From Ruditapes philippinarum (lineage: Eukaryota): 61,194 nt of DNA. Positions 1 through 61,194 of the stretch are shown one piece after another. The number at the start of each line of letters is the position of its first letter. Position 1 is the stretch's first letter. The stretch is taken from contig NW_026861066.1 in NCBI RefSeq assembly GCF_026571515.1, positions 1-61,194 on the forward strand, read 5' to 3'. A model generated the notes under the pieces. That model was not told where the DNA came from. It worked only from the letters and a program-made list of their open reading frames with translations, and did not search any database. The position numbers and the translations under genes were made by a program.

Positions 1-1618
1 TCCAAACTTAACAGGAATGTTCCTTTGGTGGTCACCTTTAAAAATTGTTTCAAAGAATTTAATTCCATGCAGAACTCTTGGTTGCCATTGGCAACCGAAA
101 AAAAAAACTTTAAATATCTTCTTTTAAAAAACCCTTAAGAGCTAGAGCTTAAAGATATTTGGCATGAAACATCTTCTAGTGAGTGTCTACCAAAGTTTTG
201 TTCAAATAAAATCCCTGGGGTCAAAAATTGGCCCCCCGCCCCAGGGGGTCATTTGATTTTCCCTATATGCATATAGTAAAAACTTACAAAATCTTCTTTG
301 AATGAACTCAAAGAGCTAAGAGCTAAGATATTCAGCATGAAACATCTTCTAATTGGGTGTTCTACCAAGTTTGTTCAAATAAAAAGCCCTGGGGTCAAAA
401 ATTGGCCCCGCCCCGGGGGTCATTGATTTTTGTTTTTTTATATTGTATAGCAAAAACTTAAAATAATCTTCTTTGAAAAAACCCAAAAAGCTAGAGTTTA
501 GATATTAAAAGCATGAAACATCTTCTAGTGAGTGTCTACAAAGTTTGTTCAATAAAAGCCCTGGGTCAAAATTGGCCCCGCCCCGGGGGTCTTGATTTTC
601 CCTATATGCAATAGTAAAAACTTAAAAAATCTTCTTTTGAAAAAACCTAAATACCTAGAGTTTAGATATTTGGCATGAAACATCTTCTAGTGAGTGTCTA
701 CTAAGTTTGTTCAAATAAAAGCCCTGGGGTCAAAGTTGGCCCCGCCCCAGGGGTCATTGATTTTCCCTATATGCATATAGTAAAAACTTAAAAATTCTTT
801 CTTTTAAAGAACCCAAAGAGCTAGAGCTAAGATGTTCAGCATGAAACATCTTCTAATGAGTGTGTACCAAGTTTTGTTCAAATAAAAGCCCTTGGGTCAA
901 AATTTGGCCCCGCTCTGGGGTCATTGATTTTCCTTATATGTGTATAGCAAAAACTTAAATAATCTTCTTTTGAAAAAACCCAAATAGCTAGAGTTTAGAT
1001 ATAAAGCATGAAACATCTTCTAGTGATTGTCTACAAAACTTGTTTAAATAAAAGCCCTGGGGTCAAAATTTTGCCCCCGCCCGGGGGGTCTTGATTTTCC
1101 CTATATGCATATAGTAAAAACTTAAAAAATCTTCTTTGAAAAAACTTAAATAGCTAGAAGTTCAGATATTAAGCATGAACATCTTCTAGTAACTGTCTAC
1201 AAAGTTTGTTTCAAATAAAAAGCCCTGGGGTAAAAACTGGCCCCGCCCCAGGGGTGTCATTTTTTTTAACTATATGTGTGTAGTAAAAACTAAAAAACTT
1301 CTTTAAAAGACCCAATGAGCTAGAGCTTAGATGTTTAGTATGAAATATCTTCTTATGGATGTCTACAAAGTTTGTTCAAATAAAAGCCCTTTGGTGAAAA
1401 TTGGCCCTGCCAGGGGCGGGGGGGGGGGGGAGGGTGGGTGGGGGGGTGAGATTGTTTTTCATTACATGTGTTGTAGTAAAAACTTAAACATTGTGAAACA
1501 TCTTCTAATGAGTGTCTTCCAAGTTTGTTCAAATAAAAGCCCTGGGGTTTAAAACTGGCCCCACTCAGGGGGCCTATATACAGGTGAGCGACCTCAGGGC
1601 CATCATGGCCCTCTTGTT
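1..1618 (-). mobile_element. Helentron/HINE-like non-autonomous element carrying a ~165-bp tandem satellite array (truncated by window edge)
   Basis: About 9 tandem units containing GGGGTCAAAATTGGCCCCGCCCC and GCATGAAACATCTTCTAGT; ends in CAGGTGAGCGACCTCAGGGCCATCATGGCCCTCTTGTT, the reverse complement of the start of the copy at 34568; lies in an MTRF1L intron. Confidence 0.75.
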
Positions 1619-1679
1619 TAATTATTTTTTTAAGTGAAGGTCGCTTAAATATTTGATTCTGCATATTTCATATTTACAG

Positions 1680-4600
1680 GTATGGTGGCTGAGAGTCAGA
1701 CTACAAGATCACAGGCCCAGAACAAGCAGAATGCTCTCATGCTACTGAGAACTAGGTATGTTTTTATATCATAAACCCCCTTAATTTGTGTTATGGATTT
1801 ACCTAGTTTGGAACAGTCCATTCTTGAATAAAGGGATTTCAATAACAGAATACAAAAATTGCGTTACTACCAATATAGAGCCGTATCAGCTCAATAGGGT
1901 ATTCAACTATAGTTGTAATATAGGGGTTGCTAATATTTGTGTAAGACGAAATTTCTTCTTGACAAAATATATATCTTATACATTGAGTCTAATAGTCTTT
2001 TATCTTTCACTGCTGATTCAGAAATTGTTAGGGCTCAGTAGTCATTCACTTTCAGAGAAATTAGTAATTACTGGTAAGTTATTCAGGAAAACTGACTTCC
2101 AAAATGTGAACAAAAATGTATTGATTTAATCATTAAAAAAAAACAACAAACACTGGTTAGACCAGAAAAAGGAATGGTTTGAATAACCAGGATAAAAGAA
2201 ATGAAAGTTTCTAGTATAGTTCAGCAATCAACGTTGGTATTTAAAACATAAAACAGCAGAGTAATAACCCTTAAAAATGTTTATTTTAATTGGTTTATAA
2301 ATTAGAGTAATAGCTCTTGAGGAACAAACTACATGCATGTCATATTTAAATAAGAAAAGACACTAGAAATAAATGTACAGTCTAACTTGCCCATGCGACC
2401 ACGTGTATTAAGCGACTTTTGTCTTAAACGACCACTTTAAATTCCCCCGATCATTTACTCTCTGTATCATTAATGTATTAAGCGACTTTTGCTCAACGCG
2501 ACCAGTGACCGCTAATTAGTCACCTAATTGAGATAAAGCTTTTCATTAAACGACCACTTTTACCTGTCAAGTAATTGTGTTTTTAGAGAACGCCGCCTTG
2601 TAATGTGACAAGTGTCAACAATCAAAACACAACAAATAAACGTGTGAAAAACTCTATTTCCCATACCGTTTTAGCGTATGCAAATGAAGGTAAGTATACG
2701 CGTGACGTGTATTATCCAATAATATCGGATAAACAATGCAACGCTCCGCCCCTCCTGAGATGGTGTATACGCTTGGCTTGTTGACATTTAGACTGCATTG
2801 AATTGACCTTGAACTTGATCAGCAGTTAAATTTATCGTAACAATTAGATGTAGTTTGTTTATTTCAAATGAAAAAATGCACAACAGAAAACATCTTCACT
2901 AATAGGGTTTTCGTGTTGGAGACAAGGAAAAACAACGGAGAAGTTAACAAATTCTGTAAAAAATGTCAAACATGTACGTAATGGATCAAAACTGTTATGC
3001 ACCCCGTTTTGTCAATAAATATCAGAAAGTTATTTTTTACATTTGCATCCATTTAGATTATCGGAGCATACTAATTATTCAACATTTATATAAAAATGAA
3101 GTTAAAAAACATTCCTACCGCATAAGAAAGATGTCATTTATAAATTTTGACTTTTATATCATGCTGACTGTCTTAAGAGACCGTTTCATTAAGCGACCGT
3201 TTTGGGTGTTTCCCTTGCGCGGTCGCTTAATACACGTTTGACTGTAGTTGATGTATTTGACCTGTTTTCAATGTGAAGTGTGTGAATCAGAAAATGTTTA
3301 ATTTCTGTGTGAAGTTTCTTTTGCCCTAAAATCTGCTGAATTTGTGTAATGGATTTGCCCTGCTTTTTAATTTGAAGTCTATTCAAAGATTAAGGAATTT
3401 CTATGTCAAGATACCAAAAATTGACCTACCAACAGTATACAGCCAAGCCAGACTGTACAGCTGTGCAGGTACTAGTGGTAAAGGCTAATCACTTTTAGCT
3501 CCAGAATGTTAAGGGTTAATGGAAGTGCATATTCAACAGAGCTTGTAAATGATATAGAAGTTTATGTCTTAATTTTGAACATTGATAAATATTTTAGCTC
3601 CACTTTTCGAAAAAAAAAAAAAAAATAACGCTATTGGCATGACCCATTTGTCAGCATTGGTTAACCTATTTGGTTCAATTTTCGTTTATGGTTAATAAAT
3701 TCAATACATGTACTACGAATGAAGCTATTTCATTGAAACTTTGTGTGTTGATTCACATTGACGAGTTCAACATGGCACCCTCAATTTTAAGTCAAAAGTT
3801 CATAGGTCAAGGTCATAGTGACATGTAATACCAAAACATAACTCATCTTTAAGTAAAAGTGCATTGACCTAGGAACTTGAAACATTGTATGTGTATGTAC
3901 CTTGATGAGCTCTACCTACCACACCTATTTCTCAGGTAAAAAATTCAAAGGTAAAGGTTATAGAAACCTGTTACATGAATAACAAAACACAAAACTGGAA
4001 ATTCAAACACAAAACTGGAAATTCAAACACAAAACTGGAAATTCAAACACAAAACTAGAAATTCAAACACAATACTGGAAATCAAACACAAAACTGGAAA
4101 TTCAAACACAAAACTAGAAAGTCAATCTTAGTGCAGTGACCTAAGAACTTGAAACTTTGAAAATAGATTTACCCTGCTGAGTTCTACCTGCCATACTTAC
4201 TTATTTTATGTTAAAACAATCTTTAATAACTTTTTGGATTAAGTTTTTGTTAATGGTTAATAATTCAATTATGACTTTGAAACTTTATTAAACTATGTGG
4301 ATGCATCTTGATGAGTTCTGCCTATCACACCAATTTTTGGATCAAAAGGTCAAGGTCAATGGGACCTTTACTTCAATTGACAGTGTATCTTTTTATTTAG
4401 AAAATATACAGTTAACTATACTGCACTGAGAAAATGAAGACATCACTTGTGTAATATTTAAAGGAAAGTAGCATTTTAATTTCAATGATTTGATTATTTC
4501 AGGATGTATGAAAAACAAATGAAGGAACAGACCTCTATGATAACCAGCCAGCGTAAACTTCAAGTTGGAAATAAAAATAGATCAGAAAAAATCAGAACTT

Positions 4601-4797
4601 ATAATTTTCCACAGGATAGAATAACAGATCATAGACTGGGACACAATTTTAACAACATGACTGAGTTTATGATGGGTGAGACTGGTTTACAGAATATGAT
4701 TAATGAATTACAGAAAATGGCAAAACTTGAAAATTTACACGCAATACTGGACGAGCTAGAAGATTCAGGGAAAAAGACCAAAAGAACTAAAAAATGA
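1680..4797 (+). CDS. MTRF1L: Mitochondrial peptide chain release factor 1-like, last two coding exons (1680-1755, 4503-4797); 5' part outside the window
   Basis: Exon 1680-1755 (tacag|...|gtatg) reads [26 protein letters not shown] and splices in phase (AG|G) to MYEKQMKEQ...[21 protein letters not shown], the class-I release factor RF1 C-terminal motif. Confidence 0.88.
2378..3244. mobile_element. Tc1/mariner/pogo-type MITE
   Basis: TA|CAGTCTAAC ... GTTTGACTG|TA termini; repeated subterminal motif TATTAAGCGAC(C) at both ends. Confidence 0.7.
3985..4120. repeat. 20-bp minisatellite (AAACACAAAACTGGAAATTC) x~7
   Basis: Directly visible tandem array. Confidence 0.9.
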
Positions 4798-5579
4798 TTG
4801 TGATAATAGTGCATTTTATTGATAAGAAAATTGTTTTATTGATTGTGTAGAGTTGTACTATTGTAATGGACATTCAGTTCTTGTTTATTTGAAATAGCTT
4901 TTATTTTTATTGACAATAAATCAAGTAAACACCTGTTTTGTGTTAACACTGTTTATATTCTATGACATTATCTTTCTGTATGCTGACGTTTAGCTTTCTC
5001 ATCTACAACACTTTGTTGTAAAGATGACAGTGTTAAAGTGCAATGTTTAACATTATCATACTTTAACATTTAAATATCATATTGTAGGCACATAGAATGT
5101 TAACCCAATACAGTCACATAAAAATGACATGAACCAGAGTTATTCCAGTAATGACAGGGTTCAAGCAAAGGAGGGCCAAGGCAAAGTCAAAACTGCTCAA
5201 CAGGTCACCTTTTTATAATAGTGCCTTCTGCCAGTGTCTCTCCTGTAATATAAGTATTATACAACCAGTTTATATATGATAGCTGCCATAGCCACCAAAT
5301 GTAGTCTGGATAAGAGTCTGTCATGGCCAATTCCCCCCCCCCCCAAGTCCACATGTTATCTGCTTTAAACAGGTTCAACTGTATTATTACTATAGTCACT
5401 AGTATGACCTGTCAAACAAGTGGGACATGGTGACCCTTATATCACTCACCTGATATAAAGGCTCTTAATGACAAGGAACAATTAACATTGTAAACTATAA
5501 ATGAAAAGCATATAAAGTCTAAACTTAAAGTGATATTAGTTAGTATCTGCATCTGAAATAGTGTATATGTAAAAATATT

Positions 5580-5937
5580 ACTGCTTGCTTTTTTTAAGGA
5601 AAGTCAATTGTTACTACAGAAGTAACTGATTGCTATACAAAATCATTTGATTCTCTGGAAGTCAGTGGTTGCTATGGAAATTTACTGTTTGCCATTGAAA
5701 GTCAATTGTTGCTATGTGAAGTCAATAACTGCTATAAAGTACAATTGTTGCTTTGGAAAGTCAATGGTTGCTTTGGAAATCACAGGTTGCTTTGTAAAGT
5801 TGATGGTTGTTTTGTAAGTCACTTGTTGTTATGGAACTGACTGGTTCCTTTGGAAAGTCACTGGTTTCTATGGAAATCAATGGTTGCTATTGAAGTTACT
5901 GGTTACTATGGAAGGTCAATGGTTGCCATGGAAGTCA
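5580..5937. repeat. Degenerate ~20-21-bp tandem repeat (GGAAAGTCAATGGTTGCTAT-like); duplicated at ~11060-11412
   Basis: Visible periodicity; explains ORFs 11128 and 11147. Confidence 0.75.
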
Positions 5938-6516
5938 TTTGGACCTCATGGGTATAATAAGAACAAACTTGGTAGAGGTTCCATAGACAATGTTTCATGC
6001 CAAATATCTAAATATATCTAAATATTTAAGTTTATACTACATACATTTAATGAACATATTTAATAAATTTCTTTTTAACTGTCCAGTTCTTCATAATGTT
6101 ATTTCTATTTATTTTAATTTGTTAAGTCATTTATAGTGTCTATCTGTATTATTCTTTTATTTTAAAATTGATTAAACAACAACATTAAAGATTTGATTAT
6201 GCCCCTTTCAGGGGGGGGGGGGGGGGGGTAATAAATTGTTTTGCGGATGTCTGTCATACCACTCACCCACCCTACCCCCACAAAATCCTGTATCTCCACT
6301 GGACAATAAATATAACATACATGTATAAATCATCAATCAGGAAGTTAAAATGAGCACTAAAAAGCTGGCTGTATCTTGTACAGAATGTTTACACAAGATA
6401 AAAATGATGTGACTATGACACATAGTATACTGAAAACAATACACGCTAACGATAAATATGGATATCAATTTTAAGTAGGGCATGCGTAATTTAGTCAAGC
6501 ATCAAAATTCCCTTAA

Positions 6517-7172
6517 CCCTTTCCCTCATGAGCATATTGTGAAAAATGGCCGTTTTCATTGAAAAGTCTCCTGTTATAAGTTCAAACTGCTATGAAACTA
6601 TGAAAAATGCTTCAATATTTATCAAACTTGGCACAAATATTGACTGGACCATTGCCTTTGTAACGACATGCTCAGTCTTAAATTTCCTGTTACCATCACA
6701 ACGAGGGGACATATCAAAATTGCCAAAAATCACTATTTTGCCTTGATTTTTTCCATCAAAATTTATTTCAAAGTGCTGCAACTTCTCAAAGGATTGAGAT
6801 AGAGTCAAAGGCTTTTCAGCGTTGGTTACACGTTACCTTATGATCGGCCTGGGGTCATTTTTAGCCTCTCACAAGTCCAAAATTTTCTTGGCGATGAGGG
6901 GGACTACCGCCCACCTTCAAAACCCCCAAACAGAAGGGGGCGTATCCCCCTTCTGGCAACCCCCTGATCTTTTGGATGGGGGGGGGGCATATCCCCCTTC
7001 TGGCAACCCCCTGATCTTTTGGATGGGGGGCGGCGCCGAAAAAGTGCTCACTTTTTTTAGCAACATTTCTCAAACGAAAACATGTGTTTGGGCCCCAAAT
7101 AGGACATTTTGTCACTATTTGAGGCCTTAAAGAGGGGGGGGGGGGTCGAAAGTGCGTTGTTTCGCGTGTGAA
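6517..7172. mobile_element. ~655-bp insertion at a TTAA site, specific to duplication copy A (one piggyBac-like TTAA|CCCT end)
   Basis: Copy B reads ...AATTCCCTTAAAGTTTATAATTG at ~13330 (empty site); copy A has TTAA|CCCTTTCC...GTGTG|AAAGTTTATAATTG; includes two ~40-bp GC-rich direct repeats (~6936-7030). Confidence 0.6.
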
Positions 7173-7392
7173 AGTTTATAATTGCTTATAGGAACACTGG
7201 TAATGGGAATACATTTATTGCATCACTTTATCAGTTCATTAGAATATATAATACTTTCTGTTTCAATTTTATTTCATCACAACTTAGATAAACCTGTTTC
7301 ATTATGTACCAGATATAATTACCAGTGATAAGTGAAGTAAGTTGACAACTTAAAAAAAGGTGTGTAGGGTTAAACCAAAAGGAGTAAAAAAC

Positions 7393-8961
7393 ATGGCGTT
7401 TTTCATGTCAAAATTTGGAAAACATAAAGAAGATGAACATGAAAATGGTTCTTATGATGTACATGAGGGTTGCAGGGCGTGTAACCAATGTTTCATTAGA
7501 GGACATAAACACAATGCTGTATCATTCTGTCCATCGTGTTACACTTTTCTCTGTCAGGCATGTACCACAGACCATAAACAGAAAATACAAGATCACGGTC
7601 TGATTACCGATGATTTCGAACTCTGTGAGGAATATGTTAAACTGAAAAAAAAAATCAACTACGCCACCATTGAGCTAACGCAAACTGGTAATGAAGCTGA
7701 TAATGAAGCATACTTAGCCGAGTTATACAGGGACAAGGCAATTGAAGAAATACATAAAGAGAGAGAAAAGATTAATATAATGTTAGATAAAGAAAAAATC
7801 AGAATCAATAGTGAACTAGACGAAATGGAGAGAAAAATAAAATCAAGAATACTTGAAAAGTACACAAAAGATTTTGAGAAGTTCAAGTCCGTTAAAGAAG
7901 AAGCAGAATCGGTGAAAGAAGACATACAAACGTTAAATCAAACGTACGAGTCTCTGCAACAGATGCCAAGTAATATTTCAAAGATAGTGGCAACTTGCCA
8001 AGAGCAGTACGCAGCACTTGAGCCAAAGGTCAAACAGGCTGTTCATCATAACGAAGTAACACAGTACAAATTTGAACCCGAATGGGAGCAAAGCATGAAA
8101 AAAATGTCTGTGCCAAAACTGGGACATATTCTGACACTTGATCCGGTAAAGGCAACAGAAATTGTCACGTACAAGGGAGAAATCAACGTTCATTCACCAG
8201 CAGTAGATAGGGAATTTTGTAATATAAAAGGAATGTGCATTCTTTCAACACAGTTGCTAGTTGCTGCTGACCAACAAAACAATTCCCTCAAACTACTGGA
8301 CAGAGAGCAAGGCAAACTGGTGTCAACCATTCCGATGCCGACTGGACCCAGAGATGTGACAACAATTAAGGGCACTCAAATTGCTGTCACCCTGCCAAAT
8401 ATGAAAGTAATCAAAATATTGACCTTGTCTAGCGACGGCACTGTTTCTAATGATTCTTTCATACCAGTTCATGGAGCATGCCGCGGAATTATCCACAATA
8501 ATGGAATATTTATTGTTTCGTTTGGCTTTCCAAAAAGTGAAATTAAAATTATAGACATGAATGGAACAGTAATAAAGAACATGGACATTAGACGTAATCC
8601 AGAGAGCCAATCTAGCCTGGCAGGCCTGGGTATGAGCCCTGATCAAAAAATGATCTACGTTGCTGACGAGGACAATGGATCTGTCACTTGCTTGACAACC
8701 TCCGGAAAGGTCAAGGCCATTTATAAAAATCCTAATTTTGAAAGGCCTCGAGGAGTGGCAGTAGCTAGCAATGGGCTTGTTTATGTAACAGGAAAAGGTA
8801 AAGTTCACGAACTGTCACCTAACCTCGGTCACGGGAGAATTGTGATGGATCGTAGTCATGGAATCAATTTCATACAAAGTCTACTGTACTGTGAACAAGA
8901 GAATCTACTCTACGTAGGAATGATTGCTCAAAACACAATAAAGAAATTCCATATTGAATAA
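7393..8961 (+). CDS. Intronless B-box zinc finger + coiled-coil + NHL/beta-propeller protein (RING-less TRIM-like), copy A, 522 aa
   Basis: ATG at 7393 matches the copy B start (the ORF track's GTG extension is unlikely); B-box pattern CNQC...FCPSCYTFLCQACTTDH...DH; Glu/Lys-rich helical region; NHL-like repeats (PRDVT, IYVAD, PRGVAVASNGLVYVT). Confidence 0.85.
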   Translation: MAFFMSKFGKHKEDEHENGSYDVHEGCRACNQCFIRGHKHNAVSFCPSCYTFLCQACTTDHKQKIQDHGLITDDFELCEEYVKLKKKINYATIELTQTGNEADNEAYLAELYRDKAIEEIHKEREKINIMLDKEKIRINSELDEMERKIKSRILEKYTKDFEKFKSVKEEAESVKEDIQTLNQTYESLQQMPSNISKIVATCQEQYAALEPKVKQAVHHNEVTQYKFEPEWEQSMKKMSVPKLGHILTLDPVKATEIVTYKGEINVHSPAVDREFCNIKGMCILSTQLLVAADQQNNSLKLLDREQGKLVSTIPMPTGPRDVTTIKGTQIAVTLPNMKVIKILTLSSDGTVSNDSFIPVHGACRGIIHNNGIFIVSFGFPKSEIKIIDMNGTVIKNMDIRRNPESQSSLAGLGMSPDQKMIYVADEDNGSVTCLTTSGKVKAIYKNPNFERPRGVAVASNGLVYVTGKGKVHELSPNLGHGRIVMDRSHGINFIQSLLYCEQENLLYVGMIAQNTIKKFHIE

Positions 8962-9869
8962 AAAAAGTATTTTACAAAATTGTTCAACAAATTCACAACA
9001 TGCTTAATTCTATCCAGTTTGCAACAATTTGTATATACAAGCTTATTAGCCATTACAAATTAAAACTGTTGGACAAAGTTGAACAAACATTATTTTTGTT
9101 ATCTATGCAATGGTGATTCAGATGTTAATATTCCATACAGTGTATATCAGGGGTTTATACATATGCAAGTAATTTCACATGATAATGTCCATACCCCATA
9201 GGTGCCAAGCCCATATTTCCTTATATGGCAACAAAACCAGGAATGACTAGGAAGTAAACTGAAGTGTGAGTTAAATCACATAAGCTATCCTGACAACCTA
9301 AAACAAATGTTGCTACTAATGTAGGGGTTAAAGCAGTATGCCTATACCTAAACTAACTTCCCAAAGTCAACTTGCCTAATGCTGGAACATTTTTCTGCAT
9401 ACAGCCCGTTATAAGAAAGTATCAGTAATCATAATCTATGATGTATATGTTATTATATAATACATGTATATTGTTATCATTTGTAAATAAATATACTTTG
9501 TATTATTATTCATTAAATTTTCTAAAATGGGACTTTTAATCAATGCATATATCGGATATCAAGTCAACTTAAGTGGCTGTGTATCAGGTATTATCATATC
9601 CTATTTTCAACTCTGATAACTGCATTGTATCTATAAAACTTTAACCTATTAATATAAATATGATATTGTAATACTAGTATAAGGGTTTTCACATTATTAC
9701 AGAGCCAAGCCAGCATGCACATCCTGATGTCTGACCAGACTCTATACTGTTGGTTGACTAACTTCAATTTTTCATCTTGATATCCCCCAAAAAATTGGAA
9801 GTAGGACAAGTCAGTTTAAGAAATTGAGCAAATTAAGGGCTCAATAATAGAACATTTAATTAGAACTTG

Positions 9870-10061
9870 AACTATTTCCTAATGCTAAGCATGTAACACT
9901 TCACTTCACATATTTCAAACTATTTCCTAATGCTAAGCATGTAACATTTCACTTCACATTTTTTAAACTATTTCCTAATGCTAAGCATGTAACACTTCAC
10001 TTCACATATTTCAAACTATTTCGTAATGCTAAGCATGTAACACTTCACTTCACATATTTCA
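9870..10061. repeat. 48-bp tandem repeat x4 (x2 in copy B at ~16335-16429)
   Basis: Unit AACTATTTCCTAATGCTAAGCATGTAACACTTCACTTCACATATTTCA. Confidence 0.9.
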
Positions 10062-11544
10062 TTTTAGCTTGTATGTGAATAAAGCTTGAAGCTTAAACAT
10101 CAGTCATTTGTAACCCTGTAGACCTTTAGTCTGTTCCAACACTGACATGTCAATACAGACATTAAATTCTCAATGTCCAATACCAATTGTCATGGAGAAA
10201 TTTCACCTTGTTCGAGGATCAAACCAGCAACACCTTGATTACAAATTCTGATGCTCACCTAGTTGAATTAAGCAGGTGTAAATATGAAACAACACTTAAA
10301 GCAAGAAAGACTGGTCTTAATGACACGTCAATTAATGTGCACAACAGTGAATCGCGTAAAAATGCTTTTTATCGTGTTCTTCCTTCATATAATTGTATAT
10401 GTTATAAAGGGTATAAAGCTATATGCAATGAAATATTTTCATTAAATTTAAAAGGAATAATGGCTCATCTGAATAGAATTATAATGACATTGAGTTGAAA
10501 CATCAATTTTACAAATTTAAATTTGCTCTACAACTGGGCCTCAGATATTGTGGGAACATGTAAATGTTTTCAGTATTGAGCCTTTCAAGAGGAAGTGGCT
10601 TCTGAACTCTTATTGGCTGTTATTGAAAGGGATAAGATTGCCAACTTTAAACCACTTAGCTTACTCCCTCAGTTCTTTTCCAAAAACAGAGGCAAATTGT
10701 GTCAGGGCTAGGATAAATCACAGCTTTCCTTCTTTAGTTTTAATGTGATAGCATATTTTGTACATAATAAAACTATTTTTAATATATAAATACTACTGTA
10801 ATTTATTACAAAACAATGTTTGGAAGGTACACTCTTCATCAGATATCATTTGGAATGAATTATTCTTCACTGGTTTGACTGTATTTATACTTTAGTTTTA
10901 TGTAAACAGAGGACCATGATGGCCCTTATATGGCTTGCCTAATAATAAAGACTCTTTATAACAAGGAACAATTCATATTTATAAATTAAAAGCATATAGT
11001 CTTAATCTTAAACTGATATCAGTTAATATCTGCATCTTAAATAGCGCACATGTAAAATGTTACTGGTTGCTATTGCTAAGGAAAGTCAATTTTTACTACA
11101 GAAGTAACTGATTGCTATACAAAATCATTGGATTCTCTGGAAGTCAGTGGTTGCTATGGAAATTTACTGTTTGCCATTGAAAGTCAATTGTTGCTATGTG
11201 AAGTCAATAACTGCTATAAAGTACAATTGTTGCTTTGGAAAGTCAATGGTTGCTTTGGAAATCACAGGTTGCTATGTAAAGTTGATGGTTGTTTTGGAAG
11301 TCACTTGTTGTTATGGAACTGACTGGTTCCTTTGGAAAGTCACTGGTTTCTATGGAAATCAATGGTTGCTATTGAAATTACTGTAGGAAAGTCAATAGTT
11401 GGCATGAAAGTCATTTGGACCCCAGGGTTATAATTAGAACAAACTTGGTAGAGGTTCTCTAGACAATGTTGCATGCCAAATATCTAAGCTTTAACATTTA
11501 TGGTTTTAGAAAAGTAGAATGTTTAAGTTTATACTATATACATA

Positions 11545-11697
11545 CACAGGAACTTGAAATTCCATTAAATAACCAATATTAATGATAATATCCAAATATA
11601 CCCCCTATATACTATAAATAAACATGTTTATTTATACTGTATATGGGGTATATTTTGGATATTATCATTAATATTGATAGAATTTCAAGTTCCTGTG
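11545..11697. mobile_element. 153-bp foldback MITE with 7-bp TSD (P-superfamily-like)
   Basis: ATACATA|CACAGGAACTTGAAATTC...GAATTTCAAGTTCCTGTG|ATACATA; almost fully palindromic; absent from copy A. Confidence 0.8.
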
Positions 11698-13561
11698 ATA
11701 CATAATATCATATAAGTAAAATTCAGACCCCAGGGTATTGTCCCCACAGTGCACTGTCACTTAATGAACATATTTCTTCCGTTTCTTTTAAACTGGTCAA
11801 TTACATTATAATGTTATCTCTAATTTATTTTGATTTGATAAGTTATCTTTAGTGTCTACCTGTATTATTCTTTTCTTTTTAAATTGATTATACATGTATA
11901 AAACATCAATCAGGAAGTTAAAATTAACAATAAAGAGCTATATCTTTTACAGAATGATTACACATAGATAAATATGATGTGACTATGACGCATAATATAC
12001 TGAAAACAATACAAGCTAAAGATAAATATGGATGTAAATTGTATGGTTTATCCGTTCAGTTGATTGTGTTCTAAAATCTTAATCATGACCATGACTCATC
12101 AGTTGAGATAAATTAACAAAGATGACATATAATGAAAAGGAACAATATATTTAGAATGGGGGAAAAGCAACCTGTGAATAGGAATAAATAATACAAGTTT
12201 CCCACCACAGAATGTAATTAAAACAATTGGAACAGAGCCCTTCCTTTTCTCAGTTTGACTGTTTAGAAGTTATACTCTGGACAAGCATTGTCAAAAAAAT
12301 ATATAAAGGAAGAATAACTCAGAAAGATACATGTAATTAAAAAATCAAGCAATCAATAGAATTGTGGTTCTTTGACACTGCAGCATCTGCCCTACCCTAC
12401 AGTTCACTATTATGTATCACTGTCTGAAGTTTTAATCAAATTCCTCCAAAATTTTCAAATTATATTCTGGAAGTATTATAAGGGGAGATAATTAAGCATT
12501 TAAAAGTGAAGTTTCTTTGACACTGCACTTGTCTTCATCTTTCTAGTCTTCAATAAGATATTGATAGTTTAGAAATTATACTCCAGACAAGCATTATTTA
12601 ACATTTTTTAATAACAAAAAAGAAGACAATTTAAATACAAAGCAAGATAAAATTATGGTTCTTTGACAACTTCCTTTCACTGGTATCTATCACGGTTTCA
12701 CCATGTAAAGTTATAATCAAATTACTCCACAATACTTTTAAGTTATTCTCTAGGCAAGCATTATTAAGTTTTATAAAAGGATACAAGCATTATTAAATGT
12801 TATAAAGGGAGATAATTTTAAAAAACTAAGCTATGCAGAGTTAAAATTACATTACACAGAACAATTTAAATTCTTTAAATTTTGACATTAGCAATTTTTT
12901 TTAACATAACTTACACTCCTTTCCCTCCATTATGGAAATCCTGGTAATGACCGGGTTGCATTTATTCCAGGGGTGCATTTATTAAAGAATATACAGTATG
13001 TTATATCTCTCAACAAAGAGTAAAAAATTGTTCCCATGTTATATAACTCAACAAAGTATTAATATTACATTGTTTCTATGTTAGATAATTGCCATGCGTC
13101 TTACTCCCTTAATATCAGCTTACTCAAATTTTGGCACTATTTTCTTAATTTCAAACCGTTGCAACATAGAATACATAAATTTTATTTTTTCCATATATTA
13201 TAAATTATGTTGGTTAAAGTACCTTTAACTACAAAAATCATCAAGTATGGATATTGCATCTTTACTATGAATATATGATAAAACCTTGACGAAAAATGGG
13301 CATGCGTAATTAAGTCAAGTATCAAAATTCCCTTAAAGTTTATAATTGCTTTTTATAGGAACACTGGGAATACATTTATTATATCACTTTATCAGTTCAT
13401 AGAATATAAACTTTCTGTTTCAATTTTATTTCACCACAACTTAGATAAACCTGTTTCATTATGTACCAGATATAATTACCAGTGATAAGTGAAGTAAGTT
13501 GACAATTAAATTAAAGCTTGAGAGGGAAAAACAAATATAAAGTGAAAAGGAGTATTAAAAC

Positions 13562-15130
13562 ATGGCGTTTTTCATGTCAAGATTTGGAAAACATAATGAA
13601 GATGAACATGAAAATGGTTCCGATGATGTACGTGAGGGGTGTAGGGCGTGTAACAAATGTTTCATACGAGGACATAAACACAATGCTGTATCATTCTGTC
13701 CATCGTGTTACATTTTTCTGTGTCAGGCATGTACCACAGACCATAAGCAGAGAATACAAGATCACGGTCTGATTACTGATGATTTTGAACTATGCGAGGA
13801 ATATGTTAAACTGAAAAAACAAATCAACTACGCCACCATTGAGCTAACGCAAACTGGTAATGAAGCTGACAATGAAGCATACTTAGCCGAGTTATACAGG
13901 GACAAGGCAATTGAAGAAATACATAACGAGAGGGAAAAGATTAATATAATGTTAGATAAAGAAAAGATCAGAATCAATAGTGAACTAGACGAAATGGAGA
14001 CAAAAATAAAAACAAGAATACTTGAAAAATACACAAAAGATTTTGAGAAGTTCAAGTCCGTTAAAGAAGAAGCAGAATCGGTAAAAAAAGACATACAAAC
14101 GTTAAATCAAACTTACAAGTCTCTGCAACAGATGCCAAGTAATATTTCAAATATAGTGGCAACTTGCCAAGAGCAGTATTCAGCACTAAAGCCAAAGGTC
14201 AAACAGGCTGTTCATCATAACGAAGTTACACAGTACAAATTTGAACCCGAATGGGAGCAGAGCATGAAAAAGATGTCTGTGCCAAAACTAGGACATATTC
14301 TGACACTTGATCTTGTTAAGGCAACAGGAATTGTCACGTACAAGGGAGAAATCAACGTTCATTCACCAGCAGTAGATAGGGAATTTTGTAATATAAAAGG
14401 AATGTGCATTCTTTCAACACAATTGCTAGTTGCTGCTGACCAACAAAACAATTCCCTCAAACTACTGGACAGAGAGCAAGGCAAACTGGTGTCAACCATT
14501 CCGATGCCGGCTGGACCCAGAGATGTGACAACAATTAAGGGCACTCAAATTGCTGTCACCCTGCCAAATATGAAAGTAATCAAAATATTGACTTTGTCAA
14601 GCGACGGTACTGTTTCTGATGATTCTTTCATACCAGTTCATGGAGCATGCCGCGGAATTATCCACAATCATGGAAAATTTATTGTTTCATTTGACTTTCC
14701 AAAAAGTGAAATTAAAATAATAGACGTGAATGGAACAGTAATAAAGAACATGGACATTAGACGTAATCCAGAGAGCAAATCTAGCCTGGCAGGCCTGGGT
14801 ATGAGCCCTGATCACAAAATGATCTACGTTGCTGACGAGGACAATGGATCTGTCACTTGCTTGACAACCTCCGGAAAGGTCAAGGCCATTTATAAAAATC
14901 CTCATTTTGAAAAGCCTCGAGGAGTGGCAGTAGCTAGCAATGGGCTTGTTTATGTAACAGGAAAAAGTAAAATTCACGAACTGTCACCTAACCTCGGTCA
15001 CGGGAGAATTGTGATGGATCGTAGTCATGGAATCAATTCCATACAAAGTCTACTGTACTGTGAACAAGAGAATCTATTCTACGTAGGAATGATTGCTCAA
15101 AACACAATAAAGAAATTCCATATTGAATAA
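13562..15130 (+). CDS. Intronless B-box + coiled-coil + NHL protein (RING-less TRIM-like), copy B, 522 aa
   Basis: Same length as copy A; 32 amino-acid differences by manual count (~94% identity). Confidence 0.85.
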   Translation: MAFFMSRFGKHNEDEHENGSDDVREGCRACNKCFIRGHKHNAVSFCPSCYIFLCQACTTDHKQRIQDHGLITDDFELCEEYVKLKKQINYATIELTQTGNEADNEAYLAELYRDKAIEEIHNEREKINIMLDKEKIRINSELDEMETKIKTRILEKYTKDFEKFKSVKEEAESVKKDIQTLNQTYKSLQQMPSNISNIVATCQEQYSALKPKVKQAVHHNEVTQYKFEPEWEQSMKKMSVPKLGHILTLDLVKATGIVTYKGEINVHSPAVDREFCNIKGMCILSTQLLVAADQQNNSLKLLDREQGKLVSTIPMPAGPRDVTTIKGTQIAVTLPNMKVIKILTLSSDGTVSDDSFIPVHGACRGIIHNHGKFIVSFDFPKSEIKIIDVNGTVIKNMDIRRNPESKSSLAGLGMSPDHKMIYVADEDNGSVTCLTTSGKVKAIYKNPHFEKPRGVAVASNGLVYVTGKSKIHELSPNLGHGRIVMDRSHGINSIQSLLYCEQENLFYVGMIAQNTIKKFHIE

Positions 15131-15308
15131 AAAAAGTATTTTACAAAATTATTCAACTAATTCGCAACCTGTTTAGTTCTATCCGGTTTGCAACAATTTG
15201 TATATACATGTACAAGCTCATTAGTCATTAATACAAATTAAAAACTGTTAATTATTTAATTATTACATTATATTGCTATTAACTTTTGGACAAAGATGAA
15301 CAAACATT

Positions 15309-15551
15309 ATTTGAGCCGTGTCACAACATAACCAACAAAATGCGTTTGCGACCAGCATGGATCCAGACCAGCCTGGGCATCCGCGCAGTCTGATCAGGAT
15401 CCATGCTGTTCGCTTACCAACTCTATTACAAGTAGAGAAACTGATAGCAAACAGCATGGATCCTGATCAGACTGCGCGGAGGCGCAGGCTGGTGTGGATC
15501 CATGCTGGTCGCAAACACACTATGTTGGTTTTGTCGTGACACGGCTGACAT
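15309..15551. mobile_element. ~240-bp foldback MITE (TGAGCCG...CGGCTCA family), copy 1
   Basis: Long TIRs containing CAGCATGGATCCAGACCAGCCTG; empty site in copy A at ~9090 (ACAAACATTATTTTTGTTAT). Confidence 0.85.
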
Positions 15552-18500
15552 TTTTGTTATTTATGCAATGGTAATTCAGATGTTAATACTTCATACAGTG
15601 TATATCAGGGGTTTATACACATGCAAGTAATTTCACATGATAATGTCCATACCCCATAGGTGCCAAGCCCATATTTCCTTATATGGCAACAAAACCAGTA
15701 ATGACTAGGAAGTAAACTGAAGAGTGAACTAAATCACATAAGCTATCCTGACAACCTAAAACAAATGTTGCTTCAAATGTTGAGGTTAAGCAGGATATCT
15801 TGTAAAGCAGCATACCTATACCTAAACTTACTGCCTAAAGTCAACTGGCCTAGTGCTCGAACATTTTTCCGCAAACAGCCAGTAATAAGAAAGTATCAGT
15901 TATCATAATCTATGATGTATATGTTATTATAATATAATGTTAAATTTGTAAATAAATATACTTTGTATTACTATTCATTAAATTTTCTAAAATGGGATTT
16001 TTGATCAATGCATATATCGGATATCAAGTCAACTTAAGTGGCTGTGTATCAGGTATTATCATATCCTAATTTCAACTCTGATAGCTGCATTGTGTCTATA
16101 ACAATTTAAACTATTAATATAAAATATGATATTATAATACAAGGGTTTTCACATTATTAAAGAGCCAGGCCAGCATGCACAACCTTATGTCTGACCAGAC
16201 TCTATACTGTTGGCTGACTAAATTTTCTAAATTTTTTATCATGATATCCCCCAGAAAATTTGAAGTAGGTCAAGTCAATTTACGACATTCAGCAAATTAA
16301 GGGCTCAATAATAGAACATTTAATTAGAACTTGAACTATTTCCTAATGCTAAGCATGTAACACTTCACTTCACATATTTCAAACTATTTCCTAATGCTAA
16401 GCATGTAACACTTCACTGCACATATTTCATTTTAGCTTGTATGTGAATAAAGCTTGAAGCTTAAACATCAGTCATTTGTAACCCTGTAGACCTTTAGTCT
16501 GTTCTAGCACTGACATGTCAATACAGACTTTAAAGTCTCAATGTTCAAATGTCATGGAGAAATTTCACCTTGTCGACGGGTCAAACCATCAATGATGCTC
16601 ACCCAGTTGAATTAAGCAGGTGTAAATATGAAACAACAACTAAAGCAAGAAAAACTGGTCATTACGATAAGTCAATAATGTGCAATCAGGCGAATCACAT
16701 AAAAATGCTTTTTATCGTGTGTTAATTATTTTAGGTTTTTCAAAGTTTATTTATGTTGGAATTCAAAGGGATGTTTATAAGATGGAGGAGGAAGAAAAAT
16801 TCTCTGCAATAATAAAATAAAAACCATATTTCAAAAAGAAATGTCATTAAGACTGGTTTTCTCGATGTGCCAATATAGTCATGTACATGTATATATTGCG
16901 AATATATTGCAAATATATTAAAGAATACTCTTAGGACTGAGAGAAATTTGTATAATACACTCTTCACATAGGTTGTTTTATATATGTAATTAAAATGTTA
17001 TAAACAGATTATTGTTATTCTTTTGTTATTCTTCATTTAATTGTATATGTTTTAAAGCATATAAAGCTATATGCCATGGAATATTTTCATAAAATTCAAA
17101 AGGAATAATGGCTCATCTGAATAGAATTATAAAGACATTGAGTTGAAACATCAATTTTACAAATTTAAATTTGCTCAACAACTGGGCCTCAGATATTGTG
17201 GGGACATGTAAATGTTTTCAGTATTGAGCCTTTCAAGAGGAAGTGGCTTCTGAACTCTTATCGGCTGTACCTGAAAGGGATAAGATTGCCAACTTTAAAC
17301 CATTTAATCCCTCAGTTCTTTTCCATAAACAGAGGCAAATTGTGTCAGGGCTAGGGTAAAAGAAAATATGTTTAAATGAAAACAAATTGATCACAGCTTT
17401 TCTTCTTTAGTTTTAATGTGATAGCATAGTTTGTACAATATAAAACTATTTTTAGACTACCGTATAAATACTGCTGTCATTTATTACAAAACAATGTTTG
17501 GAAGGTACGCTCTTCGTAAGATATCATTTGGAATGAATTATTCTCATCCTACAAACCATTGGAATTTAATGCTTAACATATAACTTGTAAATCTTGTTCA
17601 CAAAAAAATGTTACCCAACTGAAATACTGTGATATATATACTATGTATATGATGTCAAAAATTTTAATACTGATAATATTTTTTTGGAATTTATTTAAAT
17701 CTTACCACCCTAAATATCTTAAATGGACTTTTCAATCTTTCAATCTGGACAAGGCCATTTATCATTTTTAGGGTAAATTTCAAAATATGAACTGACTGAA
17801 TAGCTAACAGTGCAGTCCATGATAAGACAACAAGTCTGTGCTGTGTGATTTTGATCTGCACTGAATGCAAGGGTATACAATGTATTTAGTTTGCCCAAAC
17901 AAAAAGCAGACGTACCTATAAAGTCGACAAAAATTAGTCCATAGACTTGGTAGACATTCATATTAAAAAGATATGACATTACCAGTTTCAAAATATGGAT
18001 CAGAATCGAAAAGCTAGGATAAAATGTCATAAAACGGCTTGAAAATTCTTAGATAAAAGGATAACGACTTAAAATTTCAGATATATAAAGGTCTATTCTA
18101 ATGTTGTCACAAGTTTTCAATAAAAATATAAGCATTAATATGTATCTATATATTACACACATGTAATATCACATTCACATAGCAGGAATTATATCCATTT
18201 GTTTGATATTCATTTCTGGTTTACTAGGAATCTAAAATTACCTTCTTTTATAATGCTGACGAGTTTGACAATAGCCAATGTTACAATCTATATTTAACTT
18301 AATGTACAACAAATAATTTTCAACATATTTCTTGCATGTGTTATTAAATTCAACTGGGTCTTTTTAAAATGACATTTTTGTTGAATTAACTTCACAAAAG
18401 ATAACATGAAATAATAGAATGTTTCAGGCACTTTTATAATATTATTATATGTATATGTAAAAGAAAAATACTAGAAAATATAAATATTTCAAGTTTTGGC

Positions 18501-18910
18501 TTGAAAACAACAATACTAATGTTCTTTTTGTTAGCAAAAAAATGTGTATGCAAATAACTTTCATTTACATCATTACTAATGTTTATTTGCCATTATGATT
18601 TCATTTTAAAATGATCGGCATATAATTTTATGAGAAAATCCAATTATTTACTTGATTTACTAACAGTTTTCTTGTTCTAGCATTTTTAAATAATTAGTTT
18701 TTTAACCATTTAGTTTCAAATAGTTTTTAATTGATTAATTTTATTTATTTCTATGTGTATATAGGTAAGCGAGAAAAAAAATTACTACAACAACAACATT
18801 ATCAGATTTTCAATCCATTCTAAATACATGCATGTGTTCAAATTAAAAATTCACAACCTAATGGTTTATAGACCAGTGTTAACACAACACTGATTTATAC
18901 TTTATTTATT

Positions 18911-19268
18911 TTAAGCTGCATGCCTTCAAATGAGCCAAAATATTTCAAGAAAATTAAACTTGCGAAAAATGTACTAAAATTTTAAGAAAAGTAAAAAGAT
19001 TCAAGTATTAATTCACATTTCATGTGTGATTAATCACCGACTTTTGCATTATTTATCCCCATATTTTTACTTTGTGACTTACAGTAATGTCTATATTTCC
19101 ATATTTTGACCTCTCTTTTTAAAATTACCTATACTGTAATAGGCGTTTTCAGTGTGTCATTTCATTTCTTTGTTCACTTCACAAAACAATGTATTTTACT
19201 TTTAATTAAATACATTTTCCAAAATTTCAATGATAATTAGCATTAAACTGAAGGCATGCTGCTTTAAA
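18911..19268. mobile_element. TTAA-flanked MITE, Kolobok-like (AGCTGCATGCCT...AGGCATGCTGCT)
   Basis: TIRs flanked by TTAA; same family as 21521-22507; isolated end at ~26412. Confidence 0.65.
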
Positions 19269-19838
19269 CATTAATTAACTTAATCAATGAATAAAATAGA
19301 ATTATCAATAACTGTCTTTTACTAAACATTATGCTATATGAATAATAAAGCGATAACCTACAATATTTGCCCAACATTTGGACAAGGAAATCATCAAATG
19401 ATGCATCACTTTTTGTTTAGTTTTAAGAACAACCTGTAAGCCATTTAAGTACACATCACATGAAAAAAAAAACAAAAAAAACATAGGGAATTGTTCTATA
19501 TATAAAATGTTCATTCATGAAAAAAAAATCCCTGATTTTAATCTATTGCTGAAAACTGGCCTGGTTGAATACTGTAAATATTGAGCAATGGTTTACGTGA
19601 ACTGTAATGTTTTTTACTTGAATTGTAATATTTAAAATGTAAAGTCCTAATTCTAGCTTATGCTGAAACCATAACTAAAAAGTCAACAGTAAAGAGCCAG
19701 GGCAGTCTAGAGACAAGACTCTATACTGTTGCCTGACCCGCTTACAAATTTTCTTGTGATATCCGTTATAAAGATAACTAATTGAGCATAAAATACAATT
19801 CTTGATTCTTTCCCCCTACTCCTCTAAGCTTAATCATC

Positions 19839-20081
19839 ATTTGAGCCGCGTCACGACAAAAACAACATAATGCGTTTGTGACCAGCATGGATCCAGACCA
19901 GCCTGCGCATCCTCGCAGTCTGATCAGGATCCATGCTGTTTGCTATCAGTTTCTTTACTTGTTATAGGGTCTGTAAGCGAACAGCATGGATCCTAATCAG
20001 ACTGTGCGGATGCGCAGGCTGGTCTGGATCCATGCTGGTCGCAAACCCATTATGTTGGTTTTGTTGTGACGCGGCTTATTT
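19839..20081. mobile_element. ~240-bp foldback MITE, copy 2
   Basis: Same sequence family as 15309. Confidence 0.85.
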
Positions 20082-21520
20082 AATTCTAGTATCTCAAGTA
20101 TGCCATATATGCCTGAAAAGGAAGCCCTAATAAAGGGGACCTATACCAATGAAACTTATTAACACTATTATATATAATAAAACATGAACAAATTGATGAA
20201 ATACAGTACTGATTGAAATGTACATGTATCTGTATTAAATAAATTTGTCTGAGAGAAACAAATATGAGCAATTGACTTCCAGCCAACAAGTATTGGCCAG
20301 AAGAGGGGCATGGAATTGTCTAAGGTTCTACAGAATGAATTTGAAAAATGTCCATGTACATTTATGCATAGATCCCTACATGACACTAATCTTTCCAATT
20401 TGAATTATCATATTAGTCAGATTAGTGAATTATAATAAGAATTTCACCACAAAATAATTCTTAACAAAAGAGCATATGTCAATGCTTTAGGTCAAATCTA
20501 TTGTTATTCAAATAAAAAGTCATAGTAGGGATCTATCAATACTTAAGGTTATAGATTAAATATGTTTAACAATATGGAATAGCACTTTTGACCTACATTA
20601 CAACTGCCAATTTCTCAGAAAGGTTATAGAAAATAGTTTATAGATTACAGTAATATATATACGTTAAAAATGCCCTTCAAAGACTAACTCAGATATGTAT
20701 ATTTTGACTTAGTATGATAAAAATTATATAAATAGTAAAAACTATGAAGTCAACTGCATTTTCTTAAAATTCACTTTAATATACCATTTATCAGGTTTTT
20801 CTTTAAGTATCTAATTTTCACTATATTTGTGTGCAATGAATATTGCGAAAGTTCAGATACAGTAAGCAAATATACTAAAACAAAAAAGAAACTTTCACAT
20901 TCTCCAAGTTTGGATGTAGATATGTTAGTACAGTTTTTCAATCCTTTTGAAACTCGATTTTTACGTTGAATAAACATATCGGGCTTTTATACGGGGATAA
21001 GCTGACCGATTTTGCAAACACAATGAGTTTTGCAAGCTACTACATGTATATAAGTGTGTACATCTAAGTCGTACCCTTGAACAACTGGCACATACTTTGC
21101 GAAAGTTTCTTTTTTGGTTCAGTATAGGTATTTTTGTTAACACTTAATTCAACCAATTGTCTGATATCATAACACAATTCACACCATGCAAAATTTCGGC
21201 TGAACAGCCTTCTTCCAGGTATGATAAACTTTCTAATTGCAGAAATTGAACATTTATAAATGACATACCGAGTTTAAAACTGTTCATTTTTCTATAATAA
21301 TAAAATAAATGCAAAGAAATACAAGTTAGGAACACCATCTTTTGATTTGACAGGAGTTTTAGTGTTTCTTTCTTGCTTTGTCTCCACAAATAAAAGCCAA
21401 CTTCCCCACATTATTAATTATTGGTAAAGAAAGTATTATAGAATATATGTATAATGTCATAAAATGAAATTTTGATTGAAGACAAAAATTAATATCCCTC
21501 TGATAATGTTGAAATATTAA

Positions 21521-22507
21521 TTAAAGCTGCATGCCTCCAGATTAGCCAAAATATTTCAAGAAAATCAAACTTGACAAAACTAGAACTGTGTCCAAAGGAC
21601 ACGGATGCCCCCACTGACAACATAAATATGGTATATAGTGAAAAAATCAACAAAGGGCCATAATTCTGTTAAATTTGGTCGCAGCAAAAATTCCTTCCTT
21701 TACTTCCATCTACACATTAAGGTTGTTCATCCCTTGAAGTTTAAGCAAAATCTGCCATCCGGTTTAAGAGGAGTTGCGTTCACAATATTTCTATATGGTA
21801 TATAGTGAAAAAATCAACAAAGGGCCATAATTCTGTTAAATTTGGTCGCAGCAAAAATTCCTTCCTTTACTACCATCTACACATTAAGGTTGTTCATCCC
21901 TGGAAGTTTAAGCAAAATCTGCCATCCGGTTTAAGAGGAGTTGCGTTAACAAAATTTCTACATAGTATATAGTGAAAAAATCAACAAAGGGCCATAATTC
22001 TGTTAAATTTGGTCGCAGCGAAAATTCCTTCCTTTACTGCCATCTACACATTAAGGTTGTTCATCCCTGGAAGTTTAAGCAAAGTCTGCCATCCGGTTTA
22101 AGAGGAGTTGAGTTCACAAGATTTTGGGACGTACGGACAGATGGACGTACGGACGTACAGACGGACGTACGGACGGACAGACAAGTGCAACGCTATATGC
22201 TCCCACTTTGTGGGGGCATAAAAATGTTAAGAATCTAAGCAAGATAAGTAAAAGAATTCAAATTTCAAGTAATAACCTTAGTACAATATTAAATGTGATT
22301 AATGACTAATTTTGTAGTATAAATCAAGCACATTTCTACTGCGTAACTTACAAAGTAAGGGCTATTCTTACATAATCTGACCTCTTTGTTGTAATTTCAT
22401 TGGATTGGAAAAAATAATGCTTTGTTCTCTTCAATAAAGTTTACTTTTAAATACAGTTTAAAAATGTTCATGAAAACTAGCATCAATCTTGAGGCATGCT
22501 GCTTTAA
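21521..22507. mobile_element. Kolobok-like TTAA MITE interrupted by a nested HINE
   Basis: TTAA|AGCTGCATGCCTCC ... GAGGCATGCTGCT|TTAA. Confidence 0.6.
21579..22221 (+). mobile_element. HINE/Pearl-like element: 3 x 167-bp core repeats, GACG-type microsatellite, 3' hairpin
   Basis: 5' GTGTCC-AAA-GGACAC hairpin and ATGCCCCCAC subTIR; repeat units at 21638/21805/21972; GGAC/GGACGTAC microsatellite; 3' ATGCTCCCAC-TTT-GTGGGGGCAT hairpin. Confidence 0.8.
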
Positions 22508-23818
22508 AGGACAATCTGAAGAAAAACTTATCTACATCAAGAAAAATCATGACTAGTAATTAATTAATGGTTTTACAACAATACATACAATTATATGAAA
22601 TAATTCTAAAAATTACTTAAATTTTACAAGAGACCTGAAATACATTGTTTACTTGTAACACTGGATTTGTTCAATTAGATATAGCAGTTTGCTACTGTCA
22701 ACAAATTTTCTAAAGGCCTTTCCTTGTATTCAAATTACCATTAAAGTGAATTGGTCTGTAAAGAAATGAATAATTACTTTAATGGAATTTCATAATAGAC
22801 ATAACAACAAACCACGAAAGAATTATACATTGTACATGGAAGTTGTTGGTAAATGTGAGATACACAATGGGGTATTTCATATATTTATTTATCACATACC
22901 CATGTTGCTTTTTGCGTAAAAATAGAATTGTATGGACATGCATATATTTTGACGTGAGGTCATTTGCGTTATATAAAGTTAGTGTTTAGACTCGCTAAAT
23001 GTTAGCTTTATACTAAAGGCACGTCAATGAAAAATGTTACTTTTTCACTTCGAAAGGTCTTTCCTTTGGTATGTGATAAATAGAATATCAAATTTGTGTA
23101 AGGTCATTACTGAATTTATTGAACTTGTTGAATAAAATGATATTTTGCTCGCCAGAGGTTGCATAATATAATTTTATTCAACTCATTCCATAAATTCAGT
23201 CTTAAACCTACACTCATGCAATATCCTCTTTATAACAAAAAATAAAATGTTCTAGAACAAAATATTATTATGTTCATTCTACATCACTTAGAACTTCATC
23301 AACATTTTTTTCAAGAAACATTTCATAAGATTAAACATATGTTACATTTCTATTGTTTTTATCAATATATGAAATAATTAAGGAAACTGCGCCAATTGTA
23401 AACCTATCCACTTTATCTTTTTAATGTACACATAAATTATGATATAATAGCACCTTATTACAACACCAAACAAGCTTTTATAAAAACAAATCTATCGACC
23501 ATATTTCTTATGTTTAAAATAAGTCTGAAAAAACATGATCAATAAAATATATTCATAAAAATTAAAATGGAAGACTTATAAACAGTAATATACCAGTAAT
23601 GTACTAGTATAATATGCCAGTAACATGTTAGTAATATACCAGTAACATGTCATATAACAGAAATATATCAGTAATGTTCTAATTATATACCAGTAATTTA
23701 CCTGTATTATGCTAGTTATATAGTAATATATCAGCAACATGCCAGCTTTATACCAGTTACATGCAAGTAACATACCAGAAACATACTAGTAATATATCAG
23801 TAATGTACCAGTAATATA

Positions 23819-24836
23819 CGAGGGTTGTCACAAGATTGTTTAAAAGCTAGATAAAATAGGTACGAATTTGATATTTTACTATGTTATAGACTCATATTAT
23901 TGAAACATTTTCACAAATTTACATAGAAAAATATCAACAAACAACAAACATATGCCGTAAATACCATGGCAACTATCTGAATCGTGGCGCGCGTCAAACG
24001 TCAAAGACCGTGTTAAATCTATATAAGGCGCCTTTCTCAAATACATGAAATACTCTCAATGGCTTTCAATGCAAAATAATGGTGCAGCTTTACCCATAAA
24101 TCGTCAATTACAGACTTAAATCATGTGGTTGTTAATGTCTATTGAATGTTTGGATGGCATGCATAAATTTTGGCTATACGCGAACTTCCAGTCCCGTTGC
24201 ACCTGCTTTTAGCTGTAGGAAATAGGCGATGGAGATTGGTCTTCCTTTTCGTGTCTTCCTTATTTTCGCTTTTTGTAGTGCAGAACTCTTGTTCTGTTCA
24301 TGCATGTAGTAAACAAATGCTCAGGATATGTTGCTAAACTGTTCTATTTGGTATATTTGTTGAAAATCGTAACAAGTGTCATCTCGAAATAGTCACGAAA
24401 CCTGAGTGATCTGTTCACTGCACCGCAAATTCTTCCAACGTCGCCATTTTAACTTTCCTATTTTCTACGAGATATTTTCATTTATCTGTAGCATGTTCGT
24501 TTCTTAAGTTATTTAACTAAAATTTTCTGAGATAATGTAAACATAGCAGCAGAGGAAGTCAACGTGTCATTGTGCAGACACATAATCAGATATTTGAAAT
24601 ATACGTAATTAATTTTAGCCTATTCATAACAAAATGTAAATTATTTGACGTGCGCCTGCAACTCAAACCAATGTTGTTCATACTGAAATTTCTAAGTAAC
24701 TAGAGTAAATATTTTATAAATGATTTGTTGTAATGTTAAATAATAAACTTAACGGTTAAATGTGTGAATTATTATTTATTGGCGTTAAAAATGAACCGTC
24801 TATAAAATTTGTCACAGACTTTTGGGACAACCTTCG
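23819..24836. mobile_element. Tc1/mariner-type non-autonomous element (~1 kb)
   Basis: TA|CGAGGGTTGTC...GGGACAACCTTCG|TA; matching left-end fragment at ~60512-60556. Confidence 0.75.
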
Positions 24837-24888
24837 TACCAGTAATGTTCTAGTAATATAACAGAAATATACCAGTACAGTACTAGTA

Positions 24889-24917
24889 AAGAGATGTAGA
24901 TGTTATCTATGTCTCTG
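24889..24917. mobile_element. 29-bp hairpin micro-insertion with 7-bp TSD
   Basis: ACTAGTA|AAGAGATGTAGAT-GTT-ATCTATGTCTCTG|ACTAGTA; opposite-orientation copy of 52099-52127. Confidence 0.7.
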
Positions 24918-25781
24918 ACTAGTAATATGACGGTCACATGTTAGTTAAGTACCAGAAATAAACAAGTAATATATCAGCCATATACTAGTAATGTACTAGT
25001 AATACACCAGAAATATCCTACAACACAAAGGTTCAACACAAAAGCAAAACTTACATAATGACAAAAATGAGGAATATTGAACTACATCTCAGGGATATGT
25101 CTGATAATCAAATTATTCATTTCTTAAACTTTCATAAAGGCCCTTTATGAATTAATATCAACAACTTAATTTTTCAAAATTTGGTTTATAGTTACATGTA
25201 TTTCTTTTCTAAAATGCCGAAAAAAATCCCTGAAATTTCAAAGATGAAGGTTGTATTTAAAGTGCATACCAAACACTGTATTTATCAAGCTAGGCATACA
25301 TATATATATACATCTATTTTGGTTTAAATGATGCTGAAAGCACATAAATTCACATGGATGATGACTGCAAAGACAATGTCTTAATTCTTACATATATAAA
25401 ACTAGTAAAAATTGATGGGCTTAATATATTTTACCTAAATTTGAGAAATAATTCCCTTTTTTTTATTACATGTAGTTGTTGCTTTTTTTACAAACCTCAC
25501 AAAGCAAAATAGAGCATACATATCATGATTAAAAGCAAATCAATTGTCGTACACAGGTAAAAGCTTAACAATTCCGGGTATTTTATAAAACATAATATTC
25601 AAATAATATACTGGGCATAGTTTAAATTGATTGCTGTTAACAGTTTTATGTAAGGCACATTGTTGTTGTTTTTTTTTGGTAAAATCATAAAAGTTTATAA
25701 AAGGCACCATCTTGTCTATAATACTTTGGCGTTTTTTTTTGGCTTGCATGTTTTTTCTTCTCTCGCGAGCTGTTTCATCTT

Positions 25782-28700
25782 TTAGAAAGGGTCATTGAAC
25801 GTGTAGTACTTGTGATCCTTAGCTCTGAAACATACAAATATAATAAGGTGAGTTTGGTATAGTCAATGATTGAGTAAAACGTTAAAAATATCAGAAAACC
25901 CTGAAAACTTTTAGTTTAGTATTATTTCAATTATGTTTTATGTAGAAAAATAGCTTTCAAGAGTAGGAAAAATTGAACTTCTGGCAAATGCCTAAAAACT
26001 TCTACAAAACTTACACCTTGGTCTTCAATGATTCTCATTGGAAGCATTGGATTCATTTTTAGAGCTTACCCAACTCAGAACATGAAATGAGCCGCGTCAC
26101 GACAAAACCAACGTAATGCGTTTGCGACCAGCATGGATCCAGACCAGCCTGCCCATCCGCGCAGTCTGATCAGGATCCATGCTGTTAGCTTACAGACTCT
26201 ATTACAAGTAGAGAAACTGATAGCGAACAGCATGGATCCTGATCTGACTGCGCGGAGGCGCAGGCTGGTCTGGTTCCATGCTGGTCGCAAATGCACTATG
26301 TTGGTTTTGTCGTGACACGGCTCAAATTATATAAATAGATAACACAAGATTGAAATTATTACTTTATAAATTTTGAATCTTTTTACAATTTTCTCAAGTC
26401 TGATTTTCTTTGAGGCATGCAGCTTTAACAATATAACTGAAGTAGAATTGAAAGCAATGGCAAAGAGCCAATAATTCATTAACTACATACAAAAGGATAT
26501 TCAGATAACAAAAATTCAATTCAAGTTGACATTGGATTATCTGTGGCTTCACATGACCAAATCATAAATTTGAAGAAATTTAAGTTTATACACCATACAT
26601 TGGATATACATGGATAATATAATGGATACATAGAGGATATTTGTTTTGTTCAGTGTAAGATCGGAATATATTTCACCGAGTGAGCACCAAAAGGTATATT
26701 TCACGAGTGGCGCAGCCACGAGTGACATATGAACTTTTGGTGTTCACAAGGTGAAATATATTTCGATCTTACACTAAACTAAACAAATTTTCTTTTTATT
26801 ATATGCAAAGAGACGTTTTAATAAGACATTAAACCTAATACTGAATGAAAAGCGTGCCAAATAATAATACAACGTGACGTCATTTACGACGTCACGTCAT
26901 TAAGTTGGTTCCCAGTACTGTGCACGCTGGTATTTCACTGAAACAACGTAAGGGGCTTAAATTCAAAACAGTGAAATTATCAAATTGATAATTTCACTGT
27001 TTAAAACCAGTTTTATATCACTGATATATTTCTATAAACCACCGAAAAGCATGTAATAATATAATTTTACTTTAATCAAGTTTTCAAATTACTGTTGCTC
27101 AATAAACTAAATAACATAAAATGTTCAACAAAAATAACATTATCGCATGAATTCCCTTGTTTTTAAAATGTTATAACATGAAATTCTGTTTAAAATAATG
27201 GCTATTATTTAAGAACATATACATACATTGATAGCTACATGTATAGAATAATGTACAAGACACTCAATTTATCATTCCCTCCTTAAAAAGTATATATTTT
27301 CCCTTAAATATAAACCTTCAAAGTTCCTTTTTTTACATTTTTACCTGCCTTTATCACCCAAAAGCAATAAACCACCCAAAAGCAATAAACCATTAACAAA
27401 AAAATGAGTGTTATCACTATTATATGTATGTTAAGAAAACATTGCCCGAAATCCCCCATACAAGGAAAAACAACATGAAAATTTCCCTTCTACAGTTATA
27501 GTTAACCAAAATCACAGAGACAGCCCTGATGTATTATGAACAAAATCCAACCCAACATTCATATACTTTCTAATCCTGTTATTTAGTTGAAAGAAACTCT
27601 CTCCTGAACTGATTTCATGATTTTTTTTTTTAGTAACAACTCAGTACAGATTCTATAAATACAAAATAAATGAAAGTTGTGAAAAGCATGGAGGATTATA
27701 ATAAGTGTTAACTTAAACGGATACAATGTGATTACATATTTTATATTTCTAACAGCAGCAATTTTTGTTATACTAATTACGCTACAGGATAGTGAAATAT
27801 TAAAAGGGTGGGACTAACAAGCAAAGGTAAATATGATGGTACTTTTATACAGCAAGTTATATCACTTAATAAATTTGATTTTTAGTTAAAATAACTCATA
27901 CTCATATATACCTGCAGACATAGTTATGACATTTTAAACTACAACATTGACTTGCATGCAGTGTTTTAATCACTTACGCTTCTTGAGTTTTAAATCTGTA
28001 GTCTTTGTTTAAATCAAGTAAAAGTTTCATTTCTTCCGGGGATAGTTCAAAATCGTAAATCTGGAGAGGAAAACTGGATATGCTACATTCACCATAGACT
28101 TTATTTGAGCCGCGCCATGACAAAACTAACATCAGGCATTTGCAACCAGCATGGATCCAAACCAGCCTGCCCATCCGTGCAGTCTGATCAGGATCCATGC
28201 TGTTCACTATCAGTTTCTCTACTTCTAATAGGGTTTGTAAGCTAAAAGCATGGATCCTGATCAGACTGCGCGGAAGCGAAGGCTGGTCTGGATCCATGTT
28301 GGTTGCAAGCGCACTATGTTGGTTTTGTCATGGCGAGACTCAATTTTTATCCATACATAAACTATGGATTTAAACCCCATAACCTGCTGGAACTTGAGAT
28401 GATAAACCTTTGCCACCAGTACTAGAGCCCGGTCTACCTGCACATTTGTGCAGTCTGACTTGGCTCAATACTATTGGCTGACTTACTTTTAAGTTTTCAT
28501 CTTGATATCCCAAAAAATTGATAATGGACAGACCCAAAATGGATGTTGGACAAGTCCATTTAAGAAACTCAGCAGGTTAAGGGCTAACCACCACAGTTTA
28601 TTATTAACCAATGTTTTCATATATACAGTAAACCCTGGTTGTAGCAATTGGAAAGAACATATGTATTTTTTTGTAATCATAACAAATTAAAATCATAAAC

Positions 28701-31700
28701 ACTGTCAATATAATGTATTTTTGCTAATTTTGCCAGAGGGAAATACTTTTTATAATAACTGGGAGTTTGTAACATGTGTAACCATGTTTGCTAAAGACAA
28801 GGTTTACAGTATGTATGTTCTTGAACATACAAGCTTTCAACATGTAATAAACATGTTTTAAAACATCTTCCTTGCACATCTAGAGTTAATACCAAAAACG
28901 TTTTGTCAAGTGACAATGGCTGCCTAAATAATGCAAAATTTTGTATAACACAAAGAAAACAGGTATTTATATTACACCAACAGACGTACAAGAGCTTACA
29001 TAAGAAACTTAACCTTAAATTTATATATGTGAAAAGTGATGGAGCAAACATGTAGGAATGTTGAAAGCTTGCATAACTCGAAGACTTTTGATTACACATA
29101 TGTTGTTCAAACTTCTAGCATATTACACATAACTTACACATCTTCAGTATGTACACGCTGATCTCGATTCAAATTCAGCAATTGTTTCATTTCATCAGCA
29201 GACAACTCAAAATCGAAAATCTGGAAAGCAAATTTCTATTTACTTCCATAATTATCAACTTGCTTTTATCCAATTTCCATAATTATCAACTTGCTTTTAT
29301 CCAATTTCCAAAATTATCAACTTGCTTTTATCCAATTTCCATAATTATCAACTTGCTTTTATCCAATTTCCATAATTATCAACTTGCTTTTATCCAATTT
29401 CCATAATTATCAACTTGCTTTTATCCAATTTCTGAATTTTTTTATCTTGTACAAATATCTATGTACATCATAACATGTATCTAGATTCAAAACTTTGGTT
29501 TAAGAAATTATGAACACAAATACAAATCATAAATTCTGACACACAGTTACATGCATGCTTGATATTAGTATTTTCATTAAAATAATTATAATTAAATTAA
29601 CAACAATGTTATACTTAAACAGTTACTAAAACTGTTATAACATAAAAATTAAACAAGAGATGTCAGTATGATAAAATGCTTGACTATTCTCTGTGTTTGG
29701 TGTAAATAAAACCAGAGCCCCGATAATGTTGAATTTTCTATGCTGAAGAAAAGCCATTATTCTGTTAAAATGCTCATAATAATTATGCACCTTTGAGAGT
29801 TCCTTTTATGCTCTCAAATAAGTGTGTGAAGTTTCAATCCATTTCAATCATTAATTTTTAGAGTTACTTACTTGCACGAAAAAAACTTAATCAAAGTGTT
29901 ACGTTGATGCCAATAGCTTTTACTATTCTCTGAATTGTTGAGCTAATGAATGAAAGAAAAGTTCATATAAATATGAAAACTTATAAACTTGTACATGAAT
30001 TATACAGCACCTGGAAATTTTCTTGTATTCTTTGTGGCCTAACACTTTTTGGTACAACTGACAAACCTCTTTGTAAAAGAAACCTTAAATTCACCTGGAA
30101 AAAAAATCACAAAACAACTATTTCATCATAATCATGAATTGCCATAATTTATTTTAAATGTTCTGTAAATATACCTGTTGAAAATGCAGTCAATGAAATT
30201 TTATAAAGGAACAGTTCAAGAACAACTTTTTTTTTCCATTTTATTCTTAATTAAAAAAAAAAACTGGCTTAATATGGAGAATGATAGATCTTTGAATCTC
30301 TGACTATCAAGACATGTTCTGTTTGTCAACTTGATACATTACAATATATTAAGCCACTTCATTTGTGCTGGGATAAAAAAAAAATTTGTTTTTGTTTCAG
30401 ATTTGTGGCACAAGGAAAAGTTAGAAACTACTTGAAAAGATAAGTTTTTAACTGACAAAGAATTCAAAAACTTCTCATGTTAAAAATATTAGCGGTCTTA
30501 TATTAAATAGTGGCATCAATCCTTCAAAGTATAACCAGTGTTAAGTCACATGGTGCACGAGATATCTAGCAGAAATGATGTGGTCTACAAACCAACAAAC
30601 AGACTTATCATCCTCCAGTTTTCATCAACATATTTACTCATCTAACTCATCTATTTACAATAAATAATACAGTATGCATTAATCACATCTACACAGTTTT
30701 CAGTCATTCATTTCATCATTCAAGCATTACACCAAACAGAATACCTCATATCATCACCTTAGTGCAGAATTGAGTTAAGTCCTTCTAAATTTAATAGGAG
30801 TTATTGCACTAAGGTGACAATTTATGCATCATTCCAGAAATAAGCTGATGTCTAAGTAAAACCACTGATTTATTATTAGCTAGATTGATACCATTCTCAA
30901 GCTCTTGGCGAAAATCTGTCAGATTCTAACCAAAATCTAGGAGGGACAAGCAGCTTGAGGACCGAGAGAGCACCCAATTACAAATTACAACTTACCCACT
31001 TTCCCCCCCTGTAAGACACTGGTAAGTACTAAAGAAATGAGGTGCAATGCCTACCTGTGCAGGAGATTTATTTTTAGCTTTAGCAATTTCTAATAATACT
31101 GGTTCTTCCAAACACCTTGGTGGTGGCTCTCTGTAAATATATATACAATATAAACAAATATAACACTAATAACCTAGATGCTTCTCATGCCACCAGTGCA
31201 GACCAAGATCAGCCGTCACACTTGTGCTATCTGATCATCTGATCATGGTTTACACTATTCACTATTCAGTCAGTACTTATTTTGAAACTTTCCTTGAAAA
31301 TGATGAATTGACTTAAAGATGTTTTATGTTATTTAAAAACTAAATGTGTCAAATGTAAGATTTCCAAGAAAAAAAAATTTGAACCAATAACAACTCTAAT
31401 TTTTAAACAGATACAAAAATCAGAAATACAAGAAAATATATCTGAACCTATAACAACTCTAATTTTTAATCAGATACAAAATCAGAAATATAAGGAAAGC
31501 ATAAATAACAATAAATCTTTAACATTACACCAAGGTCTTTAAAACTTCTATTTGAAAGACCCTGATTAAACTAATAATTTCATTCACACAAAATTTGATG
31601 AAAGTAAGGTTAATCTAAATGTACATTTATTACATATACCGATAACCAAAATTAAGAGTAAAAACAATTTGCTCAGAAAAGTGAATCAGAAAAATAATTA

Positions 31701-34700
31701 TATTTATTGTATACACAAACTTACGATTTGTTTCCAGGTGAACCTAAAGGACCATAGGCTTGTAACACAATCCCGTTCTCTTGGCAGTAATTGTGTAACT
31801 TTGAGTTAGATAGATGTAAATGACACTCCACCTAGGTAATATAAACAATCATCCTTCACAAACATTTATGTAGTGAAATTCATAAAGTGATGCTAAAGTT
31901 ATAAGCAACAAAAGATGTCTGTAAGGCAATGTGCTCGACTATGCTATTCTCAGTTCTTTACAGTAAGAAAAGTCATAACTCTGTAAAAAGGTAACTCAGT
32001 TATGTGACATCATGTCAGATAATTACAGGGAACAAGTGTGTGAAGGTTCAACTCATATCATTTAACTCAGATATAAACCATGCACATATAAACTTATTTT
32101 AGATATAACCTTGCACATATAAACTTATTGGAGATATAACCTTGCTCACATAAACTTATTTGAGATATAACCTTGTACATATAAACTTATTTGAGATATA
32201 ACCATGCACATATAAACTTATTTGAGATATAACCTTGTACATATAAACTTATTTGAGATATAACCTTGTACATATAAACTTATTTGAGATATAACCTTGT
32301 ACATATAAACTTATTTGAGATATAACCTTGTACATATAAACTTATTTGAGATATAACCTTGTACATATAAACTTATTTGAGATATAACCTTGTACATATA
32401 AACTTATTTGAGATATAACCTTGTACATATAAACTTATTTGAGATATAACCATGCACATATAAACTTAACCAAAGTGTGACGGTGTCAAGTGTCAACATC
32501 CACTTGAGTACAACAGCTGTCCATATTCCACGAAAAGTCAAGCTAAATATCAGCAATTATTTTCTTCTATATATTATTCAATTATCAAACTTGACTTACA
32601 TAAGCACTGAGAATTACATTAAATGGAGTACAAATGGGTTCAAGCAAAAAATTAATATTTTACTAAAATCTTGCACTATGGCAACAGTTCACTGAAAACT
32701 GTTTCTATTTACAAGAAAGCTGTCTTGTATTATTACTTATTATTGCCATTATACAAATCAAAACTGTAAAATACCTTTTTAATTACTCTTTCATATCAGG
32801 TAATAGGGATAAATAATTTTGATTAATTAAGTGTACAAATAACTGTGAAATAAGCATCTTTATTTAGGGTGTTGTTTCTCATTCAAAACTTTGCTATCAT
32901 TTTTCAAATAGAGGGTTCAACGAGACATACCTGATTAAGTTGTGGTTTAATTCTAGCAACATCTAAGATACGCTGTATTTGTTTACTACTGAAGTTTGAT
33001 ACACCAATATTTCTAACAAGACCTTCATCTACACAATCTTCTAATGCCTGTAATCAAACAGATGTTAAATCTTTCTTGCCCTTGCATATATGAGCCGCAC
33101 CATGACAAAACCAACATAATGGGTTTGCGACCAGCATGGATCCAGACCAGCCTGCGCATCCGCGCAGTCTGATCAGGATCCATGCTGTTCGCTTACAAAC
33201 TCTATAATAAGTAGAGAAACTGATAGCGAACAGCATGTATCCTGATCAGACTGCAAATGCATTATGTTAGTTTTGTCATGGCACGGCTTACATATGACTA
33301 AAAAAACAAAACAAGCAAACATACAGGCTTCAGGGTTTTCATTTTTTTTTGAGGCAACAGATGTACAAACAAAAACAACCGATTTGGCCAACGGTCAAGG
33401 GAGATATTTTAATCTGCATGCCCAAAATACAAATGATTTTCACAGCTTTTCAACCAATGATATGGATTGCCAATGAAAACCCTGAGGCTAAGTCCACTTT
33501 ATCTCATATTATGCCATAATATCATCATATCAGTAACTCTAAGAGGTCTAGTGTGATAGAAATTACAAGAACTGTCAGTTAGACAACATTCCATTATTCT
33601 CAGTGCTCGACAATAAGAAAAGGGGTATAACTCTGTTAAAAGGAAACTCAGAATAGTGGGACCTGTGCTGATCATGTAAAATACTCACAGAGAACAAAAT
33701 GTGTGAAGTTTCAACCCATTCTCTTAAGTAGTTTTGGAGATACCAAATTACATGCAAAAAATTGTGTGATGTCAATGCTGGGGTGAATATAATAACTCTC
33801 CCTATTCTTTAAATAGTTGAGCTAAAAATTGAACTTTAGATCAAGGTTACAGCTCAGATTATTGGCAAGTAACTCTTTACTGAGCATATTCTGTTGAAAT
33901 TCTGCTAAAAAAATTAGGTAAATGAATGGCAATTCTTTTTTTAAAAAAATCTTTTTAATTATATGATGATTTTTTTAACAAGCAAACTGTCATATGTGAA
34001 ACTTATACTGTTGCTATTTTCAAGAGTTAAAATTTGAAATTCTGCAATAAAATTCTTGAAAGACTTGTTCACATTAACAAAACACAAATTGTTATGTACT
34101 TGTCATCCTCAACAATTGTCCTAATAAATATAATCAGTTCAATGAAAAAGAAAACGCTTTTCTTTAGCTTTCAATGTTGTTGTGTTTTTTTCCAACAATT
34201 GTCCAACATAAGATCACATGACCTTGGCTTTATATCTGTGCAATAATCTATCCACAAGTGCAGTTCTAAAATTAGAACATTTTCCAAGGCCAGACAAACA
34301 ACACATCTCCTTGACTAAATGTTACAAGATCAAGATGTCTACTGTCTAACATTCAAGTAGGTTTGTGAGAGACAAGCTGTCTTACAGAAGTAGAATGATA
34401 AAAATTTATCAGAAATGTACCAGATTCATGACAGCCACAAGGAGGAAAATAAGTTCAAAAGGATTAAATTAGTCTTAATTGAAATTTGGTCAAAATCAAG
34501 AGCATGTTTATAACAAGAGCTGTCCGAAAGACAGCACACTCAACTATACTAAGTGCTTGAATTTAAAACAAGAGGGCCATGATGGCCCTGAGGGTCGCTC
34601 ACCTGTATATAGGCCCCCCCAAAACCCCCCCCCCCCCCCCCCCAACGTTGCAGGGCCAATTTAACCCAAGGGCTTTTATATTTGCACAAAAACTTGGTAG

Positions 34701-37700
34701 ACACCCATAAGAAGATGTTTCATGCTAAACATCTAAGCTCTAGCTATTGGGCTTTTTAAAAAGAAATTTTTTAAAAGTTTTTACTATACAACATATAGTT
34801 AAAAACAATGACACCCCTGGGCCAGGACAGTTTTGACCCCAGGGCTTTTATTTGAAAAAAACTTTGTAGACACTTACTAGAAGATGTTTCATGCTTAAAT
34901 ATCTAAACTCTAGCTATTTGGGTTTTTTCAAAGAAGATTTTAAGTTTTGCTATAACACATATATAAAAATCAATGGACCCCCGGGGGCGGGGCCAATTTT
35001 ACCCCAGGCTTTTATTTGAACAAACTTGTAGAACATCTATTAGAACATGTTTGATGCTAAAATTCTTAGCCATAGCTCTTTGAATTCTTTAAAAGAAGAT
35101 TTTTAAATTTTACTATATGCATATAGGGAAAATCAATGACCCCCGGGGCGAGGCCAATTTTAACCCCAGGGCTTTATTGAACAAACTTTGTAGACACTTA
35201 TTAGAACATGTTTCATGCTAAATATCTTAGCTCTAACTCTTTGTTCTTTAAAAGAAGATTTTTTAAGTTTAACTATATTGCATATAGCGGAAAAATCAAT
35301 GACCCCCTGGGCGGGGCCAATTTTGACCCCCAGGGCTTTTATGTTGAACAAACTTGTAGACACCTATAAGAACATGTTTGATGCTAAATAATCTTAGCCA
35401 TAGCTCTTTGAGTTCTTTAAAGAAGATTTTTTAAGTTTTTTACTATATGCATATAGGGATAAATCAATGGACCCCCGGGGCAGGGCCAATTTTGACCCAG
35501 GGCTTTTATTTGAAACAAAACTTGGTAGAACACCCATTTAGCAACATGTGTTTCATGCTAAATATCTCTAGGCTCTATCTCTTTGGCGTTCTTTAAAAGA
35601 AGATATGGTTAAAGTTTTTACTATATTGCCATATAGGAAAAGTCAATGACCCCCCGGGCGGGGCCAATTTTGACCCATGGGCTTTTATTTGAACAAACTT
35701 GGTAGACACCTATATAATAACCATGTTTATGACTCAATATCTTAGCATAGCTTCTTTGGAGTATCTTTAAAAAAGAAGATTTTTAATGTTTTTACTATAC
35801 TGCATATTAGGGAAAAATCAATGACCCCCCGGTGCAGGGCCATTTTTGACCCCTAAGGGCTTTTTATTTGAACAAATCTTGGTAGACACCCATTAGAAAC
35901 ATGTTTCATTGCTAAAGTATCTTTACTCTAGCTCTTTGGGTTCTTTAAAAGAAGATTTTTAAGTTTTTACTATATGCATATAGGGAAAATCAATGACAGC
36001 CCCCGCGCGGGCCAACTTTTGACCCCAGGGCTTTTATTTGAACAAACTTGTTAGGACACCTATAAGAACATGTTTGATGCTCAATATCTTAGCCATAGCT
36101 CTTTGAGTTCTTTAAACAAGATTTTTTAAGTTTTTACTATATGCATATAGGGAAAAATCAATACCCCCCGGCGAGGCCAATTTTGACCCTAGGGCTTTAT
36201 TTGAACAAACTTGGTAGACACCCATTAAACATGTTTCATGCTAAATATCTTAGCTCTAGCTCTTTGGTCTTTAAAAGAAATTTTTTACATTTTTAATATC
36301 ATCATAGGAAAATCAATGACCCCCCCCCAGGGGCAGGGCCAATTTGGGACCCAGGGCTTTTATTTGAATCAAACTTGGTAGACACTCAAACTAGAAGATG
36401 TTTCATCGCCAAATATCTAAGCTCTAACTCTTATGGTTTTTTAAAAGAAGATATTTAAAGTTTTTTCTTTCGGTTGCCATGGCAACCAGAGTTCTGCATG
36501 GAATTAAATTCTTTGAACAATTTTTTGGTGACCACCAAAGGAACATTCCTGTGAAGTTTGGATGAAATTGGCTTAGTGGTTTATGAGGAGATGTCATTTA
36601 AAGTAAAAGTTTTCGGACGGACGCTGGACGGCCGGACGCCGGACGAAAAGCGATCACAAAAGCTCACCTTGTCACTTTGTGACAGGTGAGCTAAAAAAGG
36701 CATGACTCTGTAAAAAGGTGACTCAGTTATGGCACCTGTGCCCATCATTTAAGATAATCACAGAGAACAAATGTGTGAGGTTTCAACCCATTTCTTTCAA
36801 TAATTTTGGAAATACCAAGATGCAAGCAAAAACTTAACCTAAGTGTGATGGTGATGACAACCCAGGGTGAGATTAACAGCTCTCCCTATTCTTCTAATTA
36901 AAAGAAAAGCTTTATCATGACAGTGCAATCCTCTGTTTTAAATACAAATGTCATGTCATTTTATGGTTAGTGTATGAATCTATATATTTGGTTGTCTCAA
37001 AATGAGGAATATTGTATAAACCTTGATAAAAATCACACTTAAGAATCTTAATGGAAAGAATGACGATTACAAACATCAGGTGAAGTGCTGCATGCAAAAA
37101 AATTACTAGCAAAAATTACTTAGCTAAAATTATGTAACTTGTCCTTGGGGGTCAACTAATAATATAGATTTTGTTTTAATCTTGAATGCATTTGGATCAA
37201 TTGACTGTCATCGATCAATATTCAAACAATGATAAATACATGTACAATGTCAGAGATCTATGGTTTATGTTTTATAAAAATGGCCATCAGATTTCCTAAA
37301 ATTTGGCCAAACAACTTTTCTAAGTTAACATAATAGAAAATGCCATTATACCAAATCATTCATAGAAGAAGTGGAGTACTCTATTTCTGAAGTGAAGAAT
37401 AAAGCCATAAAATGATAATGTTTCAAGTAGATGCATTTTGCCTTACCTTCCATGTATCCACATAATCAACATCAGAAAATATAACTTTTCCATTTTCATC
37501 TTTAGGATAAAAATCTCCCCCTTCCTGGAAAGAATAAGGATAAATTTGCCTTATCATATTGTTAAATTTTTAAGCAAAATCTTTGTTTAAAGTGGAATCG
37601 TCTATAATTGGCACATTTTCTGTAAGAATCTCAAATATTGATTAAAACAATTGAAATGCATCATTAAGATATTCTTATAAAATATTCCTTAAAAGAAATA

Positions 37701-40459
37701 AGTTATTTAAGCGCTTATTATTTTAGTTTGAAGATTTATATTGTGAATCTTAATATTTTGTTCTAGAACATTTTATTATCTGCTAATATATTGGGTCATG
37801 TAGCTGACAATAACAGAACAGAACAGAAACTTTATTTTCAGACTTGTACAAAATACATCGTCTACACAATACAAACAATTAAATATATTTAAGTATAAGT
37901 CACATTACATAATAATATCATAGTCAAATGTTAGCAAAGCATATGTGTTTTATTGCTTAATTTAATAATTCTGTTTAATACAAAACATATCTAAAAAATA
38001 TATATCAAAGCAAATTGTAATCTCATATTTAAAGTTAGATCATTATGCAATCAATTAACTTATTTATCTCACGCTATGTTACACAGAGGATTAACCTGAA
38101 AATTCAAACGATTTGTAGAACTTACTATTCTCATAGCTAATGCTTTCTCGTATATAACAGAGCAAGGATTACGCAAAAATAATCTTATTATCACTGATTA
38201 ATAATTCTAAAATTTTATACATACTAGGTCTAACGTAGTAAAATTTCTTAATATATAATCATATAATAATTAATAACCATCAGTCTGACACTAAATACTA
38301 TCAAATATTTCTTAATTGTATTACAGACCTTCCATTATAGACAAATTCATTTTAATGCAAAAAACTTATAAGCACTTGACTATCACCTTTGTGCATTCCT
38401 TCAAACGCCTATAGCTGTAATGCTCATTATCACTGTAACCAGTGTATTTTAAACTTACACCCCACCCCATCCATACTTTCATACACATAAATCTACTCAC
38501 TTTATAAGCCATAGGCCAGTGTATAAGATACAAATCTAGATATTTAAGGCCTAGATCATCTAAGGACTTCTTTAAGCTGGCTCGTACTAGATCCGGGCTA
38601 TGACAGGTATTCCATAACTGAAAATAAATCAAGATGAAAATTTAACATTACTCTCTCCTCTCTGGTATATGCTGATCTGGTGTATGCCTGCCATATCTGC
38701 CATATACTCTGTTAAAGAGTTCTTTTATTATGTAATTTGAACATCTCGTTCATATTAAGTGAATAATATACATGAATAATGTATAATACATAATAAGAAC
38801 ATGAATATAAAACATACAAGAATACCTTTGGCTATTTAAATAATATCTATTTAACAAAATTGTAGCTGTACATGTTGATAATCTGTATATAATAACTGTA
38901 ACTAGCTCAATAAACATTATAGAAAATTTTCTTAAATTTTTAAGGAGGCCTTTTTCACCATAGAATCTTAAAAGAATTTGACCCAAAAAGGGAAAATCAG
39001 GGAATACAAAATTACAAAAATTTTAAAGCCAAATAAAAACTGTGTTGAATTTTAAAATATTAAAATATCGCATATTGTTTAGGGAATAATTTACACTTTC
39101 TTTATTAAAAAACATAAACAGAATTTTGAATAGCCTTTAGTGAGGATCCACATTTCAAAATCTCCAAAAAACTGAAAAAGGATTAAAGCTAACTTAAATA
39201 AACAAAATTTTATATTTAATTTCAAGGTGCCGAACAAATCAAATTTCATCAGTAAGAACTAAGAAACAGGCTGGTTTACATAATTCTAGATGTCACCAGT
39301 AATAGATGTCACCAGAAAGTATCAGACTGGTTCAGACATAATACTTGATGTCACATTAGGGAGCAGACTGGTTCACATAATATTTAGTATGTACAAAACG
39401 AAGGAATGAAAAAAATATATGATACTGCATTAACCAGTGAATGCTTTTTCCAGTTTTGTATGATAGTTTTAAGTAAAAGATAAAACAAACCTTGCTAGTA
39501 ATGAATAAATCTTCTCTTGTTACTGTTCCTTCTATGATAAGTTTTTTAATGGCACTACCAACAGCTCTCTCATTCCTGTAGATTGCCGCACAGTCTAAAT
39601 GTCTGTAACCAGTCTTTACAGCATAATGAACAGCATTGAAAACATCATCATCAGTCTGTCAGAGACGAAAATCAAATACATTTACTATTGAATTTTTTAA
39701 ATAATTTGTACTTAAAATTTGTATTTATATATAAAAAATATAAAAAAAAAAAATTATTAAGGTAATATTTTAGAACTGAATTTCTCAAAAATTAAATGCA
39801 CGTGTACATGCATTTATCAAGTTAATATTAAAATTATAAATCTGAAGCAAAATGAGTGGCATATCTACCTGTAATAACCTAGCCAGTAATACATATCCCT
39901 GGCCTTGCCTACACTTAAGGAAAGCATAGCAACTTAAGGCTTTTCAAATCAAATCAAATCAAACTTTATTTATTGTCGGTATATATATATTTTCAATTGC
40001 CAAAGCTAGATTCTGAGATATTTTTGTTCTGGGTCACTCAGAATCTCTTTCTTTTATGGAACAAAATAGCAATGTGTAGTACAATTACATGTAGCTGATA
40101 TTGTAAAATCCCTGCCCTTTAGGCAAAATTTGATGATACAGCCTATTAGTATTACTTAAATTAAACTGGTAACTAAGGCACTAAAAACCACCAAAATTCA
40201 CAAAAAACAAGTTGATACACCGTATTTTTTTCTTTTCTTTATAGATGGGAACCTGGCAGTACAAATGTCTTGCTGCATAATTTATGTTTGCAATTAGATA
40301 AAAAAAAAAACTGATGGAATGATTATAGAAGCTAAGTAAAGCTGTTAAAGATATTCAAATCAATTACAAACCTCTTTTGCGCCATATGTCCCAAGACCTA
40401 ATGCAGGCATCTTTTAACCCTCCACGAAGAGTAAATACAAATTCTTTATTTGAAGACAT
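25782..40459 (-). CDS. Aldo-keto reductase family 1-like (aldose reductase-like), 10 coding exons, ~318 aa
   Basis: Exons (minus): 40459-40372, 39655-39491, 38617-38501, 37524-37447, 33047-32931, 31831-31725, 31130-31055, 30094-30011, 28060-27978, 25824-25782; all GT-AG and phase-compatible. Motifs [62 protein letters not shown]; catalytic D/Y/K/H present. One extra base in a homopolymer in exon 1 (~40412-40415). Confidence 0.92.
26085..26327. mobile_element. ~240-bp foldback MITE, copy 3 (AKR intron 9)
   Basis: Same family as 15309. Confidence 0.85.
26631..27060 (+). mobile_element. Element with terminal AGAGGATAT and a ~160-bp asymmetric hairpin; relatives at ~22880-23230 and ~50040-50411 (reverse)
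   Basis: Arms AGTGTAAGATCGGAATATATTTCACC / GGTGAAATATATTTCGATCTTACACT around CACGAGTGGCGCAGCCACGAGTG. Confidence 0.55.
28103..28345. mobile_element. ~240-bp foldback MITE, copy 4 (AKR intron 8)
   Basis: Same family as 15309. Confidence 0.85.
28376..28586. mobile_element. ~210-bp TTAA-associated MITE (CCC.TAACCTGCTG...CAGCAGGTTAAGGG); many degenerate copies
   Basis: TIRs visible; related fragments at ~3390-3520, 9680-9840, 16140-16300, 51350-51550, 55800, 57660, 59880-60040, 60395. Confidence 0.6.
29244..29432. repeat. 31-bp minisatellite x6
   Basis: Unit AATTATCAACTTGCTTTTATCCAATTTCCAT. Confidence 0.9.
31531..31564. mobile_element. 34-bp hairpin micro-insertion with near-perfect 7-bp TSD
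   Basis: ATTACAC|CAAGGTCTTTAAAA-CTTCTA-TTTGAAAGACCCTG|ATTAAAC. Confidence 0.5.
32068..32467. repeat. 31-bp minisatellite x~13 inside a short HINE-like element (~31907-32547)
   Basis: Unit GAGATATAACCTTGTACATATAAACTTATTT; flanks match the family at 29651-29946, 33565-33827 and 34512-36896. Confidence 0.9.
33088..33295. mobile_element. Foldback MITE, copy 5 (internally deleted; AKR intron 4)
   Basis: Same family as 15309; part of the right arm missing. Confidence 0.8.
34568..36694 (+). mobile_element. Complete HINE-like element with ~11 x ~165-bp satellite units, nested in a short HINE
   Basis: 5' AGGGCCAT-G-ATGGCCCT hairpin and GCTCACCTG subTIR; GGAC microsatellite near 36615; 3' hairpin AGCTCACCTTGTCAC-TTT-GTGACAGGTGAGCT. 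Confidence 0.8.
37812..38275 (-). mobile_element. 3' fragment of a non-LTR retrotransposon (CR1/L2-like)
   Basis: Minus strand reads [19 protein letters not shown]..., resembling CR1/L2 ORF2 C-termini; ends in AATAAA followed by a (TTCTG)n tail. Confidence 0.5.
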
Positions 40460-40832
40460 GGTGAAATGTCTGTTCAAACCATAAAAAATAAAGTATATAT
40501 AAAAAAGTTCAGCTTAAAAATGGCAACTTAAGTTTGCATCCAGCTGACAGTGGAATCGCACTGATTTGCAACTACAAAGAAGTTTCAAATTAAAATGTCT
40601 TTTTTTAAAGCTTCAATAAACACTTTTCAAAAAAGATAAAATTTCGTGACAACCCTTTTTAAAGTAAGGGTTTTCTGAAAAAAAACCGGTTTAAAAAAAC
40701 GGAATTTTTCATGCAAACCCTTTACCCCTGTTAAAATTAAAAAATACATTGTCCTTTTTTAAAACCCCCGGTTTTAAAATTGCGTCCCTGACGGAATTTT
40801 AATAAACCTTTTTTCTCCCCTTTTTTTCGGCA
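40460..40832. promoter_or_regulatory. Putative bidirectional promoter between AKR and SNRPC
   Basis: Divergent start codons at 40459 (-) and 40833 (+); SNRPC exon 1 is tentative. Confidence 0.4.
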
Positions 40833-43800
40833 ATGCCGAATTTTAAAAAAACATATTTTCTTTTTATTTATATATACGAAAAACTATAAATTTATTTTTC
40901 CCATAACAAAACGAAGGGGAAAAAAGGAATTGTTTAAAAGGGGTTTTTGATTTTTCGGATAGGGAAAGAAAACAATTATGAAAGGGGAAAGCCCGGAGGC
41001 CAAAACAGCTAGCTAGTGGTTTAACCTAGTGTCACGTACGGTTAGCCAGGAACACTGTTTTTGTTACCCCCGGGGGCACTTTTAAAAAAAATAAGACAAT
41101 TCACAAAACCCCCGAAAAAAATTGTTTTTTGGGGTCTGAAATTTATCCCAAATTTCAACCAAAAAAGTTTGCCACCCTTAAGGGAAAATTTGGGATTTCC
41201 GTTTAAAAGCATTCTAAAAATTTTATTTCATCCCAAATAAAAGGGTTTTTAATTTTTGGCTAATTTATTTGCTTTTTAATCCCATGTTTTTCAACCAAAA
41301 AATTTTTACATTTTGCTCCATAATTTAAAAATTTTTTCTTTTTTAAAAACTATTAAATAATTAAAAACTTTTACAAAGCCAGGATTTAGTGGGGGCGTTT
41401 ATTCTTAAATCCCAACACAAGCTTTTTAGGTGTTTTTATTTTTTACCAGTATTTTAATTTAAAAAAAAAAAAAATTTTTTTGACAAATTACAATTATGTG
41501 ATTTTATTCGGTACAATTCAACCCGGCCCCAAGTCAACCCGGCCCCAAGTCAACCCGACCCCAAGTCAACCCAGCCCCAAATTGGTCAACCCGGCCCCAA
41601 ACCAATGTTATTTCTGGTCAACCCGGCCCCATTTTTTAAAATTTATTTTGCTTTAAAATGTAAACACTTTTCAAGAAAAACAATAAAAATTAACAACAAA
41701 AACAACAACAAAAGTTTAACGAGGATATCTTTTATTATTTATTTTATATAAAAACTTTCAATATTAACAAACAAGCAACACATGCATAATTTACTGTTTT
41801 TACAATGTCCAATGTATAGTTATACAGTGTTCAATGCATAGTTCTATAATGTTCAATGTATAGTTTATTCAGGGAATATACATACACGCGCACAATTTCC
41901 TGCCTATAACACTCGCGAGAGGGGTTGGGTACTCCCCAAATAGAAATAGATAAATTCTTTAAAAGTTCGTCACAAAATCCCTAAAAAATTTTAAACACAT
42001 ACCAAAAACCCCAAATTTACTCGTCTTCTTCTTTTGCCTTTTCTACCTTATGCTATAAGTTGGGAAAACGAATTTTTCAAAAAGGGGGTTTGGCCCTAAA
42101 ATGCTGGTAAATTACTTTTAAAACCCGAAAAAATAATTTTATTTCTAAAAAAAAATATTCTCGCCCAAAAAAATGGCGGGAAACTGAAATATTAACCCCA
42201 ATCAATACAATTTTCCCTCATAAGACATTTAAAATTATTTAAAAACAAAACACTATAAATTTTCAAAAACTAAGTAAAAATTCCCAAAACTTTTTTGGGA
42301 AAAAAATTAACAAAAAAGAAACAAAAAATTAAATTTAATTTTTACGGGAAGGGAAAGTATGCAATTAAAAAAAATTCAAATAACTGAAAAAAAAAATTAT
42401 TGGAAAAATTTAATTTTATAACCCAAAACCCTTTTAATCAAAATTCTATAAAATTTTTTTCCTAATTTTCGCCAATTTAAAACTCAAAGAAAAACCCTCT
42501 TTTTTAAATTTTCATCAATTAAAAAATATGGGAAAGATTTTAAAAAAAAACATTTTTTCTTTAAAAAATAAAACCAAAATTATTTTAAGATTTGTTTTTC
42601 ACAAACATACCTTTTTTTTTTTAAAATTTATTGCTTTTAAACTTTTTAATTTAAACACACTAATTAATTTGATTAAATAATTGTTAATGCCATTAAAATT
42701 TTTTCATTATCACATTTTCGTTTTTAAAGTTTTTAATTTTTTGTGCAAATTAAAATTTTTCGACACCTTTTTTTGCCAGTTTATTTTTTTCATTGTTCTA
42801 TAGTTAATAATTTTCAATCAATAATAAATCATTTTTATTCCATCATGCAACAAAATGACTTAAATAGTTTTCTTTGAAAACTATATATTTTGGGACCGGA
42901 ATGACCGATTTTGGGGCCGCACTGACCAATGTTGGGGCCGCATTGACCAAATAAAAATACTGTGGGGCCGCATTGACCAATTTTGGGGTCAGGTTGACCA
43001 ATTTTGAGGCCGGGTTGACTTGCGGCCGGGTTTACTTGGGGCCGGGTTGACTGTAATTCGATTTTATTTGATGAGTAACTGTCAACATTACATCTGTGAA
43101 CTGTGGGTAATTTAATTTATGATGATTTATTTCAGATACTACTGTGACTATTGTGATACATACCTCACTCATGACTCTGTAAGTAATCTTCTAATCTTTT
43201 TTATCATGTAGAAGTAGAAAACCAGCATGCTTTTGTTCAAAAGTAAAGGTCTAAATAACTTGTGAGTATAAGATACTGGGTATATGATGATCGTGCACTG
43301 TCATACTGAAGTAGCAGACTATTAATACTAAAACAGCAGACATAATGAAAATACTATTATGCTGTTTGAAAGGATATATTTTATTCCTGAACCCCACAAA
43401 GTATGTTGGCACTTTGATATAATTTATGATTATTAGTCCTTAAAACACTATTGTAAATAACTTAAATGGGTATGTCCATCTTTCAGTCAGGGCATATAAA
43501 CCATATATGATCATTTTTAGCAAAAATTTCAAAATACATGTATTTATTAAATGAATAGCCAGCAGTGCAGACTATGACAGCACAGTTGTGCCAGCAGTTA
43601 ATGGTCTGCACTGGTCATATTGGTAGAATGTGTTGCACCCAGTAGGCACTTATAAATTATCATTCTCAATTATCATTCTGTGTATAAAAATTAATTTGAA
43701 AATTTTCACACGGGATGTCTTACTTTTGTGAACAAAATAATTGATAAGTTTTTATTGACTGAGTTCAAATCACTTGACCTTTAGCCACCCTGAGTTTCAA

Positions 43801-46800
43801 GCCCACTGGAGACTTCACTCTACTATGAGGACATTATCCCGCTAGCTTACAGAAGGTCATCAGTTCTCCTCAGATTCCTACAATAATGCAGGAATTAGTC
43901 TTCCTCAACCAATATTAATGCTAAAAAATTTTCATATGGTATTAGCAGTGTACAATGTGTGTGGTACTTAAAACCAAAAAAATAAGGAATATTATTTTTT
44001 ATGCCACCGCAGCATCTGCGATGCGGTGGCATATAGCGATTCACCTGTGTGTGTGTGTGTTTGTGTGTGTGTTTGTGTGTGTGTTATATAGATTATATAG
44101 TGAACTTAAAAAATCTTCTTGTGAAAAACCACTAGTCCAATTTCAACCAAACTTGGCAGGATTGTTCCTTGGGTGAAGGGCTTCCAAAGTTGTTCAAAGA
44201 ATTTCATTCCATGCAGAAATCTGGTTGCCATGGCAACCAAAAGGAATTATAAGAATAAATTTAAAAAATCTTCTTGTAAAGACCCAAAAGGCCTAGAGCT
44301 TAGATATTTTGCATAAGGCATTGTCTGGTAGACCTCTAACAAGATTGTTCAAATTATAGCCCTGGGGTCAAAATTGGCCCCGCCCCGAGGGTCATTGATT
44401 TTCACTATGTACATATAGTAAAAACTTAAAATACCTTCTTGTGAAAACCCAAAAGGCCTAGAGCTTAGATATTTTGCATAAGGCATCATCTGGTAGACCC
44501 TTACCATGATTGTTCAAATTATAGCCCTTGGGTCAAAATCGGCCCCGCCCCGGGGTCATTGATTTTCACTATATGTAAATATAGTAAAAACTTAAAACAC
44601 CTTCTTGTAAAGACCCAAAAGGCCTAGAGCTTATATATTTTGCATAAGGCATTGTCTGGTAGACCTCTACCCAGATTGTTCAAATTATAGCCCTGGGGTC
44701 AAAATTGGCCCCGCCCCGGGGGTCATTGGTTTTCCTTATATGTATATAGTAAAAAATTATAGTAAAAACTTCAAAAAAAATTCTTCTAGCAATTGACAAA
44801 TGCAAGAGGTTAGATATTTTGCATGAAACATTGTGTAGTAAACCTCTAGCAAGATTGTTCAAATTATAGCCCTGGGTCAAAATTGCCCCCGCCCTTGGGG
44901 TCATTGATTTCAATATATACATATAGTAAAAAATAAATAAATCTTATTGTCTGAAGGTGCAAGGCTTAGAGCTTTAATATTTGTTAAATTATATCATCTG
45001 AAGGTACTCTACAAAAGTTATTCAAAGTTTTGCCTCTTGTGTCAAAATTAGCCCCGCCCCCTGGTGGCCATAGTTTTCCTTATATGTATATAGTACAAAC
45101 TTAAAAAATCATCTTCTCTAAATTTACAAAGGCTAGAGTTAAGATATTTTGCATGAAACAGTGTGTAGTGAACCTCTGGCAAGATTGTTCAAATTATAGC
45201 CCTGGGGTCAAAATTGGTTCCGCCCCGGGGGTCATTGATTTTCATTATGTACATATAGTGAAAAAATAAAAAATATTTTTGTCTGAAGGTACAAGGCATA
45301 GAGCTTTGATGTTTGATATATAATATCATTTATAGGTCGTCTACCAAAGTTGTTCAAAATTTTCCCCTGGTGTCAAAATTGGCCCTGCCCGGGGGCAGTG
45401 ATTCTCATTATGTACACATAGTAAAAACAGAAAATAAAACAAATGTTTTCTGAATGGGAGAAAGCTATAGCTTAGATATTTGACTTGAAATGTTGTTTGG
45501 TGGACCTGTATCAAAATTGTTTTGAATTAAACCCTTGGGTCAAAATTATACCTTGCCCAAGGGGACAGTGACCTACTTTCTTGTCCTTTGATGTACAGCA
45601 ATGACATTTTGACCATGTGCACAATTTTAGTTGTAAAATTGAACTTTGATATCAGGTGACCTAGATTTTGATGATGTGACCTACTTTCTTGTCCTTTGGT
45701 GTACAGCTATGAAATTTGAACCATGCGGTGGCATAGCATTTTTCTCAAATGCAATCTTGTTTATCTTTACTTTTCACAGCTATAATATTTTTCTATATAT
45801 ATTACAGCCTTCTGTAAGAAAAACACATTGCAGTGGTCGTAAACATAAAGAAAATGTTAGATTATATTACCAAAAATGGCTAGAAGAACAAGTACAAAAA
45901 TTGGTGGATGACACAAGTGAGTACTCTCGCACTTATTTAAAATATTCAGATAATGAGGTATATGAAAATAATTTGTTTATTGGTTAAATGTTTTCTGTAT
46001 GGCTTCACAAACATCAAAATTAGAGTTTATAATGCATGATACTACCTCTGTTAGTTTTAAAGCGAATAATAAGCTTCATTCTTCAGCTAGTTGTTTCATT
46101 TGATTAAAAGTCTTTAGAATGTCTGTATCTGTTTATTAAACTATCCAACTGGCATGTGTGTCACAAGAAGTGATTACCTATTAACTTACAAACTTTCTTG
46201 AGATTTCTTCTTGTTGTAATTTTATTTGTCAATTGTACAGAAGCAAACCTTAGAGCAAATTTAATGACAACCTGTTTTATGCATAATGCACTTAATGTAT
46301 AATTTTTTGTGAGAATGTGTTTTTCATTTTAGATATTTACAATTACAGTGATTTATTTATTATCTATATTTTTAGCGGCTGCATTCAAGGCAGGTGTTGC
46401 AGGTCAACCCAAGCCTCCAGTGCCAGGTGCGATGCCTGGCCCACCAGCTGGTGCTATGCCAGCACCTATGGGTGGACCCATGCCAGCTCCTATGCCATTG
46501 ATGGGCCCTGGTCCTCCAGGTCCTAGACCTATGATGATGCCAGGAGGTAATGTATAATTGTGTGGAATACACATGGTTGTTTGTGAACAAGTGACATCAT
46601 TGTAGCTTTAGGTCTTATGTTGCCAGGAGTTTAATTCCTATAACAAGCTTACAAGTACTGGTACACCTCAGTAATTATGAAGTCTTGCATGTCTTTATAT
46701 CCCTGCTGCTTTGATGGGGCGAGCATATAAATTTGCCCTTGTCTGTCAAGCCGTCTGTCAGTAGACTGACAAAACTGGAATGTTGGTACATCCATGTCAT

Positions 46801-47300
46801 ATGAATACATTTCTAGTTGCTATAAGATAGAATTGCCTTATGCTTTAGGTTGTTATTTTCTCATTAGCCACAAAATATATAGCTGAGAGTTTCTGTATTT
46901 AGTTATTTACTAGGGGGAAAAATTAAGAAGAGACTTTGTCTGGATTTTATGTTGTATTTTATTATTTGTTGACTCTTTATAATCAAGCTGATTTAAAGTT
47001 GTATCATAAGGTAAAACTTTTATATAGTTTTAGATATAAGTAATTGCATCATTATATCTTTTAAAAAAATATGATAAATAGATAAACAGTTTATAAAAGA
47101 AATAATATTAAGATTTTCATTATCACATCTTGCAGGACTTGTACACAATATTGTTAAAATTATGAAATTTTGATATTATTACAGGTATGAGACCACAAAT
47201 GGTGCCAATGGGTGGCATGGGTATGGGTCCACCAATGGGAATGCAGTTCAGGGGCGGACCTCCAATGATGGGCGGGCCTCCACGTATGATGAACAGATAA
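40833..47300 (+). CDS. SNRPC: U1 small nuclear ribonucleoprotein C
   Basis: Exons: 40833-40840 (ATGCCGAA, tentative, no GT donor visible), 43136-43178, 45808-45916, 46376-46546, 47185-47300. Protein [51 protein letters not shown] (matrin-type zinc finger) plus a Pro/Met/Gly-rich tail. Confidence 0.93.
41509..43059. mobile_element. Non-autonomous DNA transposon with 9-bp TSD (Mutator-like) and tandem subterminal repeats
   Basis: GATTTTATT at 41500-41508 and 43060-43068; repeats of TCAACCCGGCCCCAAG at the left end and their reverse complement at the right end. Confidence 0.7.
43755..43930 (+). mobile_element. Degenerate SINE (Meta-domain-like)
   Basis: TGAGGACATTATCCCGCTAGCTTACAGAAGGTCATCAGTTCT...GTCTTCCTCAACCA resembles the molluscan MetaSINE core. 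Confidence 0.45.
43998..45761 (-). mobile_element. HINE-like element with ~165-bp satellite array in SNRPC intron 2
   Basis: Hairpin ATGCCACCGCAGCATCTGCGATGCGGTGGCAT, (GT)n microsatellite, ~8 core units related to those at 1-1618, subTIR GCGGTGGCATA at ~45725. Confidence 0.75.
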
Positions 47301-49398
47301 TGCTGGCAAAAATCTTTACTCATAGTTGTAGGAGTGTGAATAATTTTTACAAATTTTAAAGAGGATTGTCTTATGTAAGAAACATTTTCTTGGGAAAATT
47401 GTGTGTTTTGAGATAAAAAGTAATGTCTTTAAAATCCATTGGAAACTATTTACAAGAGAAAAAACATAGCATTAACATCATTGTTAACATTATGTTGTGT
47501 ATTTCAAGTTGACATTTTATTATAGGCCACATTTTGTATCATTAAGGTTTCTTCAAATTGTTTTTACATTGTTCATTTCTTGTACGATTCCTTTAAAAGG
47601 CTTGACTGAAAAAGTTCATCTTGTCATGGAAACTTATGTGTCTGTTTTTTACAACTTTTCTTATTTACCCATTCTCACATGACATTTGAATTCATTGTTT
47701 TTGTAAGTCACTCTTGGGCAGATTACCATAATACAGGTCATAAAATGAGACTCATTTGTGTGTGTACAGTTCAGCAAATCATTGTTTAAAATTCATGTAG
47801 ATCTGAGTGATGCAAGATTCTTTAAACGCCATAGTTTGTTTTTAAATGTCCGACAAGAGCAAACTCTGTTACATGAAATATATTATTTCTGTTGTAAATT
47901 TTTGTACTAAATATGTGCAATTAAAGTATTAAAATCTCTATCTTTGTTCCGATTTCACAAATTAAAAAAACTTTAAGCCCTTTGCCTGCTAGTGGAAACT
48001 GAGCAGCTAGCCATGTGACCGGTGATGAAGTATACCCAAATTCAGTAATACCGGAGATACTTTGTCCACACCGTGAATAAAAGATGATTAAAATTGGTAG
48101 TTAACTAATGTAAGTGTTTGAAATCAATTTTTGTCCAAAAGGATTGCAGTATTTCAAGTGAATCGTAACACATTTACTTTGGTAAATCGACAAACTATTA
48201 ATTAGTCTAGTAAATCAACTGTTATATGAGTATAAAGCCTGGTCAGATTGCTAGCCTAGGTTGATCATGCTGGCCTGGCAAAGGCTTATGGCAGTAGATT
48301 AAAATTTACGAGTGGCAAAAATCAATAGACTTTTAACTGAAAATTGAGAAGTGGACCCCTAATAAAAGAATTTGAAACTTGGCTGGATTAACCTGTTGCG
48401 TAAAAAGATTTCCGGAACTTGGTGAATGTGGGTTTTTCCCAGCCAATCTGTAGGTACAAAATAACTTTTACAGTTAAAGCTTCACGGTGCACTACCTGTC
48501 ACAATAGATAAGTTGACCTGTTTCGCTTACTTTCAGAGTAACTAAAAGTTTGTTTGTACCTATGTTATTAACTTGAAAACCCCAAATATTCTTACATGTA
48601 ATTCAGGAGTTTAGTTTATTGAAATCTTATTTCTGTACTGATTAACTGATTGCCGAGAAAATACCAAATACACAGGCTATGATACGAATTTGTTAAGGTG
48701 TTAACAATATATCTAAGTGAAAAACCTGCTTGCTTTTGTGTCACCTGACTTTTCAAGAACCGTAATTAACTTGTACCTTAGAGCTTGATAGTATAATAAT
48801 AGCCATGCAGGATTTACGAAAATCCACAAGAGGAATAATTCAGTAAAAACAATGTAAGTTTTATGGGTCTGAAATCTACTTCTTTATACTCAAACATTTA
48901 AGTATAGCAACTTTTAGTGCTTTAAGAATTGAAGTTTTATGCAAAACCTTCACCATAAGCAACACTTACCCATAACCTGTTGGGACTAGATAATTGGCCA
49001 TTGCCGTCGGTATTGTCTGGCAAAACTGCATTTTTGTTCACTCTAACCAGGCTCAATACTGTTGGGATTTTTGTATTTTGTTATTTAAAGGGTATAGAAA
49101 TATTTTTATAAAATTTATCAGCAGTAAATTTATATTAATCCATAATCTTATAGTCGATTCTCGAAAGATATGAAACAAAACTTGAGTTCGTTATTTAACA
49201 CACATGCATAGTGTACGTAAACGGAATAAAATGTTCCAGAACAAAATATTATTCTGCTATATCAATTAGGGTTTTATCTGTTTAACAATGGTTTTGTGTA
49301 TGCGCCATTCACTTGCGGCAATTTACTACCATATTTATTTTATCCAAGTAGTTTGGATGTATTCCTTTTAAAAACTAATAATTTCTGCAGCAGATATA

Positions 49399-50028
49399 CT
49401 GGTTTCATAGTAGTTTCCGGCCACAAATCGCACTTTTGAACAAATAAAATAAACATCAGTCTACGGAGGGGTTCAAAACTTTGACAGGACAAAGTTAGGT
49501 ACCTGTCGAGCATTGCCATGTGTTTAATGTTGCACTTTCATTTTACTTTTTAATGTGAATATAGGCCTGAAACATAACACCTTTTTTCACCTTTATTCAA
49601 AAATTCATAGCAGTTTTCCGGACCTTTTTTATTTTGAATATAATTCAGTACCATAAAGCAATGTTAATTTAATTTTATCAGACAAACAGAACTTCCCAAC
49701 CTTTTCCGTGTCGTCTGCAAAAATATTTTCCGAATTAATGATTTACCTAAAATGGGGTCTTAGTTATTGCGCAAGGATATTCAAACTAGAACTCCCCAGG
49801 TGTTGCTTATTTTTGAAAGTCGCAAGTTCTCATATGTAACTTTAAATAACAGGCAAAACTTCAAACATAAATAGTTGTACTATTTTAAATGCTGTTAAGC
49901 ATAGAAAACAAATGTCTCTCTGATTGATGAAGTAATGTGGATGACTTACTGGAAAAAATAGACTGTACTGGGCGAAAATGATTAACGGCCGGAAAACTGC
50001 TAGGGGACGGAAACTGCTAGGAAACCAG
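49399..50028. mobile_element. TA-flanked MITE
   Basis: TA|CTGGTTTCATAGTAGTTTCCG...CGGAAACTGCTAGGAAACCAG|TA. Confidence 0.75.
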
Positions 50029-52098
50029 TATAGCTTTATTTAATACTTATAAATAAAATATTGATGAAATAAAATGCAGATCGATTTTAATTTTCCGTAT
50101 TTTCATTGTAAAAATTAATTTTTCACTGCAAAGAAGCATATTTTCTGTATCTTCACTTGTGTCATGCCAGACTACTTTCTTATAAATTCAGCCAATACAC
50201 AAAATTAAAAGTAAATTCTTCCCGATCATAAGGTGAAAAAAGAGAAAAAGTATATAGAAAACAGAAAATTCAAGTTTTTTTAGCAATACAGAATTTATTT
50301 TCATTTTTTGGTATGAAAATTATCATTTCATGAGTGGCAGTAGCCATTTATTTTCATACCACTTGATGAAAATAAATCCTGTATTGATAGAAAAAACTTG
50401 AATATCCTCTTTTTATACACTTACTTAGTAGTTTTAGGATTAAGATGAACAGCACTTTTCTAATAGCCATGGTGAAAGGACAGTAAAGAACAAGTAAGAA
50501 AATGCCCTGTAAACATGATTTATTACTGTAAATATAGAAGCATAAAATTTACTTTTGATATGATAGTCATCATGTAAGCTATAAAAACAGGAATAAGAAA
50601 TAAAGACAGTAGCACACTTGTACACAATAGTTGAAATAAATATCAGAACAAGCATTGTATAGTATTCTATCAGAAATTAAATATTTCAGTTTCTTATATT
50701 CTTTTCTATTGATCATGTAAAAGAATAATGTAATTCAAGCGTTCAATGCAACAATGATGTATATTTATTAATAAACAAAAAGAACAATTTATGATTTTAA
50801 TGGGATACAACCTAGATTATGGCAATAAAAGAAACTGACTTTTGATAGCAAATTATGTGTATACAAAAAGTCTTTACATTTCATATACATGTACAAACAA
50901 AAATGAGTAAAAATAAAAAATTTACAGATTTTTTTTTTGGTAACTAGACACTTTCAATTTCATTAGTTCCACTTATTTTTGGCTATTGAATGTAGCAAAG
51001 TTACAATGAAAAACATCCGTAGACACCATATGACTTTAAATGTCTAAGTCATCTTCACATAGCTTACTCATTTATTTAATAAACTGAATATGTTTGGTGA
51101 AAAAATCCAAAAACTAGCATAACATGACATACGCTGTCAAATTTTACATGATAGTTAGATTTTTTTTTAACAAAACTGCAATTTTGTGGCACACATAAAC
51201 CTGTATTCTAGATACAAAAGAAAGATGAAAATATATCGGGACATCAATTATCACTACCACTGTTTCACAGACTTAACACAGATTTATGTTGAATACTTGA
51301 TATACAAATGTACTTGTGTTCCCTTAGAAGCACAAGAATTTAACACTAAACTTGCTGAATTTGTATAATTTATTTGCCTTGCTTTGAAATTGAAACAGTC
51401 TATGTCAAAATAAAAGGATTTCAATACCATAATACTGATCTTGAAATACCAACTGTATAGAGCCAGTAAGCCTGCACGGTTGTGCAAACAGGTCTGGCTC
51501 TATACTGGCAACAAAGGCTATAGACTTTAAGTTCCAGCAGGTTAAGGGTTTAATCTTGAGTAAACAGCAACAATATAGACTTTAAGAAAACAATTTATAG
51601 AAAGCTTAACAGAAATGTTCCACTTTGACTTGATACAAAACATCTAGGGCATGGATTAACTAAATCTAGAACTTGGTTCAAAAAATTTAAGGACGTACAA
51701 ATCAAGGACTAGGTGCAAAGATATACATGTATATAGGATTAACAACAATGTAATCAAGTGCTTTGTGCAAAGAAATTCAGGACTTAGTGCAAGATAATTG
51801 TAACCAATATGAAGTAAAAGAATAAAATACATTCTTTTTGCACCAGACTGAAAAACAAAAAATTGTAAAAATATATGTTTCACAGTTCAAATTTAGGCAA
51901 CATGGTATATAAAAATAAAGCCTTAGCTTGGATACAATATAAATTTTCCTTCCTAGAAAACATGAAACATCACAATGTTGGATAAATAGACATAATATCA
52001 AAACACCGCACAAATATTTTGCTTTAAAACGGACAAAAACAATGAGAAAAATTGAATGACAAGGAGCATTATAAAAATTATCAATTCCTACATATTAT

Positions 52099-52127
52099 CA
52101 GAGACATAGATAACATCTATGTCTCTG
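52099..52127. mobile_element. 29-bp perfect hairpin micro-insertion with 7-bp TSD
   Basis: ATATTAT|CAGAGACATAGAT-AAC-ATCTATGTCTCTG|ATATTAT. Confidence 0.75.
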
Positions 52128-52768
52128 ATATTATAAGATGATAATATTTTTCCTCTATTATAACTCCACTACATCTAGTAATGTGTAAAAACTTAGATTT
52201 GTGCAGAAGGGAGTTGATTGCAAAAGCTGCTGCAATTTAAGAGAGAGAAAAATTAAACATTTTTCTTCCTATTTCACAATATCATTATCCATGTATCTCA
52301 ATTCATAAATCTAAATCTTTATAACAGTAATTAACATTTAACAATCAAGGCATTTATATAATCTATAAACATGGTTGGTGTAAATACTAAATTTTATCAA
52401 TTATAGTTTCCATCTTTATCAAAGTAAGCATTTTTGCAGTATTATAAAATCATTATAATGTAACATATTATGCAACACGTCTACTTACTGACTACAACTG
52501 ATTTCCAATACCCTGTATTATCTCCGACTATTGGGATTGAGTGATTGTGAAAATGTTGAAATATTACCTTTTTATGTTCCGTGTGTGAATGAAATAACTT
52601 TAATCATTGTAAATGGCAAACTGGTGTATGAAAATGATTAATGTTGTTAAATGTACCATTGATTTACCTATTCTTTAAATATGTATGAATTAGGGAGTGT
52701 ATGTTAATATTTATAACAAAAATACATTGAAATTTCACAGAATACACCAATTTATCGTAAATCCCTAA

Positions 52769-52908
52769 CTTAGTGCAGTAACAGGTTAACTCCAAATAAA
52801 CAGTAACAGGTTAACTCCAAATAAACAGTAACAGGTTAACTCCAAATAAACAGTAACAGGTTAACTCCAAATAAAATTTAATAAGAGTTAACCTGTTACT
52901 GCACTAAG
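52769..52908. repeat. Short hairpin element CTTAGTGCA...TGCACTAAG with an internal 25-bp x3 tandem; relatives at 30754-30817 and 53056-53122
   Basis: Inverted termini; unit CAGTAACAGGTTAACTCCAAATAAA repeated three times. Confidence 0.6.
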
Positions 52909-55387
52909 ATGACAAAATGTTCTATTTTGTGTTGTTCTAGAATGTTTACCATATATTATACATGTACACATTGCCCTATCATGCAACAAGTTCTACTTAA
53001 CATGGACCACATTTGTATACATGTTCTAAATTTGTCCTAAGAGAATGATTCTCATCTAAGTGCAGAAATTGGTTAAGTCCTTCTAAATTTAACAGGAGTT
53101 AACCTGTTATTGCACTAAGGTTACAAGTCATGTCCGAGGCAGATTGTTAAATAATATCAAACCATCTTAAGTAAAATCCCAAATAAGATCTTTATCACAA
53201 TTTTTCATGCATGCTTGGCCACTCAATAATGTGAACCATGAGCTTGTTTGAAATTCAGCGTAACACTGATGTATGGAAATAAACTAGAAAAAGAGGTAAA
53301 GCCAATATTTCTAGGAACCCTATATTTAATTGTGGTACACAAATATACTATCAGATAGCGATTTTATAAAAAAGTCAATAAAACACTGGGAATATGCCTC
53401 AAATTTATTATAAAAATACGAGACTGGTGACCAGTTTAAGACTGAAGCATTTGATTGGTTGACACTTGACCAATGGTTGATTTTTTTTCTCTATTTTTAG
53501 ACTGTTCTTAAATTTCTGGTTTATCAGAACAATTTCACAATGCTAATGCGCAATATTTCAGCAGTTTGAGCAGAATACAATCATCAAATACCTCCTTAAA
53601 AGTACCCAAAAAAAAACAAAACACTTTCTGATAAAATCTACAAGGCAGGGAGGGACTTTGACAATAAATCATACAACATAAATCATAACATCCTTAATAT
53701 CTGAATTACTTAATATCAGGAAAAGGACATTTCTACAAATTATTTTCCCATGATAGTGTAAAAATTTGTTTTATTACTCTGTTTCTTTATGAATCTATTT
53801 TTATATTTGGCCACATCTCAATCATGTGTGATCACTTGAGATTTTTCTTAGATTACAATTACGGTATATTTTATGAAAAAAAAATGTTGTAAAGCTTCAA
53901 TTAACATGTAATTACAAAATCATTTAAAAAAATTTATTCATAAAAAAAAACACCAAGACACTCTTGTGAATAAACAACTTATAAACACTCCAATGTTGTA
54001 AAATATGCACCATTTTTCCACTTTCTAAATCATTTACATTTATACTTTGATTCATTATATATAATATTCAACATGGAAACCTTAAACATGTAAGGTTACA
54101 AAAAATGAAAAATTTTAGTGGCTCAATTTAACTGAGCATATTTATGGAGAAAGATAAATGCCAGATTCCCTCTATGACATTTCAAGCCATGTGGGAGAAT
54201 GAATATTTTATAAACAATACATTAACTATTTTCTCTTCATTATGTCGTCCATAGCACGATCATGTTTACAAATAGCACTATATCACATATTATCAGATAA
54301 TACATTGTATATAGCAATAGATTTTACAAAACAAATACATGTATCTTAAATATCAATCAAGTCTGGTTGAACATGTATATAAAATCTGAAAACGGAAAAA
54401 TGCAAGAATATATCTGGATTTAGAAAAAAAACTACATGCCAACAGAAATATTGCATAGAAACTGTAAATTTATAATACAAAAAATGTCTATATAACACTT
54501 AAAAACTAATCTATTTCTATTAAATTCTGTAATTACCCTCCTAAAAAATCTAAAAATGAGCCCCCACCCCTACCTGCTCCAACCCAAGCAAAAATAAATT
54601 TCATTTAAATAAATCCCACTCAAATAATTGTATGACAGTCAAAATGACTTGTTGGCAAAACTGTGATCGATTTGGCTAAACACATTTTTTGTAACCATTC
54701 AAGTTAACTTTATCCCATTGTACAACAGTAACTCACATGTGTTTAATTACAAATATATCATATCTAGACCTAATGGTTTGCTATAAATTTCAACTAATTA
54801 AGAGTACATAATATTGTATCTATTGGTGCACAGTACTGATAGATAATCAAAAGTGTCATTCAATGGGAACTAACAGACCGAGTATGTTTCAATATTTTTC
54901 AAAACATTTTAAAAAATTTGAAAGTCAAGAATTTTAAAATACAAAACTGCCTGTTTCTTGAAAACAACAAAAGTTTAAACTTATAATACAGGTTTAAAGG
55001 GTGTTGAAATGAACCACATGAAATATTTTCAACCCTTTGATGAAACGTAAGACATTTCTTTAAAATGCCTTGAAAGAACTAATAACCCCTATATTACTGT
55101 TAGCTCTTTTTTCTGCAACCTTGAAAAAATAATTTTTCAAACTCATGAAATTTGAAATTAAGAAGCAATAGCAAAAAAGGTGCATATTATATGAAAACAA
55201 AAGCAAAACCACTGGTTATAATTAACAAGCTAGTGAACAACATTTTAGTGATTTAAGTAAATATCAATTAAAGAAACAAACAGTAAGTGTTAACCCATTA
55301 AAAAGAGCATACCTCCAAACTAATATTTAAATTCTGAAGATAAAAAAACAACAACAATTCACACATCTGCCTAACTAATTAATTAAT

Positions 55388-55545
55388 GGCTGTGTGGGTT
55401 CAAATCCCATAAGGGGCAAGCCTTGTTTCTTGAGGAAGAAACTTTACACTCATTGCTTATTACTGGTTGGTTCCAGGAACAGATTTTAGAGTGCTTCAAA
55501 AAGCTTACAGCTTCAAACACAATCAAACTAAAATAAATTAGTATA
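55388..55545 (+). mobile_element. tRNA-derived SINE fragment
   Basis: B-box-like GGTTCAAATCC followed by CTTGAGGAAGAAACTTTACACTCATTGCTTATTACTGGTTGGTTCCAGGAAC, similar to molluscan SINE bodies. Confidence 0.5.
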
Positions 55546-57345
55546 AACTTAGCATGTACTACATTTATAAACTAACTTAATTAATTCATGTATACAATAT
55601 GGTTCTTTTAAGAAAGTACTAGTTTGTATTTTAATGTCTAGTGTTCAAAAAATAAATAAATAAAAGTTTCATATAAAAGAATTAAGAATCATTATTGAGT
55701 ACTTATGGCAAACCATTAGGAAGTTTAATTAGGAAACTGTCACAATATCCTTGATCTCAGCTCTTATTTGGGTAACAGCACTACTTCTTCACATGACCTA
55801 ACCCGTAACCTGCTGGAATCATAAGTGATAAGCCTTTGCCACCAGTATAGAGCCAGGCCAGCCTGCATTTACCTTAACATTTTTTATAGTACTTGTTAGT
55901 CCAGAATGTAACCTCAAAGGTATGAATCTCATCTACAATAACTATACCAAAATTTAAGTAATCAAAATAAGAAGAAAATGGGAAGTACAACACATCAACA
56001 CCCGAGCTGGTTTAGTTTTCATTTATTTCTCTACCGGTATCGGTTCTATCGAATCTTCATCAGGATTTAACTAAATAATTTTCACATCAAGGACCTTAAT
56101 CACTGATGCACATCTTTTTTTATACTTCAAATTTAATATTTTTATTCTTCAAATTTAATATTACCAATCTGGAGGTATGACATCCTTAAAATCGCACAAA
56201 TATAACAATCCATCTAACAGTAAACCTGAGAAAAATAAGGGGAAAAAACAATGCATACATTATAGCAATGACAGAAAACAAACTCATTACTGTGAACAAA
56301 GTCCATAAAAAAGACACTAACAACTTTAATATATATATATCTAAAAAGTAAAACTAGAAATTTACATATACCTAAAAACAACTAACAGAAAACAAAGTAT
56401 ATATGCATATCTCATTATAAATGATAGCACATAGAATTATGACTGGAGAAATATTTAGGAATTGTTTCATAGCTATAACCATAGGGGACAAACACTTAGT
56501 GGATTTCTGACCTGCTTCATTCCACACAATATACCCACTCTGAACACATGAAAAAAAAACATGCTTTTAAGTTAATTATCAACTATACTAAATAACTGTT
56601 TAATCTTATTATAACAAAATTGTATATTGTCTGCTTTCTAACCTAGCAAGTGACCAAGTGACCTTGACTTGAGAAAATATTTACATGTAGTTAAAGTTCT
56701 TTAAAGGATGAGATTAAATTTCACATTAAGTTATTCAAATATATTCCAATCATATGCCTTTTGACCCTTAGCTCAAGTTTGACCTTGACCTTTGGACAAT
56801 GACCTTGCAGAAAACATATTACTATAATATATTATGTATATAGGAGCTTACATTTGCGAGTTTACAGATGGACGGACTGTTGAATGCACAAAAACTGTTG
56901 TTAGAACATACACTAAAAAGAAATCTAATAATTATGACTGATAATTATCCGTCTCCACTATCCAAAAATTAAAATGGTAAATAGCTACAACTTTAAAGTC
57001 TATCAATATATATAAAAGGGCTACAATAATAAAAAAGTATTTGATTTGGTATAAGTATATATCAGGACTTTAAACTTTAAGAAAAGTTTCTTTAAAAAAA
57101 ATACCAATAGCAAAAATATGTGTTTTAATTTACATAATTAAAACAAACTACGTTAAGTAGATTTCTTCAAAAAGCATCCTCTAATTAGAGCTATTTAAAC
57201 ATGTAACAAATTGGATAATAACAAAATTTTACCATAAATACCTTATAACAATGGAATGAAGCAGTTTTGACTAACATTTTCAATATCATTTACATTAAAA
57301 ACAAACTGAAACTTTAAAAAACAAACTAAAATTGCTTAAAATCTA

Positions 57346-60300
57346 CTAATTTTCAGCTGATCCATTTCTTGTATTTGTGCGTTTTTGTACACCATTGTTA
57401 TTAATATTAGAGGTGCGGACGATATATGGCTCTGTTTCACTGATGGTGTCCTCCTTTACCCTCGTTTTTGGTTTTAAGGCCACATCATTTTTCACATCCC
57501 TCTTAATATAAAACTTCCATACTGTATACCCAACAAGACCTGAAAAGAAAAGAAAATCTTAAATGTCAAAAGAAAATTATAAAAACAAAATATTTCAAAA
57601 AGTTAATATATGTGTAAACTATCATCATTAGCTAAAAACCCTCACTCTTACCGACACATGAACCCTTAACCTGCTGGAATAAAACGCAATTTGCCTCTGT
57701 CACCAGTAAAGAGCAGGCCAGTTTGCACTTCCATGCATTAGGTTCTGGACTGTTGGCAGCTCAATTCTTGTGTATATTTTCGAAATCCCCTAAACTTTGA
57801 AATGACAGTTCCAAATTCATATTTAGGCATATTCATTTCAGAAATTCCGCAGTTAGGCATATTCATTTCAGAAGTTCCGCAGTTACATGTAGGCTTATTC
57901 ATTTCAGAAGTTCTGCAGTTAGGCTTATCCATTTCACAAGTTCCGCAGTTAAGCTTATTCATTTCACAAGTTCCGCAGGTAGGCTTATTCATTTCAGAAG
58001 TTCTGCAGTTAGGCTTATTCATTTCACAAGTTCCGCAGTTAGGCATATTCATTTCAGAAGTTCCGCAGTTATGTGTTAAAACAGACTATTTATGCTTTAC
58101 TCTTGTACCTGTCTGATGCCAAGTTAATGTATTTTCTTTCCATTATCTGCAACTTTTAAAACAGCCAACCTATATTTAGACATAAGGGTCAGGAAATATA
58201 TACTTTAGTTGCATAATCATGGCCGGCAAAATCTGATTTTGACTTACTTGTCAATTTCAGCTCTTGCCAAAATAATACATTTCCTTTTATAAACAAAATG
58301 AAAGTAATAGTCAATCTATATAAAGTCAAAAAGGCCTGGAAATATACACTATATTTGCATACATATTCTGCAGTAAGCCATTACTGCCTAATATTCTGAA
58401 ATAAGTAATTAACTAGTTAAAACAAACACCTAAATTAATACCCGACTGTACACAAATACCATTAGTAAAGGAATTAATTTTGGAAATGTTTTTACTTACC
58501 AAGAAATCCTAAAATCCAGAAATAAGCAATTGTTTTCGGAAGTGGTTTAGTGATGGTTTCATAATCAAACTTAACAGTAACCAGTAATTCTGTGATGACA
58601 ATTGCTATCATCATCCAGGACTGTCTACCAAACTTGTTCGGCTCTCTGAATTATAGTATGTATAGTCTGATTAATTTCAGATACAATATATTCAATTCTC
58701 ATTTGTTTTTATGGTTTTTACACGGATTTAAACACATTTGAGCCGCGTCACGACAAAACCAACATAATGGGTTTGCGACCAGCATGGATCCAGACCAGCC
58801 TGCGCATCCGCGCAGTCTGATCAGGATCCATGCTGTTCGCTATCAGTTTCTCTACTTGTAATAGAGTTGGTAAGCAAACAGCATGGATCCTGATCAGACT
58901 GCACGGATGTGCAGACTGGTCTGGATCCATGCTGGTCGCAAACGCACAATGTTGGTTTTGCCGTGACGCGGCTCATTTTTTAGTCATATCTCTGCAGCTT
59001 ATCCTTCTAGCCAGCTTTCCTGGAAAACTGTAACAAAGTAACACCTGACTAGTACATGTTAAATTCCATTTAATTCCAAATCACGTTTAGTCTACAACAT
59101 GCTGAATTTTAGCAAATTTTAACTGTTACATCAGAAATATAATAGAACCGAAAGTAAAAATTCATGAATATTAAACTTTGCAAATTAATCCAAAATATTG
59201 TTTTTTGCAAAATGAAAATAGCCATTTAAACATTTCTAATTTTTCTTAATTCATTGACTCTGACATTAAGTCGAAGTGATATAAGAATTGTGAATCTTTA
59301 AGACTTAAAGGCTAATTGACAAAGAGATTTCAAGGATGACAGCACTGATAGGAGTATATACTTACGGATCATCTAAATATTGGAAAGTTTCTCGTAGAGC
59401 AGCAGCACCCATGAATAAAATGAAGACAAGACGACCTAGATTAAGATAATGTTCGGGAGGTATCCACAATACAAACTTCAGGTAAAATGTGTTTAATTCA
59501 GCTAGTAGAAACTGAAATAAATAATGGCAATGTGAATCCCCACTGTTACTATGCTGATGATATAGAAACCAAATGTGTATTTTCTGACTTTTGTCCATGA
59601 ACCAATGCTTTCTTTTCTGTTTGGATTTGAAAAAAGTACAAAAACAACTTATCTTTCTGGAAAACATCCTTGAAAACAATTTTAGTAAAAAAATCTGATA
59701 ATTTAGAAATATTGCACAACTGAATGTAAAAGAACACATAAATTTATAAAAATTTACAAAAGTTATATCATTCTATCCATATTTAATCCTAACACTCACT
59801 TTTAAAGTGTCAGTGCATAGTATATAGGTTTTACAATACAGTACACTGCATCCAATATATCTTAAAATTCTACATCTAATTCTTTATTCTGTTCCATAAT
59901 CTGCTGAATTTCTTAAATTGAATCCTCCATCTTCAATTGTTGGAACTGTCCATTATCAATTTTGGGGGATATCAAGATAAAACATAAAGTTGACCAACCA
60001 ATAGTATAGATCCTGGTCAGATTGCATTGTTAAAGGTTAAAACTGATGATTAACTTCTAGACATTAAGGTAATTACAGAGCAATTACGTATGCACACAGT
60101 AATATTCTGATCAAGCCAGTTTATCCTATCAAATTCTAGCTACATGTACAAATGTATACTGAATGAAGTGCATCTGCATTTTGTCTTACTTATATTCATT
60201 TTTATAGGACTACTTACAGAAAGAATACACACCAATGTGTGAACCAATACTTACAATTACAAAAATTCCTAAGGTTGCAAACCATCTAATAAGGCTAGAC

Positions 60301-60369
60301 GTGGGTTTCCAGTTGAAGTCTGTCCAACTGTATGGTGTAAACTGCAAGGCAACACGTTTCATCTTACCG
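57346..60369 (-). CDS. PTDSS2: Phosphatidylserine synthase 2, last four coding exons; 5' part beyond the window
   Basis: Exons (minus) 60369-60255, 59511-59366, 58645-58500, 57539-57346, phase-compatible: [22 protein letters not shown]..., [23 protein letters not shown]...[10 protein letters not shown], ...[11 protein letters not shown]..., YTVWKFY...*. Confidence 0.92.
57826..58071. repeat. 30-bp minisatellite x8
   Basis: Unit AGGCTTATTCATTTCAGAAGTTCCGCAGTT; explains ORFs 57738 and 57802. Confidence 0.9.
58736..58977. mobile_element. ~240-bp foldback MITE, copy 6 (PTDSS2 intron)
   Basis: Same family as 15309. Confidence 0.85.
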
Positions 60370-61194
60370 CTGCAATAAAGTACAACAAAATTTAAACCCT
60401 TAACCTGCTACAACCGGAAGTGATTAGCACTTGCCACTAGTATAGACCCAGCCCAGTCTTCACATCTCTTTGGAACTTACAATATTGATAAATCTTCATT
60501 TGAGTATCATACGAGGGTTGTCCCAATATTCTGTGACAAGATTGTTTAAAAGCTAAACAAGAAAAGCATTGATGCAAAGCATCAAAGGGCGTCCAAACAG
60601 CAGGTGCAGATGAACTAGTAGATATATGATGACAAGATATTCTTATAAACTTTTCAATGGTTCATTGGGTTTTACCAGAATTGTATATCACTTTTGAATG
60701 AACGGACGAAAGACATTGTTCATTATTTAAAACTTTGATCGGCATGCTAGAAATTAGAATATTACTTGTTATTTCTTTATGATCGTGGTTATTAATAGCA
60801 ACGGATATACATGTATACAATCATTCATAATCCATATGTGTAACGCATGATCAACACCATACTTGTGTAATTGTCCCTTATTATGTTATCGCTATTAGCG
60901 AGGACCCCCTCTTAAGGTATCTGTTCACACTAAGTAACAATATGACACTTGTTATATTACCATGTTGATCATGTTGAGCATAATTGTTTATTATTCAATA
61001 AATGTAATTTCTATTTAATAAAAAAAAATACAGATTTTATGAATATGTTTTCTTTCTTTTTTTGTGTGAATTTTATGCGCTATTTTAATACTGAGTTTTT
61101 ACGTTTACTACTATTTTAAGAATTCAATTGTCATAATGATCGACGATTTATAAGTCAAAACTTAACTGGAAAAAGTCAGTAAATCATGGTTAAA

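What the first reader, a model, noticed from the sequence alone, without database searches (positions are those of the whole stretch)
52092..52134. 29-bp 'micro-transposon': two TIRs and a 3-nt loop with its own 7-bp TSD, present twice
Seen: CAGAGACATAGAT-AAC-ATCTATGTCTCTG is a perfect 13-bp hairpin flanked by the direct repeat ATATTAT. The same element occurs in reverse orientation at 24889-24917 (loop GTT, 3 mismatches) flanked by a different 7-bp direct repeat, ACTAGTA. Different TSDs at two loci indicate independent insertions. The CA versus TG difference in the arms fits decay of an ancestral CpG. Known: CANRG termini with 7-8 bp TSDs characterise the P (THAP-transposase) superfamily. Inference: this is a mobilised element much shorter than typical MITEs. 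A 29-bp substrate is hard to synapse by ordinary cut-and-paste, so either an unusual mechanism operates or these are recurrent footprints in which a longer element left only its TIR tips after incomplete gap repair.
Basis: partly seen in the sequence, partly recalled or inferred. Interest (0 to 1): 0.8.

Follow-up and report, generated by a model that had tools for sequence, protein, structure and literature searches.

The report
Transposon excision scars, not a micro-transposon
The two 29-bp hairpins are scars left where a roughly 507-bp cut-and-paste transposon jumped out of a mollusc genome; they are not tiny transposons, and the scars never keep more than 17 bases of a transposon end, matching the 17-base staggered cut of the fruit-fly P element.

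Summary
Window 52099-52127 is a perfect 13+3+13 palindrome between two ATATTAT copies. Window 24889-24917 is a decayed copy between two ACTAGTA copies.

The "mobile 29-mer" reading fails.
- **Parent element:** the arms are the tips of a ~507-bp MITE with a 27-nt TIR starting CAGAGACATAGATAACA. It has 7-bp TSDs in 18 of 20 copies, about 680 candidate copies, and best copies 95-100% identical.
- **The "loop":** it is simply TIR bases 14-16 of one end.
- **Junction spectrum:** the same tips occur genome-wide as a continuum. There are 118 sites of 18-28 bp, 303 of 29 bp (at most 3 mismatches) and 184 of 30-60 bp. 24 of 30 fetched sites have exact TSDs, counting one read as 8 bp; five more match 6 of 7.
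- **Inflated count:** the 29-mer total is swollen by two host repeats that carry a scar. Only 19 exact AAC-type 29-mers lie outside the larger host repeat.
- **Ceiling:** retention stops at 17 nt per end. Only 4 sites reach 20 nt or more.
- **Drosophila match:** the junction classes match published P-element donor-site repair junctions.

No autonomous transposase copy was linked, so the P-type assignment is inferred. This scan reached the same reading earlier on other DNA of this genome (s1-806777, s1-792575).

The parts
52092..52098 (.). Left copy of the 7-bp target-site duplication ATATTAT at site 1
   Evidence: Read directly. It is identical to 52128-52134. The 7-bp length equals the TSD of the parent MITE in 18 of 20 copies.
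52099..52127 (.). 29-bp excision scar. It holds parent TIR bases 1-17 from one end joined to TIR bases 1-13 (reverse complement) from the other, sharing 1 base at the junction.
   Evidence: The retention analysis gives L=17, R=13, overlap 1. Contigs of four runs from four studies reach into it from one or both sides.
52128..52134 (.). Right copy of the 7-bp target-site duplication ATATTAT at site 1
24882..24888 (.). Left copy of the 7-bp target-site duplication ACTAGTA at site 2
   Evidence: The motif also recurs nearby, so this duplication is weaker evidence on its own.
24889..24917 (.). Older 29-bp scar of the same junction class in the opposite orientation. The right 17 nt match the parent TIR exactly; the left 12 nt carry 3 substitutions at TIR positions 1, 7 and 8.
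   Evidence: An exact 17-nt TIR match lies at 24901-24917.
24918..24924 (.). Right copy of the 7-bp target-site duplication ACTAGTA at site 2

Best explanation
Both 29-mers are donor-site scars. A copy of a ~507-bp non-autonomous transposon (MITE; 27-nt TIR beginning CAGAGACATAGATAACA) once sat at each site, flanked by the 7-bp duplication it made on insertion. A transposase supplied in trans cut it out. The cut left up to 17 nt of each TIR on the flanking DNA, most simply as two identical, non-complementary 17-nt 3' single-stranded tails, as Drosophila P transposase does. End joining then sealed the break. In the AAC-type 29-mer, one tail is kept whole (17 nt) and the other is kept to base 13. 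Its terminal A17 pairs with T13 of the other tail, the gap is filled and the 4-nt flap is removed. Other pairings or blunt joins give the 26-, 32- and 34-bp palindromes, and templated filler gives the longer forms. Shown: the parent family, the shared TSD length, the junction spectrum and the 17-nt ceiling. Inferred: the tail structure, the joining steps and the P-type identity of the transposase.
For: 1. Parent: at least 467 TIR ends carry the same 17-mer followed by something other than T. They pair into ~507-bp elements with 7-bp TSDs in 18 of 20 copies. There are 682 first-look candidates, and the 40 scored are 94-100% identical.
2. Variable junctions on the same tips: 184 sites have 4-34 nt between exact 13-nt arms, and 118 sites are 18-28 bp long. 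24 of 30 fetched sites have an exact flanking duplication, 23 of 7 bp and one read as 8 bp; five more match 6 of 7 and one has none.
3. Every centre reads as parent TIR bases 14-17 plus 0-2 nt of overlap, or filler copied from the TIR.
4. Ceiling: only 4 sites keep 20 nt or more of one end with the other tip within 34 nt. Two are templated duplications and two are one 55-bp deletion derivative.
5. The 29-mer is not a dominant lineage. There are 19 exact AAC-type copies outside host repeat 1, with 18 different left 7-mers. Twelve of the 15 fetched 29-mers sit in two host repeats. The AAT-loop 29-mers are a different join, 15+14.
6. Host repeat 1 has 44 copies with a single GTAGGAA and no insert, so the scar plus the second GTAGGAA is the derived state.
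7. Published Drosophila P{wa} donor-site junctions show the same structure: TSD, up to 17 nt, 0-3 nt of microhomology or templated insert, up to 17 nt, TSD. One identical junction was recovered 14 times independently (PMC2895639). The 17-nt stagger is documented (PMC7776569), and Galileo of the P superfamily makes 7-bp TSDs (PMC4168063).
Against: No locus was seen in both states, filled and scarred. Contigs of four other samples all carry the scar at site 1. No copy of host repeat 1 carries the full MITE at the scar position. No autonomous copy with these TIRs was found: the three long copies are MITEs with nested inserts and no ORF. None of the 45 P-transposase-like matches lies on the same contig as a TIR place that was listed, but those lists reach only contigs up to C3805-C7522, so about 26 of the 45 could not be checked. 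The one transposase locus fetched lacks the TIR. The 1-nt pairing proposed for the 29-mer is weak chemistry and is only inferred. A second scar family in this genome appears to keep 19-20 nt, so 17 nt may not be universal here.
Confidence: 0.88

Rival explanations
1. The 29-mer is itself a mobilised minimal MITE: two TIR tips and a loop that the transposase cuts and pastes as a unit.
For: Identical AAC-type 29-mers lie at 18 or more different sites, each with its own 7-bp flank. TSDs are perfect at the five independent copies examined.
Against: The same tips occur with dozens of other centres, from 18 to about 55 bp, with the same TSD length. The 29-mer lacks TIR bases 18-27 on one side and 14-27 on the other. 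Its frequency is similar to the 26-bp and 34-bp classes. Most of the 303 copies were amplified passively inside host repeats. The same length also arises from a different join, 15+14. Identical junctions recur independently in Drosophila repair experiments. Drosophila P needs 138 and 216 bp of its ends to move (PMC1562414).
Confidence: 0.03
2. The scars are extreme internal-deletion derivatives. They would arise from abortive gap repair (copying from the sister chromatid, then end joining) or from replication slippage, not from direct joining of the cut ends.
For: Such deletion derivatives exist: one 55-bp form keeps 37 + 18 nt and occurs at two sites. This process is the known origin of internally deleted P elements (the Galileo paper's discussion).
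Against: Abortive synthesis should give a smooth spread of retained lengths. Instead there are hundreds of sites with 17 nt or less and only 4 with 20 nt or more in the same size range.
Confidence: 0.05
3. They are excision scars, but of a transposon from another superfamily (or an undescribed one) that makes 7-bp TSDs and a long staggered cut, not of the P/THAP9 type.
For: No transposase gene was linked to these TIRs.
Against: The only cleavage geometry I found described that leaves 17 nt of each end at the donor site is that of P transposase. 7-bp TSDs occur in the P superfamily. The genome holds at least 45 matches to the P-transposase RNase H-like domain, several with open frames of 790-858 aa.
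Confidence: 0.15

Closest known systems
Donor-site repair junctions after Drosophila P-element excision (P{wa} assay; Chan, Yu and McVey 2010, PMC2895639)
   Same: The architecture is the same: TSD, up to 17 nt of one TIR, 0-3 nt of microhomology or a templated insert, up to 17 nt of the other TIR, TSD. Blunt 17+17 joins, 1-2-nt microhomology joins and TIR-templated fillers all occur. Identical junctions recur independently.
   Different: The fly junctions are laboratory events at one locus with an 8-bp TSD. Here they are hundreds of fixed or old germline scars in a mollusc with a 7-bp TSD, from a non-autonomous element whose transposase is unidentified.
P-derived MITEs (Anopheles P-MITEs, PMC1562414; BuT5 in Drosophila, PMC3698922)
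   Same: The parent here is a short non-coding element with TIRs and a constant TSD length, present in hundreds of similar copies.
   Different: Those MITEs were tied to P master copies through shared ends; no such link was made here. Their TSD is 8 bp in Anopheles. In the passages I read, those papers do not describe genome-wide scars.
Galileo and 1360 (P superfamily, Drosophila)
   Same: They make a 7-bp TSD.
   Different: Galileo has very long TIRs and a strong GTANTAC target preference. The TSDs seen here show no obvious consensus.

Membership tests
Excision footprint (donor-site scar) of a cut-and-paste transposon | Both copies of the target-site duplication are kept, at the same length as the parent element's TSD. 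| tested here: met
   Both window sites have 7 bp. 24 of 30 fetched sites have an exact duplication, one of them read as 8 bp. The parent MITE has 7 bp in 18 of 20 copies.
Excision footprint (donor-site scar) of a cut-and-paste transposon | The sequence between the TSDs consists only of the parent's terminal bases, with or without filler. | tested here: met
   The retention analysis against the parent TIR explains all 30 local sites and both window sites.
Excision footprint (donor-site scar) of a cut-and-paste transposon | The junction varies among independent sites. | tested here: met
   Lengths run from 18 to about 55 bp, with dozens of junction types.
Excision footprint (donor-site scar) of a cut-and-paste transposon | A parent element with the same termini exists in the same genome. 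| tested here: met
   A ~507-bp MITE with 682 candidates.
Excision footprint (donor-site scar) of a cut-and-paste transposon | The same locus is seen both occupied and scarred. | tested here: inconclusive
   Four other samples show only the scar at site 1, and contigs drop rare alleles. Host repeat 1 shows empty and scarred copies but no occupied copy.
P superfamily (P / THAP9 / Galileo / 1360) | An autonomous copy with the same TIRs encodes a THAP plus RNase H-like plus GTP-binding-insertion transposase. | tested here: inconclusive
   None was found among the copies fetched. The genome has 45 PF21787 matches, but none lies on a contig with a listed TIR place, and about 26 lie on contigs the truncated TIR lists never reached. 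The one locus fetched lacks the TIR.
P superfamily (P / THAP9 / Galileo / 1360) | TSD of 7-8 bp | tested here: met
   7 bp. Galileo makes 7 bp and P makes 8 bp.
P superfamily (P / THAP9 / Galileo / 1360) | The 5' strand is cleaved 17 nt inside the TIR, leaving 17-nt 3' tails at the donor site. | tested here: met
   This is indirect. Scars keep at most 17 nt per end, 17+17 blunt joins recur, and only 4 sites keep 20 nt or more. Biochemical mapping is not possible with these tools.
MITE (the 29-mer as a mobile unit) | It carries the complete TIRs that the transposase recognises. | tested here: not met
   It holds 17 + 12/13 nt of a 27-nt TIR and no subterminal sequence.
MITE (the 29-mer as a mobile unit) | One sequence type has multiplied at independent sites beyond what recurrent repair gives. 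| tested here: not met
   There are 19 exact copies outside host repeat 1, comparable to the 26-bp and 34-bp classes. The bulk of the 303 copies are carried in two host repeats.

The most novel reading that the evidence does not exclude
A minority of the short palindromes were re-mobilised. Candidates are the identical AAC-type 29-mers found at 18 or more different sites. If so, 17 + 12 nt of TIR with no subterminal sequence would be enough for synapsis, cleavage and integration by this transposase, making this the shortest eukaryotic transposon substrate I know of.
Probability: 0.04. Interest if true: 0.8.

Novelty: new member of a known kind. Interest (0 to 1): 0.42.

Why it matters
It removes a tempting false lead: there is no 29-bp transposon here. 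What remains has some value.

- **Cleavage geometry:** more than 600 scars from one MITE family are a natural germline record of how this transposase cuts. The 17-nt ceiling argues that the unusual stagger of Drosophila P transposase also operates in a mollusc, if the P-type assignment holds.
- **Repair spectrum:** the scars give a spectrum of end-joining outcomes in a bivalve germline: blunt joins, 1-2-nt microhomology and templated filler.
- **Excision rate:** excision of this family has been frequent relative to its roughly 680 surviving copies.
- **Annotation:** genome annotators should mask these short palindromes as scars. Copy counts can be inflated when a scar rides inside another repeat.

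Four searches of the paper library found no report of such scars in molluscs.

Tried and rejected
- **Fetching transposase loci:** The one 10-kb locus obtained (L051, an 807-aa P-like frame) has neither this TIR nor clear TIRs of its own.
- **Long TIR-bounded copies:** the copies of 1178, 1306 and 3834 bp are MITEs with nested insertions and have no ORF of 90 aa or more.
- **Polymorphism test at site 1:** contigs of four runs show the scar and no empty or filled allele. Contigs break inside the palindrome and drop rare variants, so this is weak evidence.
- **Full MITE at the host-repeat scar site:** none was found. The three hits are mutated 29-mers.
- **'CANRG' in the paper library:** only unrelated hits came back.
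- **Second family's left 17-mer (window 31531-31547):** the search found no parent.
- **Chance palindrome:** rejected, with 0 of 100 shuffles matching and reversed-pattern controls of 0.
- **Hairpin RNA or regulatory element:** not pursued, because the structure is fully explained by the two TIR tips.

Full report
**Observation.** Site 1 is a perfect 13-nt inverted repeat around AAC at 52099-52127, between two copies of ATATTAT. Site 2 is the same element at 24889-24917 with the loop read as GTT and three substitutions, all in the left arm, between two copies of ACTAGTA. A search allowing three mismatches finds only these two in the window, and none in 100 shuffles. The window is AT-rich, about 31% G+C. 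It belongs to a 1.4-Gb assembly. Run labels and earlier notes of this scan point to a bivalve; one note says Manila clam. I did not verify the species.

**Genome-wide picture.** The 29-mer occurs 303 times at up to three mismatches, against none for the reversed control. Flanks of 15 fetched copies show perfect 7-bp duplications at 14 of them. Twelve of the 15 lie in just two host repeats with identical wider flanks:
- Five share the duplication GTAGGAA.
- Seven lie in a TA-rich repeat and carry AAT or ATA loops.
- Only three are independent sites.

When I excluded host repeat 1 by its first TSD base, 19 exact AAC-type 29-mers remained, with 18 different left 7-mers; the window's own site is one of them. 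The large count therefore mostly reflects passive copying of a scar inside other repeats.

- With exact 13-nt arms and 4-34 nt between them there are 184 sites.
- With 9-nt tips and 0-10 nt between them there are 118 sites of 18-28 bp.
- Of 15 fetched variable-junction sites, nine have a perfect duplication (eight of 7 bp, one read as 8 bp), five match 6 of 7, and one has none.
- Recurrent classes include a 26-bp perfect palindrome, 26-bp 16+10, 25-bp 17+8, 27-bp, 32-bp 16+16 and 15+17, and 34-bp 17+17.
- Longer forms carry filler that copies pieces of the TIR.

**The parent.** I searched for the 17-mer CAGAGACATAGATAACA followed by any base but T. That gave 467 ends, most continuing as one of two conserved sequences. 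These ends pair about 500 bp apart. Twenty fetched elements show a 27-nt TIR with one mismatch. Seventeen are 495-515 bp long, and 18 of the 20 have perfect 7-bp duplications. Three longer copies are the same MITE with nested insertions and have no coding capacity. A DNA search with one copy found 682 first-look candidates; the 40 scored were 94-100% identical, so the family was active recently.

**Reading the scars against the parent.** For every local site I measured how far each side matches the parent TIR.
- The AAC-type 29-mer is 17 nt of one end plus 13 of the other, with one shared base.
- The window's site 2 is the same class in the other orientation, with an exact 17-nt right end.
- The AAT-type 29-mer is a different join, 15+14, of the same length.
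- The 34-mer is 17+17, the 32-mers are 16+16 or 15+17, and the 30-mer is 16+14.

The "loop" is therefore TIR bases 14-16, not a separate part. No unambiguous site keeps more than 17 nt. Requiring 20 nt or more of one end with the other tip within 34 nt gives four sites genome-wide. Two are tandem re-copies of the TIR start, and two are one 55-bp deletion derivative.

**Polarity.** Host repeat 1 has 44 copies with a single GTAGGAA and no insert. The scar plus the second GTAGGAA is therefore the derived state. No copy carries the full MITE there.

**Other individuals.** Contigs from four runs of four studies reach into the palindrome at site 1. In two runs they do so from both sides, and in the other two from the right side. 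I saw no empty or occupied allele. Contigs break at the palindrome and drop rare variants, so this shows only that the scar is widespread.

**Mechanism.** Drosophila P transposase cuts the 3' strand at the element end and the 5' strand 17 nt inside the TIR (PMC7776569). The donor DNA is left with two identical, non-complementary 17-nt 3' tails (PMC2895639). The junction tables in that paper have the structure seen here: TSD, up to 17 nt, 0-3 nt of microhomology or a templated insert, up to 17 nt, TSD. They include blunt 17+17 joins, a 16+(1)+12 join, and one junction recovered 14 times independently.

By inference, the mollusc element is cut the same way. The 29-mer would arise when the terminal A17 of one tail pairs with T13 of the other. 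Pairing with T9 predicts a 25-mer, and I found it at three listed sites. The 26-bp palindrome fits pairing at the self-complementary TA at positions 13-14.

**Family assignment.** Two features fit the P superfamily: 7-bp TSDs, as in Galileo (PMC4168063), and the 17-nt ceiling. The genome also has 45 matches to the P-transposase RNase H-like domain, several in open frames of 790-858 aa. I could not link any of them to these TIRs, and about 26 lie on contigs the truncated TIR lists never reached, so membership is inferred. Drosophila P needs 138 and 216 bp of its ends to move (PMC1562414). That also argues against a mobile 29-mer.

**Earlier notes of this scan.** Two notes on other DNA of this genome (s1-806777, s1-792575) already read short 7-bp-flanked palindromes as P-type excision scars. 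I treated them as leads and tested the claim on this family. A note on this window (s1-813892) led me to 31531-31564. That is a scar of a second family with 524 exact-tip sites and equally variable junctions. The second family seems to keep up to 19-20 nt, and its parent was not found.

**Verdict.** The mobile micro-transposon reading is rejected, and the footprint alternative is strongly supported. This is a new instance of a known kind of feature, of moderate interest as a natural record of cleavage geometry and germline end joining in a mollusc.

Noticed in passing
window 31524-31571: A 34-bp imperfect palindrome at 31531-31564 lies between ATTACAC and ATTAAAC (6 of 7 match). It is a scar of a second family whose tip is CAGGGTCTTTCAAATAGAA. 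That family has 524 exact-tip sites genome-wide with variable junctions (27-, 30-, 32-, 34-, 38- and 42-bp forms). Retention appears to reach 19-20 nt, not 17. The parent element was not found.
   Followed up: partly
L002, L003, L005, L011, L012 (around position 1501 in each): This is an interspersed repeat, called 'host repeat 1' here. One lineage carries the 29-bp scar with the duplication GTAGGAA and then multiplied. 44 other copies have the empty site. The order of events is: MITE insertion, excision, then amplification of the host repeat.
   Followed up: partly
L001, L004, L006, L007, L009, L010, L014 (around position 1501 in each): A TA-rich repeat carries a 15+14 scar (AAT or ATA loop) and accounts for about 40% of the exact 29-mers listed. 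It shows that one length can hide different junctions.
   Followed up: partly
L020, L021, L025, L030 (1501-1548; L030 1043-1090): A 48-bp form has 22 nt of AT-rich filler between the tips. It always lies in the same wider flank with the duplication TTTAAAA, so it is one event copied inside another repeat and not a 48-bp MITE.
   Followed up: partly
window 52842-52975, 53043-53100 and 51301-51434: Word depth in other individuals' contigs is hundreds to thousands of times that of the flanks (up to about 70,000 against roughly 5-90), with many loose ends at 52874 and 52908-52920. These are very high-copy repeats next to site 1.
   Followed up: no
window 24800-25010: The motif ACTAGTAAT / ACCAGTAAT recurs at least five times around site 2. 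This suggests a short degenerate tandem or dispersed repeat into which the MITE had inserted.
   Followed up: no
L051 4314-6737 (+): An open 807-aa frame matches the P-transposase RNase H-like domain. No terminal inverted repeats are recognisable within 10 kb. It may be a domesticated THAP9-like gene or an element with very short TIRs.
   Followed up: partly
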